Assembly (NCBI RefSeq): GCF_001262635.1
Contig: NZ_JXYH01000005.1
Coordinates: 62,070 to 126,069 of the forward strand
Source of the DNA: Aestuariivita boseongensis
GTDB lineage: Bacteria; Pseudomonadota; Alphaproteobacteria; Rhodobacterales; Rhodobacteraceae
Direction: 5' to 3'
Length of the DNA: 64,000 bases
Position 1 is the first letter of the stretch. Each line of letters opens with the position of its first letter. A program made the translations under genes and the position numbers. The notes below the pieces were generated by a model. That model saw only the letters and a program-made list of their open reading frames with translations. It ran no database searches and was not told the origin of the DNA. This document shows positions 1 through 64,000 of this stretch, piece by piece.

Positions 1-2787
1 GGCCCCGACCCGGTGCAGGGCACCTATGGCACCTTCACGATCTCGGCCTCGGGGGAATGGACCTACACACTCACGGAAAGCCTTGAAGGTCTGAATGCGC
101 CCGAGGCCGAAGGTGGTGCTTCGGCGATCGAGACCTTCACGGTTCAGGTCTCTGACGGGAATGGCGGGGTCGACCAGCAGGTGATCACGATCAACCTGGT
201 CGGCGACAATGACCTGCCTGTCTTTGACACCGAACTCAGCACCGATACCGGTGAGGTGACGGAAGATTCCGATGACATCGCCGCGACCGGCACGATGATC
301 GCCACCGATGTCGACAGCGCCGATCCGGTCTGGAGCAACCTGACCGGTGGCGACACGATCCAGGGTACGTATGGCGCGCTGCAGATCCAGGCAAACGGCT
401 CGTGGACCTATGAGCTGGATCCCGAACTGTCCGACAGTCTGGGCGATAGCGATGTGGAGACCGACAGCTTTACCGTGAGAGCCAGCGATGGCGACGGCGG
501 AGAAATCCAGCGCACCATCCAGATCACCGTGAATGGATCGAATGATGCGCCGGTCATCACCTCCGGACCCGAGGCCGCGACGGGTTCGGTCACCGAAGAT
601 GATCAGGTGAACACAGCTTCAGGCCAGCTGACGGCCTTTGATGCCGAAAACAGTCCGCTCACCTGGGGCATGGTGGGCAGCATCGAAGGCACCTATGGCA
701 CGCTGACCATCGACGATGACGGCAACTGGCTATACACGCTTGACAACATTCAGGCCAACAGCCTCGGCGAGGGTGACAGTGACACCGATACCTTCACCGT
801 CTTCGCCTCGGATGGCAGCCTGCAATCGGGCAACCAGCAGATCACGATTACGGTGAACGGTGCCAATGACGCACCCGAACTGCCCGAAGACAACGTCTTT
901 GAAACCACACAGGCCACGGCGGTTACAGATACCATTCTGGCCACTGACCCCGATGGCGACACGCTGACCTATACCCTGGTCACCGGCGAAGGGTTCGACG
1001 CGGAAAACGGCACCGTGTCGCTGACCAGCGGCGGGTCTTTCACCTATACCCCCAATGAAGGCTTTGTGGGCTTCGACAGCTTCACCTACGAGGTCAGCGA
1101 CGGGCTGGGCGGCGTGACCCAGGGCGAGGTGATCATCGCGGTTGAAACGGGTGAGGGCGGCGACAACAGCGTTGATGTGATCGTCAATTTCGATCCGGCA
1201 ACGGATGCTCCGGCCGGTAGTGTCGTACTGGATGCCAATGAGGTCACGTCATCCGAGGTCAATCTAATCTTTGCGCTGGATGGGTCCGGCAGTATCTCCA
1301 ATGACGACTGGAATGCGATGATCACGTCGATCGATGGGGCGCTTGACACACTGCAGACCCGGTTTGAAGGTTCAGAATTAACGGTTACCGTTGGATTTAC
1401 CGTCTTTTCCAGCGATGCGACTGAGGTTGTGTCTTTTGACCTGTTCAACGCCACCGGCACTGCCGAAGATCCTCGCGACGGCTGGGCGGAGGAGCTGGAA
1501 GCTCTGCGCGACGAACAGCCCAGCAGCCTGACCAACTGGGGCGCCGCACTGGACAGCACCGATACCTATCTTGACGGAACGGATCCCAACGCGCAGAACT
1601 TCCTGTTCTTCATCACCGATGGTGTGCCGTCGGGCAATGACTCGGTCTGGCAGGTCGAGCGAGATGAGCTTCTGGCCAACCACAACATCGACATCGAAGC
1701 CTTTGGGCTTGGTCCTGCCTTTGATAGCACCAGCGGCAATCCCTCTGCCAATGCGGTCGAAAGCCTGAACGGGCTGGACAGCGACGGTGCCTATACCGCG
1801 CTCTCAGGCCCTGAGGATTTGGAGCAGGCGTTGATCACGACCCCAGCTTTCAACCCAACGCTTGTGTCTTTGTCGGTGTCCTTGTCCGTCGAAGGTGGAC
1901 CCTCGACCGTGGTTGCCACAGAAGACACCCGGGCCCTGGCCAAGGAGGGAATTGACTACGAATTGGCGCTGGCCGAGATCGAAGACCTCTCTGACGCTCT
2001 GGGAGTGGAAAACCGGTTTTCGGTTACAGCCACTTATGACCTGGATGGTGATGGCGTCGCGGATCTGACCGTTTTCGCTACAGAAGTCTTTGGTAAGTCT
2101 GAAACGGAGGTGACGATCCCCAATGCCACCGACAGCCCCGCGTCCGAGCTGACGGGCAGCGATCTTCTGTTCGGGAGCGATCTTGCCGATGATATCTCAA
2201 GTGGGTCGGGCAATGATCTGGTGATGGGCTATGACGGTGCGGACAGCCTGAATGCCGGCACCGGGATCGATACAGTGCTTGCAGGGGCAGGCGACGATCT
2301 GCTGACTATGGAAGATGCTGGAGTGACCCGTCTGCCCGAAGACGGCGGCGACGGGGATTTGATGGATGGTGGCACGGGCCAGGATACGCTGGTCTTCGAT
2401 TTCACCAACGACATTCTGACCAACCTGCTGGACGATGTGACGATCCGCGACATCGAAACACTGGATATGGATAACGGCTTGCAGAACTCCATGATGCTGA
2501 CGCTAAGCGATGTAGTCGATTTGTCGACGGACTCGAACGCGCTGCTTGATGGGCAGGGCGTGGGAGCCGTGTCGGACAGCGCATTGATCCTGGGTGACAC
2601 TCAGGATGTCCTGTTCCTGGAAGACGGCGCAGACGGAAATTGGGTGCTGGCTTCACAGGATGAAGATATCGGTGGAGGTCAGTTGGTGGATATATGGCAA
2701 TACCAAAGCAACACTGATCCGGTCGGCGTATTTTCGGCAACATTGGGTGTTGATGCAGAAATCGAAGTGAACCCGCCCGTCGCTTAA
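1..2787 (+). CDS. Large secreted adhesin, 5'-truncated at the window edge. Repeated VCBS/cadherin-like Ig domains are followed by a vWA domain and RTX (hemolysin-type Ca-binding) repeats, making it a likely T1SS substrate.
   Basis: Open frame from base 1. ~100-aa repeats (TFTVxxSDGxGG...ITINLVGxNDxPV) recur four times. vWA metal-site motif LIFALDGSGSIS....FITDG is present. C-terminal GSGNDLVMGYDGADSLNAGTGIDTVLAGAGDDLL glycine/aspartate nonapeptide repeats are followed by an acidic C-terminal tail. Confidence 0.8.
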   Translation, partial: GPDPVQGTYGTFTISASGEWTYTLTESLEGLNAPEAEGGASAIETFTVQVSDGNGGVDQQVITINLVGDNDLPVFDTELSTDTGEVTEDSDDIAATGTMIATDVDSADPVWSNLTGGDTIQGTYGALQIQANGSWTYELDPELSDSLGDSDVETDSFTVRASDGDGGEIQRTIQITVNGSNDAPVITSGPEAATGSVTEDDQVNTASGQLTAFDAENSPLTWGMVGSIEGTYGTLTIDDDGNWLYTLDNIQANSLGEGDSDTDTFTVFASDGSLQSGNQQITITVNGANDAPELPEDNVFETTQATAVTDTILATDPDGDTLTYTLVTGEGFDAENGTVSLTSGGSFTYTPNEGFVGFDSFTYEVSDGLGGVTQGEVIIAVETGEGGDNSVDVIVNFDPATDAPAGSVVLDANEVTSSEVNLIFALDGSGSISNDDWNAMITSIDGALDTLQTRFEGSELTVTVGFTVFSSDATEVVSFDLFNATGTAEDPRDGWAEELEALRDEQPSSLTNWGAALDSTDTYLDGTDPNAQNFLFFITDGVPSGNDSVWQVERDELLANHNIDIEAFGLGPAFDSTSGNPSANAVESLNGLDSDGAYTALSGPEDLEQALITTPAFNPTLVSLSVSLSVEGGPSTVVATEDTRALAKEGIDYELALAEIEDLSDALGVENRFSVTATYDLDGDGVADLTVFATEVFGKSETEVTIPNATDSPASELTGSDLLFGSDLADDISSGSGNDLVMGYDGADSLNAGTGIDTVLAGAGDDLLTMEDAGVTRLPEDGGDGDLMDGGTGQDTLVFDFTNDILTNLLDDVTIRDIETLDMDNGLQNSMMLTLSDVVDLSTDSNALLDGQGVGAVSDSALILGDTQDVLFLEDGADGNWVLASQDEDIGGGQLVDIWQYQSNTDPVGVFSATLGVDAEIEVNPPVA

Positions 2788-2802
2788 GAAGATCTCGTGC
2801 CG

Positions 2803-3195
2803 CTATCTTGCCGCAAAGACCAGCCATGCCCAGATCATGGCAACATAAGTCATCTGGTGTAGGAACTGGTCAAAGCCTGCGGCACGCCAGAAACCTGCGT
2901 CGGCGGGCCCATGGCCTTTGGTGGCGGTATAGGCTGCTTTGGCCCAGTCGATGTGGAAGTGCACCACCCATTCTAGCAAGATCAGCACCAGGATCACTCC
3001 TATCGGCGCGCCAACAATCAGAAGGCAGATCAGCGATCCGACCGCGTGCACCAACGCGTGCTGCGCACGACCCATATGAAAATAGGTCCCGCGCCCTTCC
3101 AGCATCCTAGAAGTCTGGAGGAAGTAATCCGAAAACATATGCTTGATTTGAAGCAGGGAAAGCAGGATCAGAATCTGTAACGCCAGCTCGGTCAC
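2803..3195 (-). CDS. Small polytopic inner-membrane protein of unknown function
   Basis: 130-aa ORF with 3-4 hydrophobic helices. GC3-rich codon usage typical of the genome. No recognisable catalytic motif. Confidence 0.45.
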   Translation of the reverse strand: MTELALQILILLSLLQIKHMFSDYFLQTSRMLEGRGTYFHMGRAQHALVHAVGSLICLLIVGAPIGVILVLILLEWVVHFHIDWAKAAYTATKGHGPADAGFWRAAGFDQFLHQMTYVAMIWAWLVFAAR

Positions 3196-3425
3196 GTGGT
3201 TAACATCCTTTACGACACGCCGGCCGATACGTTGAGTGTAATGCCGAATATTTGGGCAAAAGCAATTGATTGCAAGAGCCTAAGACGTTTACCTTGGGTC
3301 CCATGTGCTTGAAGCTGGAATAAGCAACACGCGGCAACCGCTTTGCGGCAGATTGGAACAAGGCCATAGAACGCACACTTTTCAAATTCATTTGGAAATA
3401 CTCCAAGCGCGACCAACTGGTTCTT

Positions 3426-6368
3426 TTGGCCGTGACAACCTGCTTGTTCCCGCTTCTGTATCTGACGCTGGAATTGCCCAAGCGGATCATCAACGACGCC
3501 ATAGGTGCGGGATCCTCCCCGGTGCAGTTCATGGGCTATTCCGTCGAACAGGTGGTCTTGCTCAGTATCCTCTGCGGGGCCTTTCTGCTGTCGGTTCTGG
3601 CCCACGGCCTTCTGAAGATGCGCATCAACACGATGAAGGGCATTCTGTCGGAACGCATGCTGCGGCGGTTCCGCTATACACTGATTGCGCGCGTCACGCG
3701 GTTCCCGCAGCCCTATTTCGAACGCACCAGCCAGGGCGAGCTTGTCTCGATGATCACGTCCGAGGCCGAACCGATGGGCGGTCTGATGGGCGACGCGATC
3801 AGCCAGCCGGTGCTGCAGGCGGGCCAGATGCTGACGATCCTCAGCTTCCTGTTCCTGCAATCCTTCTGGTTCGGGCTGGCCGCCATTGCGCTGATCCCGC
3901 TGCAGGCCTGGCTGATCCCGATGCTGCAGCGCCAGATCAACCAGCTGAACAAAAAGCGCATTGTGCAGGTCCGCGCCTTTGCCGCCGAAATCGGGGAAAC
4001 GGCCCAGGGCGCCTCGACCCTGCGGGCCAATGGCGGCTGGCGTTTCCGGCTGTCGATGATCACCGACCGGCTGGCGCGGCTGTTCACGATCCGGTTCGAG
4101 ATCTACCAGAAGAAATTCTTCATGAAGTTCCTCAACAACTTCATCAACCAGCTCACGCCCTTCTTCTTTTATCTGGTGGGCGGTCTTCTGGTGATCCAGG
4201 GAGAGATTACCGTGGGCGCGCTGGTCGCGGCGCTGGCGGCCTACAAGGATATCGCCAGCCCCTGGAAAGAGCTTCTGGCCTATTACAACCAGGTGCAGGA
4301 CATGTCCCTGCGCTGGGAGATCATCACCGAACGCTTTGCCCCCGAAGGCATGACGGACGAGGCGCTGTTCACCGGCCAGCCCGAGGGCGAACCCGATCTG
4401 AAAGGCCCGATCACGCTGAAACATGTCAATGTGCGCGATGCCGATGGCAACAGCGTGCTGGAAGACCTCAATGTGACCCTGAACGAGGGCGCGATGATCG
4501 GCGTCACGGCCCCCAGCGAAGAGGACCGCCGCGCCTTTTCAGAAGTGCTGGTGCGCGAGGTGCAGCCTGCGGGCGGCAGCGTGACCATTGCCGACCAGCC
4601 GCTGGCGGGGCTGCATCAGGCAGTTGTGGCGCGCCAGATCGGCCATGCCTCGGCCCGGCCCGTTCTGTTTCAGGGCACTTTCCTGGAAAACGTGCTGATG
4701 CCGCTGAAGTACCAGCCCCTGTCGAAAGAGGGGATGGAGGCCGCGATCCTCGATGCCGAACGTTCGGGAAACAGCGGCGATCCGCTTCTGGCAGATTGGC
4801 TGGACCCGTCGCTTGCCGGGCTTGAAGACGAAGCCGCGCTGCGTGGCTGGATGCTGAAACTGGTCGACGCACTTGGCAGCGCGCCCACCTTCTTCCGCAG
4901 GGGCCTTGATATGCGCGCCGACGCGGTTCAGACGCCCGAGTTGACCCAGGCCATCATCGACGCCCGCACCAGCCTGAAGGAAGAGCTGCGCGCCACCGGG
5001 CTTGACCGCGCGGTGCATTGGCTGAACCCCGTGGCCTATAACCCCGCGCTGCCCGTGGGCGACAACCTGCTTTATGCCTCCCCGCTCAAACCCATCACGC
5101 AAGAGGCGCTGGCGCAGGAAACCGAATTCCTTGCCTTCCTGCGCGAACAGAAGATCGACGCGGGCCTGATCGCGCTCAGCCGCGATGTGATCGACATGCT
5201 GCGCCAGATCTTCGGCATGGACGGCACCGACCACCCGCTGTTTCACAAGCTGGGGCTTGAGGAAGGCACCTATGCCAAGGCGGCCGAATTGGTCAGCGCC
5301 CATGACGACAGCGGCGAACTCAGCGACGATGATCTGGCGCTTCTGATGACCATTCCCTTTGGCATTTCCGCCGAACAGATCGGCCCGGCCTTCCCCGAAG
5401 CCATGCAGGAGCAGATCCTGGAACTGCGCGCCACCCATGGCCAGGACATGCGCGAAAAGCTGAAAAGCCTTTACGTGCCGCTTTCCAGCAGCGCCTGGGC
5501 TCCGGGGATGAGCGTTCTGGAAAACGCGCTTTACGGGAAAGTGTCGGATACCGCCGGCGCCCGCGCGGACGAGGTGCGCCGCAAAGCCGCCGAATATCTG
5601 GAACGCGCCGGTCTGCGCGATCTGGTGGTGGCGCTGGTCTTTGACTGCCCGGTTCCTCTGGGCGGTGCCAACATGCCCTCGATTCTGGCCGAACCGCTGG
5701 CGGTGATGCGCGCCGCGATCAAGCGACCCAATGTGCTGGTTCTGGACAACGTGCTGGCCAGCCGCGAACGCGACGAGCGGCAGGAAGCCTATGAGAAACT
5801 GCACGAGCTTCTGCCCGGCACCACCATGGTTGTTCTGTCCGACAGCTTTCCCGCCGGTGCCGTCTTTGAACAGCAGCTTGACCTGCAACAGGGCCGGCTT
5901 GTCGCCCATGGCGAAACCGTGGCCGCCGAACAGGATGGCGCGGCCAGCGCGGACCTCACGCGCAAGCTGCGCGCGCTGGAACAGACGCATCTCTTTTCCG
6001 GTCTGGGCCGCCGCCAGCTGCGCCTGCTGGCCTTCGGCGCGCGCTGGTATGACGCGCAGGCGGGCGAATATGTCTTCTACAAGGGCGACCCGCCGATTGA
6101 CGGGGCCTATATGGTCATCGAAGGCGAAGCGGGGCTTTATCTTCCCAAGGACGGCGAAGACGATCAGCTGATCACCACCGTGGGTCCCGGCACGCTGGTG
6201 GGTGAACTGGGACTGATCCGCAACGTGCCGCGCGCGCTGGACATGAAGGCCGAAACCGATTTGAGATGCCTGCGCATCGGGGCCGAGGAATTCCTCGCCG
6301 TTGTGGAAAATGACGCCCAGACGGCCTTCAAGCTGTTGCAGGTCGTGGCGGGCTATGTCTCGAACTGA
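3426..6368 (+). CDS. ABC-exporter-like protein with a transmembrane domain, degenerate nucleotide-binding domain and C-terminal cyclic-nucleotide-binding (cNMP) domain. The true start is probably upstream of the TTG at 3426.
   Basis: N-terminal type-I ABC exporter TMD (6 predicted TM helices). The NBD-like region lacks Walker A (GAMIGVTAPSEEDRRA instead of GxxGxGKST). Walker B is VLVLDN (catalytic Glu replaced by Asn), the signature is degenerate (PLGGANMPS), and there is a large insertion inside the NBD. C-terminal ~130 aa match the cNMP-binding fold (FSGLGRRQLRLLAFGARWYDAQAGEYVFYKGDPPIDGAYMVIEGEAGLY...GELGLI). Confidence 0.8.
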   Translation: MAVTTCLFPLLYLTLELPKRIINDAIGAGSSPVQFMGYSVEQVVLLSILCGAFLLSVLAHGLLKMRINTMKGILSERMLRRFRYTLIARVTRFPQPYFERTSQGELVSMITSEAEPMGGLMGDAISQPVLQAGQMLTILSFLFLQSFWFGLAAIALIPLQAWLIPMLQRQINQLNKKRIVQVRAFAAEIGETAQGASTLRANGGWRFRLSMITDRLARLFTIRFEIYQKKFFMKFLNNFINQLTPFFFYLVGGLLVIQGEITVGALVAALAAYKDIASPWKELLAYYNQVQDMSLRWEIITERFAPEGMTDEALFTGQPEGEPDLKGPITLKHVNVRDADGNSVLEDLNVTLNEGAMIGVTAPSEEDRRAFSEVLVREVQPAGGSVTIADQPLAGLHQAVVARQIGHASARPVLFQGTFLENVLMPLKYQPLSKEGMEAAILDAERSGNSGDPLLADWLDPSLAGLEDEAALRGWMLKLVDALGSAPTFFRRGLDMRADAVQTPELTQAIIDARTSLKEELRATGLDRAVHWLNPVAYNPALPVGDNLLYASPLKPITQEALAQETEFLAFLREQKIDAGLIALSRDVIDMLRQIFGMDGTDHPLFHKLGLEEGTYAKAAELVSAHDDSGELSDDDLALLMTIPFGISAEQIGPAFPEAMQEQILELRATHGQDMREKLKSLYVPLSSSAWAPGMSVLENALYGKVSDTAGARADEVRRKAAEYLERAGLRDLVVALVFDCPVPLGGANMPSILAEPLAVMRAAIKRPNVLVLDNVLASRERDERQEAYEKLHELLPGTTMVVLSDSFPAGAVFEQQLDLQQGRLVAHGETVAAEQDGAASADLTRKLRALEQTHLFSGLGRRQLRLLAFGARWYDAQAGEYVFYKGDPPIDGAYMVIEGEAGLYLPKDGEDDQLITTVGPGTLVGELGLIRNVPRALDMKAETDLRCLRIGAEEFLAVVENDAQTAFKLLQVVAGYVSN

Positions 6369-6389
6369 TCACTGCGCAAGAGGACAGGA

Positions 6390-7238
6390 ATGAAGCTGAA
6401 GAGAGTTGCCAGGGGCGACGCCATCCGCAACGCTGCCGAGGATCCGTCAGGGACCTGGCGCGACGTGACCGACGTGACCGGCGATCTCAGCGCCAAATGT
6501 CTGGCCAACGACGGGTTGGCCGCGCTGCATGGGGCCGACCTGACCGCGCTGCCGGAACTGGGCGCCTATGACCGGCTGCTGCCTTGTGTGGGCAGCGTGG
6601 GCAAATTCATGTGCATCGGCCTGAATTACTCTGACCACGCGGAAGAGGCGGGCATGGCCATCCCCGACCATCCGATCCTGTTTCTGAAAGCCAATTCCGC
6701 CATTGCGGGGGCGCAGGACGATCTGCTGATGCCGCGCGGATCCAAAGCGCTGGATTGGGAGGTCGAACTGGGCGTGATCATCGGCAAGCCTGCGAAATAC
6801 GTGGACGAAGCGCGGGCACTGGACCACGTGGCGGGCTATTGCGTGGTCAATGACGTGTCCGAACGCGATTTTCAGCTGCACCTGACCGGCCAGTGGACCA
6901 AGGGCAAATCCTGCGACACGTTCGGCCCCATCGGCCCGTGGTTCGTGACCGCCGACGCGGTGCCCGATCCGCAGGCCCTGTCGCTCTGGGCCGAGGTGAA
7001 CGGGCAGCGGATGCAGGCGGGCCACAGCTCGACCATGATCTTTACCGTGGCCCAGATCATCGCGCATCTGTCGCAACTGATGACGCTGCATCCCGGCGAT
7101 GTGATCGCCACGGGTACACCTCCGGGTGTGGGCATGGGGATGAAACCGCCGCGATACCTCAAGCCGGGCGATGAGGTGAAGGCCGGGATCGAAGGTCTGG
7201 GCGAACAGGTCCAGCGCGTTATCGAAGATCAGAGCTGA
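6390..7238 (+). CDS. Fumarylacetoacetate hydrolase (FAH) family hydratase/isomerase
   Basis: GKFMCIGLNYSDHAEE...LDWEVELGVIIGK...GDVIATGTPPGVG motifs typical of the FAH/HpcE family. RBS GAGGACAGGA lies upstream of the ATG. Confidence 0.85.
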   Translation: MKLKRVARGDAIRNAAEDPSGTWRDVTDVTGDLSAKCLANDGLAALHGADLTALPELGAYDRLLPCVGSVGKFMCIGLNYSDHAEEAGMAIPDHPILFLKANSAIAGAQDDLLMPRGSKALDWEVELGVIIGKPAKYVDEARALDHVAGYCVVNDVSERDFQLHLTGQWTKGKSCDTFGPIGPWFVTADAVPDPQALSLWAEVNGQRMQAGHSSTMIFTVAQIIAHLSQLMTLHPGDVIATGTPPGVGMGMKPPRYLKPGDEVKAGIEGLGEQVQRVIEDQS

Positions 7239-7250
7239 TCGGGGCAGGGC

Positions 7251-8642
7251 ATGTTGGGTCTCAGACGGGTTCTATTGGCAGCAGCGCTGGGCGTGTCGGC
7301 CTGCAGCGGTGTCACCACCATTCACAACCCTGCGGCAGATACCGTCTGGCCCCCTCAGGAAAAGTCCGCGCCTTATAGTCAGGGCACGAAAACCACCGCG
7401 CGCAAGAATATCGCGATCTTCTTTGATGGCACGGGCAATGATTTCAACGCGGCGACCAATGTGGGCCGTCTGTATCAGTTGACGATCAACTAGAACCGCG
7501 ACGACATCGCGGCCTTTTACTCCTCGGGCGTGGGGGTTGATCGCGAGGTGCCTGTCGGGCTCGCCACTGGCCTTGGCTTTCGCGAGGATGTGCAGAATGC
7601 CTATCGCTTTCTGTCCGAAAACTATGCGGGCAGCCATGACCAGATCCATCTTTACGGCTATTCGTGCGGGGTGTTTGCCGTCCGTGCTCTGGGGGGGGGC
7701 GTGCATACGGTGGGGCTTGTGGATCTTCCCGATGACTATGACGCCGATCGCCGCGATTAGATCATTCACGAGCTCTTCACGGCCTATAAATTCGCCCACA
7801 ACAGGGCCGTGCCGCAAGGCTGCCCGGTCAGATGGGGCCAGCCGCAGGAAGCCATCGACCGCCGTCGCTGCGCAACGGGACGCGTGCTGGCCAAACACGG
7901 GCTGAGCGTGTCACGTTACCATGACGAGGTGCGCTTTGCCATGGTCGGCCTGTGGGACACGGTCGAAACGCTGGGATGGACCAATGGCCGTGACGATATC
8001 GACGATGTGAACTGGCGCTATGCCGATCAGATCTGCAACATGGACCGGGTCGCCCATGCCGCGTCGCTGCATGACAATCGCGCGGGGCCCTATACGCCCA
8101 TCCTGATGACCCGCCGCCGTATTGTAGACGATTGCGACCATCCCGATAGGGTGCTTTTCAAACGTGTGAACGAAGTCTGGTTTGCAGGCGATCACGGCCA
8201 GATCGGCGGGACCGAACCTTTGGGATATCTCTCGGGCGTGTCGCTGAACTGGATGCTGGATCAGGTGCGGCAGGTTCGCGTGAACGGACCGATCTTTCCC
8301 AAACATGCTGCCGTCCATGAAGACCGCCTCGATGTGGTCAAGGATGCCGAGCGCCAACGCCTGGGCTTCCGAGTGCTGTTTGACCGGCAGATGCGCGGTA
8401 TCCGCTGTTACTTCAAACCGGGCAATGATCGGCTATGGCAAAACGGATCCGCCGTCAGCAGGATCAAACTCCATGTGTCGGTGAAAGAACGTCTCGCGGC
8501 CGATGTCAGGCAGGTCCGGCGCGACCGGACCGGTGAGCCCCTGAAAGCGCTTTCCATCGAAGGGCAGGAGGCCCAGGTCGCCCGGATCAAAGCGTCAGAT
8601 GCCGCCTGTAACCCCGTTAAGCTGGTCTACGTCGGCGGCTGA
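7251..8642 (+). pseudogene. DUF2235 / Tle1-like alpha/beta-hydrolase (phospholipase-type) lipoprotein gene interrupted by two in-frame TAG codons
   Basis: Signal peptide with lipobox LGVSAC. IAIFFDGTGN, the GxSxG nucleophile (YGYSCG) and GLWDTV motifs of the DUF2235/Tle1 catalytic domain all lie in one reading frame. That frame is broken only by TAG at 7491-7493 and TAG at 7758-7760. Similarity continues across both stops. A G9 homopolymer lies at 7691-7699. Confidence 0.7.
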
Positions 8643-8986
8643 TCCGCTGCATGCGCATCGTCTGCGCCGCAATAGATCTTGTGCAGCATCCCGATCACCT
8701 GCGTGGTGGTCTCGTTGGCCAGCTGGTAAAACACTGTCCTTCCAGATCGCCTTGCGCTGACAACCCCATCTTCGCGCAGCCGCGCCAGCAATTGGGATAC
8801 GGCGGCCTGGCGCATGTTCAGCAGATCCTCAAGCTCTCCCACGGATCGTTCGCCGGTGGCCAGATGGCACAGGATCATCAGACGGCCCTCATGGGCAAGG
8901 GTCTTGAGGAAGGCCGCGGCCTCGGCCGCGCGTGCCGCCATGTCCGAAGGCGCATCTGACGGCAATAGGGTATCAACTGTGGTCAT
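8627..8986 (-). CDS. ArsR/SmtB-family transcriptional regulator
   Basis: Winged-HTH signature LAHEGRLMILCHLATGERSVGELEDLL...VSQLLARLREDGVV. Its 3' end overlaps the convergent DUF2235 gene by 16 bp. Confidence 0.85.
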   Translation of the reverse strand: MTTVDTLLPSDAPSDMAARAAEAAAFLKTLAHEGRLMILCHLATGERSVGELEDLLNMRQAAVSQLLARLREDGVVSARRSGRTVFYQLANETTTQVIGMLHKIYCGADDAHAADQPPT

Positions 8987-9033
8987 ATCTGCCGCAAGTG
9001 TCGTAGTAATTGCCCGCCACTATGCCCGCTTCG

Positions 9034-10287
9034 TCAATCCGTGTCACCTGTTCCGTCAGGCTCGGACGCAGGGGCCCCACCTTCGAAGGCGTTGCCATTG
9101 ACGTAATCGCAGGGCGCTTCCTGCATTTCCAGATGCAGGCCCGTGCCGGTATAGGGATGGGCGCGGGCCAGATCTTCGTCCACCTCGATGCCCAGACCGG
9201 GGGCGGTGGGGGGCGTTATGAACCCGTCCTCCACCCGGATTGCGCCCTTGATCAGACGATCATGGAAATCGGTCTCAATCGTTTCGCACATCAGGATATT
9301 GGGGATCGACGCGGCCAGGTGAATATTCGCCGCCCATTCTACCGGCCCTGCATAGAGATGCGGCGCCATCTGCGCGTTATAGACCTCGGCGATGGCGGCC
9401 ACTTTCTTCATCTCCCAGATACCGCCCGCGCGCCCCAGCGCTGGCTGTAGGATCGTCGCCGCGCCCGCACGCAGGATCTGGGCGAATTCGGCTTTGGTCG
9501 TAATCCGCTCTCCGGTGGCCACCGGGATGCGCACGGCGCGCGCGACCTTGGCCATCTCCTCCACCGCGTCGGGGGGAATGGGTTCTTCGAACCACAGCGG
9601 CGAATAGGGCTCCAGCGCCTGGCCCAGACGGATCGCGCCTGCGGTGGTGAACTGGCCATGGGTGCCGAACAGCAAATCGGCCTTGTCGCCCACAGCCTCC
9701 CGGATCGCTTTGCAGAAGGCTACCGATTGGCTGATATCCGACATCGCCGGCATATGCCCACCGCGCAGCGTGTAGGGGCCTGCGGGGTCGAATTTCACCG
9801 CCGTGAAACCGCGCGCCACGCAATCCGCCGCAGCCTCGGCCGCCATCTCGGGCGAGGTCCAGAAGTCTTTCATCCGGTGATGCGCCAAAGGGTAAAGATA
9901 GGTATAGGCGCGGATCCGGTCATTCATCTTCCCGCCGATCAGCGCATGAACGGGGCGGTCCCGATCCTTGCCCAGAATGTCCCAGCAGGCGATCTCAAGC
10001 CCGGAAAACGCGCCCATCACCGTCAGGTCGGGCCGTTGCGTAAACCCGCTGGAATAGGCGCGGCGGAACATCAGTTCGATGTTTTCGGGGTTCTCGCCCG
10101 CCATATGCCGTTCGAAAACATCGCGGATCACATGGGTCATCGCCTCGGGCCCGATGGACGAGGCATAGCATTCCCCCCAGCCCGTAACCCCGGTATCGGT
10201 GGAGAGCTTCACCAGGATCCAATACCGCCCACCCCAGCCAGGAGCAGGGGGCGCGGTCACGATCAAGTCCAGATCGGTCAGTTTCAT
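9034..10287 (-). CDS. Mandelate racemase / muconate-lactonizing enzyme family (enolase superfamily) dehydratase or cycloisomerase
   Basis: N-terminal capping domain (ILVKLSTDTGVTGWGE). Barrel-domain metal-ligand context (WFEEP, FGTHGQ). GGGAGG RBS before the ATG on the minus strand. Confidence 0.85.
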   Translation of the reverse strand: MKLTDLDLIVTAPPAPGWGGRYWILVKLSTDTGVTGWGECYASSIGPEAMTHVIRDVFERHMAGENPENIELMFRRAYSSGFTQRPDLTVMGAFSGLEIACWDILGKDRDRPVHALIGGKMNDRIRAYTYLYPLAHHRMKDFWTSPEMAAEAAADCVARGFTAVKFDPAGPYTLRGGHMPAMSDISQSVAFCKAIREAVGDKADLLFGTHGQFTTAGAIRLGQALEPYSPLWFEEPIPPDAVEEMAKVARAVRIPVATGERITTKAEFAQILRAGAATILQPALGRAGGIWEMKKVAAIAEVYNAQMAPHLYAGPVEWAANIHLAASIPNILMCETIETDFHDRLIKGAIRVEDGFITPPTAPGLGIEVDEDLARAHPYTGTGLHLEMQEAPCDYVNGNAFEGGAPASEPDGTGDTD

Positions 10288-10464
10288 CAGTCCCTCCCAT
10301 TTTTGCTGACCCTGCAGCCCGTTGTCCTACGGCGCAAGCGCGAAAACAGCATCGAGCGCAGGTCGCCAGATGCAAATCAGCGATCATGTCCCGACCCAGT
10401 CCGGAATTGCGGCAGACCGGGCCGGTCTGCTAGCCTGCTGCGCACCGTCATCGGGGAGGCCCAA

Positions 10465-11673
10465 ATGACCACTGCTTTCGAAAAACCAGACCTCGGCAGG
10501 TTGATCGCCAGCCAGGTGCCCGGCCGATCTCTGGATCAGGCGTTCTACCTGTCGCCCGGGGTTTTCGCCGCCGACACGGCGCGGATTTTCCATCAGGACT
10601 GGCATCTGGCGGGCCATATCTCGGAATTGCCAGAGCCTGGCAATTACCTTTTGTTCGACATGCTGGGCGAAAGCGTCATTGTCGTGCGCGGGCAGGATGG
10701 CGCGCTGCATGCCCATGCCAATGTCTGCCGTCACCGGGGGTCGCGCCTGTGCCTTGAGCCGCGCGGATCGGTCAAACGGTTTACCTGCCCCTATCACGCC
10801 TGGTCCTATGAGGTGGACGGGCAGCTGTTCAATGCGCGCCAGCTGGACGCGGGCGAAGACCGGGACGCGCTGTCGCTGAAACCTGTCGCGGTGGAGCTGT
10901 TCGAGGGGTTGATCTATGTCTCCCTCTCCGACCAGCCCGCCAGCTTTGCCGCCCTGAGGGAGGAACTCACACCCCATGTCCGGCCCTTTGGCATGGCGCG
11001 CACAAAGATCGCGCATCGGCGAACATATCCGGTCAAAGCCAACTGGAAGCTGCTGGTCGAAAATTACAACGAATGTTACCACTGCTCCGGCGCGCATCCG
11101 GAATTTTCGCGCTCGCACTCCATCCATATGACCTCCGACCGGGTGGCCCCGCTCAATGACGATTTGCAGGCGCGTGCGGCGGCAATCGGGGCCTCTGCGG
11201 TCACGCTGGACCGCTCGACAACGCATGCGCCGGACGGATCGCCGGATTATTCCTATAACCGTTATGCGCTGTTTGACGGCTTTCAGACCGGCAGCGAGGA
11301 TGGTCAGCCGGTGGCCCCTCTGCTGGGCGATCTGACTGGTTATGATGGCGGCGCATCAGATGTCTATGTGGGTATTCTGAACCCGATGCTGGTCTATTGC
11401 GACCATGCGGTGCTCTATCGGTTTGTCCCTGTCGATCTGCACCATTCCGTGCAGGAAATCATCTGGCTGGTGCACGAAGACGCGGAAGAGGGGCGCGATT
11501 ACGATCTGGGACGTCTCACCTGGCTCTGGGACGTGACGACCGAGGCCGACAAACGCATCATCGAGGCCAATCAGGAGGGCATCGGCTCGCGCTATTACGA
11601 GCCGGGACCGCTGGTGGAGATGGAGCAATATACCCGCCGGTTCCTGGAAACCTATCTGGCGCGGCTGGCCTGA
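10465..11673 (+). CDS. Rieske [2Fe-2S] non-heme-iron aromatic ring-hydroxylating oxygenase, alpha subunit
   Basis: Rieske motif CRHRG...CPYHAW. Catalytic-domain EYHCSGAHPE. ATG start assigned from the ORF frame (MTTAFEK). Confidence 0.85.
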   Translation: MTTAFEKPDLGRLIASQVPGRSLDQAFYLSPGVFAADTARIFHQDWHLAGHISELPEPGNYLLFDMLGESVIVVRGQDGALHAHANVCRHRGSRLCLEPRGSVKRFTCPYHAWSYEVDGQLFNARQLDAGEDRDALSLKPVAVELFEGLIYVSLSDQPASFAALREELTPHVRPFGMARTKIAHRRTYPVKANWKLLVENYNECYHCSGAHPEFSRSHSIHMTSDRVAPLNDDLQARAAAIGASAVTLDRSTTHAPDGSPDYSYNRYALFDGFQTGSEDGQPVAPLLGDLTGYDGGASDVYVGILNPMLVYCDHAVLYRFVPVDLHHSVQEIIWLVHEDAEEGRDYDLGRLTWLWDVTTEADKRIIEANQEGIGSRYYEPGPLVEMEQYTRRFLETYLARLA

Positions 11674-11676
11674 TGC

Positions 11677-12765
11677 CTACCGGTCAAACACGATCACGTT
11701 GCGCTTGGCCGACCCGGTCTTGGTATCGGCAATCGCTTCGTTGATCTGCTCAAGCGACCAGCGGTTCGAAATCAGCTCATCCAGCTTCAACCGCCCTTGC
11801 TTGTAGAGATCCACCATCCACGGGATATCCCGCTGGATCACCACATCGCCCATCTTCGATCCGATCATGCCCTGACCGGTAAAAGACAGGATCACCGGCT
11901 CATAGCTCGACATGGCACCGGAATGGGGCATGCCCACCATGATCACCTTGCCGCCCCGCGCCAGATAAAGCGGCGCCTGGTCATAGGCCGGGATCGCACC
12001 CACGGTGACGATCACCGCATCCGCCCCGCGCCCGATGGCCCGCTGCGCAGCTTTCCATGGCGCTTTGTGGGTGGCCAGTACGCCATCGGTGGCCCCAAAG
12101 CTTTTGGCGATCTCCAGCTTTTCTTCGGTCATGTCCACCGCCACGATCCGCCGGGCGCCGGCAATCCGCGCGCCCTGAATGGCGTTCAGGCCCACGCCGC
12201 CTGCGCCGATCACGACCACGTCCTGACCTGCGCGAATGCCCGCTGCGTTCACCACGGCGCCCACGCCGGTGATCACGCCGCAGGCGATCAGGCTGGCGGC
12301 TTCCTTCGGGATGTCATCGCCGATGGCCACGACCTGGCTTTGATCCACGACGACCTTTTCGGCAAATGCGCCCGAGGCCATGGCCTGATGCAGCTTGCCG
12401 CCCTCTGCCGTCTTGATCGGCCCGTGATCGCCATCATAGGGCGTTTCGCAAATCGTGGGCTTTCCGCCCGCGCAGGAGGGACAGGTGCCACAGGCGCGGA
12501 TCAGGGTCACGACGACGCTGTCGCCCACCTTCACCGTGCCCACACCATCCCCCACCGCGGTTACGACACCGGCGGCTTCGTGCCCGTAGACCGCGGGCAG
12601 GGATCCGCCCCATGCCCCGTCGGCATAAGAGATATCCGAATGGCAGATCGCGACGGCGTCCAACGTAACCTCAACCTCTCCCATACCGGGCGGCGCGATC
12701 TGGATCTCTTCGATGCTCAGGGGTTTGCCGAATTCATGGCAGACGGCGGCTTTGATCGTTTGCAT
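11677..12765 (-). CDS. Zinc-dependent alcohol dehydrogenase (MDR superfamily)
   Basis: GHEAAGVV catalytic-zinc motif. Structural-zinc Cys cluster CGTCPSC. Rossmann motif GAGGVG. GGGAGG RBS before MQTIKAAV. Confidence 0.85.
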   Translation of the reverse strand: MQTIKAAVCHEFGKPLSIEEIQIAPPGMGEVEVTLDAVAICHSDISYADGAWGGSLPAVYGHEAAGVVTAVGDGVGTVKVGDSVVVTLIRACGTCPSCAGGKPTICETPYDGDHGPIKTAEGGKLHQAMASGAFAEKVVVDQSQVVAIGDDIPKEAASLIACGVITGVGAVVNAAGIRAGQDVVVIGAGGVGLNAIQGARIAGARRIVAVDMTEEKLEIAKSFGATDGVLATHKAPWKAAQRAIGRGADAVIVTVGAIPAYDQAPLYLARGGKVIMVGMPHSGAMSSYEPVILSFTGQGMIGSKMGDVVIQRDIPWMVDLYKQGRLKLDELISNRWSLEQINEAIADTKTGSAKRNVIVFDR

Positions 12766-12850
12766 GGAACCTCCCACGTCCCTCGTTTTGTCAGACCGTG
12801 ACCTGAGTTGGCCCTTGCCGCAAGCGGGAAACCGTCAGGGGAACGCGCAA

Positions 12851-14074
12851 TTACGCCACGGTATCGGATGCAGGTTGGTCCGCCGCCCGCGCGCGCCCCA
12901 GAAACACCGCCAGGCTGATGGCCATCAACACCAGCGACAGCACGAAAGGCGCGCCGGGCAGATAGATCGGCGCTGTTTCATGCGTGAAGGCGGCAAAGAT
13001 CCCGGTCATCACAAGCGGAGAAAGGATCATCGACAGCGCATGGAGCGAAGCCAGAACGCCCTGCAGCTCTCCTTGTGCATCATCGCCCACGGCGCGTGAC
13101 ATCATCGCGCTGAGCGCCGGGGTGATCACCGCACCAAGGGCGGCCAGCGGCGTCAGGATCAGCGCGAGCGTGCCACTGGTGACGACGGCCATGGCGGCAA
13201 AGGCCGCCATGTCAAAAACGTGGCCATAGATCACCGTGTTGCGCTCCCCGAACCAGCGCAGGAAGATGCGGATTAGCCCGCCTTGGGTGACAGCCATCAT
13301 GATGCCGAAAAGCCCAAGCGACAGGCCGATCATCTGGGGCGACCAGCCGAAACGCTCCTGCGTGAAATAGGACCAGACCGCCGGATAGACATAGAAGGCG
13401 ATGGAGTAGAGCAGGTAGATCACCAGCAGCCTGCCGATGCCGGGCAGGCGGGCGACATGGCGGAAGGCTCCGAACGGGTTGGCGCGTTTCCAGCTGAAGG
13501 GGCGGCGGATCCGGTCGGTGACGGTTTCCGTCAGAACCACATAGCCCAGCACGGCGTTCAGTGCGGCCAGCACGGCTGCGGCATAGAACGGCGCGCGGGT
13601 GCCGAATTCGGCCAGCAAACCACCCACCATCGGACCAAGGACAAAGCCCGCCCCGAAGGCAGCCCCGATCAGACCGAAATTCGCGGCCTTTTCATGGGGG
13701 GCCGAGATGTCGGCCATATAGGCCGACGCGGTGGGACCGGTGGCCGCAGTGATCCCGCCCACCACGCGGCCCAGAAGCAAGAGCCATATCGTGCCGGCAA
13801 CGGCCATGACGAGGTAATCGAGGCTCATCACCACGAGCGACACGAGCAGGATGGGACGCCGACCGTACCGGTCGGAAAGCGCGCCGACAATTGGGCCGAA
13901 CAGAAATTGCATCACGGCGAAAACGGTCGAGAGGACCCCACCCCACAAAGCCGCCGAGGCCAGCGTGCCGCCCTGCACCTCGAGGATCAGGTCGGGCATG
14001 ACCGGCATGATCAGGCCAATGCCCATCGCGTCCAGCATGACAGTGATCAGAATGAAAAGGATGGGCAGGCGCAA
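12851..14074 (-). CDS. MFS efflux transporter, TCR/tetracycline-resistance-like (12 TMS)
   Basis: [27 protein letters not shown]...[13 protein letters not shown] signature of the TCR/Bcr MFS family. Confidence 0.85.
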
Positions 14075-14223
14075 AGGGGGTCTCGGGTTAGGGTTTTGCG
14101 TGTCAATCTAGGTGGACATGCGCCTGAAAGGAACCCTTGCCGTGGGTGTCGCTTTTTTCGGCAAACGGCGCGCCAGCGGCGGGCGGAAGGTTGGGTATTT
14201 TTAGCCAGAAAGAAGCAGCAGGG

Positions 14224-15558
14224 TCAGCTTTTGATCGCCACCACGGCGGCGGCGAAGCGGTGCGCGTCTTGCGGGGCGAGGCCCATTTGCTGTGCGGGAT
14301 CGAAAAGGGTTTGTGCGTCCAGATCCGGGTGATCCCGCGCCACCAGTTTTGAAAGCGGGGTCTGGCTCTCCTGTGCTTCGCGGCACAGCGCCTTCGTGGC
14401 GGCCTGCGCGTCGGGGTGGGGGAGTTTTTTGGCGAGCGCGAAACTGAGCGCTTCGGCATGGATCATGTCCAGTTGGGAGGCGAGGGTATCGGCCATCACG
14501 CCCGCGTTCGGCACGATTGTGGGGGCGAGGGTCCGCGCGATGTTCAGCGCGGCGGCAGTGCCCAGCACGATCTGAGGCAGGGCGGTCCATTCGGCAAACC
14601 ACGCCGCGCCGTCGCGCTGATAGCGGTGGGAGGCGGCGTTCAGAAGCACGCCCTGCTGGCCCTGAACCTGCGCGCAGAGCGCGGTCAGAGCCGAGGGCGC
14701 CACCGGGTTTTGCTTTTGCGGCATGGTGGAGGAGGCGCCCGTCGCTCCAAGCCCGATTTCCCCAATGCCCGTCTGGGTGAGGGCGGTCAGGTCTTCGCCC
14801 ATCTTGGCCAGCGCAATGCTTACCCGCCCCATCCAGTTTGCAATCCGCAGGATCGGGCCGCGATCGGTATGCCAGCTGCGGCCCGGATCATTCAGGCCGA
14901 GGGCCGCGGCCAGATCGGCGCGGGTCTGTGCCGCATCCGGGCCGAGGGCCGAGGAGGTGCCCGCAGCGCCAGACAGTGACACCCACAGGCTGCTTGCTCG
15001 CAGTGCGTCGAGTTCGTGCAGCAGATCCAGAAGCGGCCAGCCCCAGCCGGCCACCAACGCGCCGAACGAGGTGGGCGTGGCGTGCTGCCCATAGGTGCGC
15101 GCGGCCATGGGCAGATCGGCATGGGTGTCGGCCAGCGTGCCCATCTTGGCCAGAACCTCGCGCAGATGGGTTTCGAATTGCCCCAGCGTCTGGCGCAGGC
15201 GCAGCATCAGCCCGGTGTCGATGATGTCCTGCGAGGTGGCGCCCCAATGCAGATATTGCGCATGTTCCGGCGCGTTCATGGCGGACCGGAAGGCGGCCAG
15301 CAATCCCGGCACGCTCACGCCGTTTTCGCCCGTGGGTGCGGCCAGGGCGGCGGGGTCGATCTGCAGCTCCATCGTGGCGCGGTGAATGGCCTGCGCGCTG
15401 ATTTCGGGGATGATCCCTTGCGCGCCCTGCACCTTGGCCAGCGCGCCTTCGACCAGAAGCATCGCGCGCACCTCGGCCGTGTCGGAGAAGAGCCGCGCGG
15501 TCTCTCCTGTCGGGAAGAGGCGGGTGTAGATCAGGCTGTCGAAAACGGACGCGGCCAT
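14224..15558 (-). CDS. pcaB: 3-carboxy-cis,cis-muconate cycloisomerase (fumarate-lyase superfamily)
   Basis: GATSQDIIDT lyase signature. Overall length and architecture fit PcaB. Directly downstream of an enol-lactonase. Confidence 0.75.
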   Translation of the reverse strand: MAASVFDSLIYTRLFPTGETARLFSDTAEVRAMLLVEGALAKVQGAQGIIPEISAQAIHRATMELQIDPAALAAPTGENGVSVPGLLAAFRSAMNAPEHAQYLHWGATSQDIIDTGLMLRLRQTLGQFETHLREVLAKMGTLADTHADLPMAARTYGQHATPTSFGALVAGWGWPLLDLLHELDALRASSLWVSLSGAAGTSSALGPDAAQTRADLAAALGLNDPGRSWHTDRGPILRIANWMGRVSIALAKMGEDLTALTQTGIGEIGLGATGASSTMPQKQNPVAPSALTALCAQVQGQQGVLLNAASHRYQRDGAAWFAEWTALPQIVLGTAAALNIARTLAPTIVPNAGVMADTLASQLDMIHAEALSFALAKKLPHPDAQAATKALCREAQESQTPLSKLVARDHPDLDAQTLFDPAQQMGLAPQDAHRFAAAVVAIKS

Positions 15559-15571
15559 GGCGGGTTCCCCT

Positions 15572-16360
15572 TCAGATATGCCCCGTGTCGCGCATGAATT
15601 GCGTCAGCACCTGCGCATATTCTTCGGGCTTTTCCACGCAGGGCAGATGGCCCGCGCCGCGGATCAGGTGGAACTTGGACCCCGGCACCAGATCGACGGT
15701 TTCGCGCACCAGATCGGGCGGGGTGGATCCATCTTCACTGCCCGCGATGCCCAGAACCGGCAGGCGCAAGCCACTGGTGGGCGTATAGAAATCCGTGCCT
15801 GAAATCGCCGCCGAACAGCCCGCGTAACCGGCGGCGGGTTGGCGCACCAGCATATTGCGCCACAGCTGCAATTCGGGCGTGGCGCGGAAGGCCTTTGAGA
15901 ACCACCGCTCCATCACCGGATCGGCCAGCGCCTCGATCCCGCCTGCGTTCACGGCGGCGATGCGGTCATCCCACATGTCCTTGGTGCCGATCTTGGCGCC
16001 GGTGTTCGACAGGACGGCCGCGCGCACGATATCCAGCCGTTTGACGGCGAGGCCTTGCGCGATCATCCCGCCGATCGACAGGCCGACGAACAGGCAATCG
16101 CGCACCTTCAGCATGTCCAGCAGGCGTTCGGTATCCGACACAAGCGCGCCCATGGAATAGGGCGCGGCCGGGCAGGACGACAGCCCGTGCCCGCGCTTGT
16201 CAAAGCGGATCAGGCGCAGGCCGTCGGGCAGGTAGGGCAGGATCGGATCCCACAGGCGGAAATCGGTGCCCAGCGAATTGGCGAAGACCACAGGCGCGCC
16301 ATCTTCGGGTCCATCCACGCGATAGTGAAGCTGAACATCTCCCAAATCGGCAAGCTGCAT
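15572..16360 (-). CDS. pcaD: 3-oxoadipate enol-lactonase (alpha/beta hydrolase)
   Basis: VVFANSLGTD...GLSIGG nucleophile elbow. 262 aa, typical PcaD size. Confidence 0.75.
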   Translation of the reverse strand: MQLADLGDVQLHYRVDGPEDGAPVVFANSLGTDFRLWDPILPYLPDGLRLIRFDKRGHGLSSCPAAPYSMGALVSDTERLLDMLKVRDCLFVGLSIGGMIAQGLAVKRLDIVRAAVLSNTGAKIGTKDMWDDRIAAVNAGGIEALADPVMERWFSKAFRATPELQLWRNMLVRQPAAGYAGCSAAISGTDFYTPTSGLRLPVLGIAGSEDGSTPPDLVRETVDLVPGSKFHLIRGAGHLPCVEKPEEYAQVLTQFMRDTGHI

Positions 16361-16446
16361 GGATGGGTCCTTTCGCTGGTCTTGTGTTGTCCCGTGTTAG
16401 CGCAGCTTCGGGCGATGCGCCATGGCTGTTGGGCAGGGTCAGACCG

Positions 16447-17445
16447 TCAGGTCTGCCCCCCGAAGCGGGTCAGCGCCTGCACAAAGACCGACGCATCCAC
16501 ATTGCCGCCCGATATGGTGACGATCACGTCGTCGCCCTCGATCTGATCGGCATGATAAAGCGCCGCCGCCAACGCCACCGCGCCACCGGGTTCGGCCACA
16601 ACCTTCAGCCGTTCGAAGGCGGCGGCCATGGCCTGCAGTGCCTCATCTTCGCTGACGACCATGCCGGGGCCACACAGCCGGTGCATGATGGGAAAGGTAA
16701 TCTGGCCGGGCGACGGGGTGATGATCGCGTCGCACAAACTGCCCGAGCTGCGGTTGTTCACCTCGATCCCGCCCGAGCGGAGCGAGCGCGCCACATCGTC
16801 GAACCCTTCCGGTTCCACCGGGCGCACGCGCAATTCGGGCGCTTTGGCCTCCAACGCCAGCGCGATGCCCGAGGTCAGGCCGCCCCCGCCGCAGCAGACC
16901 AGCACATCGGCCTGACTGATGCCTGCCTCGGCGGCCTGTTCGGCAATCTCCAGCCCCGTCGTGCCCTGACCGGCGATCACTTGCGGCTCATCATAGGGTT
17001 TGATCAGGGTCAGCCCGCGTTCTTCGGCCAATGCCGCACCGATGGCGGCGCGATCCTCGCCCGCGCGGTCGTAAAGGATCACCTCGGCCCCCAGCGCGCG
17101 GGTATTGTCGATCTTCATCTGCGGGGCGTCCGACGGCATGATGATGACCGCGGGTACCCCATGCAGTTTTGCCGCCAGCGCCACGCCTTGCGCATGGTTG
17201 CCGCTGGAAAAGGCGATGACACCGCGGGCGCGCACGTCCGGATCCAGGGCCGAGACCGCCGACCAGCCGCCGCGAAACTTGAAGCTGCCAGTGTGCTGCA
17301 GGCATTCCGGTTTCACCCAGACGCGCCGCCCGGCGATGTCGTCCAGAAAGGGTGAATTCAGCAGCGGCGTGCGCCGCGCATGGCCCTTCAGCCGTTCGGC
17401 GGCGGCCTCGATCATGTCGATATTCATTTGATTTTCCCGATCCAT
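16447..17445 (-). CDS. PLP-dependent threonine/serine dehydratase (fold type II)
   Basis: PLP-lysine region ECLQHTGSFKFRGG. Glycine loop SSGNHAQG. Confidence 0.8.
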   Translation of the reverse strand: MDRENQMNIDMIEAAAERLKGHARRTPLLNSPFLDDIAGRRVWVKPECLQHTGSFKFRGGWSAVSALDPDVRARGVIAFSSGNHAQGVALAAKLHGVPAVIIMPSDAPQMKIDNTRALGAEVILYDRAGEDRAAIGAALAEERGLTLIKPYDEPQVIAGQGTTGLEIAEQAAEAGISQADVLVCCGGGGLTSGIALALEAKAPELRVRPVEPEGFDDVARSLRSGGIEVNNRSSGSLCDAIITPSPGQITFPIMHRLCGPGMVVSEDEALQAMAAAFERLKVVAEPGGAVALAAALYHADQIEGDDVIVTISGGNVDASVFVQALTRFGGQT

Positions 17446-18251
17446 TCCTGCAGCGCGGCCACGGCAGGCGGCTCATCCAGGAAGGGGATATGCCCGCGAT
17501 CGGGCACCTCGGCCACGATCAGGCCGGGGGCGCGGCGGGCCATCTCGGCCACGGTCTCTTCCGACAAAAGGTTGGAATTCGCCCCCCGGATCACGGCCAT
17601 GGGTTTGCCCGCAAGCCCGTCGAAAAGCGGCCAGAGGTCAGGCGCAGGTTGCGCGCCCGCCTCAAGCACCGCGTCGCGCAGGCGCGGGTCATAGGTGATT
17701 TCCAAACCATCATCAGTTTGATTGTAAAGCTTGCGGACCTCGGCCTCCCACCGGCTTTCGGGGATGTTGTCGAAGCCCGTCATCACCTTGGGCAGTTCGC
17801 GCGCGGCTTCCTCGTGGGTTTTCCAGACCGGGTTGCGCCCGATGTAATTCTTGATGAATTCGATCCCCACCGGTTCGATCACCGGGCCGATATCGTTGAA
17901 GGCCACGCCCATGATCCGGTCGGGTGCTGCGACCCCCATACCCATCGCCACCAGCCCCCCACGCGAGGTGCCAAGGATCGCGGCCTTCTCTAGACCCAGG
18001 TGATCCATCAGGGCCAGCACGTCGCCCACTTCCACCGGGATGGTATAGGTCATGTGATCCTTGGCCCAATCCGATTGCCCGCGCCCGCGATAATCGGTCT
18101 TGATCAGGCGGTGGCCCGACAGATGCGGTGTGACATAGTCGAAATCAGCCGTGTTGCGCGTCAGCCCCGACAGGCAGAGGATCGGAAGGCCTTCACCTTC
18201 ATCAGTATAGTACAGCGAAAGCCCGTCAGGGGCGGTATAGTGGGGCATCAA
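17424..18251 (-). CDS. Alpha/beta-fold hydrolase
   Basis: GTSRGG nucleophile elbow. Overall alpha/beta hydrolase topology. Start overlaps the upstream gene. Confidence 0.75.
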   Translation of the reverse strand: MMPHYTAPDGLSLYYTDEGEGLPILCLSGLTRNTADFDYVTPHLSGHRLIKTDYRGRGQSDWAKDHMTYTIPVEVGDVLALMDHLGLEKAAILGTSRGGLVAMGMGVAAPDRIMGVAFNDIGPVIEPVGIEFIKNYIGRNPVWKTHEEAARELPKVMTGFDNIPESRWEAEVRKLYNQTDDGLEITYDPRLRDAVLEAGAQPAPDLWPLFDGLAGKPMAVIRGANSNLLSEETVAEMARRAPGLIVAEVPDRGHIPFLDEPPAVAALQEWIGKIK

Positions 18252-18934
18252 ACACCTGCAACATTGGGGATGGTTGTGAGATCGGGCAGGATCGTGCCGG
18301 GCACCCAGGGCAGGCGATCCACAGGTTCACCGGCGCGATTGACCCAGGCGGTGTCAAACCCGTACCCGGTCGCGCAGGCCGCGTCCCAGCCGTTGGAGGA
18401 GACGAACAGAACCTGGTCCTTGCCGCAGCCAAACCGTTGGCCTACCAGGTCATACACCCGCGCGTCCGGCTTGAAGATACCGACGCTTTCCACCGACAGC
18501 ACATCATCCAGCACGTCGCCGATGCCTGCCGATTGCACCGCGCCGTTCAGCATGTCGGGCGATCCGTTCGACAGGATCGCGGTGTTCATCCCCGCCTTTT
18601 TCAGCGCGGCCAGCATCGCAGGCACTTCCGGATAGGCCTGAAGTTCCCAATAGAGATCCAGAAGCCGCTGGCGCAGCGCGTCGTCACCTGCAAGCCCGGT
18701 GGCCTCCAGCGCCCAGTCCAGACCGTTCTGCGTGACCTCCCAGAAATCGGTATGCGCCCCCGCCACGGCCCGCAGCCAGGTATATTGCAGCTGTTTCAGG
18801 CGCCATTGGCCGGCCAGATCCATCCATGTGTTTTGCAGCGCCGGGAAGGCGGGTTCGGTTGCGGCCTGGCGTGCGGCGGCGGCGACGTCGAACAGCGTGC
18901 CATAGGCGTCGAAGATACAGGTGGTGATTGGCAT
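18248..18934 (-). CDS. L-2-haloacid dehalogenase (HAD superfamily, type II)
   Basis: CIFDAYGTLFDV HAD motif I. SNG motif. Start taken at the internal Met (MPITTC), as for family members. Confidence 0.8.
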   Translation of the reverse strand: MPITTCIFDAYGTLFDVAAAARQAATEPAFPALQNTWMDLAGQWRLKQLQYTWLRAVAGAHTDFWEVTQNGLDWALEATGLAGDDALRQRLLDLYWELQAYPEVPAMLAALKKAGMNTAILSNGSPDMLNGAVQSAGIGDVLDDVLSVESVGIFKPDARVYDLVGQRFGCGKDQVLFVSSNGWDAACATGYGFDTAWVNRAGEPVDRLPWVPGTILPDLTTIPNVAGV

Positions 18935-19124
18935 GGCTCTCCCCTTCGCGGTTGGGGGCAATCTGGCACAGCCGCCTCGCAGGGGAAAGCCGGGTTACGC
19001 CTGAAATTGCGCCCTTTTGACGCCCCGGTTTACATCGGGGGTCAGTGCTTTAGGCTGCGCCCCGAACCAGAGCACCCGCGAGAGACGCGGCCTCTCCCTT
19101 TCTCCCAGACAACAGGATTTTGCG

Positions 19125-19553
19125 ATGACCGAGGTCAAAACCGGCGATACCGTCGCCATTCACTATACCGGAACTCTGAAAGACGGCACCACGTTCGACA
19201 GTTCGGAAGGGCGCGATCCGCTGTCGTTCCAGGTGGGCAGCGGCCAGATCATTCCCGGGCTGGACAGCGCGCTGCCGGGCATGACCGTGGGTGAGAAGAA
19301 AACCGTCGAGGTGGATTGCCAGGACGCCTATGGCCCGATGAACCCTGCAATGCGCCAGGCGGTGCCGCGTGAAGGTATCCCGGCGGAGATTCCGCTGGAT
19401 CTGGGCACCCAGCTGCAGATGCAGACGCCCGAAGGCCAGGCCGTTCCCGTCACCGTCGTCGAAGTGACCGAAACCGAGGTGACGCTAGACGCCAACCACC
19501 CGCTGGCCGGCCAGGACCTGACCTTTGATATCGAACTGGTGTCGATCGGCTGA
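19125..19553 (+). CDS. FKBP-type peptidyl-prolyl cis-trans isomerase (SlyD/FkpB-like)
   Basis: VAIHYTGTLKDGTTFDSS...FQVGSGQIIPGLD...MTVGEKK FKBP domain, then an insert-in-flap (IF) chaperone domain. Confidence 0.85.
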   Translation: MTEVKTGDTVAIHYTGTLKDGTTFDSSEGRDPLSFQVGSGQIIPGLDSALPGMTVGEKKTVEVDCQDAYGPMNPAMRQAVPREGIPAEIPLDLGTQLQMQTPEGQAVPVTVVEVTETEVTLDANHPLAGQDLTFDIELVSIG

Positions 19554-19708
19554 CACAAGCCGCAAAGCCCCGGGGCCCGTGCCTGCCGCATGAGGTCCCG
19601 GCGCGGGGGCCGGGACGGCCCAAGGCGGTGCATACGCGCCCACCCAGTGCGCCACGCGCGCGCCCCGGACGTGATCCGGGGTCTCTGAGCCGCACAGCTG
19701 ATCAGTGT

Positions 19709-20023
19709 TCAGGGTTTCAGAAGGGACGTTTCCGCCTGCGCGACCGCCATATCCGCAAGGGGCAGGACGGTCACATCGGGGTTCAGGGCAATCTTCAGCT
19801 CTGATTCCAGGAAAATGGGCAGATTGGTGCCCACATATTCATACATCGTGCTGATGCCCGAACGTGCCGCGCCCACCATCGACGGTTCCATGATCAGCGC
19901 CGCGCCCACCAGCCCGGCCAGCACCACCCGGAAAAATCGCGATAGTCTGCGCGCGGCCTCTGCCCGCAGCTGACATCGCGTTTTCTGCGGCCCGGTCGTA
20001 TGTGTCGTAAAGTCCAGCATCAT
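19709..20023 (-). CDS. Small hypothetical protein, possibly shorter than the ORF
   Basis: GC3-biased ORF with one hydrophobic segment. No recognisable domain. Confidence 0.3.
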   Translation of the reverse strand: MMLDFTTHTTGPQKTRCQLRAEAARRLSRFFRVVLAGLVGAALIMEPSMVGAARSGISTMYEYVGTNLPIFLESELKIALNPDVTVLPLADMAVAQAETSLLKP

Positions 20024-20119
20024 CCGGCACAGTTAAGCCCGAATCTGTCATCATCCGGTAAATACCAAGGAATTCTCGCGTCAGCCGCCCCATTTCCGGC
20101 GCAACTGGCAAACGGTTGG

Positions 20120-21055
20120 TTAAAACCACTGCCCCGGCTCCATCAGCCCCAGATCCAGCAATTGCCGTGAATGCCATTCGAAACTGGTGGTGTTGTGCCA
20201 TTTGAACGACTGGATATCGAAGGCCGATCCCGGGTTGGCCTTCAGCGCCTTCGCGGTACGGAAAGAACAGATCGCCGCCGTCAGGTTATTGTGCCAGGGG
20301 CAGGCATAGGTGTTGTATTCCTCGTCATTGAAGGTGTGATCGGACCGCAGTTCAAGCCCTGGCTTGGTCAGGAACAGGCCGATGCGGTCGATCTTGCGGC
20401 TGGCCTCGGGGATGTGTTCCTCGTACCGCCAGCGCAGCCCGCCGAAAAAATCCAGCTGCCGTTCCTTGGGATGGCCCGTTACCGGGTCGGGCCGGGCCAG
20501 CGCGTAATATCCCGTCCGGTCCATATGCGCGCGTTCCAGCGAAACGGCATTTGGCGTCTCGCTCAGGTCATCGGCATAAAGATCAACCACATAGCACAGC
20601 ATCGCATCGCGCCGTTCCTCGGTATGGAAGGCCAGCATCTCTCCGACGCTGCGGGTCTCGCAGAAGGGATAGAACAGGTATTCCCCGTTGAAACAGTAAT
20701 ACATCCACACACCCGGCGCAGATTTGATGATCCGGTTCAGCGCCGCCTGCGCCAGTTCGGGCCGGGTCACCGCGTGATTGACCCGCACCACCTGCCGTGC
20801 CACATCCGCCGGCAGGTCAAAGGCATCGGGCATCACCGCCAGCACCACCTTGAACTTGCAGTCCAGATGATGGCGCAGGGTCGAGGCGACCTCGGTCTCG
20901 TCCTCCACCAGAATGACGGCGACCGGCCCTTTCGCCAGGATCTTCGGCGCCATCTTCAGAAAAGCGTCAAGGGAGGGGTAATGCTGACCTGCCATGGGTT
21001 CCGATGCGATCTTGTGCCCGAGTTCTGGCGCAGAATCGGTTAATTTCGCGTGCAT
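20120..21055 (-). CDS. Conserved hypothetical protein
   Basis: 311-aa ORF with genome-typical codon bias. Rich in W/Y/H and contains a DDxxE element. An internal start at MAGQHYPS is possible. No confident family assignment. Confidence 0.55.
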
Positions 21056-21115
21056 TGCAAGGCGGGCTGCGTTGGTCTAGAAGGCGCGCTGATCCCTCCA
21101 CGACCTGGTGACCTC

Positions 21116-22441
21116 ATGGCCGAGCCGAAGAAGCTTTTTATCAAGACCTATGGCTGTCAGATGAACGTCTATGACAGCGAGCGCATGGCCGAGGCTTTGG
21201 GCTCTCAGGGCTATGTCGAAACGCAGACGCCCGATGACGCGGACATGATCCTGCTGAACACCTGCCATATCCGCGAAAAAGCGGCCGAGAAGGTTTACTC
21301 CGAACTGGGGCGCTTCAAGGGCCTGAAGGCGGAAAAGCCCGATCTGAAAATCGGTGTGGCCGGCTGCGTGGCCCAGGCCGAAGGGGCCGAGATCATGCGC
21401 CGTCAGCCCATGGTCGATCTGGTTGTCGGCCCGCAAAGCTATCACCGCTTGCCGGAGCTTGAGGCCAAGGCGCGCGGCGGAGAAAAGGCGCTCGACACCG
21501 ACTTCCCGGAAGAAGACAAATTCGAACATCTGAAATCCCGCCCCAAGGCGGCGCGTGGGCCGACCGCGTTTCTGACCGTGCAGGAAGGCTGCGACAAGTT
21601 CTGTGCCTTCTGCGTGGTGCCTTATACACGCGGTGCGGAGGTGTCCCGCCCCGTAGACCGTGTGGTGCGCGAGGCGCAGGATCTGGTCGAACGCGGCGTG
21701 CGCGAAATCACCCTGCTGGGTCAGAACGTAAACGCCTATCATGGTGCGGGCCCGGATGGCACGGACTGGTCGCTTGCGCGACTGATCTGGGAACTGGACA
21801 AGGTCGACGGGTTGGAGCGCATTCGCTTCACCACCTCCCACCCCAATGACATGGATGACGACCTGATCGAGGCGCATGGCACCTGCGCCAAGCTGATGCC
21901 TTATCTGCATCTGCCGGTGCAGGCGGGGTCCGACAAGATCCTCAAGCGGATGAACCGCGCACATACCGCCGAAAGCTATATCCGGCTGATCGAACGCATC
22001 CGCGCGGCGCGGCCCGATATCCTGATCTCGGGCGATTTCATCGTGGGTTTCCCCGAAGAGACCGAAGAAGATTTCCAGGCCACGATGGATCTGGTGGAAG
22101 AGGTGAACTACGGCTACGCCTATTCCTTCAAATACTCCACCCGCCCCGGCACACCGGCCGCCGAACGCGCGCAGGTTCCCGAGGATGAAAAGAACGACCG
22201 CCTGCAGCGTCTGCAGGCCCTGCTGACCACCCAGCAACGCGCCGCACAGGACGCGATGGTGGGCAAGACCGTGGGCATTTTGTTCGAACGTGAAGGGCGT
22301 CTGCCGGGCCAGATGGTGGGCAAATCCGACCACCTGCATGCGGTGCATGTGGCCGACTGCCCGGCCCCGGCCGGAACGCTGGCACAGGTCAGAATCATCT
22401 CATCCGGCGCGAACTCTCTCGCGGGGGAGCTTTTGGGCTAA
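21116..22441 (+). CDS. miaB: tRNA-i6A37 methylthiotransferase
   Basis: [19 protein letters not shown]-terminal MTTase domain. Radical-SAM CxxxCxxC (CDKFCAFC). TRAM domain. Confidence 0.9.
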
Positions 22442-22663
22442 CTGCCTGAGATCAAAATGGAGTTTTCAGGCCTTTTCGGACCATTGCGAAACAATGGCGA
22501 AAGGGTGGCGGATTTGTGGCGGGATAAGCTACAATATCTAGTGATTTCTTCTTCCCAAGTAACCAGATATTTTCTAACGTCCTTGCAACGGAGGTGGGGG
22601 CCTCAGCGACCAATCTGTCCTGTGTATGCATCCTTGCCTCATTCGGGGGAATCTAAGTGAAGG

Positions 22664-23242
22664 ATGGTTTCAGTGCGTGAGTTTGGCTTCAGAAAACTGA
22701 TGACCTTTGTGGCCGCTGCAGGCATCGCATGTGCGTCTGTCGTGGTGTCACCGCTGCCCGCATCGGCGCAGAACACGGCCGTGGGCGAGCGTTACATACC
22801 CACGATCTGGGTCGATCCGGATGGCTGCGAGCATTGGGTGATGGATGACGGTGTCGAGGGCTATATGACGCCTCATGTGAACCGCCAGGGCATTCCGGTC
22901 TGCCGCCGGGGCGATGTCTGCGGGGTGATGAATTCCGATCAGTTTTTCGCCACCGACAGCTATCGCATCAGTGCCGCGGGCAAACAGCGCCTGACCGAGT
23001 TCTTCACTCAATCGACCGCCACGGCTTTCATCATCACGGGTCATACCGACAGCCGCGCCTCGGACGCCTATAACATGCGCCTGAGCTATAACCGCGCCAA
23101 TGCCGTGGCCCGTGTCGCGGCCGCCGCCGGTGCGCGTATCTCGGATGTACGCGGGTATGGCGAACGGATGCCTGCGGCGTCGAACGCCACGGCAGCGGGC
23201 ATGGCCAAGAACCGCCGCGTTGAAATCATCTGCATTCGCTAA
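22664..23242 (+). CDS. OmpA-family (peptidoglycan-binding) protein with a novel N-terminal Cys-containing domain
   Basis: OmpA C-terminal motifs ITGHTDSRASDAYNMRLSYNRANAV...NRRVEI. Signal peptide. N-terminal IWVDPDGCEHWVMDDGVEGY....PVC module. Confidence 0.8.
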   Translation: MVSVREFGFRKLMTFVAAAGIACASVVVSPLPASAQNTAVGERYIPTIWVDPDGCEHWVMDDGVEGYMTPHVNRQGIPVCRRGDVCGVMNSDQFFATDSYRISAAGKQRLTEFFTQSTATAFIITGHTDSRASDAYNMRLSYNRANAVARVAAAAGARISDVRGYGERMPAASNATAAGMAKNRRVEIICIR

Positions 23243-23254
23243 GGGACCCGCATC

Positions 23255-23551
23255 ATGAAAATTGCAAAAACAGCCATTCTGTTGCTGGTCGCGGGCACCG
23301 TCGCGGCTTGTGACGACAAGATCGACAAGACTGTGGACCGGGGGTTTGACAGCAAGGACCTGTCCACGCTGAAGGCCGGTATCTGGGTCGATCCCAACGG
23401 CTGCGACCACTGGATCATCGACGATGGCGTCGAAGGATATCTGTCGCAACGGCTGGACAAGTACGGCAAGCCGGTCTGTTCCGGCGTCGCGCCGCCCAAC
23501 ACGGCGACTGGGCCGTTCAAGCAAGGTTCGGAATTCCCGGATCCGATTTGA
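23255..23551 (+). CDS. Small lipoprotein that is a paralogue of the N-terminal domain of the upstream OmpA-family protein
   Basis: Lipobox LVAGTVAAC. Motif IWVDPNGCDHWIIDDGVEGY...PVCSG shared with the adjacent gene. Confidence 0.6.
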   Translation: MKIAKTAILLLVAGTVAACDDKIDKTVDRGFDSKDLSTLKAGIWVDPNGCDHWIIDDGVEGYLSQRLDKYGKPVCSGVAPPNTATGPFKQGSEFPDPI

Positions 23552-23641
23552 TCCTGCCACCATTTGCAATTCCAGGGGCCGTCCGCCGCGTGCGGGCGGC
23601 CTTTTTCTGTGCCGGCGTCAAGCGCCTGAGGAAATACAGGC

Positions 23642-24760
23642 GTGCCGACACCATTTTTGTTTCAACCCCGTGAATTTTATCCCGCGCCGCTTGCCAGATT
23701 GCGCAGGCTTTGGCACCCTGAGATCAGAGCAGATAAGGAGACCAGATTGGCCATCAGCGCCCTGACCCCCGATCAAACCCTTGCAGCCGATCAAGAGCTG
23801 CTGATCGAATTTCCAGACAATCTTCTCATGGCCGCCCTCGTGGGCGAACATTCCCGAAACCTCGTTCCCATCGAACAGCAGCTTCAGGTGCAGATCCTCC
23901 ACAAGGGCAACCAACTTGCGATCCTGGGGGAAGAAGACGCGCAGAAACGCGCCGCCGAAGTGCTGCACGCGCTTTACACGCGGCTGGAGCAGGGCCGCGC
24001 GGTGGAACAGGGCGATATCGACCGTGAATTGCGCATGGGCGGGTCCGAGGACGTGACAGGCGACCGCGCCGGCGACCAGCTTGAGATGTTCCGCGGCGGC
24101 AAGGTCGAGATCAAGACGCGCAAGAAACTGGTCGAACCGCGCACGGACGCGCAGAAGGCCTATGTGACGTCCCTGTTCGAGCATGAACTGGCCTTCGGCA
24201 TCGGCCCGGCCGGCACCGGCAAGACCTATCTGGCGGTGGCGGTGGGCGTGAACATGTTCATCAACGGCCATGTGGACCGGATCATCCTGTCGCGCCCGGC
24301 GGTGGAGGCCGGTGAAAAGCTGGGCTATCTTCCGGGCGACATGAAGGACAAGGTCGATCCCTACATGCAGCCGCTTTACGATGCGCTGAACGATTTCCTG
24401 CCAGGCAAGCAACTGGCCAAACTGATCGAGGAAAAGCGCATCGAGATCGCGCCACTGGCCTTCATGCGCGGCCGCACGCTGGCCAATGCCTTCGTGGTGC
24501 TGGACGAGGCGCAGAATGCCACGACCATGCAGATGAAGATGTTCCTGACCCGCCTGGGTGAGGGAAGCCGCATGGTCATCACCGGCGATCGCAGCCAGGT
24601 CGACCTGCCGCGCGGGGTGCCTTCGGGGCTTGCGGATGCCGAGCGGCTGTTGAAGTCGATCCCCAAGATCAGCTTCAACTATTTCACCGCCAAGGATGTG
24701 GTCCGCCACCCGCTGGTCGCCGCCATTATCGAGGCCTATGACGCCGATACCGCCGGGTAG
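23642..24760 (+). CDS. ybeZ: PhoH-like ATPase (YbeZ). The start may instead be the TTG near 23750.
   Basis: Walker A GPAGTGKTYLAV. PhoH signature LSRPAVEAGEKLGYLPGD...VVLDEAQN. Ends with TAG. Confidence 0.85.
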   Translation: MPTPFLFQPREFYPAPLARLRRLWHPEIRADKETRLAISALTPDQTLAADQELLIEFPDNLLMAALVGEHSRNLVPIEQQLQVQILHKGNQLAILGEEDAQKRAAEVLHALYTRLEQGRAVEQGDIDRELRMGGSEDVTGDRAGDQLEMFRGGKVEIKTRKKLVEPRTDAQKAYVTSLFEHELAFGIGPAGTGKTYLAVAVGVNMFINGHVDRIILSRPAVEAGEKLGYLPGDMKDKVDPYMQPLYDALNDFLPGKQLAKLIEEKRIEIAPLAFMRGRTLANAFVVLDEAQNATTMQMKMFLTRLGEGSRMVITGDRSQVDLPRGVPSGLADAERLLKSIPKISFNYFTAKDVVRHPLVAAIIEAYDADTAG

Positions 24761-24921
24761 GGGTGAACGCCCCTTGACATCGAAGAGCGCGTCCAAGCGC
24801 CTTGGAAGGCGCTTGTCACGCGATTTGGAAATCGCGTATCTCAAGCCCGTTCGAACGGGCTTGCCCCCTCAGACATAGCAAAACGCTTTGCCCCGGTTTC
24901 GCCTCTGCGTTAAGGGACCGC

Positions 24922-25425
24922 ATGACCGCAGAGACCCTCATCGAAGACGACCGCTGGACCCAGATTGACCTGCCCCGGCTGACCGATCAGGCCACCGCCG
25001 CGACACTCACCCATCTGGGCCTTGACCCCGAGGCGTGCGAGCTGACGGTTCTGGCCTGCGATGACTCGCGCATCGCCGTGCTGAACGCCGAATTCCGCGA
25101 CAAGCCCACACCCACCAATGTGCTGAGCTGGCCGTCAGAAGATCTGGCCCCCGAAATCGAGGGCGACACGCCCATGTCACCCAGCCCCGACATCACCGGA
25201 GAGATCGCCCTGGGCGACATCGCCATCGCCTATGACACCTGCGCCCGCGAGGCTGCAGAGGCAGGCAAAACCCTGCGCGATCACGCGACGCATCTGATCA
25301 TTCATGGTCTGTTACACCTTCTGGGCTATGACCATATTCGTGACGGCGATGCCACGTTGATGGAAGAAACTGAGGTCAGGATACTTGGCACATTGGGTAT
25401 TGATGACCCATATAGGGTGGATTGA
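24922..25425 (+). CDS. ybeY: Endoribonuclease YbeY (16S rRNA 3'-end maturation)
   Basis: Zinc-binding HxxxHxxGxxH motif (HLIIHGLLHLLGYDH). Confidence 0.9.
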   Translation: MTAETLIEDDRWTQIDLPRLTDQATAATLTHLGLDPEACELTVLACDDSRIAVLNAEFRDKPTPTNVLSWPSEDLAPEIEGDTPMSPSPDITGEIALGDIAIAYDTCAREAAEAGKTLRDHATHLIIHGLLHLLGYDHIRDGDATLMEETEVRILGTLGIDDPYRVD

Positions 25426-25455
25426 TGGGGGATTTCCCCGTTTCGGACAGGACAA

Positions 25456-26331
25456 ATGGGCGACATAGAAGGCAGTTCTAGCGCAGCGCACAGCGCGCAA
25501 ACGGACGACAGAGACAGCAATTCGGGGCTTTTCGGGCGTATCATCGGCGCCTTCACAGCCACCGGGACCGATGCAGATGACGGCACGGCAGAGGCGACAC
25601 AGGCCGAATTGCCCGCGCATGGCATGATAAACCTGCGCCAGAAAACCATCGAAGATGTGGCGATCCCCAAGGCCGATATCGTGTCGGTTCCGGTCACGAT
25701 CTCCAAGGAGGAGCTGGTGAACGTCTTCCGCGAAAGCGGGCTGACGCGCCTGCCGGTTTATGAAGGCACGCTGGACACGCCCATCGGTTTTGCGCATCTG
25801 AAGGATTTCGCGCTGACCCATGGCTTTAACGGCAAGGGCAAGGATTTCGACCTTCAGGGCATGTTGCGCCCGCTGCTGTTCGTGCCGCCCTCCATGCCTA
25901 TCGGGGTTCTGCTGACCAAGATGCAGGCGGAACGGCGTCACATGGCGCTGGTGATCGACGAATATGGCGGCGTGGACGGTCTTGTGACGATCGAAGACCT
26001 GATCGAACAGGTGATCGGAGAGATCGAGGACGAACACGACATCGGAGAGGACCAGTCATGGGTCAAGGAAAAGGATGGCTGCTATATGGCGCTGGCCAAG
26101 ACCTCCCTGACCGAGTTCGAGGCCGAGATTGGCCAATCCCTGACCGACCATGACGAGGTCGACGAGGAAGAGATCGACACCCTGGGCGGTCTGGTCTTCA
26201 TGCTGGCCGGTCGCATCCCGGCACGGGGGGAGGTGGTGATCCATCCCGAAGGACCGGAATTCGAAGTGGTCGACGCCGACCCGCGCCGGATCAAACGGCT
26301 GCGCGTGCGCGTGCCTGCCCTGGCCGGATGA
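25456..26331 (+). CDS. corC: CBS-pair plus CorC_HlyC domain protein (Mg/Co efflux-associated, TlyC-like)
   Basis: Two CBS modules are followed by the transporter-associated C-terminal domain. Conserved ybeZ-ybeY-corC-lnt order. Confidence 0.85.
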   Translation: MGDIEGSSSAAHSAQTDDRDSNSGLFGRIIGAFTATGTDADDGTAEATQAELPAHGMINLRQKTIEDVAIPKADIVSVPVTISKEELVNVFRESGLTRLPVYEGTLDTPIGFAHLKDFALTHGFNGKGKDFDLQGMLRPLLFVPPSMPIGVLLTKMQAERRHMALVIDEYGGVDGLVTIEDLIEQVIGEIEDEHDIGEDQSWVKEKDGCYMALAKTSLTEFEAEIGQSLTDHDEVDEEEIDTLGGLVFMLAGRIPARGEVVIHPEGPEFEVVDADPRRIKRLRVRVPALAG

Positions 26332-27800
26332 ATTTCCGCCTGAGCGTGCTTTTTGCCCTGCTTGCGGGCGCATTGGGTGCGCTTGGTCTGGCCCCTTATG
26401 GCATTTGGCCTGCGACGCTGGTTTCTCTGGCCGGGGCGTTCATCCTGTTTGACCGTGCAGACAGCCCGCGTCAGGCGGCGCTGACCGGCTGGGCCTTTGG
26501 CACCGGATATTTCGCGCTGGCGCTGCTGTGGATTGTCGAGCCCTTCCTGGTGGAGCCCGAGATCTATGGCTGGATGGCGCCTTTCGCGCTGGTCTTCATG
26601 GCCGCCGGGCTGGCGCTTTTCTGGGCTGTGGGTTTTCTGGTCGCCGCGCGTGCGCGCGAGGGTATGCGGCTGCTCACGCTGATCACCGCCTTGGCGGTGG
26701 CGGAACTGGCGCGTGCCTATGTGCTGACGGGCTTTCCCTGGGCGGGGTTCGCCCAGATCTGGGTGGGCCATGGCCCCGATCTGCTTCTGGCAACCATCGG
26801 CCCGCACGGGCTGGGCCTGATCACGCTGTTTGCAGGCCTTGCCCTTGCCCGCGCCATTGCGGGGCAGGGGGCCTTGCCGGTGCGCCTTCTGGGCCTTCTG
26901 CCGGTGGCGGCGGTTCTGGGCTTTGGCTTTGTTCTGGCCGCCAGCCTGCCGCCCGTGGCGGAGGGGGCAAAGGTGGTCCGTCTGGTTCAGCCCAATGCGC
27001 GGCAGGATCAGAAATGGGATCCCGAGATGATCCCGGTTTTCCTCAACCGCAACCTGACCTTCACCGCCCAGACCCCCCGGCCCGATCTGATCGTGTGGCC
27101 CGAAACATCAGTCCCCACGCTGATGGAGTATGGCGGCCCGATTTTCGAAGAGATGTCCGCCGCAGCCCAGGGCACCCCCGTGATCGCGGGCGTCCAGCGG
27201 CGCGAGGGCGCACGGCTGTACAACTCGGCCTTTCTGCTGGATGGCGCCACGCCCACGCAGATCTATGACAAGCACCATCTCGTGCCCTTCGGCGAATACA
27301 TCCCGCTGGGTGACCTGGCCGCGCGCTTTGGCCTTTTCGGTTTTGCCGCGCGCGACGGGCAGGGTTTCAGCAGCGGCTCCGGCCCCCGGCTGATGGATCT
27401 GGGCGATCTGGGCCGCGCGCTCCCGCTTATCTGTTACGAGGCTGTCTTCCCGCAACTGTCGCGCACCGCCGACCGGCCCGACATGCTGATCCAGATCACC
27501 AATGACGGCTGGTTCGGCCAGCATTCCGGCCCCTATCAGCATCTGGCCCAGGCCCGCATGCGCGCCATCGAACAGGGCCTGCCGATGATCCGGGTGGCCA
27601 ATACCGGCATCTCGGCCATGATCGACCCTTACGGGCGGATCACCCACAGCCTGGGTCTGGGAGAGGCTGGGTATCTTGACGCCCCCTTGCCCCAAGCCCT
27701 GCCCAAAACGCTTTACGCGCGCAGCGGGGATTGGCCGATGCTGGGCCTGCTGATCCTTGCATCGCTGGGTCTTGTCGCGATGCAGCGGCGCAACATCTGA
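26328..27800 (+). CDS. lnt: Apolipoprotein N-acyltransferase
   Basis: N-terminal multi-TM domain. C-N hydrolase domain with catalytic E-K-C context (LICYEAVFP). Start overlaps the corC stop. Confidence 0.9.
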   Translation: MNFRLSVLFALLAGALGALGLAPYGIWPATLVSLAGAFILFDRADSPRQAALTGWAFGTGYFALALLWIVEPFLVEPEIYGWMAPFALVFMAAGLALFWAVGFLVAARAREGMRLLTLITALAVAELARAYVLTGFPWAGFAQIWVGHGPDLLLATIGPHGLGLITLFAGLALARAIAGQGALPVRLLGLLPVAAVLGFGFVLAASLPPVAEGAKVVRLVQPNARQDQKWDPEMIPVFLNRNLTFTAQTPRPDLIVWPETSVPTLMEYGGPIFEEMSAAAQGTPVIAGVQRREGARLYNSAFLLDGATPTQIYDKHHLVPFGEYIPLGDLAARFGLFGFAARDGQGFSSGSGPRLMDLGDLGRALPLICYEAVFPQLSRTADRPDMLIQITNDGWFGQHSGPYQHLAQARMRAIEQGLPMIRVANTGISAMIDPYGRITHSLGLGEAGYLDAPLPQALPKTLYARSGDWPMLGLLILASLGLVAMQRRNI

Positions 27801-27851
27801 TCCAGAATGAGATTGACCCCGCGCCTGCGCCCGCGTAAGCGCTGTCGTCAT

Positions 27852-27900
27852 GGCTCTCGCAACGGCTTCCTGGCGCGGGAGTGGACACATTAATGGAGCA
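27852..27900 (+). promoter_or_regulatory. Probable SAM/SAH riboswitch (Rhodobacterales metK leader). Pseudoknot would sequester the ribosome-binding site.
   Basis: ~49-nt element ending 5 nt before the metK ATG. Stem around CGCAACGGCUUCCUGGCGCG, with loop CUUCC complementary to the downstream GGAG SD inside ...UGGAGCA. The motif class is known to be restricted to Rhodobacterales metK 5'UTRs. Assignment from memory of the consensus. Confidence 0.45.
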
Positions 27901-27905
27901 CCTTC

Positions 27906-29087
27906 ATGGCCCGTCAGAACTATACGTTTACCTCGGAATCCGTTTCCGAGGGCCACCCCGATAAAGTCTGCGACCGCATCTCGGACGCGGTTCTGGATGC
28001 CTTCCTCGCGGAAGAGCCCGAAGCGCGCGTTGCCGCAGAAACCTTCGCCACCACCAACCGCGTCGTGATCGGCGGCGAAGTGGGCCTGTCGGACAAGGAC
28101 AAGCTGCAGACCTATATGGGCAAGATCGACGAGATCGCCCGCGCCTGCATCAAGGACATCGGGTACGAGCAGGAGAAGTTCCACTGGAACACCTGTGAGA
28201 TCACCAACCTGCTGCACGAACAATCCGCCCATATCGCCCAGGGCGTGAATGCTTCGGACAACAAGGACGAAGGCGCCGGCGACCAGGGCATCATGTTCGG
28301 CTATGCCACCACGGAAACGCCCGCGCTGATGCCCGCACCGATCCAGTATTCTCACGCGATCCTGCGCCGCCTGGCCGAAGTGCGCAAGAACGGCACCGAA
28401 CCCGCGTTGGGCCCGGATGCCAAATCGCAGCTGTCGGTTGTTTATGAAAACGGCCAGCCCGTGCGGGTCAGCTCGGTCGTGCTGTCGACCCAGCATCTGG
28501 ACGAGGATCTGACCTCGGACGATATCCGTGCGATTGTGGAGCCATATATCGTGGAAAGCCTGCCCGAAGGGTGGCTGACGGCGGACACCGTCTGGCACGT
28601 GAACCCCACCGGCAAGTTCGTCATTGGCGGGCCTGACGGGGATGCGGGGCTCACCGGCCGCAAGATCATTGTCGACACCTATGGCGGTGCGGCCCCCCAT
28701 GGGGGCGGCGCGTTCTCCGGCAAGGATCCAACCAAGGTGGACCGCTCGGCCGCTTATGCCGCGCGCTATCTGGCGAAAAACGTCGTGGCCGCCGGCATGG
28801 CCGACCGCTGCACGATCCAGTTGAGCTATGCCATCGGTGTGTCGCACCCGCTGTCGGTCTATGCCGACACCCACGGCACGGGCGAGGTTGCGCCCGCCGA
28901 TATCGAAAAGGCCGTGCGCGCCGCGATGGATCTGACCCCGCGCGGCATCCGCGAGCATCTGCAGCTGAACAAACCCATCTATCAGCGCACCGCGGCTTAT
29001 GGCCATTTCGGCCGTGAACCGGATGCGGATGGCGGCTTCTCGTGGGAGAAGACGGACCTTGTCGAGACGCTGAAAAAGGCGATCTGA
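27906..29087 (+). CDS. metK: S-adenosylmethionine synthetase
   Basis: [30 protein letters not shown] and other invariant MAT motifs. Confidence 0.95.
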
Positions 29088-29088
29088 C

Positions 29089-29721
29089 GTGACCCTTGCG
29101 CGCGGCATCGCGTTGGCGCTGGCGTTGATCGCCAGCCCGTCCGCCGCGCGCGACACCACCCCGAAGCTATATGTCAACGGCGACACGCTGGTCTATGACA
29201 CCACCAACGCCACCGGCGACAGTACCGAGATCGAGGCCGAGGATATCGAGGTGCTGCGCGCCCTGCTGAGCGCAAACCCGGAGGTGACCACGCTGCAGCT
29301 GACCTCGTCGGGCGGGTCGGTCTGGGCCTCCCAGGTGATCAGCGATATCGTGATCGACTATGGGCTGGACACGCGGGTCGAGGGCGATTGCGACAGCTCT
29401 TGCGTGACGATCTTTCTGGCCGGCGAAAACCGCACCATGACGCGCGGGTCGCGCCTTGGGTTCCACCAGGTGCAGTGGAGCGCCCAGAACATTCGTGAGT
29501 ATTACGAGCGTGAGACTGAAAACTTCGGCTGGGAAGACGCATGGGATTTCGCTGAATGGATGTATCTGGACACCCAGCAGGAGGTCTACCGCGCGCTGAA
29601 CTACATGGTTGCGCGCGGGGTGGATCCGGCCTTTGCGATCCAGTCGATCCGCCAGCCTGACGGAAACATGTGGCGCCCCTATCGCGCGGTTCTGCGCGCG
29701 GCGGGGGTGCTGACCGAATGA
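29089..29721 (+). CDS. Exported hypothetical protein with weak ClpP/NfeD-like fold resemblance
   Basis: GTG start 1 nt after the metK stop (translational coupling). Signal peptide ALALALIASPSAA. Segment LTSSGGSVWASQVISDIVIDYGL...DSSCVTIFLAG resembles the ClpP/S49-type fold. Confidence 0.5.
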   Translation: MTLARGIALALALIASPSAARDTTPKLYVNGDTLVYDTTNATGDSTEIEAEDIEVLRALLSANPEVTTLQLTSSGGSVWASQVISDIVIDYGLDTRVEGDCDSSCVTIFLAGENRTMTRGSRLGFHQVQWSAQNIREYYERETENFGWEDAWDFAEWMYLDTQQEVYRALNYMVARGVDPAFAIQSIRQPDGNMWRPYRAVLRAAGVLTE

Positions 29722-29734
29722 AAGGACGCTTGCG

Positions 29735-30364
29735 ATGATTTTCTACGATTGCGCCACCGCCCCCAGCCCGCGCCGCGCGCGCATGCTGATTGCCGAAAAA
29801 GGGCTTGAGGTCGAAACCCGCCAGGTCGATCTGCGGTCAGGTGAACATCTGCAGCCCGCCTTTCTTGAGATCAACCCGCGCGGCACGGTGCCGGTCCTGG
29901 TCACAGATGAGGGCACGATTCTGACCGAAAATCTGGGCATCGCGGCCTATCTCGAGGCCGCCTTTCCGGACACCCCCATGACCGGCAGCACGCCCGATGA
30001 GACCGGTCTGGTCTGGAGCTGGACGATGATCTGCGAACAGCAGGGCGGCATGGCCGTGGCCGAGGCGCTGCGCAATGCCTCGCCCGCGATGAAGGACCGC
30101 GCCTTGCCGGGCCCTGTGCCTTATGCGCAGATCCCCGAACTGGCCGAACGCGGCCGGGCGCGGGTGGCGGCATTCTTTGACCTGCTGGAAGACCGGCTGA
30201 CCGACCGCGAATGGCTGGCCACGGATACTTTCACGCTGGCCGATCTGACCGGGTTCGTCTTTGTCGATTTCGCCCGGATCGTGAAGATGCAGATCCCCGA
30301 CACCCATGAGGCGGCCCAGGCCTGGTTCAACCGCATCGCGCATCGCCCCAGCGCGCAGGTATAG
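29735..30364 (+). CDS. Glutathione S-transferase
   Basis: N-terminal thioredoxin-like GST domain (MIFYD...SPRRARMLIAEKGLEVE...GTVPVL), then a C-terminal helical domain. Confidence 0.8.
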   Translation: MIFYDCATAPSPRRARMLIAEKGLEVETRQVDLRSGEHLQPAFLEINPRGTVPVLVTDEGTILTENLGIAAYLEAAFPDTPMTGSTPDETGLVWSWTMICEQQGGMAVAEALRNASPAMKDRALPGPVPYAQIPELAERGRARVAAFFDLLEDRLTDREWLATDTFTLADLTGFVFVDFARIVKMQIPDTHEAAQAWFNRIAHRPSAQV

Positions 30365-30676
30365 GGGGCGGCCAAGCACCACGCACCACCGCGCGCTGCT
30401 GTAACGCGGTTTTCAGGCTTTGGCCCTAAAGCTCTGCCGCGTAGCTACATTGCTGTCGGATTGGCACCCGGCAGTGCGATCAGGTTGATGGTTTTCAACG
30501 CGCTTATCCGTTTGCACCGGTCTTTCAAACCGGGGTGACGGAACCATCTGCAATGTCAGCGGGCCCGCCCCTGACGCCGTTTTTCTTCCAATATCATGCA
30601 GTCCCCCTGCCGGAGAGAGCTTCGAGCGGGGCCATCGGCTTGCCTCACGCCCTGCGCTGGCGTAGAGGGCAGCGCC

Positions 30677-31381
30677 ATGAGCACACCCAATCGCCCCCAC
30701 CGCAATTTCTATGGCCGCCTGAAAGGCAAGGCGCTGAAGAAAAGCCAGAAGGCTTATCTGGACGAGGATCTGGCGAAACTGTCGCCCGGGCCGGTGGATT
30801 GGGACGTGAACCCCGACCGTGTGCCGCTGGATCTGGAGGCGCTGTTCGGCGGGCGCGAGGTCTGGCTGGAAGTGGGCTTTGGCGGCGGTGAACATCTGGT
30901 CCATCAGGCGCGGGAGAACCCGAATATCGGCATCATCGGGGCCGAACCCTATATCAACGGCGTCGCGATGCTTCTGGGCAAGATCCGCCGGGCGGGGGTG
31001 ACGAACCTGGCCGTCTATCCCGGCGATGCGCGCGATCTGATGGATGTGCTGCCCGCGCAGTCGATCGCGAAGGCGTTTCTGCTGTATCCCGATCCCTGGC
31101 CCAAGGCGCGCCACCATCGCCGCCGGTTCGTGACGCAAGAACATCTGGAGCCGCTGGCCCGCTGTCTGAAACCGGGCGCGGAGTTTCGCGTGGCGACCGA
31201 CATTCCCGATTACGTGCGCCAGACCCTGGAAGAGGTGCCCAAGGCCGGGTTCGACTGGCTGGCGGAACGCCCTGCCGATTGGCGGGAGCCTTGGGGCGAC
31301 TGGATCAGTACCCGCTATGAACAGAAGGCCCTGCGCGAAGGGCGCGTGCCGCATTACCTGACCTTTCAGCGTCACGCCTGA
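30677..31381 (+). CDS. trmB: tRNA (guanine46-N7)-methyltransferase
   Basis: EVGFGGGEHL SAM-binding motif. LYPDPWPKARHHRRR signature. Confidence 0.9.
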   Translation: MSTPNRPHRNFYGRLKGKALKKSQKAYLDEDLAKLSPGPVDWDVNPDRVPLDLEALFGGREVWLEVGFGGGEHLVHQARENPNIGIIGAEPYINGVAMLLGKIRRAGVTNLAVYPGDARDLMDVLPAQSIAKAFLLYPDPWPKARHHRRRFVTQEHLEPLARCLKPGAEFRVATDIPDYVRQTLEEVPKAGFDWLAERPADWREPWGDWISTRYEQKALREGRVPHYLTFQRHA

Positions 31382-31500
31382 TCCGGGCGTTGGATTGGGG
31401 TATTTGGAGCCAGAAAGAAGCAGCAGGTCGGTTCTTCTGGACCCGGTCCGGGTGATTGGGTAAGCCCGCAGGACGATTTTTGCCTTTGGAGAGGTCTTTT

Positions 31501-32847
31501 ATGTCTGCGCATGGCGATCCCATTCCCATGATCTCGCGCCCCTGTGGTGCGCTGTCCGGCGTGGCCGAGGTGCCGGGCGACAAGTCGATCTCGCACCGGT
31601 CGCTGATCCTGGGCGCGATGGCGGTGGGCGAGACGCGGATCACCGGGCTGTTGGAAGGCCAGGACGTGCTGGATACGGCGCGGGCCATGCGGTCTTTCGG
31701 GGCGGAGGTGACCGATCACGGCGGCGGGGACTGGAGCGTGCATGGCGTGGGTGTGGGCGGTTTTGCCGAGCCCGATCACGTGATCGATTGCGGCAATTCC
31801 GGCACCGGCGTGCGGCTGATCATGGGGGCGATGGCGACCTCGCCCATCACGGCGACTTTTACCGGCGATGCCAGCCTGAACGGGCGGCCGATGGCGCGGG
31901 TGACGGACCCTCTGGCGCTGTTCGGGGCGCGCTCTGTCGGGCGGGCCGGTGGACGGTTGCCAATGACGATTGTCGGCGCGGCTGATCCGGTGCCCGTGCG
32001 ATACGAGGTGCCCGTGCCCTCGGCCCAGGTGAAATCGGCGGTGCTGCTGGCGGGGCTGAATGCGCCGGGGCAGACCATGGTGATCGAGAAGGAGGCCACC
32101 CGCGATCACACCGAACGGATGCTGGCCGGTTTCGGCGCGGACATCACCGTGGAGGACACCGATGAAGGCCGGGTCATCACCCTGACCGGCCAGCCCGAGC
32201 TGAAACCGCAGGTGATTGCCGTGCCGCGCGATCCGTCCTCGGCCGCGTTTCCGGTCTGTGCCGCGCTGATCGTGCCGGGATCGGATGTGCTGGTTCCCGG
32301 CATCGGTTTGAACCCCACGCGCGCGGGCCTCTTCACCACGCTGCAGGAGATGGGCGCGGATCTGACCTTCGAGAACATGCGCGAAGAGGGCGGGGAGCCC
32401 GTGGCCGATCTGCGCGCGCGCTATTCGCCTGACATGAAAGGGATCGAAGTGCCGCCGGAGCGTGCCGCCAGCATGATCGACGAATACCCGGTGCTGTCGG
32501 TGGTGGCCGCCAATGCGACGGGTGACACGGTCATGCGCGGTGTCAAGGAACTGCGCGTGAAGGAAAGCGACCGGATTGATGCCATGGCCACTGGCCTGCG
32601 CGCCAATGGCGTGACGGTGGAGGATGGCCCGGACTGGTGGACCGTCACCGGGATGGGTGCGGGCCAGGTGCCCGGCGGAGCAGTTTGTGCCAGCCATCTG
32701 GATCACCGGATCGCGATGTCCTTCCTGATCCTTGGGATGGCAGCAAAGGCACCTGTGTCGGTCGATGATGGCGGGCCGATCGCGACATCGTTCCCGATAT
32801 TCGAGCCGCTGATGGCCGGCCTTGGCGCGGATCTGGAGCGGACATGA
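31501..32847 (+). CDS. aroA: 3-phosphoshikimate 1-carboxyvinyltransferase (EPSP synthase)
   Basis: [16 protein letters not shown] motif. GGAGAGG RBS. Stop overlaps the cmk start. Confidence 0.9.
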
Positions 32848-33455
32848 GTTTTGCCGTCGCCATCGACGGCCCGGCAGCGGCTGGCAAGGGCACTGTGTCG
32901 CGCGCGGTGGCGGCGCATTTCGGCTTTGCGCATCTGGATACGGGATTGCTGTATCGCGCTGTTGGCTTTGCGGTGCTGCAGGGCACCAATGCGGTGGAGG
33001 CCGCGCAAAACCTGACGGCCGAGGTTCTCGAGAACCCCGACCTGCGCACGCCCCATGTGGCCGATGCCGCCAGCAAGGTGGCCTTGATCCCCGAAGTGCG
33101 CGCGGCCCTGGTGGATTTCCAGCGCGCCTTTGCCCGGCGCGCAGGCGGCGCGGTGCTGGATGGGCGTGATATCGGCACGGTGATCTGCCCGGATGCCGAG
33201 GCGAAGCTTTTCGTCACCGCCTCAGCGGAGGTGCGGGCGGAACGGCGCTTCAGAGAATTGCAGGAGCGCGGGATTGAGACCAGCCTTGACGAGGTTCTAG
33301 CCGATGTGCGCGCCCGCGATGCCCGCGACATGGAGCGCGCCGAAGCTCCTTTGCGCCCGGCTGATGACGCGGTGCAGATCGACACGTCGGACATGACGAT
33401 TGAACAGGCCGTGGCCACAGCCATCGCCGCCATCGAGGCCCGCCGCGGCGGCTGA
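32844..33455 (+). CDS. cmk: Cytidylate kinase
   Basis: [14 protein letters not shown]-loop. Conserved aroA-cmk-rpsA linkage. Confidence 0.9.
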
Positions 33456-33460
33456 CGGCC

Positions 33461-34372
33461 TTAGTCCTGCCGGGGCGCTTCCAGCGCCTCGACCGCAAAG
33501 CGCCGGGCGGTCTCGAACACATCGGGTTGCGAGAGGTACAGCAGATGCCCCTCGCCCGGAAATCCATAGATCCTGTCCTGCCCCAGCGCGCGCGCAAAGC
33601 GCAGCGTCTGCGCGGTGGAAAAGACCGGATCCTCCAGCCCTGCATAGATGCGCAGCCGCACGTGGCTCAGGTCCAGATCGGGGGGAAGTTCCCAGTTCTG
33701 CAGGGCCTGCCCATGGGATCGGGCCAGCCGGGTTTCGGGTGGGCCCAGGGGGCGCTCTCCACGGTGGGTCTGGGCGGTTTCGATCACCCGGTCGCGGAAA
33801 CCGGGCAGCGGCGGCGCGTTGCGTCCGCGCAGAAGGATCTGCCAATATTCGATCCAGACCTGCAGCGGATCAAGGCTTTGGGCCCGCGCGGCGGCGCGCA
33901 GGATATCGCCCGCCCCGCGCGCCAGGGTGGGCAGACCGCCGCCATGTTCCACCGCAGGCGCAAGGGCCGCGACCGGAACGACGCGGTCCCCGGTGATCCG
34001 GGCCGCGGCCAGAATGGCAATCGGCGCGCCCGAGGAATAGCCCACCAGCGCCACCTGCTTGTCCGGATGGGCATTGGCAAAGCCCGCGACCTGCGCTGCC
34101 GCCCTGTCGATATCCAGCGGGCCGGGTGGCATGCCATCCAGCCCCGGAAACCGGTAATAGGCATCGGCGAAACCGCCCGCCTGCCAGCCCTTCGCGGGGG
34201 TATACATGACCACCGAACTCAGCGCGCCGGGCACGAAGATGACCAGCCTCTCGGCGCGGGCGACTTCGGCCGGATCGTAGAGGATCGGATCGGGCGCGTC
34301 GGGGGCGGGGGCGGGCCCTTGCGCGCAGCCTGCCAGCAGCAGACCCGCCAGAAGGGCCGCGCGCAGCCTCAC
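33461..34372 (-). CDS. Alpha/beta-hydrolase lipoprotein
   Basis: Lipobox LLAGC. GYSSGA nucleophile elbow. Confidence 0.7.
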   Translation of the reverse strand: MRLRAALLAGLLLAGCAQGPAPAPDAPDPILYDPAEVARAERLVIFVPGALSSVVMYTPAKGWQAGGFADAYYRFPGLDGMPPGPLDIDRAAAQVAGFANAHPDKQVALVGYSSGAPIAILAAARITGDRVVPVAALAPAVEHGGGLPTLARGAGDILRAAARAQSLDPLQVWIEYWQILLRGRNAPPLPGFRDRVIETAQTHRGERPLGPPETRLARSHGQALQNWELPPDLDLSHVRLRIYAGLEDPVFSTAQTLRFARALGQDRIYGFPGEGHLLYLSQPDVFETARRFAVEALEAPRQD

Positions 34373-35013
34373 GCGCCCGTGGGCCGCGCGTTCGAGGCCA
34401 GGATTTTCCGCTTCAGATCATGGGCGATGCCCACCTCAAGCGCGGCCATCAGCGGCGAGGCCTCGCGCCGCAGCTTGCGCAGCCGGTCGGTGGGGATCAT
34501 CCAGCAATAGGCCTCCTGCGCGACTTTCGCCGTGGCCGAGGCCGGGCCGCCATCGACCAACGACATCTCGCCCACGAAATTACCCGGCTCGCAGCGGCCC
34601 ACGGTGCGGCCATCGACCTCGATCGTGACCTCGCCCGACAGAAGATAGACAAGGTGGTGCACCGGCTGGCCCTGTTCGGTCAGGTCCGTGCCGGGCAGGG
34701 CGTCGATCCACAGGCCCATATCCAGAAGCCTGCGCGCCTCGCGCGGGGACAGCGTGTTCAGCCGTTCGGCGATCAGGCGGCGTTCATCCTCGTTGAACTG
34801 CACGCGGCGGTTTGTGTACCAGATGATGAAGATCTGCACGACGTTAACGACGATCAGCATGCCTTCCCAGAACACCGTCACCGGATCGTGCAGCCAGATC
34901 GCCCCATAGGCCAGCGCCACGATGGCCGACAGGATGACGAAGATCCGCAGCCAGGTGATCGACCGCATCAGCATCGAGATCACCAGAAGCAGATAGGCGA
35001 AATGGCCTACCAT
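34369..35013 (-). CDS. Membrane-anchored cyclic-nucleotide-binding (Crp-type cNMP domain) protein
   Basis: Two N-terminal TM helices. cNMP-binding beta-roll (GEVTIEVDGRTVGRCEPGNFVGEMSL). No DNA-binding HTH. Confidence 0.7.
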   Translation of the reverse strand: MVGHFAYLLLVISMLMRSITWLRIFVILSAIVALAYGAIWLHDPVTVFWEGMLIVVNVVQIFIIWYTNRRVQFNEDERRLIAERLNTLSPREARRLLDMGLWIDALPGTDLTEQGQPVHHLVYLLSGEVTIEVDGRTVGRCEPGNFVGEMSLVDGGPASATAKVAQEAYCWMIPTDRLRKLRREASPLMAALEVGIAHDLKRKILASNARPTGA

Positions 35014-35147
35014 CGCCCCGGGCGAAAGCGCGGATTCAAGGGTCAGTTCCAATGCGCGGGTCCTTTGCTGACAGGCAGCCTTCACGCCGTTTTATAGCGT
35101 GCGCCATGCGCGATGGTAGAGGCCAGTCAGCCAACGGCAAGCCGCAA

Positions 35148-35987
35148 TCAATGCCTCGCGACCGCGTATGTCCTGTTCAAAGCGTCAGGATCCTGCGCTG
35201 TGGTCAATTCTTCGGTTGAATATCCCAAGCGCTCTGCCAGTGCCATTACGGCGTCTGACAGGGCTGGATGTGCCGTTCCGATTTCGACAGGCAGCTTTTT
35301 CTGTACCTGGTCGACGGGCTTGGCTTTGAAGTCGATATCCGCATCTCCCAGAAGCTTCGGAAGCATCCGGGTAATCTGGTGCTTGTGCGGCGTGTACAGG
35401 TCTTCGAACCGGAAAAGCCCGACAAAGCCGTCGCGGTCATGGTGTTCAATCAGGAACTGGTTCAATTCCAGCCAATGGAACAGGTTTCGGTCAAAGGGAG
35501 AAAACCCAGCGGCATAGGCCTGCAAGCTGCGGTGATGGGTATTGGCATCCTTTGCATGGATCATGGACAGCCGCTGGAACCTGCGTCCAACCTTTGTCGG
35601 TTGCGAAAACAAGCCGTGAGTGGTCAGAGAGGCCGCGGTGTGAAACGGGTTTCGGACCAAATGAGCAAAACGGAAGTTCTCTCCGAACCGATCCGACAGA
35701 TATGGCAGCCACCCAAAGGCTGGCCACCCTGCATCAAGATAGGACCTGCCTTGCGCCATGCCGTCTTCAATGCCGATCAGCTTGCGCTGAATTTGTACCT
35801 GCGCGCCAAGCACCTGATGGAATTTCTCCGGATTTCTGAACACCCGGCGGGAATGGTAATAGGGCCCCAAACCCTCATGTTCGACCGACGCTTTGGGATA
35901 ACTGCGTTTGGCCAATGCGGCTATGTTCTGGGTGGACGTGCGCCCGGTCGAAAAAACAAATGCAATGGGTGGCATCGGTACCGCCAT
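35148..35987 (-). CDS. Sulfotransferase-family-like protein
   Basis: P-loop-like 5'-PSB motif FVFSTGRTSTQ near the N-terminus. Size and Arg/Ser context fit a sulfotransferase fold. Confidence 0.5.
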   Translation of the reverse strand: MAVPMPPIAFVFSTGRTSTQNIAALAKRSYPKASVEHEGLGPYYHSRRVFRNPEKFHQVLGAQVQIQRKLIGIEDGMAQGRSYLDAGWPAFGWLPYLSDRFGENFRFAHLVRNPFHTAASLTTHGLFSQPTKVGRRFQRLSMIHAKDANTHHRSLQAYAAGFSPFDRNLFHWLELNQFLIEHHDRDGFVGLFRFEDLYTPHKHQITRMLPKLLGDADIDFKAKPVDQVQKKLPVEIGTAHPALSDAVMALAERLGYSTEELTTAQDPDALNRTYAVARH

Positions 35988-36107
35988 CCTGTCTGAAGCA
36001 ATTAATCTGAAGGCTGTCTCAAATCGGAGCCTGTCACAACCACGCGGTACTGGCTTCTTTTCGTGTGTGACTTTTGCGCCCTTTTTGGTTTGTTCAAAAA
36101 GTCCGTA

Positions 36108-37277
36108 TCACCGGCCATTCTCGCGATGCGCGCTTGCCCGGCGGATGGCACTCAGGGTTATGGGCGGGCCTGCCAGTTCGAAGGCCACGGTGGTGGCGAT
36201 GACCAGCGCCATGATGGACGGGGCCCATTCGGGAAACGCCTCGCCCGCGACAAGACCCATGCCCACCGCGACGCCCGCCTGCGGCAGAAGCGCGGGGCCG
36301 TACCACGGCGTTTCATGGGCGGGCACTCCGGCGAGCCTTGCCCCCAGATATCCGCCGCCCAGGCGCGACAGGACGCGCAGCACGATAAAGGCCAGACCCG
36401 TCCAGCCCAGCGTCAGCAGCGCATCCAGTTCCAGCGAGGCTCCGGCCAGGATGAAAAACAGGATCATGAAGGGCCATTGGATGTTTTCGATCTCGTGGAA
36501 GGCGTGATCGTGGTGGCGCGCAAAATTGGCGACGATGGCGCCCGCGGTCATGCCGGCCACCAGGAACGACACCTCAAGCCACAAGGCCAGGCCCGCGGTC
36601 AGAAAGACGATGCCGATGGCCTCGGCCTGAAGGGGTTGTCCGGGGCTCAGCCGTCCGGTCAGAAGCGCCGCCGGCACGCCCAGGGCGATCCCCAGGGCGA
36701 TCCCGCCGCCCAGATCGCGGCCCAGCCCCGCCAGCACGCCTGCCATCCCGTCGGACTGGCCCACAAGGATCAGCACAAGGCTGAACACCGCCAGCCCCCA
36801 GGCATCGTCAATGGCCACGATCCCTTTCAGCGTATCGGTAAAGCCGTTCTGCACGCCCGATTGCCGGATCACATCCGTCATCGCCGCCGGGGCCGTGGCC
36901 GTCCCGATCGCCCCCAGCAGAAGCGCCAGCCCGGCGGGCACCCCGATCAGCATGAGCCCGGCTGCGATCACACCCAGTGTCGCGCCCACAATGGTCAGCG
37001 AAATGACGATGATCGCGCGCCCGTGCCGGGCCAGGTTGTCCCTGGTCAGCGCGCCGCCCAGCAGGAAGGCCACCATGGTCAGCGCGGTGACCGACACCGC
37101 GTCGAACCACGCCAGCGCGCCCGGCGGCATCAGACCCACCCCGGCATTGCCCGCCAGCATCCCCAGGATCAGCAGCATCGTGACCCGTGGCAGCCGCGTC
37201 ATCCGGCCCAGCTGATCCGCCGTCAGCCCCGCCAGAAACAAAAGCCCCAGCAAAATGAAGAAATCGGCCTGCTCCAT
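36108..37277 (-). CDS. Cation:proton antiporter (CPA family Na+/H+ or K+/H+ exchanger)
   Basis: ~12 TM helices. Conserved antiporter segments LILGMLAGNAG, GLALWLE. Confidence 0.8.
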   Translation of the reverse strand: MEQADFFILLGLLFLAGLTADQLGRMTRLPRVTMLLILGMLAGNAGVGLMPPGALAWFDAVSVTALTMVAFLLGGALTRDNLARHGRAIIVISLTIVGATLGVIAAGLMLIGVPAGLALLLGAIGTATAPAAMTDVIRQSGVQNGFTDTLKGIVAIDDAWGLAVFSLVLILVGQSDGMAGVLAGLGRDLGGGIALGIALGVPAALLTGRLSPGQPLQAEAIGIVFLTAGLALWLEVSFLVAGMTAGAIVANFARHHDHAFHEIENIQWPFMILFFILAGASLELDALLTLGWTGLAFIVLRVLSRLGGGYLGARLAGVPAHETPWYGPALLPQAGVAVGMGLVAGEAFPEWAPSIMALVIATTVAFELAGPPITLSAIRRASAHRENGR

Positions 37278-37592
37278 AATGCTTAGCTTAGCAAGCTTTC
37301 CGGCCTGCTCACCCCCAAAATGGCGGTTCAATCCCGAAAGGCAGGACAGAATCCGCCGAATGCCGTGCAGAAAGGCCAATGCACGCTTGATCCGCTGTGC
37401 ATAACCCGCTAAGAGCACCCCGTCGAAGCGGCGAGGACAGTCGTGCGACTAGGACTTGAGCAGGGTCGGTGCAAACCGGCCCTTCGTTTTTGTCCCGGTA
37501 CCACGCCAGACCGTCGACCACCCAACCTGAAAGACCGGCGGAGACAACCGCATGGCCCGAAAGATGTAAACGTAAAGGAAACCGAGACCCGC

Positions 37593-39278
37593 ATGGCTCA
37601 GAACGCATCTATGGAGGAATTCGAAGCCCTCCTGAACGAAAGCTTCGAAATGGACACACCCGAAGAAGGGTCTGTCGTCAAAGGCAAAGTCATCGCCATC
37701 GAGGCGGGCCAAGCCATCATCGACGTCGGCTACAAAATGGAAGGCCGTGTCGAACTTAAAGAATTCGCAAATCCCGGTGAAGCACCCGAAATCGCTGTTG
37801 GCGATGAAGTGGAAGTCTACCTGCGCGCGGCTGAAAACGCCCGTGGCGAGGCTGTCATTTCGCGCGAAATGGCGCGTCGTGAGGAAGCCTGGGATCGTCT
37901 GGAAAAAGCCTATGCCGACGACCAGCGTGTCGAAGGCGCGATCTTCTCCCGTGTCAAAGGTGGTTTCACCGTGGATCTGGGCGGCGCGGTCGCGTTCCTG
38001 CCCGGCTCGCAGGTGGATGTGCGCCCCGTGCGCGACGCGGGCCCTCTGATGGGTCTCAAGCAGCCCTTCCAGATCCTGAAAATGGACCGTCGCCGTGGCA
38101 ACATCGTTGTTTCGCGCCGCGCGATCCTGGAAGAAAGCCGCGCCGAACAGCGCGCCGAGGTCATTGGCAACCTGGCCGAAGGTCAGAACGTCGATGGTGT
38201 GGTCAAGAACATCACCGAATACGGTGCGTTTGTTGACCTGGGCGGCGTTGACGGCCTGCTGCACGTCACAGACATGGCATGGCGCCGTGTGAACCACCCG
38301 TCCGAGATCCTGAACATCGGCGAGACCATCAAGGTCCAGGTGATCAAGATCAACAAGGACACGCACCGCATTTCGCTGGGCATGAAGCAGCTGCAGGAAG
38401 ATCCGTGGGATCTGGTGGCCGCGAAGTACCCGCTGGAATCCGTGCACAAGGGCCGCGTGACCAACATCACCGATTACGGCGCATTTGTTGAGCTGGAGCC
38501 CGGTGTCGAAGGTCTGGTCCACGTGTCGGAAATGTCCTGGACCAAGAAGAACGTGCACCCCGGCAAGATCGTTTCGACCAGCCAGGAAGTCGACGTCATG
38601 GTTCTGGAAATCGACGGTGCCAAGCGCCGCGTGTCGCTGGGCCTGAAGCAGACCATGCGCAACCCGTGGGAAGTGTTTGCAGAAACCCACCCCGAGGGCA
38701 CGCAGGTCGAAGGCGAAGTCAAGAACATCACCGAGTTTGGTCTGTTCATCGGCCTCGAAGGCGAGATCGACGGCATGGTTCACCTGTCCGACCTGTCGTG
38801 GGACGAGCGTGGCGAAGATGCGATCCAGAACTACCGCAAAGGCGACATGGTTGAGGCCGTTGTCTCCGAAGTGGACGTGGAGAAAGAGCGTATCTCGCTC
38901 TCGATCAAAGCGCTGGGCGGCGACAAGTTCGCCGAAGCGGTTGGCGGCGTGAAGCGCGGCTCGATCATCACGGTCGAAGTGACCGCGATCGAGGATGGCG
39001 GCATCGAGGTGGAATACGAAGGCATGAAATCCTTCATCCGCCGTTCGGACCTGTCGCGTGACCGTGCCGAACAGCGCCCCGAGCGTTTCTCGGTCGGTGA
39101 CAAGGTCGATGTGCGCGTGACCAACGTGGACAGCAAGACCCGCCGTCTGGGCCTGTCGATCAAGGCACGCGAAATCGCCGAAGAGAAAGAGGCCGTGGAA
39201 CAGTACGGTTCGTCCGACAGCGGTGCATCGCTGGGCGACATCCTGGGCGCGGCGCTGAAAGGCGACGAAGACAAGTAA
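37593..39278 (+). CDS. rpsA: 30S ribosomal protein S1
   Basis: Six S1 domains. AAAGGAA RBS. Confidence 0.95.
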   Translation: MAQNASMEEFEALLNESFEMDTPEEGSVVKGKVIAIEAGQAIIDVGYKMEGRVELKEFANPGEAPEIAVGDEVEVYLRAAENARGEAVISREMARREEAWDRLEKAYADDQRVEGAIFSRVKGGFTVDLGGAVAFLPGSQVDVRPVRDAGPLMGLKQPFQILKMDRRRGNIVVSRRAILEESRAEQRAEVIGNLAEGQNVDGVVKNITEYGAFVDLGGVDGLLHVTDMAWRRVNHPSEILNIGETIKVQVIKINKDTHRISLGMKQLQEDPWDLVAAKYPLESVHKGRVTNITDYGAFVELEPGVEGLVHVSEMSWTKKNVHPGKIVSTSQEVDVMVLEIDGAKRRVSLGLKQTMRNPWEVFAETHPEGTQVEGEVKNITEFGLFIGLEGEIDGMVHLSDLSWDERGEDAIQNYRKGDMVEAVVSEVDVEKERISLSIKALGGDKFAEAVGGVKRGSIITVEVTAIEDGGIEVEYEGMKSFIRRSDLSRDRAEQRPERFSVGDKVDVRVTNVDSKTRRLGLSIKAREIAEEKEAVEQYGSSDSGASLGDILGAALKGDEDK

Positions 39279-39305
39279 TCCTTGCCCATTGTGGCAGGCA
39301 CAGAC

Positions 39306-39338
39306 GGCCCCGCCTTCCCTGGCGGGGCCGTTTTCGTT
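39306..39338 (+). terminator. Rho-independent terminator of rpsA
   Basis: GGCCCCGCC-TTCCCT-GGCGGGGCC hairpin followed by GTTTTCGTT. Confidence 0.6.
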
Positions 39339-39549
39339 CCGAATCAATGGTTTCTCTGCGATGCGGCGGGCGTGACCTTGGCCGTGTCAGGGCCGCTCTG
39401 GCGCTGCATTTGGCATCGCCGCCTCGGCAAAACCCTGCAAAATGCGTGATTTATCGGGCAAGTTCGGGCCAGTTCCCATTTCCGTGTTCCGCGATTGTGC
39501 CTATAGTCATCTGAAGAACACGCGCGGTAACACATGGGGGGAAAGCTCG

Positions 39550-39831
39550 ATGATCCGATCCGAACTGATCCAAAAGATTGCGGAAGAAAATCCACATCTC
39601 TACCAGCGCGATGTCGAGCGGATCGTGAACACCGTTTTCGAAGAGGTCACCAGCGCCATGGCCCGTGGGGACCGTGTCGAGCTGCGCGGTTTCGGCGCGT
39701 TTTCGGTCAAGAAACGCGATCAGCGTATGGGCCGGAATCCGCGAACCGGAGAAACAGTCCATGTCGAAGAAAAGCACGTGCCGTTTTTCAAGACCGGCAA
39801 GCTGCTGCGTGACCGTCTGAACGGAAAGTAA
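39550..39831 (+). CDS. ihfB: Integration host factor beta subunit
   Basis: [11 protein letters not shown]...[10 protein letters not shown]...NPRTGE...K.VPFFK motifs. Confidence 0.9.
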
Positions 39832-39834
39832 CCT

Positions 39835-40188
39835 GTGATGCGATATATTCGCTATGCCTTCCTGGCCGGGCTGGCCGTGATCCTTGTGTCCATCGCGATG
39901 GCAAATCGCGACGATGTGACGTTGAAACTTCTGCCCGAAGGGTTGGAGGATTTCGCCGGCGTGAACTGGCAGATCGACCTGCCGCTGTTCATCGTGGTGT
40001 TCGGCGGCATCATTGCCGGTCTGATCATCGGCTTTGTCTGGGAATGGCTGCGCGAATACAAGCACCGCCGCGAGGCGACGCTGAAAACCAAGGAAGCCAA
40101 GCGGCTTGAACGCGAGGTGACCCGCCTGAAGGGCGAGAAGGCCGAAAACAAGGACGAGGTGCTGGCGCTTCTGGACGAAGCCAGCTAA
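39835..40188 (+). CDS. LapA-like (DUF1049) inner-membrane protein
   Basis: Two TM helices plus a charged coiled C-terminus. Conserved position downstream of ihfB. Confidence 0.65.
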
Positions 40189-40199
40189 TCCTGCGCCTC

Positions 40200-40853
40200 A
40201 TGGCACCCGAGATTTCCGTCAAGATCTGTGGCCTGACCACAGAGGACCAGGTGAGCGCCGCGGCCGAGGCCGGGGCGCGGTTTCTTGGCTTCAACTTCTT
40301 TCCGAAATCCCCCCGCTATGTGACGCCGGCCCGCGCGGCGGAACTGGCGGCGCAGGTTCCCGTCGGCGTGGCCAAAGTGGCGCTGGTGGTGAACGCGTCG
40401 GATGAGGAGCTGGAGCAGATCGTATCCACGGTGCCAATCGACATCCTTCAGTTGCACGGATCGGAACCGCCCGAGCGTGTGGCCCAGCTGAAGGCCCGCT
40501 TTGGCCTGCCGGTCATGAAAGTCATCGGCGTGGCGGACGAGGCAGATCTGGCTGCGATCGACATCTATGAACCGGTGGCCGATATGCTGCTGATCGACGC
40601 GAAGCCCCCCAAGGATGCGGTCTTGCCCGGTGGCAATGGTCTGGCCTTTGACTGGCGATTGTTGGCGGGGCGCAAATACTGGACCCGGCCCTGGATGCTG
40701 GCCGGTGGTCTCACGCCCGAGAACGTGGCCCAGGCGATTGCCATGACGGGGGCCCGCGCGGTCGATGTGGCATCCGGCGTGGAACGCGCGCCTGGGGTGA
40801 AGGACCCGGCCCTGATGGCCGCGTTTGTGCAGGCGGCGTCAACCGGGCGTTAA
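40200..40853 (+). CDS. trpF: N-(5'-phosphoribosyl)anthranilate isomerase
   Basis: KICGLT....GA...GF.F...SPR motifs of TrpF. Confidence 0.9.
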
Positions 40854-40876
40854 CCAGAACCGGGGCAGGGTGGGGT

Positions 40877-41107
40877 ATGGCACAGATACCCGAACACCTG
40901 ACACCCGAGATTTGGATAAACCAGTTTTTTGGCTCGCAGGAGGCGCAGCGCGGCGGCGTCGTGAAACGCAAGGTGCGTGATGTGGAACGGCTTGTCGGCC
41001 ATGAGGCCTTCATTGCCGAGGTTGAACGGCGCGGTTTTCAAGCCGTGCGCAACAATCTGCATTACGTGGTCTTCTGCAATATGTTGCCGATCCGCCGGGT
41101 CCGGTGA
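40877..41107 (+). CDS. Small hypothetical ORF between trpF and trpB
   Basis: 76-aa ORF with genome-like codon bias. No recognisable family. Ends immediately before the palindrome array. Confidence 0.35.
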   Translation: MAQIPEHLTPEIWINQFFGSQEAQRGGVVKRKVRDVERLVGHEAFIAEVERRGFQAVRNNLHYVVFCNMLPIRRVR

Positions 41108-41108
41108 C

Positions 41109-41255
41109 AAGGGCCTTGGAAGGCCCTTGTTCAAGCGGTTTCGAAACCGCTTGAACAAGGCGTTTCGAAACGCCTTCCCCACCTTCGCCAAAGCTGTGAA
41201 GGCGAATTTTCGAAAATTCGCTTCTGCCGGCAAGCGATCCTTCGAAGGATCGCTT
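41109..41255. repeat. Array of five consecutive palindromes, all centred on TTCGAA (TTGGAA in the first)
   Basis: Directly read: AAGGGCC-TTGGAA-GGCCCTT (41109-41128). GTTCAAGCGGTTTCGAAACCGCTTGAAC (41129-41156, perfect 28 bp). GGCGTTTCGAAACGCC (41159-41174). GCGAATTTTCGAAAATTCGC (41202-41221). AAGCGATCCTTCGAAGGATCGCTT (41232-41255). Confidence 0.85.
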
Positions 41256-41308
41256 TACCCTCCTCATACGTCCCGCTAAACCGGGGAAAGCCAATTGGGG
41301 ACACCAAG

Positions 41309-42553
41309 ATGAACGATCTTTTCAACTCTTTCATGACCGGCCCGGATGAAAACGGCCGTTTCGGCAATTTTGGCGGGCGCTTCGTGTCCGAGACGCTGAT
41401 GCCGCTGATCCTGGAGCTGGAAGAGCAGTATGAGCGCGCCAAGACCGACGACAGTTTCTGGGCCGAGATGCACGACCTCTGGACCCATTACGTCGGCCGC
41501 CCCAGCCCGCTGTATTTCGCCGAACGCCTCACCGATCATCTGGGCGGCGCGAAAATCTATATGAAGCGCGATGAGCTGAACCACACCGGCGCGCATAAGA
41601 TCAACAACGTGCTGGGCCAGATCATCCTGGCCCGCCGCATGGGCAAGACCCGCATCATCGCCGAAACCGGCGCGGGCCAGCACGGTGTGGCGACTGCCAC
41701 GGTCTGTGCGAAATTCGGGTTGAAATGCATCGTCTATATGGGCGCGCATGACGTCGAACGTCAGGCCCCCAACGTCTTCCGCATGCGCCTTCTGGGGGCA
41801 GAGGTGATCCCCGTGACCTCGGGCCGTGGCACGCTCAAAGACGCGATGAACGACGCGCTGCGCGATTGGGTGACCAATGTGCGCGACACGTTTTACTGCA
41901 TCGGCACGGTGGCGGGTCCGCACCCGTACCCGGCCATGGTCCGCGATTTCCAGTCGATCATCGGCAAGGAAGCCAAGGAACAGATGCAGGCCGCCGAGGG
42001 CCGTCTGCCCGACACGATCATCGCCGCCATCGGTGGCGGATCGAACGCGATGGGGCTGTTTTACCCGTTCCTCGACGACACCTCGGTGAACATCATCGGC
42101 GTGGAAGCCGGCGGCAAGGGCGTGAATGAGAAGATGGAGCATTGCGCCTCTCTCACCGGCGGCCGGCCCGGCGTGCTGCACGGCAACCGCACCTATCTGC
42201 TGCAGGATGAGGACGGGCAGATCCTGGAAGGCTTCTCGATTTCGGCGGGTCTGGATTACCCCGGCATCGGGCCGGAACATGCCTGGCTTCATGATATCGG
42301 GCGCGCGCAATATGTCTCGATCACCGATGTGGAGGCGCTGGAGGCGTTCAAGTTGTGCTGCGAGCAGGAGGGGATCATTCCCGCGTTGGAGCCCAGCCAC
42401 GCGCTGGCCCATGTGATGAAGATCGCGCCGGAGCTGCCCAAAGATCACATCATCTGCATGAACATGTGCGGACGGGGTGACAAGGATATCTTCACCGTGG
42501 CTCGTGCACTGGGCTTTGACATGTCCGGCCCAGAAGGCCGCAGCGTCGAGTGA
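41309..42553 (+). CDS. trpB: Tryptophan synthase beta chain
   Basis: [14 protein letters not shown]-lysine region [15 protein letters not shown] motif. Confidence 0.95.
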
Positions 42554-42591
42554 AATATTCCATCTGAAGACCTCCGGCAAACGGGGCGGCA

Positions 42592-42623
42592 GGGCGGCCA
42601 GACCGGGGCCGCCCTTTTCATTT
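42592..42623 (+). terminator. Rho-independent terminator after trpB
   Basis: GGGCGGCC-AGACCGG-GGCCGCCC hairpin followed by TTTTCATTTG. Confidence 0.65.
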
Positions 42624-43253
42624 GTTGCGCAACTGCGCAATTTTGTTGCGCGCACACCACAGGCGCTTCCGCCACGTAAATCTTTTTGTTGAGCGAAGCC
42701 GCCGCCGCGCCGTATTCCAGCCCTCCCAATTGGAGGCGATCTTCAAGGTTCAGGGTCCAAACCTGACCGGTGCGGCTGGCGCTGCCTGACCGTATGCCGA
42801 TCGCAGACAAACGGGGGCCGATTCCAAAACTCGGATAGAGCGTGGGCCTCTTCAAAGCCCTGCCGTGAGGCACCTTTTCGGACATTGCCACGTCCGAACA
42901 CCATCCATTCGGTGTTCCTTTCATCGGATCGCCGGGCCCGCGCAGCGTGCGGCCCGGACCGCAACCGGCTTTGCCATTTGCGGGACAAACCAACCGCTGC
43001 TCTGGCCTTGTGCCAGGGACGTGGATGACGGATCCGCCGCCCTTTGGCCCGCCGCTGGCGCGCCTCTGGGTCGCGCCCCTCTCGCCCACGATCCCTCGTC
43101 CGGGGGCATGGCAAAAGGTTCGGCGATCCACCCCGCCCCCCGGCTCAGGGGCATCACACCTGCGGTCCATGACGGGCCCAACCCACCCAACCAGAAAAGG
43201 AGTTCGCGTTTTGCGACGACGATGACACCCGCAGCTAACAAAGGAGATATGTG

Positions 43254-44387
43254 ATGCGGTTTTTTGATTTTTTGACCCCGAAACGACGGGTCGTGGTGGC
43301 CGCCGATGAACGCGCGGTGATCACACGAGACGGCACAGTGGTCGATGTGCTTGGGCCTGGCACCCATTCCATCGTTCACACAGACACCGCCACACGGGTC
43401 CGCCTTGAGGATCCCATAGTTCCTTTGGTTGAAGCGCGGAGGCTTTTCGTCACAAATCCGGACTTGGCGAAGCGCCATTTCCAGTTGGTTGAGATGGGGC
43501 CGCATGAGATCGCGGTTGCCAATCGGCACCAGGCGTTCTCCCACGTGCTTTTGCCGCGTGAGCAAGTGGTGTTCTTGGCGGATGCGCTCGATTTGACGAT
43601 CGACCGGATCGACATCACGGCGTCCCGCATGTTGCCGACGGATGTCCGCGACCGGTTCTTGCAGGGGGCTACCCCGCATGAATTCAGGCGCATCGATGTG
43701 CCTGCCGGTCATGTTGCGGTGGTCTTTGACGGGGATGCCCCGCCGATGGTGATGCAGCCCGGGACGGAGTTCTTCGTCAGAACCGGTGCGATCTTCCACA
43801 TGCGCACCATGACCATGCGCCAGCAGGCGATGGAGGTCACCGGTCAGGAGATCTTGACCCGCGACCGTGTCTCTGTCCGCGTGAACGTCACGGTGGCCTT
43901 CGTGGTCGAAGACCCTGTGCGGGTTGTCACCACGACCGAGGGGGTCAACGAGGTCTTGCGCACCGCCGTGCAATTGGCCGCGCGGGAAACCTTGGGGGCC
44001 GTCACGCTTGACGGGCTTTTGGAAGACAAGGTGGCGATCAACCGCGAGGCCGCCGACAGGGTCCGCGCCGAGATGGCAGAGTTCGGGATCAAGGTCACGA
44101 CTCTTGCCCTCAAGGACGTGATCTTGCCCGGGGAGATGCGGGAGATCCTTACCTCTGTCGTCGCCGCGCAGAAAGAGGCCGAGGCGAACGTCATCCGCCG
44201 GCGCGAGGAAACGAACGCCACGCGGTCCTTGCTTAACACGGCAAAGGTGATGGCGGACAACCCGGTGCTTCTCAGGCTCAAGGAGCTTGAGGCGCTTCAG
44301 GCGATCGCCGACCGGGTCGATACGATCACGGTGCATAACGGGACCGAAGGGTTGATGACCGATTTGGTCCGGTTGCGCGACCGGTAA
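43254..44387 (+). CDS. SPFH/band-7 (stomatin/HflK-C-like) domain protein
   Basis: AAGGAG RBS 7 nt upstream. SPFH core (IFHMRTMTMRQQAMEVTGQEILTRDRVSVRVNVTVAF) and coiled C-terminus (AAQKEAEANVIRRREETNA). Confidence 0.8.
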   Translation: MRFFDFLTPKRRVVVAADERAVITRDGTVVDVLGPGTHSIVHTDTATRVRLEDPIVPLVEARRLFVTNPDLAKRHFQLVEMGPHEIAVANRHQAFSHVLLPREQVVFLADALDLTIDRIDITASRMLPTDVRDRFLQGATPHEFRRIDVPAGHVAVVFDGDAPPMVMQPGTEFFVRTGAIFHMRTMTMRQQAMEVTGQEILTRDRVSVRVNVTVAFVVEDPVRVVTTTEGVNEVLRTAVQLAARETLGAVTLDGLLEDKVAINREAADRVRAEMAEFGIKVTTLALKDVILPGEMREILTSVVAAQKEAEANVIRRREETNATRSLLNTAKVMADNPVLLRLKELEALQAIADRVDTITVHNGTEGLMTDLVRLRDR

Positions 44388-44409
44388 AACACAGCTTGGG
44401 GCGGTCGGG

Positions 44410-44952
44410 TCAGACCCGGTCGCCCCTTGCGTTTTCCACCACAGAAACAGCAGGCGCACGGGCCGTGTCGTCCAGCCCGTCCAACAGATCCTCGATAAAA
44501 TGGCTCAGCAGTTGGGGCCGGCCCGAAACCCCGGCCTTGCGATAGATGGCGGCGGTCTGCGCCTTGACCGTTCCTTCCGAGGTCGAGCGCAGCTGAGCGA
44601 TCTCCTGCGTGGTCAGCCCCTTGATGGCAAACAGCGCCACGTCGCGTTCTGCCGGGGTCAGGCCCCATTCGGTGAAAGACTCCTCCAGCAGGTCCATGAA
44701 CGCGCCCGAGGCGATGCGAAGCTGCGATTTCATCCGCGCTGCGTCGCGCAGGGATCGGCGCAGAACCAGCGCACCGAAACCGACACCGCAGACCAGCCCG
44801 ATGGCCGCGCCTACCTGCATCAATTCGTAAAGCTGCCAGTTGATCGGCGCGACGGGCAGGGCCAGCAATGTGACCAGGATATCGAAGGTGAAGAAGCCTG
44901 CGCAAAGAACCTGAATGATCAGCAACAGCGCAATGGCCCAGCGACGTGTCAT
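44410..44952 (-). CDS. Membrane-anchored LuxR/GerE-family transcriptional regulator
   Basis: Two N-terminal TM helices. C-terminal LuxR HTH (LTPAERDVALFAIKGLTTQEIAQLRSTSEGTVKAQTAAIYRK). Confidence 0.75.
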   Translation of the reverse strand: MTRRWAIALLLIIQVLCAGFFTFDILVTLLALPVAPINWQLYELMQVGAAIGLVCGVGFGALVLRRSLRDAARMKSQLRIASGAFMDLLEESFTEWGLTPAERDVALFAIKGLTTQEIAQLRSTSEGTVKAQTAAIYRKAGVSGRPQLLSHFIEDLLDGLDDTARAPAVSVVENARGDRV

Positions 44953-44961
44953 GCGTCGTCG

Positions 44962-45453
44962 TCAGTCATCGCCGCCTCCGTCGCCGCCATCTCCGTCGCC
45001 GCCATCTCCGCCGTCGCCATCGCCGTCGCCGTCACCGTCACCGCTGCCGGGACCACTGCTGTCGCTGTCGCTGTCGCTGTCACTATCGCCGTCGTCGCCG
45101 CCATAGCCGTCATCCCCGCCATAGCCATCGTCGCCATCATCATCGCCGCCATGGCTTTGATCGCCACCGCCGCGTCCGGGAGAGGCCGCGCCGGGGTCGA
45201 TCAGTTGGATGCGTTCCCGCTGGCGGGCGAAGTCGCGCAGGATGACGCCTGTGACGGGGTTGAAGATGATTTCGCGGTTCAGGCTGTCGTTCTGCGCGGT
45301 GATCCGACCACGGCCCAGAAAGGTGCGGCTGACCTCGATATTCGAATATCCCTGCGCGCGCAGTTGGGACACGATGCTGCGTTCAAACGAGTTTGCGCTG
45401 GCCACGGCGGGTGTCAGCACCAGGGCAAAGATCAGAAGCAGTCTGCGTAGCAT
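44962..45453 (-). CDS. Secreted PepSY-like domain protein with a ~75-aa poly-acidic Asp/Gly/Ser tail
   Basis: Signal peptide MLRRLLLIFALVLTPAVASA. PepSY-like fold segment (LRAQGYSNIEVSRTFLGRGRITAQNDSLNREIIFNPVTGVIL). Tail made of DGDGDG / DSDSDS / GGDD repeats. Confidence 0.65.
   Translation of the reverse strand: MLRRLLLIFALVLTPAVASANSFERSIVSQLRAQGYSNIEVSRTFLGRGRITAQNDSLNREIIFNPVTGVILRDFARQRERIQLIDPGAASPGRGGGDQSHGGDDDGDDGYGGDDGYGGDDGDSDSDSDSDSSGPGSGDGDGDGDGDGGDGGDGDGGDGGGDD
44965..45165. repeat. Tandem hexa/trinucleotide repeats (GTCGCC / GCTGTC units) encoding the acidic tail
   Basis: Runs such as gccgtcgccatcgccgtcgccgtcaccgtcaccg and gctgtcgctgtcgctgtc were read directly. Confidence 0.7.
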
Positions 45454-45537
45454 CGCGTTTTCCCACAAAGAGCCCCCGCGCGGATTGCGCGAGGGCCTGC
45501 TTGTCACACCAACAATAGGGCGTGTTGGTGCCGAGGA

Positions 45538-46176
45538 TCAATCATCGCCGCCGTCACCGTCACCGTCACCATCGCCGCCATCCCCGTCTCCGCCGTCGCC
45601 GTCTCCACCATCGCCGTCACCGTCGCCGCCGTGGCCGCCGTCATCTCCTCCGTGGCCACTGTCATCGCCACCACGACCGCTATTGTCGCTATCGCTATCG
45701 CTATCGCTGTCGCTGTCGCTGTCATCACCGCCACGGCCACTGTCGTCACCGTCGCTGTCGTCACCGCCACCACGGCCATGGTCATCACCGCTGTCGTCGC
45801 CGTCGTCGTCGCCACCGTTGTCGTCATCACCATCGTCGTCGCTGTCATCATAGCCATCATCATCGCTGTCGTCGGGGCTGTTGTCGTCATCGCTGTCGTC
45901 ATCATCCGAGCTGTCATCGTCGTCGGAATCATCATCCGAGCTGTCATCGGATGAGCTGCTGCTGACGCGCCCGTCGCTGTCGTCATCGCCATATGTTTCG
46001 TTGAAATCGTCAATGCCGCGGACCCGTATGACAAGACCGGGAAGATCGCCTGTATCGGGGGCCGAGATAACGGCCAGCGGACCCAGCATATCAGGCTGGC
46101 GCGCAATCCCGACCGAGGCCTGGGCGGTACCGCCCAGCAGGATGGCAAGAGTGGAAAAGGTGATCACGGGTTTCAT
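45538..46176 (-). CDS. Secreted protein with a short N-terminal domain and a ~150-aa poly-acidic (Asp/Ser/Gly) low-complexity tail
   Basis: Signal peptide MKPVITFSTLAILLGGTAQA. ~45 ordered residues, then an uninterrupted D/S/G-rich sequence ending GGDD, like its neighbour. Confidence 0.6.
   Translation of the reverse strand: MKPVITFSTLAILLGGTAQASVGIARQPDMLGPLAVISAPDTGDLPGLVIRVRGIDDFNETYGDDDSDGRVSSSSSDDSSDDDSDDDDSSDDDDSDDDNSPDDSDDDGYDDSDDDGDDDNGGDDDGDDSGDDHGRGGGDDSDGDDSGRGGDDSDSDSDSDSDSDNSGRGGDDSGHGGDDGGHGGDGDGDGGDGDGGDGDGGDGDGDGDGGDD
45541..45960. repeat. Extended tandem hexanucleotide/trinucleotide repeats (GCTATC/GCTGTC/GTCGCC/GTCATC units) encoding the second acidic tail
   Basis: Example: gctatcgctatcgctatcgctgtcgctgtcgctgtc. 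Many GTCGTC/ATCATC runs. Confidence 0.7.
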
Positions 46177-46376
46177 GCTGCGTTCCTTTCGCGTGTGGGG
46201 GACCGGCTTGGGGGGCAGATCCGATGCGAAGTAACAGAGCAGCCAGGCGCCAGCCCCTCCATTGGACTGAGGCTTAGGGGCGCGAATTCTACCTTTGGTT
46301 TATGATTGCCCTGTTCCGGCGGCGCGCGGCGGGGGCAAAACAAACCAAAGTTTATGCGACATGCGCGCGCTGGTGC

Positions 46377-46751
46377 TCAGTGGGCCAGTGCGTGGGCCTT
46401 CAGAACATCCAGCGGAACGATCTCCAGCGCGCGTTGATGGGTGGCGGTCAGCTTCACGCGGGGGGCGCAGCCTTCATCGGCGGCCTGCAGAAAGCGGCTG
46501 GCACACAGGCACCACTGATCTCCCGGCTTGAGGCCGGCAAAACCGAATTCGGGCCGGGGCGTTGACAGGTCGTTGCCCACATATTTCGAAAAGGCCAGGA
46601 ATTCGGCTGTCATCACCGCACAGACGGTGTGGCTGCCGTGATCGGCCGCGCAGGTGTTGCAATGCCCGTCGCGGAAAAAGCCCGTCTTGGGATCGTTCGA
46701 GCACAGCTCAAGCGCCTCACCCAGAACGTTGATGCTGTCTTCCGGTTCCAT
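46377..46751 (-). CDS. DUF2237-family protein
   Basis: MEPEDSINVLGE.LE.CS.DP.TGFFRDG.C.T...D.GSHTVCA.MT.EFL.FS...GNDLSTP pattern characteristic of this conserved family. Confidence 0.7.
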   Translation of the reverse strand: MEPEDSINVLGEALELCSNDPKTGFFRDGHCNTCAADHGSHTVCAVMTAEFLAFSKYVGNDLSTPRPEFGFAGLKPGDQWCLCASRFLQAADEGCAPRVKLTATHQRALEIVPLDVLKAHALAH

Positions 46752-46764
46752 CGGTCGGTGTCCT

Positions 46765-47940
46765 TCAGTTTTGCGCCAGATCGGCGATCTTGCGCATCAT
46801 CTCAACATTCGCAAGGTTCACGCCGGGCTCGCGGAATTGGCGGTCGGCGGCGGTGGTGACGATCACCAAATCGCGCTCCTGATCAATATAGATATATTGC
46901 CCGTAAATTCCGCGCCCCAGGAATTCTTTTTCGCGCGGCTCCACCGGCACCCACCATTGATAGCCATAGCCGATCTGACCCGGCGCAGTGGGCGCACTGG
47001 CTTTCGTGCTTTCGGCGATCCAGTCGGCGGGGACGATCTGCTGGCCGTTCCATTTCCCGTCCTGTTCGATCATCTGGCCAAAGCGCGCGTAATCGCGGGT
47101 GGTCATCAGGATGCCGCCCAGCACGATCGCAACACCGGCCCCGTCGCTGATGAACCGCGGCGCGCCTTCCAGACCCAGCGGCGCGATGATCTTTTCGCTC
47201 ATCAGTTCGGAGACCGGGCGGCCCGTCGCGCCCCGGATCACCATGCCCAGCACATGCGTGTCGAGAGAGACATATTGCCAACGCTCCCCCCGCGTGCCGT
47301 CGGTTTCGGAAAAGCTGGCGGTGAAATCATCCATCAGCCCCCCCAGCGCCAGCACCCGGCCCATGCGCTGAATGTCGGACCGCTGGTCAAGGTAATCCTC
47401 GTCAAAGACCACGGTGCTGGTCATCTGCAATACGTTCCGGATCGTGGCGCCATCATAGGCGGTGCCCGCCAGTTGGGGCACATATTGCGTGACCGGATCG
47501 TCGATGGAGCCAATGGCCCCTTCCTCGAGCAGGATGCCGAAAAGCGAAGACATGAAGCTTTTGGCCAGCGACCACGAGATCCGGTGATCATCGGCTTCGG
47601 TGCCCAGGTAATAGCCTTCATGCACGATCTCGCCCCGGTGCAGCACCAGAAGGGATGTCAGGTCGGCCTCTGCCACCCAGGCGGTCATCTCGGGGGTCGG
47701 CGTCAGGGGGGCGCCTGCGGGCAGGGGTGTGACCGGGCCATCGCCGCGCGGGACGGGCACGGTCAGGAAGGCTTTGTCCATGTTCGAGAAATTCTCGACA
47801 ATCCGGCCTTCGTTGAACAGCGTCACCACGAAATGCAGTCGCTTGATCTGTTCCCACTTCCAGACGCCGACAACCGTTGCGGCCAGAACCAGCATCAGCA
47901 AGATGCGGCCCAGCCATTTCCCGAATGTGCGCATGATCAT
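46765..47940 (-). CDS. Serine hydrolase of the beta-lactamase/transpeptidase family (esterase or class-C-like)
   Basis: SxxK active-site motif (SLAK). YGYQWW-type C-terminal region. N-terminal signal-like segment. Start ambiguous among three closely spaced Met. Confidence 0.75.
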   Translation of the reverse strand: MIMRTFGKWLGRILLMLVLAATVVGVWKWEQIKRLHFVVTLFNEGRIVENFSNMDKAFLTVPVPRGDGPVTPLPAGAPLTPTPEMTAWVAEADLTSLLVLHRGEIVHEGYYLGTEADDHRISWSLAKSFMSSLFGILLEEGAIGSIDDPVTQYVPQLAGTAYDGATIRNVLQMTSTVVFDEDYLDQRSDIQRMGRVLALGGLMDDFTASFSETDGTRGERWQYVSLDTHVLGMVIRGATGRPVSELMSEKIIAPLGLEGAPRFISDGAGVAIVLGGILMTTRDYARFGQMIEQDGKWNGQQIVPADWIAESTKASAPTAPGQIGYGYQWWVPVEPREKEFLGRGIYGQYIYIDQERDLVIVTTAADRQFREPGVNLANVEMMRKIADLAQN

Positions 47941-48025
47941 CCCCCGATATTTGCGGGCCACGTTACGCAAGGCCGGATGGGGTGCAAGCCCGACGTGCCG
48001 TCAGAGAGATCGGCATGTCCCGCGC

Positions 48026-48703
48026 TCAGCGGAACTTGTCCATCAGTTTCTGCATTGCGCTGCGGGTGTCTTCCGGTTCGGGTGCGGGGTCTGCCGGTTT
48101 GCTGTCCGCTTTGGGCTTCGTCGTGCTGGATCGCGGCGGGTTCGTTCGCAGGCTGACGGCGTTCAGAAACTTGCCGCTGTCGCCCTGCGCCAGCATCGGC
48201 GCGCCGTCCGAGACACCGCGCAGAACATCGTCCAGCCACTCCTGATCGGCCTTTCCGAAATCATGCAGCACGTAGTGTGACACCAGATCCTTGCGGCCCG
48301 GATGTCCGATACCCAGTCGCACGCGTTTATAGGCCTCTCCGATATGGCCGTGGATCGACCGCAAGCCGTTATGGCCCGCATGGCCGCCCCCCATCTTCAC
48401 GCGCACCTTGCCGGGGGCCAGATCCAGTTCGTCATGGAAGACGGTGATGTCCGATGGCTCAAGCTTGTAGAACCGCATCGCCTCTCCCACAGACTGGCCG
48501 GAGAGATTCATGAACGTGTCGGGTTTCAGCAACAGCACCTTGGCGCTGCCCAGACGGCCTTCGCTGATCTGGCCCTGAAACTTCGATCGCCACGGCCCGA
48601 ACCCGTGATCGTCGGCGATCCGGTCCAGCGCCATGAAGCCGATATTGTGCCGGTTGCCCGCGTATTTGGGGCCCGGATTGCCGAGGCCAACAAAGATGTG
48701 CAT
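48026..48703 (-). CDS. pth: Peptidyl-tRNA hydrolase, with a basic C-terminal extension
   Basis: VGLGNPG...GNRHNIGF...MNLSGQSV motifs. Confidence 0.9.
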   Translation of the reverse strand: MHIFVGLGNPGPKYAGNRHNIGFMALDRIADDHGFGPWRSKFQGQISEGRLGSAKVLLLKPDTFMNLSGQSVGEAMRFYKLEPSDITVFHDELDLAPGKVRVKMGGGHAGHNGLRSIHGHIGEAYKRVRLGIGHPGRKDLVSHYVLHDFGKADQEWLDDVLRGVSDGAPMLAQGDSGKFLNAVSLRTNPPRSSTTKPKADSKPADPAPEPEDTRSAMQKLMDKFR

Positions 48704-48777
48704 GGTTTGGCTTGAACTCCGTTGTCTTGGGGACAGATATGCCCCGATCAGACAGCAATTTCCAGCAAGAGGCCGCG

Positions 48778-49089
48778 ATGTATCTGACGATGAACCGTTT
48801 CAAGGTCCACCCTGACAAGATCCAGGCGTTCGAGGCGCTTTGGCTTTTGCGCGACAGCCACCTGAAATCGGTGCCGGGCTTCATCGCCTTCCATCTGATG
48901 CGCGGGCCGGAACGGGGTGATCATGTGCTTTATGCCTCCCACACCGCGTGGGAGAGCGAAGAGGCCTTCACCGACTGGACCAAATCCGAGGTGTTCCGTG
49001 CGGCCCACAAGGATGCGGGCGGCAGCCGGGATCTGTATCTGGAGCCGCCCGAGCTGGAGATTTTCGAGACGGTGCAGGAATTGAGCTGA
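48778..49089 (+). CDS. Antibiotic-biosynthesis-monooxygenase (ABM) domain protein
   Basis: ~100-aa ferredoxin-like ABM fold (MYLTMNRFKV...GFIAFHLMRG). Confidence 0.7.
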   Translation: MYLTMNRFKVHPDKIQAFEALWLLRDSHLKSVPGFIAFHLMRGPERGDHVLYASHTAWESEEAFTDWTKSEVFRAAHKDAGGSRDLYLEPPELEIFETVQELS

Positions 49090-49235
49090 GGTTTGAGAGC
49101 GCAGGGTTCGGGACCGGCGCGCGACAGACTGCGTTCAGACCGAAGCGGCCAAACAGAACCGGCACGCGCTTTGTGCGACCTCGCGCCCTGCAGATGTTTC
49201 TTCCGGCCCGGACGAGGCCTTGCCGGGCACCCGGT

Positions 49236-50411
49236 TCAGCCAGTTTCCGCACGCCCCAGCAACGCCCGTGCGATCACTTCGCGCTGGATCTCGCTTGTTC
49301 CTTCGAAGATGCGCATCACGCGGGCGTCCCGGTAAAGCCTCTCGATTTCGTAATCGCGACTGTATCCGTTGCCGCCATGAACCTGCAGCATCTTGTCGAC
49401 AACGCGACCGCACATTTCGGACGCGGCCAGTTTCGCCATCGAGGCTTCGGACCTTATGGCGCCATCGCGATCCAGCAGCCGCGCGCCCCGCAGCATCAAA
49501 AGCCAGGCCTGATCCAGTTCGGTGCGGCAATCCGCTATGGTAAAGCGCGTATTCTGAAAGGTGCTGAGCGGTACGCCGAAAGCTTTACGGTCGGCCGCAT
49601 AGGCCATCCCAAGCTCGAGCGCGCGTTCGGCAATGCCGATGGACTGAGCGGCAATCGCCAGACGGCTTGCGCCGATCCCCGACAGGGCCGCCGCGTATCC
49701 TTTTCCCGGTGCGCCCAGCACCTGAGCGTCAGATACCCGGGCATCGTCAAACTGCAACACCGCCGTGCCTGACGAACAGAGCCCCAGTTTGTCTTCGACC
49801 CGACCCAGCGAAAAGCCGGGGGTATCTTTTTCGACCAGAAAGGCCGTTACGGCGCCGTCACCCAGCTCGGGCGTTCTTGCAAACACCAGGAAAAGCTGCG
49901 CGCCGGCGGCCCCGGTGATCCATTGCTTTGTTCCATTCAGAACCCATCCGTCCCGGTCACGCACCGCTTGTGTCGTGATGCCGCCCGCGTCCGACCCTGC
50001 GCCAGGTTCTGTCAGGGCAAAGGACAGCGCACCAAGTTCGCCGTGGATGGCCGGGGCAAGATAGCGCTGGCGCTGGTCGTCGGTGGCATGCGCGTCGATG
50101 ATCGCCGCAGCAAGGTTGGAGGCAACCATGACAACGCCAACCGACGCATCCATCCGAGAGATCGCCTCGACCGCCAGGACATAAGCGGTTGTATCGGCCA
50201 AAGGCTCTTCACCCTCGGCACGGGCTTTCATGGCCATCCCGCCAAGCGCGGCAAGTTCCGAAATCAGGTCATTGGGGAAGGCGTGGCTTTTGTCGCGCGC
50301 GGCGGCACCTGGCGCCAGACGGTCTTTGGCGAACCGCAGCATGGTGTCGCGGATCTGGATCTGATCGGCCGTGAAATCGAGAGCGAAGCGTTCAAGGTCA
50401 TCAGCACTCAT
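49236..50411 (-). CDS. Acyl-CoA dehydrogenase
   Basis: ACAD N-terminal, middle (FALTEPGAGSD) and C-terminal (GGNGYSRDYEIERLYRDARV) domain signatures. Confidence 0.85.
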   Translation of the reverse strand: MSADDLERFALDFTADQIQIRDTMLRFAKDRLAPGAAARDKSHAFPNDLISELAALGGMAMKARAEGEEPLADTTAYVLAVEAISRMDASVGVVMVASNLAAAIIDAHATDDQRQRYLAPAIHGELGALSFALTEPGAGSDAGGITTQAVRDRDGWVLNGTKQWITGAAGAQLFLVFARTPELGDGAVTAFLVEKDTPGFSLGRVEDKLGLCSSGTAVLQFDDARVSDAQVLGAPGKGYAAALSGIGASRLAIAAQSIGIAERALELGMAYAADRKAFGVPLSTFQNTRFTIADCRTELDQAWLLMLRGARLLDRDGAIRSEASMAKLAASEMCGRVVDKMLQVHGGNGYSRDYEIERLYRDARVMRIFEGTSEIQREVIARALLGRAETG

Positions 50412-50687
50412 CTTTGCGGCCCTTCTTCCGTCCTGTTGCGGGTAAAGGACAACGAAACGCCCATTTTGACAAGTCAGACCATGTGGCGTGACGCTGGCGG
50501 TTGCGATGGAAACGGTGGGGCATCGCATGGCGCATTGGAATCCGGGCGTCATCCGCAAGATCAGACGGGTGACCGCCAGCACCGCCCAACCTTTCGCGCA
50601 AGACACCCACTCGAAAAAGAAAAACGGCCAGCAGATGTCCTGCCGGCCGTTTCCATTCTGACCCAGGCGCCCTGACGGGCGGAGGGT

Positions 50688-51350
50688 TTATTCTTCGCCG
50701 CCTTCGGCTTCGGCTTCTGCGGTGGTGGGCACTTCATCGGCCTCCACCTCTTCCTCGTCCTCGTCTTTCTGCGAGGCCAGACCAGACGGTGCCTGGATGT
50801 TGGCGATCACGAAGTCGCGGTCGATGGTGGGTTTCGCGCCAGAGGGCAGATCCACGGACGAGATGGTGATCGTGTCGCCGATCTCCAGACCCGACAGATC
50901 GACAACTACCTTCTCGGGAATGTCGCCCGCGGTCACGACCAGTTCCACCTCGGGGCGGACAACGGTCAGCACGCCGCCTTTTTTCAGGCCGGGGGCTGCG
51001 CCTTCGTTGGTGAATTCAACCGGGATGAACAGGTTGATTTTCGTGGTGCGGCGCAGGCGCATGAAATCCACGTGAGTGGGCAGGTCTTTGACCACGTCGC
51101 GCTGCACGTCGCGGCAGATGACGCGCACGTCGTCATGGCCATCGACTTTCAGGTTGAACAGGGTCGATTTGAACCGCCCGGCTTTCAGCATTTTCAACAG
51201 TGCGTTGAACGGAATGTTGATCGGAAGCGGATCGTTTTCGCCACCAAACACAATCCCCGGAACCAGCCCGTCGCGGCGGGCCTGACGAGCGGCGCCCTTG
51301 CCTGTCCCCGTCCGTTCCAGGGCGACAAGATCAGGAATCTCACCAGCCAT
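50688..51350 (-). CDS. rplY: 50S ribosomal protein L25 / general stress protein Ctc
   Basis: [21 protein letters not shown]25 signature plus a C-terminal acidic tail. Confidence 0.9.
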
Positions 51351-51432
51351 AGAATATCTCCAAATTGTAAGGGCAGGGTGCCTCCAAGGCTGTCACCCCG
51401 CATGAAGCCGCGGCTTTAGACGGGAATCGCCG

Positions 51433-52872
51433 TTATGACAAGGGCAAAGATGGGGCTGGCCGCGCCTGCGGGCGCACAAGGCCCCAAAGGCCGGGAATGG
51501 CCAAGAGACCCGGCGGGACACAGGCGAGGAAAACAAGGTAGGCCACGTGTCGTGCGTCCGAGGTGGTGGACATGTCGAGAAAGCCCGCCGTGTTGGCCAC
51601 GATCCCGATATAGGCTGCGCCCAAAGCATAGCCGAACCGCTGGATTGTGGGCAGGGCACCGGCGATGCGCTGGGCCTCATCCGCGGGGGCAAGGGCGGTG
51701 GTGCGGCGGAGGATGAAGGTCCAGGCGATGCCGAACCCGCCGCCTTCGACAAGTGCGCAAAGCGCGATCAGCCACAGCGGCCCGTGCGGCACCGCATAGA
51801 GAAAGCCGGGGATGGAGAGGAGAACAAGCGCAATACCCAGCGTGATCAGCTGCGGATCGCGCCGTTCCGGGGCGGAAGAGACGAGGATCGCCGTGATTGT
51901 CCACCCGATGGAGGAGCAGGCCACGATATAGCCCACGGTCAGGGCAGAGGCCCCGTGGATGGCGGTGATCAGAAGCGGGCCGAAAGCGGTGATCGCGATG
52001 GTGGCCAGCGACAGCGCAAGGATCATGGACAGCGTCGCGCCTGCGGCTGTGCGCGGATCGAAGGGCGCGCTGGGCAGCAGGCGGGTGGCGGGCGTGGCGC
52101 GGCTGTCCTGCCAGAGAAACAGGGCGAAGGCTGTCAGGCCAGCACCCACCAGGAGGGAGGTTTGCAGCGGTTGCACGTCGATCCCCGCAATGGCCACAAG
52201 CAGGACGGAGGCCATGAGCAGCGACAGCCGGATTGCGGGGAAGCGTTCAGTGGCGGGGATATCCGATTGGCCGTCCTGCGGTGCCCGCAGAAAGATCCAC
52301 AGCGCCAGCACCAGCGCCTGTGCGGCGAAGAACGCGAAGCCCCAGCGCCAGGTGGCGAATTCCACGAACAGCCCTCCGATCAGCGGGCCGGTGAAGGCCG
52401 ACATGCCCCACAGCGCCGACACCGCCGCCAGGGCCCGCGCGGTATAGCGGGGCGGAAAAAGGACCGACACCGCGACAAAACCCATGGCGACAAGGCCGCC
52501 GCCGCCGATGCCCTGCAGCAAGCGCCCGGTCAGAACGACAGGCATGGAAGGGCTGACCGCGCTGAGCAGGCATCCCGCGCCGAAGATCAGCGCGGCCAGA
52601 CCCATGGGCGCGCGAAAGCCGTGGCGCATCACCAGCAGCGCCGAGGCCGCGCCCGCGATGATCGAGCCGATCTCGTAAAGCGCGACAGACCAGCCCACCA
52701 GCGCCGCCCCGCCGATATCGGCCACGATAGAGGGCAGCATGGTCGACACCACAAGGCTGTCGGCGGCGTGCAGCCAGACCGCAAGGCAGACCAAGAGAAG
52801 GGAGGGCACGTGGATAGCGCCGAGAAACTCGGCCCAGCTGACATGCTCGTTCTGGTTCAATTCCTTTTCCAT
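51433..52872 (-). CDS. MFS transporter (DHA2-like, ~14 TMS)
   Basis: Fourteen hydrophobic segments. MFS motif A context (GRLLQGIGGGG). Confidence 0.8.
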   Translation of the reverse strand: MEKELNQNEHVSWAEFLGAIHVPSLLLVCLAVWLHAADSLVVSTMLPSIVADIGGAALVGWSVALYEIGSIIAGAASALLVMRHGFRAPMGLAALIFGAGCLLSAVSPSMPVVLTGRLLQGIGGGGLVAMGFVAVSVLFPPRYTARALAAVSALWGMSAFTGPLIGGLFVEFATWRWGFAFFAAQALVLALWIFLRAPQDGQSDIPATERFPAIRLSLLMASVLLVAIAGIDVQPLQTSLLVGAGLTAFALFLWQDSRATPATRLLPSAPFDPRTAAGATLSMILALSLATIAITAFGPLLITAIHGASALTVGYIVACSSIGWTITAILVSSAPERRDPQLITLGIALVLLSIPGFLYAVPHGPLWLIALCALVEGGGFGIAWTFILRRTTALAPADEAQRIAGALPTIQRFGYALGAAYIGIVANTAGFLDMSTTSDARHVAYLVFLACVPPGLLAIPGLWGLVRPQARPAPSLPLS

Positions 52873-52967
52873 GACCTCAGTGGTAATTCCTCAAGCCAAC
52901 TTGAGGTCAAGCGGTTTTTTCACCTGCGCGCTTGCCGGGGGTATCGGGGTGTGAGAAGGGCTGTGCC

Positions 52968-54125
52968 ATGCCGTTCCTGACGCCCATACCCGGATTGCGC
53001 GCCCCTGCGCTGGCCTTTGTCGCGCAGGGCATGGTCTGGGCCGCCTTTGCCGCGCAGGTGCCGGTGATCAAGGCGCAGATCGGCGCGTCGGATGCGCAGA
53101 TCGGGACGGTGTTTCTGATCGCGTCGCTGGGGGCGATCGCGTCGGTCTGGATTGCGCCGGTCGCGGACCGCCTGTTGGGGGCGCGGTCTGTGGCGGTGAC
53201 CTCGGCCCTGTTGGGGCTGATCTTTATCGCCTTGTCGCTTTCGCCGAATATCCTGACATTTGTCGTGGTTTTCCTGGTGGTTTCGGCGATCTCGGGCGTG
53301 TCCGACATCGTGATGAACGCGCGCACCTCGGAGGTGGAAAGCGCGCAGAACCGGTCGCTGATGAACCTGAACCATGCGGCCTTTTCCTTTGCCTATGCAG
53401 GCACGGCGCTGATGACGGGTTTCGCGCGGGAGGCCGGGTTTGGCCCGCTGGCGATCTTCGCAGTGGTGGCCGCGATCATTCTGGCGATGTCGGTCTTCAT
53501 GCACGCGCCCCACGGCGCCCACGAAGAAAACGCCCATGACAGCCCGGCCCTGCCCATGGGGCTGGTCTGGGTCGGCGGGTTTGTCGTGATGGCGGGGTTT
53601 TTCACCGAAGTGGCGGTCGAGGGCTGGTCGGCCCTGCATATCGAACGCGAGCTGGGCGGCGATGCTACGGCGGGTGCGCTGGGCCCTGCAATTCTGGGTT
53701 TGACCATGGGGTTCGGGCGGCTGGTCGGGCAGGTGCTGACCCGGTATTTCACCGACACGGCGCTGATCGCCGGGGCCTGCCTGACATCGGCGCTGGGCGC
53801 TGTGATGGCGGCGCTGGCGGGAAGCCCGGCCATGGCGCAGGCCGGGTTCGGCGTGATGGGGCTGGGCGTGTCGCTGGTGGTGCCGCTGGCCATGGGGATC
53901 ATCGGGCGCAGCGTGGCCCCGTCGCAGCGGGTGGCCGCCTTGTCGCGCGCGTCGGCCATCAGCTATGCCGCCTTTGTGGTAGGGCCCTTCACAATGGGGG
54001 CCGTGGCCGAGGCCGTGTCGCTGGCGGCATCCTTCGTGATGGTGGCGGCGATCCTTGTGGCGGTCACGGTGGGGCTGATCCCCATTCTGACGCGGCGGTT
54101 ACGCGCTGTGGGGGGCGAACTCTAG
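52968..54125 (+). CDS. MFS transporter (12 TMS)
   Basis: GAGAAGGG RBS. 12 predicted TM helices. Divergent from the neighbouring MFS gene. Confidence 0.75.
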   Translation: MPFLTPIPGLRAPALAFVAQGMVWAAFAAQVPVIKAQIGASDAQIGTVFLIASLGAIASVWIAPVADRLLGARSVAVTSALLGLIFIALSLSPNILTFVVVFLVVSAISGVSDIVMNARTSEVESAQNRSLMNLNHAAFSFAYAGTALMTGFAREAGFGPLAIFAVVAAIILAMSVFMHAPHGAHEENAHDSPALPMGLVWVGGFVVMAGFFTEVAVEGWSALHIERELGGDATAGALGPAILGLTMGFGRLVGQVLTRYFTDTALIAGACLTSALGAVMAALAGSPAMAQAGFGVMGLGVSLVVPLAMGIIGRSVAPSQRVAALSRASAISYAAFVVGPFTMGAVAEAVSLAASFVMVAAILVAVTVGLIPILTRRLRAVGGEL

Positions 54126-54725
54126 CACGCCGCCCGCATCCATCAGCCTGTCATAAAGCGCAAATTCCTTGGCCCGGGCGGCGCGGAGTTTGGCAAGCGT
54201 TGCAGGCTCAAGCGGGGTTTCGCCCTTGGGAGAGACATTCTGCTTCTTGAACTCAAGCGCTTCGCCGAACCGGTCCTGCAGAAATGCGTGGAACCGGTCG
54301 CGATGGGCATAGGCAAAAAGCCGGTGCACCAGGACGTCGCCACTGGCGGAGGTGAGGAATTTGAACTGGCTGCCCACGGCGGCGTGATCGGGCGGGTCAT
54401 CCGCGATCACATCAAGGATGAACTGGTCAAAGCTGATGCCAGCAGTGCTTTTGGGTGATCCGCGCAGATCGGCATTGGTGCGGTATCGGTACCAGCTGGA
54501 CAGCTGTTCGACCGGATCGCGCATCACGGCCACGCGGTCGGGGCGCAGGTTATAGGCCTGTTCCAGAAAGGGCGCGACGCGGTTATGAAAACCGCGCGCG
54601 GGCATGTGTTTGCGGTGGCGGGCAAAAACGATATCGGCCCGCCGTTTCAGCGCCATTTCCACGGCGGTCGTGCCGGTTTTCGGCTCGGCGAGATAGGCAA
54701 GGTTCTGGCGCGAGAAAATCAGCAT
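54099..54725 (-). CDS. Sulfotransferase-family protein
   Basis: 5'-phosphosulfate-binding loop AEPKTGTTA. 3'-PB-like RxxS context. ~200-aa size typical of Stf0-like sulfotransferases. Confidence 0.6.
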   Translation of the reverse strand: MLIFSRQNLAYLAEPKTGTTAVEMALKRRADIVFARHRKHMPARGFHNRVAPFLEQAYNLRPDRVAVMRDPVEQLSSWYRYRTNADLRGSPKSTAGISFDQFILDVIADDPPDHAAVGSQFKFLTSASGDVLVHRLFAYAHRDRFHAFLQDRFGEALEFKKQNVSPKGETPLEPATLAKLRAARAKEFALYDRLMDAGGVLEFAPHSA

Positions 54726-54749
54726 GACCCGAGCCTTAGCCTGATTGCC

Positions 54750-55916
54750 CTATTGCTGCCAACGGCCTTCGAAATCTTCCGGCACCAGCAGGTTGTGCCG
54801 GCCCAGATTTTCAACCGACCGTTCACCGCAGAGCGCCATGGTGGTGTCGAGTTCCTTGTGGATGACCTCAAGCGCCTTGGTCACGCCTTTCTGGCCCATC
54901 GCGCCCAGCCCATATACGAAGGCGCGCCCGATATAGGTGCCTTTTGCGCCCATCGCGACGGCCTTGAGCACGTCCTGGCCGGATCGGATACCGCTGTCGA
55001 GGTGGACTTCCATCTTGTCGCCGACGGCATCCATGATCTGCGGCAGCATGCGGATCGAGCTGAGTGCGCCGTCGAGTTGGCGGCCGCCGTGGTTCGACAC
55101 GACGATGGCATCTGCGCCCAGCTTAGCGGCCATCTTGGCGTCTTCGGCATCCAGGATACCTTTGAGGATGACCTTGCCGCCCCACATCTCCATCAGTTTT
55201 TCGATCTTCTTCCAGTCGAGCGTGAGGTCGAATTGCTCGGCCGTCCACGCGCCCAGGGAGGAGGCGTCAGAGATGCCCTGCACATGGCCCACGATATTGC
55301 CGAATTCGCGGCGCTTGGCAGAAAGCATTTCGATGCCCCAGGCCCATTTGGTCATCAGGTTGGCGATGGTCTTGGGGGTCAGTTTCGGCGGGGCGGAGAG
55401 GCCGTTTTTGAGGTCTTTATGCCGTTGGCCCAGGATTTGCAGGTCAAGCGTGATCACCAGGGCTGAGCATTTGGCATCCTTCGCGCGCTGGATCAGGCGG
55501 CGGACGTAGTCTTCGTCCTTCATGGTATAAAGCTGGAACCAGAAGGGTTTGGAGGTGTAGCTGGCCACATCTTCGATCGAGTTGATCGACATGGTCGAAA
55601 GCGTGAAGGGCACGCCGAATTTCTCGGCCGCGCGGGCGGCTTTCATTTCGCCATCTGCATGCTGCATGCCGGTCAGGCCGACGGGGGCCAGCGCCACGGG
55701 CATGGCGACGTCTTCGCCGATCATTTGCGTTTTTGTGCTGCGGCCCGACATGTCGACGGCCACGCGCTGGCGCAGGCGGATCTTGTCGAAATCGGAGGTG
55801 TTTTCGCGGAAGGTCTGTTCCGTCCAGCTGCCTGATTCCGCGTAATCGTAGAACATCCGCGGCACGCGACGTTCATAGATGCGGCGCAGGTCTTCGATGT
55901 TGGTGATCACAGGCAT
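54750..55916 (-). CDS. lldD: FMN-dependent L-lactate / alpha-hydroxy-acid dehydrogenase
   Basis: FMN-binding alpha-hydroxy-acid oxidase fold motifs (PFWFQLY, SNHGGRQLD, catalytic His context). Confidence 0.85.
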   Translation of the reverse strand: MPVITNIEDLRRIYERRVPRMFYDYAESGSWTEQTFRENTSDFDKIRLRQRVAVDMSGRSTKTQMIGEDVAMPVALAPVGLTGMQHADGEMKAARAAEKFGVPFTLSTMSINSIEDVASYTSKPFWFQLYTMKDEDYVRRLIQRAKDAKCSALVITLDLQILGQRHKDLKNGLSAPPKLTPKTIANLMTKWAWGIEMLSAKRREFGNIVGHVQGISDASSLGAWTAEQFDLTLDWKKIEKLMEMWGGKVILKGILDAEDAKMAAKLGADAIVVSNHGGRQLDGALSSIRMLPQIMDAVGDKMEVHLDSGIRSGQDVLKAVAMGAKGTYIGRAFVYGLGAMGQKGVTKALEVIHKELDTTMALCGERSVENLGRHNLLVPEDFEGRWQQ

Positions 55917-56050
55917 GACGGTCCCCTTGCAATTGGTCTGATTTTCTTACCGGCGGGCAAAAAGATTCTCAATGCGGCACGATCGCCTTGATTTTGAAGA
56001 TGCGATATGTATCTAAATAGTGCAATATCGTATTAATTGGAGAGATCGCC

Positions 56051-57190
56051 ATGACATTGTCGCGCCGCAAAACCCTTGCCCTGATCGGGGGCGGAACCAT
56101 TTTCGCAGCAAGCTCGGCCGCTGGGTTTGCCGTCACCCGCATGCCCGAAGATGCCGTCGCCCCTTGGGCGGCTGCGGGGGGATATGACGATCCGCGCCTG
56201 CGTGCGCTGAGCTATGCGATCCTGGCGCCCAACCCGCATAACCGGCAGCCGTGGAAGGTGGATGTGTCAGTGCCGGGGGAGGTGACGCTTTATGTCGATA
56301 CGGACCGCCTGCTGCCGCATACCGACCCGTTCAGCCGTCAGATTGTGATTGGCTTGGGCTGTTTTCTGGAAGTGATGCGGATGGCGGCATTGGAGGATGG
56401 ACATTCTGTTGAGACGGTGGTGTTTCCCGACGGCTCGGACCCGGAGGCACTGGATGCGCGCCCGGTTGCGCGCTGTCGGTTCGTGAAGGCGGATGTGGTG
56501 CGGGATCCTTTGTTTGCCCATGTGATGGAGCGGCGGTCTTTGAAGGAGCCGTTTGATGTGGAGCGTCCGGTGGATCAGGCGGTGTTGGACCGGATTTTGG
56601 CGGCGGCGCGGTCTTCGGACGTGGGGGGATCGGTGGCGCCTGAGGATATCGCGGCGTTGCGGGAGTTGAGCCACGAAGCGCTGCGGATCGAGATCGAGAC
56701 GCCGCATACCTATAAGGAAAGCGTGGATCTGTTCCGCATCGGGCGGCGCGAGGTGAATGCGAACCCGGACGGCATCGATTTCTCCGGCCCGATGTTCGAG
56801 GCGATGGCGCTGACCGGTACCTTTACCCGCGAGGCGGCGCTGAACCGGGAAAGCCTGGCCTATACCGAAGGGCTGAAGGCGGTATTTGCCAATACCGATA
56901 CGGCCATGGGCCATTTGTGGCAGGTGACGCGCAGCAATACGCGCGCCGATCAGATCGCGGCGGGGCGCGATTGGGTGCGGCTGAACCTGGCGGCGACGGC
57001 AGAAGGGTTGGGCATTCAGCCGCTGAGCCAGGCCCTGCAGGAGTATCCGGAGATGGCGCAGCTTTATGACGACATTCACGCACGGCTGGCGCCGCAGGGC
57101 GGAACCGTGCAAATGTTTGCGCGGATCGGATATGGCCCCGAGGTTGGAGCAAGCCCGCGCTGGGCGTTGGAGGAGAAGATTGTCGGATAA
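56051..57190 (+). CDS. Tat-exported nitroreductase-family (Acg-like) protein
   Basis: Twin-arginine signal SRRKTLALIGGG. Two nitroreductase-like halves. Confidence 0.65.
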   Translation: MTLSRRKTLALIGGGTIFAASSAAGFAVTRMPEDAVAPWAAAGGYDDPRLRALSYAILAPNPHNRQPWKVDVSVPGEVTLYVDTDRLLPHTDPFSRQIVIGLGCFLEVMRMAALEDGHSVETVVFPDGSDPEALDARPVARCRFVKADVVRDPLFAHVMERRSLKEPFDVERPVDQAVLDRILAAARSSDVGGSVAPEDIAALRELSHEALRIEIETPHTYKESVDLFRIGRREVNANPDGIDFSGPMFEAMALTGTFTREAALNRESLAYTEGLKAVFANTDTAMGHLWQVTRSNTRADQIAAGRDWVRLNLAATAEGLGIQPLSQALQEYPEMAQLYDDIHARLAPQGGTVQMFARIGYGPEVGASPRWALEEKIVG

Positions 57191-57206
57191 GGCAGAGGTG
57201 AACCCG

Positions 57207-57674
57207 ATGGCGTTGTTCCAGCTGTTCAACGAGATCGGGATCATCGAACAACTGAGCCGCACAATCATGGAGGCGCGACTGCCCAAAGGGCTGATCGCGC
57301 CCCATTTCGGTGTGCTGAACCATCTGATCCGGGTCGCTGATGGGCGCACTCTGGTCGAGTTGGCGCGGGCGTTTCAGGTGCCGAAGACCTCGATGACGCA
57401 CACGGTGGCGGGGCTGTCGAAACATGGGCTGGTGATGGTGCGTCCGAACCCCAATGACGGGCGCAGCAAATGTGTGTGGATCACTGATGAGGGCCGTGCG
57501 CTGCGCGATCGGGTGATCACCGATCTGACGCCGGAGTTCCAGGAATTGCTGGACGGGTTCGATGTGGAACGGCTGTTCGCCATCCTGCCGGTGCTGACGG
57601 ATCTGCGTGTCTTCCTTGACGAGCATCGCAATGCCGAGGCCCCGCGCGACCGCGAATTTCGCACGCAGGCGTGA
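57207..57674 (+). CDS. MarR-family transcriptional regulator
   Basis: Winged-helix (LARAFQVPKTSMTHTVAGLSKHGLVMVRPNPNDGRSKCVWITDEG). AGAGG RBS. Confidence 0.85.
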   Translation: MALFQLFNEIGIIEQLSRTIMEARLPKGLIAPHFGVLNHLIRVADGRTLVELARAFQVPKTSMTHTVAGLSKHGLVMVRPNPNDGRSKCVWITDEGRALRDRVITDLTPEFQELLDGFDVERLFAILPVLTDLRVFLDEHRNAEAPRDREFRTQA

Positions 57675-57815
57675 TCCAAAGGTGCGGCTGACGCCGCATT
57701 CTTTTTGTGGATTTGCCGCTTGGGGGTTTTGTTCAGCCTGAATGTGTCGAGTATGGCCCGGTGGCCTCTGTTGGAGTGCCGTATTTGGAAAGAGAAGAAG
57801 AGAGGGCCGCGCGCC

Positions 57816-58259
57816 ATGTATTTCGACGATATGCCGGTTGGGTTTACCTTTGAGACGGGCAGCCGGACGCTGAGCGCGGAGGCGATCAAACGGTTTGCGC
57901 GGGAATGGGACCCGCAGCCCTTTCACCTGGATGAGGATGCGGCGGCGGCCTCGGTTTACGGCGGGCTGATTGCCAGCGGGTTTCACACGGTGCTGACGGC
58001 ATTTACCCTGACGCTGGAGGCAAGCGATTGGTCGGACAGTTCCATGGGATCGCCGGGTATGGAGAATGTGCGCTGGATCAAGCCGGTTTATGCGGGCGAT
58101 ACGCTGCGGGTGAAGGCCGAGGTGACGGCGGCCACGCCGTCGCGGTCAAAGCCCGATCGCGGATTTGTCGAGGTGCAGTATGATATCCTGAACCAGGATG
58201 ACGTTCTGGTCGCGGCCTACCGGGCGAGCCATATGCTGCGCCGCCGTCAGGCGGAGTGA
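57816..58259 (+). CDS. MaoC-like (R)-hydratase/dehydratase (hot-dog fold)
   Basis: [14 protein letters not shown]...[10 protein letters not shown] hot-dog motif. Confidence 0.8.
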
Positions 58260-59038
58260 GCACCGTCAGCCAGAGATTTCACGAAATCCAGCACATCGTC
58301 CACCGGTTTGCCGGCGGCGATCTGACTGACGATGGCTGAGCCCACGACAGCGCCGTCAGAGACGCTGGCGATGGTTTTGGCGCGGTCCGGCGTGTTGATG
58401 CCGAAGCCCACGATCACCGGAAGGTTGGTCTGCGATTTGATGCGTGCCACTTCGGGGCCGACGTCGGAGGCCTGCGCCTCGGCCGAGCCGGTGATACCGG
58501 TGATCGAGACGTAATAGACAAAGCCGGAGGTGTTCTGCAGCACGCGCGGCAGGCGCTTGTCATCGGTGGTGGGCGTGGCAAGGCGGATGAAGTTCAGCCC
58601 GGCCTTTTGCGCGGGGATGCACAGTTCGTCATCTTCTTCGGGCGGCAGATCAACGACGATAAGGCCGTCGATGCCCGCCTCGACCGCTTCGGCCAGGAAC
58701 CGGTCGACGCCGCGCGAATAGATCGGGTTGTAATAGCCCATCAGCACAATGGGGGTGGTGTCATTGGTGCTGCGGAAGTCGCGGACCATCTGCAGGGTCT
58801 TGTCCACGGTCATGCCGCCTTCGAGTGCGCGTTGACCGGCCAGCTGGATCGTGGGGCCATCAGCCATGGGATCTGTAAAGGGCAGGCCCAGTTCGATGAT
58901 ATCGACGCCCGCGCCGGGCAGGCCCTTGACCACCTCAAGCGAGGTGGCGACGTCGGGGTCTCCCGCCATCACATAGGCGACGAAGGCTTTACGACCTTGG
59001 GCTTTGAGGTCGGCGAATGTCTGGTCAATCCGGGTCAT
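58247..59038 (-). CDS. trpA: Tryptophan synthase alpha chain
   Basis: VAYVMAGDP...[17 protein letters not shown]...VDLPPEE...[13 protein letters not shown] motifs. Confidence 0.9.
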
Positions 59039-59108
59039 GGGGCGCCTTTGGCTGAAGGTGTCGGCACCTGTTGCCAAAAGCGGATCAGGAAATCAATGCG
59101 TCTTGCGA

Positions 59109-59600
59109 TCAGAGCGGCGCATGCCAGCGCAGAAGGACCGCATCGGCGCCGGGGTTCACATTGTCCAGACTGGCATTGGATTTATGGGTGATCGCCAGCG
59201 ACAGGCTTTGGCCGCCTGCGAATTGATAGCCCAGGCCCAGAAGCGAGCGGAATTCCAGATCGCTGCCCAGATCATTGCCGGGAACGCCCGCATCGTAATA
59301 GCCCGGCATAACGCTGAGATCGACGAACCATCCGCCGTTCCAGGCCCAGCGCAGCGCGACGCCTGCACCGGCGAAGAGATCGCTTTCCTCGGTCGCAGAG
59401 ATATTGGCGGCGAAGGCAGCCGAAAAGATGCCGCGTTCGAAGAACGGGCTGTGGCGGTATTCAAGGCTGAGAATGCCGCTGTCTGTTCCGGCGCCCGGGT
59501 AATCGGTGCTGCCCAGGCCGATGGCGATCTCCTGCGCCTGGGCGGCTGCGGGCAGCGCCAGGGCGGCCAGCAGCGCTGCGATCTGACTATGTCGTTTCAT
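59109..59600 (-). CDS. Outer-membrane beta-barrel protein of the PagL-like lipid A deacylase / acyloxyacyl hydrolase family
   Basis: Signal peptide. Alternating beta-strand pattern. HKSNAS catalytic-type motif near the C-terminus. Confidence 0.55.
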   Translation of the reverse strand: MKRHSQIAALLAALALPAAAQAQEIAIGLGSTDYPGAGTDSGILSLEYRHSPFFERGIFSAAFAANISATEESDLFAGAGVALRWAWNGGWFVDLSVMPGYYDAGVPGNDLGSDLEFRSLLGLGYQFAGGQSLSLAITHKSNASLDNVNPGADAVLLRWHAPL

Positions 59601-59801
59601 CTGAAATCTCGTCTTTGAATACGTGTTTGTTTGTTCCTAGCCGGAAAGAGGGGCGCGAATAAACAGGCTTTGCGCCCCGAACCGGGAGAAAAAGACGCGG
59701 TGTTACCGATTTGTAGCGTGTTTGACCGTTAAAGGGGAGCTTGCGCCGCTGGGGCAGGGTGATAGAAGCCCCGCCAGACGAGTGGCATGAAAGGGGCTGA
59801 G

Positions 59802-64000: not shown

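What the first reader, a model, noticed from the sequence alone, without database searches (positions are those of the whole stretch)
44410..46176. Candidate novel module: two secreted proteins with extreme poly-Asp/Gly/Ser tails plus a membrane-bound LuxR regulator
Three co-oriented minus-strand genes are separated by only 9-84 bp. The first is a secreted protein whose mature part is about 75% acidic low-complexity sequence (DSDSDS, DGDGDG, SDDDSDDDD runs, ~150 residues). The second is a secreted PepSY-like domain protein ending in a similar ~75-residue acidic tail. Both terminate in GGDD. They are followed by a LuxR-HTH regulator anchored in the membrane by two N-terminal helices. Highly acidic disordered periplasmic or extracellular tails of this kind resemble calsequestrin-like high-capacity cation-binding or mineral-interacting proteins. 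Pairing with a PepSY domain and a membrane-embedded one-component regulator suggests a cation-sequestration, envelope or matrix system under local control. I do not recognise this as a described system.
Basis: partly seen in the sequence, partly recalled or inferred. Interest (0 to 1): 0.78.

Follow-up and report, generated by a model that had tools for sequence, protein, structure and literature searches.

The report
Acidic-tailed PepSY proteins with membrane regulator
This is a real three-gene operon, conserved across the Rhodobacterales, in which two secreted proteins with long, extremely acidic disordered tails sit next to a membrane-embedded LuxR-type gene regulator; it is probably an uncharacterised envelope or cation-sensing switch related to the recently described PepSY-protein/sensor modules.

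Summary
Three co-oriented minus-strand genes lie at 44410-46176 in Aestuariivita boseongensis.

- **P1:** secreted, with a 150-residue tail of 47% Asp, 27% Gly and 17% Ser.
- **P2:** secreted, with a small alpha/beta domain and a 75-residue Gly/Asp tail.
- **Regulator:** two transmembrane helices followed by a GerE helix-turn-helix.

The cassette is not an artefact. Of 80 related Rhodobacterales loci, 77 have a P2-type gene directly upstream of the regulator, and 73 of those carry an acidic tail. Of the 70 loci with enough upstream sequence, 58 have a second acidic-tail gene.

An 18-bp palindrome, CATAAACC-NN-GGTTTATG, occurs only upstream of the first gene. The window has one copy at 46339-46356.

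P2's family and most P1-slot proteins are PepSY_2-like. In two genomes the P1 slot holds an EF-hand protein instead. Plasmid paralogues of the regulator also pair with PepSY genes, some beside VIT or Czc metal exporters.

My best reading is an autoregulated transmembrane one-component regulator that uses a periplasmic PepSY partner, with the polyanionic tails binding cations. Cation binding, partner contact and operator binding are inferred, not shown.

It is a new variant of the PepSY-plus-sensor theme (DbfQ-DbfRS), not a categorically new system. Interest is moderate to high.

The parts
46339..46356 (-). Operator-like 18-bp palindrome. It reads CATAAACTTTGGTTTGTT on the minus strand, 3 mismatches from the family consensus CATAAACC-NN-GGTTTATG, and lies about 170 bp upstream of the P1 start.
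   Evidence: - It is the only spacer-2 match in the 64-kb window.
- In 84 related loci (570 kb), all 38 matches with <=2 mismatches lie upstream of the first module gene and none lie elsewhere.
- The block is identical in L001/L002 while the neighbouring spacer diverges.
- Of 18 high-GC metagenome contigs carrying the exact palindrome, 15 carry the module downstream in the right orientation.
46286..46304 (-). Second conserved block, CATAAACCAAAGGTAGAAT. It consists of one operator half-site followed by a possible -10 element (TAGAAT, 46286-46291).
   Evidence: - It is conserved against L001/L002 (CATAAACCAAAGATAGAGT) within an otherwise diverged intergenic region.
- The promoter reading comes from inspecting the sequence. 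The consensus sigma-70 scan found no promoter.
45538..46176 (-). P1, a secreted protein of 212 aa.
- Signal peptide: residues 1-21.
- Short N-terminal region ending in PGLVIRVRGIDDF.
- Polyanionic disordered tail: residues 63-212 (45541-45990), ending GGDD.
   Evidence: - ORF and sequence. Composition.
- Orthologues lie at the same position in L001/L002, where tail length differs by in-frame indels.
- P1 shares only the PG-V-x-V-R...DF linker motif with the PepSY-type proteins that fill this slot in most genomes.
- No Pfam or NCBIfam hit. No homologue of the N-terminus was found by the word-indexed search.
44962..45453 (-). P2, a secreted protein of 163 aa.
- Signal peptide: residues 1-20.
- PepSY_2-like domain: residues 21-78 (45220-45393).
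- Gly/Asp/Ser tail: residues 89-163 (44965-45189), ending GGDD.
   Evidence: - The AF2 model shows helix 17-33 plus four strands at pLDDT ~90, with the tail at pLDDT 43-58.
- The family profile matches the PepSY-type P1-slot family at 99.2% probability, E 3e-19.
- Pfam PepSY_2 is matched by 14/23 P2-type and 19/22 P1-slot domains.
- The family has 1278 clusters at E<=1e-3 among 1.84 billion representatives.
- It lies directly upstream of the regulator in 77/80 loci.
44410..44952 (-). Transmembrane LuxR/GerE-type one-component regulator, 180 aa.
- TM hairpin: residues 2-64 (44761-44949), with an ~8-residue periplasmic loop.
- Long cytoplasmic helix to residue 96.
- Helix-turn-helix: residues 98-150 (44503-44661).
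- The start codon lies 9 bp after the P2 stop.
   Evidence: - GerE scores 31.3 bits. AF2 mean pLDDT is 85. Hydropathy.
- It is identical to WP_050928222.1 of Aestuariivita boseongensis.
- Residues invariant over 86 sequences in the TM and loop region are Q14, W39, E43, G52 and L53. P36 is found in 85/86, E46 in 80/86 and D24 in 63/86.
- No receiver or autoinducer-binding domain was found.
44398..44426 (.). GC-rich hairpin between the convergent regulator and SPFH genes. It overlaps the regulator's stop codon and is a likely bidirectional terminator marking the end of the operon.
   Evidence: - Terminator-like site with 13 pairs, 10 of them G-C.
- On the minus strand the hairpin is followed by TGTGTTTT.

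Best explanation
The three genes plus the upstream palindrome form one autoregulated envelope-signalling operon that is ancestral to the Rhodobacterales.

**Proposed mechanism**
- The regulator is a transcription factor that stays in the inner membrane. It has no periplasmic domain, only a conserved helical hairpin with polar and acidic residues near the periplasmic face (Q14, D24, P36, W39, E43, E46).
- I propose that it reads the periplasm through P2. P2 is a small secreted PepSY_2-like protein made in fixed proportion to the regulator (9-bp gap). It would dock on the hairpin or loop much as DbfQ docks on the sensor kinase DbfS.
- P2 and P1 both carry long disordered polyanionic tails. These most likely bind di- or multivalent cations: Ca2+/Mg2+ in seawater, or possibly Fe or other hard metal ions. 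Cation loading would change how the PepSY partner engages the regulator.
- The regulator dimer then binds the 8-2-8 palindrome upstream of P1 and controls at least its own operon.

**Shown here**
- Gene structures, domain families and predicted disorder.
- Order-wide synteny.
- Exclusive co-occurrence of the palindrome with the module.
- The PepSY-regulator pairing recurs in paralogues.

**Inferred**
- P2-regulator contact.
- Cation binding by the tails.
- The regulator being the protein that binds the palindrome.
- The physiological signal.
For: **Unit of inheritance**
- 77/80 loci have a P2-type gene ending <200 bp upstream of the regulator. 73 of these have an acidic tail of 15 aa or more.
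- 58/70 loci have a second acidic-tail gene.
- The canonical arrangement trpB> A> B> Reg> <DUF2237 appears in most loci (67 with DUF2237, 60 with trpB). The window cassette, including its operator, is inverted between the same flanks.

**Operator**
- All 38 near-consensus palindromes in 570 kb of loci lie upstream of the first module gene.
- The window copy is at 46339-46356.
- 15 of 18 high-GC metagenome contigs with the exact palindrome carry the module.
- From my own knowledge, an inverted repeat with a 2-bp spacer is the geometry used by NarL/GerE-type dimers.

**PepSY assignment**
- hhalign gives 99.2% between the two families. Pfam PepSY_2 hits appear in 19/22 and 14/23 members. The AF2 fold is helix + 4 strands.

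**The PepSY-regulator pair is the conserved core**
- Plasmid paralogues (31-41% identity, same TM1 motif QxLCAxFFxxD) have a PepSY gene upstream in 5 of the 6 Rhodobacterales plasmid loci inspected (8 records inspected in all).

**Cation link**
- Pfam EF-hands above threshold occupy the P1 slot in L015 and L017.
- Paralogue operons include VIT-family exporters and lie beside a metal-sensing repressor. Another paralogue lies beside a CusA/CzcA pump.
- LanP and UipA are metal-binding PepSY proteins (PMC9988556; PMC12714742 ref. 27; 7atk appears).

**Precedent for the mechanism**
- DbfQ binds the DbfS sensor domain. PepSY + HK/RR neighbourhoods are >60-fold enriched and sometimes have two PepSY genes (PMC12714742).

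**Tails**
- Tails are retained at 50-115 aa across the loci tabulated (47 with a P2-type gene) while their composition drifts among D, E, G, S and N. This argues for selection on a polyanionic disordered character rather than on sequence.
Against: - No experiment or binding prediction was possible. There was no multimer modelling tool, and a mutual-information scan between the regulator hairpin and the P2 domain gave nothing convincing.
- The regulator's periplasmic loop is only ~8 residues, which leaves little surface for a partner.
- Some family members have weakly acidic or G/S-rich tails. Only 86 of 140 diverse representatives are strongly acidic, and L062, L080, L083 and L209 are examples. 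Acidity is therefore not obligatory for the pair to exist.
- Tail acidity tracks habitat salinity. This could reflect general proteome acidity rather than ligand binding.
- The palindrome could be bound by a different regulator.
- No extra regulon targets were found.
Confidence: 0.45

Rival explanations
1. Output model. The tailed proteins are the product rather than the sensor. They would be abundant periplasmic polyanions acting as a cation reservoir or buffer, or as fixed negative charge (Donnan or osmotic role, like anionic periplasmic glucans). The membrane regulator would sense membrane or envelope state through its own hairpin and simply set their level. The PepSY domains would serve only for folding or retention.
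For: - Net charges are extreme: -69 for P1 and -22 for P2.
- Two tailed genes are the only clear targets downstream of the operator.
- Tail acidity rises with habitat salinity: 0.74-0.77 hypersaline, 0.35-0.64 marine, and often <0.35 in freshwater or soil MAGs.
- Variable neighbours include SPFH and MscS membrane-stress genes.
- P1 in the window lineage has lost its PepSY domain but kept the tail.
Against: - The P2-type PepSY domain is far more conserved than the tails, with invariant residues R48, R50, R60, E61, G69, R73 and D74 (alignment A2).
- The PepSY domain stays glued to the regulator even in paralogues that have no acidic tail.
- Tight coupling (9-bp gap) is typical of interacting partners.
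- The DbfQ precedent shows PepSY proteins acting on the sensor itself (PMC12714742).
Confidence: 0.2
2. Envelope-damage sensing without cations. As in DbfQ-DbfRS, the PepSY partner would hold the regulator in one state, and outer-membrane or LPS perturbation would release it. The tails would be entropic spacers or solubility bristles, acidic only because they must avoid sticking to the anionic envelope.
For: - DbfRS responds to LPS defects and membrane-damaging agents, not to a defined ion (PMC12714742).
- Many family members have G/S/A/P-rich, only mildly acidic tails of similar length; the median is 74 aa.
- Tail sequence is not conserved.
Against: - EF-hand substitution in the P1 slot and metal-exporter neighbours of paralogues point to ions.
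- Spacers would not need 35-77% Asp/Glu.
- From my own knowledge, LPS integrity itself depends on divalent cations, so the two readings overlap.
Confidence: 0.2
3. Protease-control model. In line with the original proposal for PepSY domains, P2 (and the PepSY proteins in the P1 slot) would inhibit a periplasmic or membrane protease. That protease would otherwise release or destroy the membrane-tethered regulator (regulated proteolysis).
For: - The Pfam family name and the Yeats et al. 2004 proposal, cited in PMC12714742.
- Membrane-tethered transcription factors are often controlled by proteolysis (from my own knowledge).
Against: - No protease gene is part of the conserved cassette or its flanks.
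- The regulator exposes only ~8 residues to the periplasm, which gives no site-1 substrate.
- The characterised stand-alone PepSY proteins bind sensors or metals, not proteases (PMC12714742, PMC9988556).
Confidence: 0.05
4. Artefact. The acidic tails would be mis-assembled or non-coding GC-rich repeats, and P1 and P2 would not be real genes.
For: - The exact P1 and P2 sequences are absent from the 15-billion-protein collection, although the regulator is present. The source annotation therefore seems to lack them.
- The repeats also generate long spurious ORFs in other frames.
Against: - Signal peptide + domain + tail in one open frame is conserved in dozens of genera from independent assemblies, including complete genomes.
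- Repeat units are imperfect and use mixed codons.
- Length differences between near-identical contigs are in frame.
Confidence: 0.02

Closest known systems
DbfQ-DbfRS of Vibrio cholerae and DbfQRS-like modules (including PA2658/PA2659 with BqsRS in P. aeruginosa) (PMC12714742)
   Same: - A small Sec-secreted single-domain PepSY protein is encoded immediately beside, and co-oriented with, a membrane signal transducer.
- Sometimes two PepSY genes lie in tandem upstream.
- The module is widespread and the operon is presumed to be co-regulated.
   Different: - The transducer here is a single membrane-embedded LuxR/GerE-type transcription factor with no periplasmic sensor domain. There is no histidine kinase or response regulator within at least five genes on either side.
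- The PepSY proteins carry 50-150-residue polyanionic disordered tails, which DbfQ (135 aa) is not described as having.
- The module has a dedicated 18-bp palindrome.
- Direct binding was not tested here.
Transmembrane transcription regulators with periplasmic partner proteins (ToxR-ToxS, TcpP-TcpH, VtrA-VtrC class; survey in PMC10269533)
   Same: - A one-component regulator acts on DNA from the inner membrane.
- A co-transcribed periplasm-facing partner modulates it.
   Different: - Those regulators have an N-terminal OmpR-type winged helix, one TM helix and a periplasmic domain (from my own knowledge).
- This one has an N-terminal two-helix hairpin, a C-terminal GerE helix-turn-helix and no periplasmic domain.
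- The partners in those systems are not PepSY proteins.
Metal-binding PepSY proteins: lanpepsy LanP (PMC9988556) and UipA (PDB 7atk; cited in PMC12714742)
   Same: - They are periplasmic or extracytoplasmic PepSY-domain proteins.
- Their known biochemical activity is binding hard metal cations.
   Different: - In those proteins the metal sites lie on the PepSY domains themselves. Here the candidate binding element is a disordered poly-Asp/Gly tail.
PhoQ acidic-patch sensing of Mg2+/Ca2+ (from my own knowledge)
   Same: A cluster of periplasmic acidic residues close to the membrane reports divalent-cation availability to a transcriptional output.
   Different: - PhoQ is a histidine kinase with a folded PAS-like sensor domain and a short acidic patch.
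- Here the acidic elements are long disordered tails on separate proteins, plus D24, E43 and E46 in the regulator hairpin.
Calsequestrin and RTX Gly/Asp repeats (high-capacity or repeat-based Ca2+ binders)
   Same: - The sequence is very Asp-rich and low in complexity.
- It is plausibly disordered until loaded with cations.
   Different: - There is no thioredoxin-like calsequestrin domain and no GGxGxDxUx nonapeptide (0 matches).
- There is no Pfam hit.
- The proteins have an N-terminal Sec signal rather than a C-terminal type I secretion signal.

Membership tests
PepSY_2 (Pfam PF13670), for P2 | Match to the Pfam model at or above the gathering score (24.3 bits) | tested here: not met
   - The window P2 gives no Pfam hit at E<=1.
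- Its domain-only sequence also gives none (member 1).
- Orthologues reach E 2e-3 at best (14/23 hit at E<=1).
PepSY_2 (Pfam PF13670), for P2 | Homology to bona fide PepSY_2 domains by profile comparison | tested here: met
   - The P2-type profile (A4) matches the P1-slot profile (A3) at 99.2% probability, E 3e-19, over 70 columns.
- 19/22 A3 members hit PepSY_2, with a best E-value of 2.3e-8.
PepSY_2 (Pfam PF13670), for P2 | Small alpha/beta fold (one helix packed on a four-stranded sheet) in a secreted protein | tested here: inconclusive
   - The AF2 model has helix 17-33 plus strands 37-43, 49-54, 58-64 and 71-78 at pLDDT ~90.
LuxR/GerE C-terminal HTH (Pfam PF00196), for the regulator | Match above the gathering score | tested here: met
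   31.3 bits against a 23.5-bit cutoff, residues 98-150. The model shows four helices at 100-165.
Quorum-sensing LuxR proteins | N-terminal autoinducer-binding domain | tested here: not met
   No such domain is seen in Pfam or NCBIfam. The N-terminus is a two-helix membrane hairpin.
NarL/FixJ response regulators | N-terminal receiver domain and a cognate histidine kinase | tested here: not met
   - No receiver domain was found.
- No kinase or receiver gene lies among the neighbours: S1, PRAI, trpB, SPFH | DUF2237, beta-lactamase-like, Pth, ABM, acyl-CoA DH, L25, MFS.
Transmembrane transcription regulators (TTR, PMC10269533) | DNA-binding domain and transmembrane segment(s) in one polypeptide | tested here: met
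   Hydropathy windows >1.6 start at residues 3-20 and 44-47. The AF2 model shows helices 2-30 and 39-96 followed by the HTH.
DbfQRS-like PepSY/two-component modules (PMC12714742) | Small secreted PepSY-only protein within four genes of the transducer | tested here: met
   P2 ends 9 bp before the regulator's start codon. The same adjacency is found in 77/80 loci.
DbfQRS-like PepSY/two-component modules (PMC12714742) | The transducer is a histidine kinase with a response regulator | tested here: not met
   The transducer is a one-component membrane LuxR-type protein, and no HK or RR lies nearby.
DbfQRS-like PepSY/two-component modules (PMC12714742) | Direct binding of the PepSY protein to the transducer | not testable with these tools
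   No complex prediction or experiment was available. The covariation scan was uninformative.
RTX / beta-roll Ca2+-binding repeats | Tandem GGxGxDxUx nonapeptides, with a HemolysinCabind Pfam match | tested here: not met
   There are 0 regex matches in P1 or P2 and no Pfam hit. The proteins have N-terminal Sec signals.
EF-hand Ca2+-binding proteins, for P1 | Canonical 12-residue loop with an acidic residue at position 12; Pfam EF-hand match | tested here: not met
   - P1 has no Pfam EF-hand hit (protein 6) and no regex match.
- The stretch DDDSDGRVSSSS resembles a loop but lacks the position-12 acid.
- Proteins in the same slot in L015 and L017 do pass (27.7 and 25.4 bits against a 25.4-bit cutoff).

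The most novel reading that the evidence does not exclude
The poly-Asp/Gly tails would be the ligand-binding antennae of a new type of periplasmic divalent-cation sensor. In this reading, intrinsically disordered polyanions on PepSY adaptor proteins load with Ca2+/Mg2+ and, through the adaptor, switch a domain-less transmembrane LuxR-type regulator. Tail charge density would be tuned by evolution to the cation level of the habitat (hypersaline > marine > freshwater). This would be an order-wide Ca2+/Mg2+ homeostasis or envelope-charge regulator of the Rhodobacterales, and the first sensor whose recognition element is a disordered periplasmic tail.
Probability: 0.25. Interest if true: 0.8.

Novelty: new variant of a known kind. 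Interest (0 to 1): 0.6.

Why it matters
- **An unstudied signalling module in abundant bacteria.** Rhodobacterales are among the most abundant marine heterotrophs. This cassette sits in their core genome, between trpB and DUF2237 in most genera examined, yet it has no name, no Pfam or NCBIfam assignment for its two secreted proteins, and apparently no gene calls for them in the source genome. If the model is right, it extends the newly recognised PepSY-adaptor principle (DbfQ) from two-component systems to membrane-tethered one-component regulators.
- **A simple model for two open questions.** It offers a genetically simple system (three genes, one operator) for asking how a transcription factor without a periplasmic domain senses the periplasm. 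It also allows a test of what extreme polyanionic disordered tails do in the bacterial envelope. Bacterial Ca2+/Mg2+ sensing outside PhoQ-type kinases is poorly understood.
- **An annotation blind spot.** The finding shows that low-complexity secreted proteins can be dropped from annotation or called in the wrong frame.

Tried and rejected
- **Direct family searches for P1 and P2.** Pfam and NCBIfam gave nothing.
- **PDB sequence-profile search with the P2 family.** It returned only low-complexity noise, E >= 0.26.
- **Homologue search with the P1 N-terminus.** No hit.
- **Exact-protein look-ups.** The regulator and P0047 had no gene on record.
- **Megablast of the cassette against plasmids.** No match.
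- **Rfam scan of 43000-47500.** One sub-threshold chance hit.
- **RNA hairpin reading of the two conserved upstream blocks (CUUUGGUUU / AAACCAAAG).** The z-score is -2.7 in the window but +0.24 in L002. More distant genomes show a palindrome plus a half-site instead. I therefore prefer a DNA operator, though the hairpin is not excluded for this lineage.
- **Metagenome scan for the exact palindrome, looking for other regulon members.** Most of the 120 hits are AT-rich chance matches. The three high-GC contigs without the module are short or unrelated.
- **Mutual information between regulator hairpin positions and P2 domain positions.** Only weak signals confounded by phylogeny. The D24 x R43 table is uninformative.
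- **Literature searches.** Combining PepSY with LuxR, Rhodobacter or roseobacter genera, and searching for periplasmic aspartate-rich disordered proteins, found no description of this module.
- **Families considered and rejected.** RTX, calsequestrin, quorum-sensing LuxR and response-regulator membership (see the membership tests).


Full report
**What is in the window**

The window comes from Aestuariivita boseongensis. The regulator is 100% identical to WP_050928222.1. On the minus strand between 46176 and 44410 lie three ORFs.

P1 (45538-46176, 212 aa) begins with a typical Sec signal, MKPVITFSTLAILLGGTAQA|SV. After about 40 ordinary residues it becomes a 150-residue tail of 47% Asp, 27% Gly and 17% Ser. 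The mature net charge is about -69.

P2 is best started at the ATG at 45453 (163 aa), because all homologues begin there. It has a signal peptide (…PAVASA|NS), a conserved ~58-residue domain and a 75-residue tail of 41% Gly, 35% Asp and 12% Ser. Both proteins end in GGDD.

The regulator (44410-44952, 180 aa) starts 9 bp after the P2 stop. It matches Pfam GerE above threshold (31.3 bits, residues 98-150). Its AF2 model (mean pLDDT 85) shows helix 2-30, an eight-residue loop, one long helix 39-96 and then a four-helix DNA-binding domain. Hydropathy agrees on two membrane helices. There is no receiver or autoinducer-binding domain.

The only terminator-like hairpin lies just after the regulator, shared with the convergent SPFH gene.

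**The tails are not an artefact**

The repeat DNA is imperfect, with 60-77% identity between units, and uses mixed GAC/GAT and GGC/GGT codons. Two near-identical metagenome contigs differ in the P1 orthologue only by in-frame repeat indels (182 vs 192 aa) while their P2 orthologues are identical. Equivalent tails occur in dozens of independently assembled genomes (see the next section).

The exact P1 and P2 sequences are absent from a 15-billion-protein collection that does contain the regulator. A search with the P2 domain returned no 100% hit. The two genes therefore seem to be missing from the public annotation of this genome.

**Comparative genomics**

The regulator belongs to a very well conserved family, with many relatives at 58-79% identity. 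A scan of one genome per species returned at least 580 relatives. The best 80 are all Rhodobacterales.

- Of the 80 loci overall (genome-scan loci plus four fetched earlier) that have enough upstream sequence, 77 have a gene with the P2-type motif (…RTxLGRxRI…REI(I/V)xNPxTGxILRD) ending less than 200 bp upstream of the regulator. In 73 of them it carries an acidic tail of 15 residues or more.
- Of 70 loci with at least 1.6 kb upstream, 58 have a second secreted acidic-tail gene before it.
- The canonical chromosomal arrangement is trpB> A> B> regulator> <DUF2237. DUF2237 is present in 67 of 80 loci and trpB in 60 of 80.
- In the window and its closest relatives the three genes and their upstream region are inverted as a block between the same flanks. 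The window also has an extra SPFH gene.

The cassette therefore behaves as one unit and is ancestral and chromosomal, not mobile.

**What the secreted proteins are**

The window P2 has no Pfam or NCBIfam hit. Its AF2 model has one helix and four strands at pLDDT ~90, followed by a low-confidence tail. Fold searches were inconclusive for such a small domain.

The sequence route worked. In most genomes the upstream ('A') protein has a domain that hits Pfam PepSY_2 in 19 of 22 cases, with a best E-value of 2.3e-8. The P2-type ('B') domains hit PepSY_2 weakly in 14 of 23 cases. The two family profiles match each other at 99.2% probability, E 3e-19.

The B-type family is sizeable. It has 1278 clusters at E<=1e-3 among 1.84 billion representatives. 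Of the 140 best representatives that carry the motif, 86 have a strongly acidic tail. The others have similarly long, G/S-rich tails, which in nearly all of the cases tabulated carry more acidic than basic residues. The median tail length is 74 aa, and the pooled composition is D 25%, G 18%, S 10% and E 7%.

The window's P1 is an unusual occupant of the A slot. It has no PepSY domain and no detectable homologues of its N-terminus. It keeps the short motif that follows the PepSY domain in A-type proteins: PGLVIRVRGIDDF compared with PGVEVRSESRDF, PGVSVRNRNRDF and similar. It looks like an A-type protein that lost its domain and kept the tail.

In two genomes (L015, L017) the A slot holds an EF-hand protein with an acidic tail, with Pfam EF-hand_1 at or above threshold.

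**A dedicated cis element**

K-mer counting in the upstream regions revealed the palindrome CATAAACC-NN-GGTTTATG. Allowing two mismatches, it occurs 38 times in 570 kb of related loci. Every occurrence is upstream of the first module gene, typically 140-160 bp before its start. A further GGTTTAT half-site often lies 21 bp downstream.

The window has one copy (46339-46356, three mismatches), which is the only such match in 64 kb. A second conserved block, CATAAACCAAAGGTAGAAT (46286-46304), may include a -10 element. Both blocks are identical in L001/L002, whereas the spacer between them has diverged.

Among metagenome contigs with the exact palindrome, AT-rich chance hits dominate. Of 18 contigs with GC >= 0.58, however, 15 carry the module downstream in the correct orientation.

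From my own knowledge, an inverted repeat with a 2-bp spacer is the geometry used by NarL/GerE-type dimers. The simplest reading is autoregulation by the module's own regulator. This is an inference. An RNA hairpin formed by the two blocks is possible in the window (z -2.7) but not supported in L002. Rfam finds nothing.

**The regulator's sensing element**

Over 86 sequences the membrane hairpin is unusually conserved for a mere anchor. Q14, W39, E43, G52 and L53 are invariant. P36 is found in 85/86, C17 in 80/86 and E46 in 80/86. D24 is Asp in 63, Glu in 8 and Asn in 7. D24, E43 and E46 lie near the periplasmic ends of the helices.

The B-type PepSY domain has invariant arginines: R43 (mostly), R48, R50, R60 and R73. 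Charge complementarity between the two is an attractive idea, but a covariation scan gave no usable signal.

**Paralogues**

tblastn of the regulator against plasmids found 14 full- or near-full-length paralogues at 31-41% identity.

- In Roseinatronobacter and Thioclava nitratireducens a B-type PepSY gene lies directly upstream. The first has no tail; the second has a G/S tail.
- In Thioclava FTW29, Sulfitobacter and Paracoccus fistulariae the order is PepSY - cytochrome b - regulator paralogue. In the latter two a VIT-family gene follows, and in Sulfitobacter the set lies beside a metal-sensing repressor.
- In Pseudoalteromonas the paralogue is divergent from a CusA/CzcA pump.
- Ensifer and Leisingera copies have no PepSY neighbour.

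The PepSY-regulator pair is therefore the recurring core. The acidic tails are a feature of the chromosomal system, and several paralogues have metal-ion neighbours.

**How it probably works**

The closest characterised system is DbfQ-DbfRS of Vibrio cholerae. DbfQ is a small secreted PepSY protein, encoded beside the sensor, that binds its periplasmic domain and sets its output. Such neighbourhoods are more than 60-fold enriched and sometimes have two PepSY genes, as with PA2658/PA2659 and BqsRS (PMC12714742). Other stand-alone PepSY proteins bind metals (LanP, PMC9988556; UipA). Membrane-resident transcription factors are a recognised class (PMC10269533).

I therefore propose the following model, with confidence ~0.45. 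The regulator is a transmembrane one-component factor. P2 is its periplasmic adaptor. The polyanionic tails of P2 and P1 bind di- or multivalent cations and modulate that contact. The regulator controls the operon through the palindrome.

The rival readings are:

- The tails are the output, a periplasmic polyanion or cation buffer (0.2).
- The module senses envelope damage without ions, and the tails are spacers (0.2).
- The PepSY proteins control a protease (0.05).
- The locus is an artefact (0.02).

**Comparison and novelty**

The module fails the defining feature of DbfQRS-like systems, because no kinase or response regulator lies within at least five genes. It also fails the tests for quorum-sensing LuxR, NarL-type regulators, RTX repeats and EF-hand (for P1). 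It meets the tests for GerE HTH, for a transmembrane transcription regulator and, at family level, for PepSY_2.

I found no description of it in the searchable literature. I rate it a new variant of a known kind. The PepSY-adaptor theme is here joined to a domain-less membrane LuxR-type regulator and decorated with extreme polyanionic tails.

It is of moderate to high interest. It is conserved across an ecologically dominant order, is compact and testable, and touches on how bacteria sense periplasmic cations and what disordered polyanions do in the envelope.

Noticed in passing
L024:2287-2907 (also L015, L016, L019, L064): In five genomes a 206-aa cytoplasmic 2OG-Fe(II) oxygenase gene sits between the two acidic-tail genes, on the same strand. 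It matches Pfam 2OG-FeII_Oxy_5 at E 4.9e-22, and the copies are 68-100% identical to one another. Three of the five genomes are from hypersaline sources. It might modify the tailed proteins (for example Asp/Asn hydroxylation), or it might be unrelated cargo.
   Followed up: partly
L015:1754-2125 and L017:2317-2802: The upstream (P1) slot is occupied by secreted EF-hand proteins with poly-Asp/Glu tails instead of PepSY-type proteins. EF-hand_1 scores 27.7 and 25.4 bits, and L017 has an EF-hand pair.
   Followed up: yes
window 44962-46176: The exact P1 and P2 proteins (three start variants tried) are absent from the 15-billion-protein collection, although the adjacent regulator is present as WP_050928222.1. 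The two low-complexity genes appear to be unannotated in the source genome.
   Followed up: partly
P0048, P0165, P0273 (database proteins): Several public gene calls read the tail-coding repeats in the wrong frame or fuse neighbouring genes. Examples are a regulator with a spurious MMTTTATMMTATMM… N-terminal extension and A+B fusion proteins with Thr/Met- or Arg/Pro-rich linkers. The Thalassococcus sp. S3 P1 orthologue (81 aa) likewise ends in a Thr/Met stretch, which suggests a frameshift in the tail.
   Followed up: partly
L001:3892-4440 vs L002:3862-4440: Two otherwise near-identical contigs differ in the P1 orthologue by in-frame repeat indels (182 vs 192 aa), while P2 and the regulator are identical. 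The tails are length-polymorphic within a population.
   Followed up: partly
L005-L084 (B-type tails): The acidity of the P2-type tail appears to follow habitat. The D+E fraction is 0.74-0.77 in hypersaline taxa, 0.35-0.64 in marine taxa and often 0.07-0.35 in MAGs whose names suggest lakes, streams, dams or soil. Those low-acidity MAGs also often lack the upstream acidic gene. Tail length stays at 50-115 aa throughout. Habitats were inferred from record titles, and general proteome acidity is a confounder.
   Followed up: partly
L210:1622-3682, L211:1631-3750, L208:1546-2977: Plasmid-borne paralogous operons have the order PepSY (83-86 aa) - cytochrome b - 2TM LuxR-type regulator. In L210 and L211 a VIT-family gene follows. 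In Sulfitobacter (L210) the operon lies next to a metal-sensing repressor and an MFS transporter. In Paracoccus fistulariae (L211) it sits on a 7.5-kb mobilizable plasmid. These look like a metal (Fe/Mn?) efflux or redox module under the same kind of regulator.
   Followed up: partly
L010:1980-2717: The upstream protein of this MAG has an ~80-residue perfect (Thr-Gly)n run before its acidic, His-containing tail. This is a different kind of low-complexity insert in the same slot.
   Followed up: no
window 43251-44387 (+); L001/L002:6018-6911: The genes inserted next to the regulator differ between lineages but are both membrane-stress related. The window has an SPFH/Band-7 protein (present in only 3 of 80 loci), and the closest metagenome relatives have an MscS-type mechanosensitive channel.
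   Followed up: no
window 46283-46362 (-): The two conserved upstream blocks can pair (CUUUGGUUU / AAACCAAAG) around a GC-rich inner stem, at -28.6 kcal/mol and z -2.7. In L002 the outer stem is kept but the fold is no better than shuffled sequence. It is unclear whether this hairpin has any role beyond the DNA operator.
   Followed up: partly
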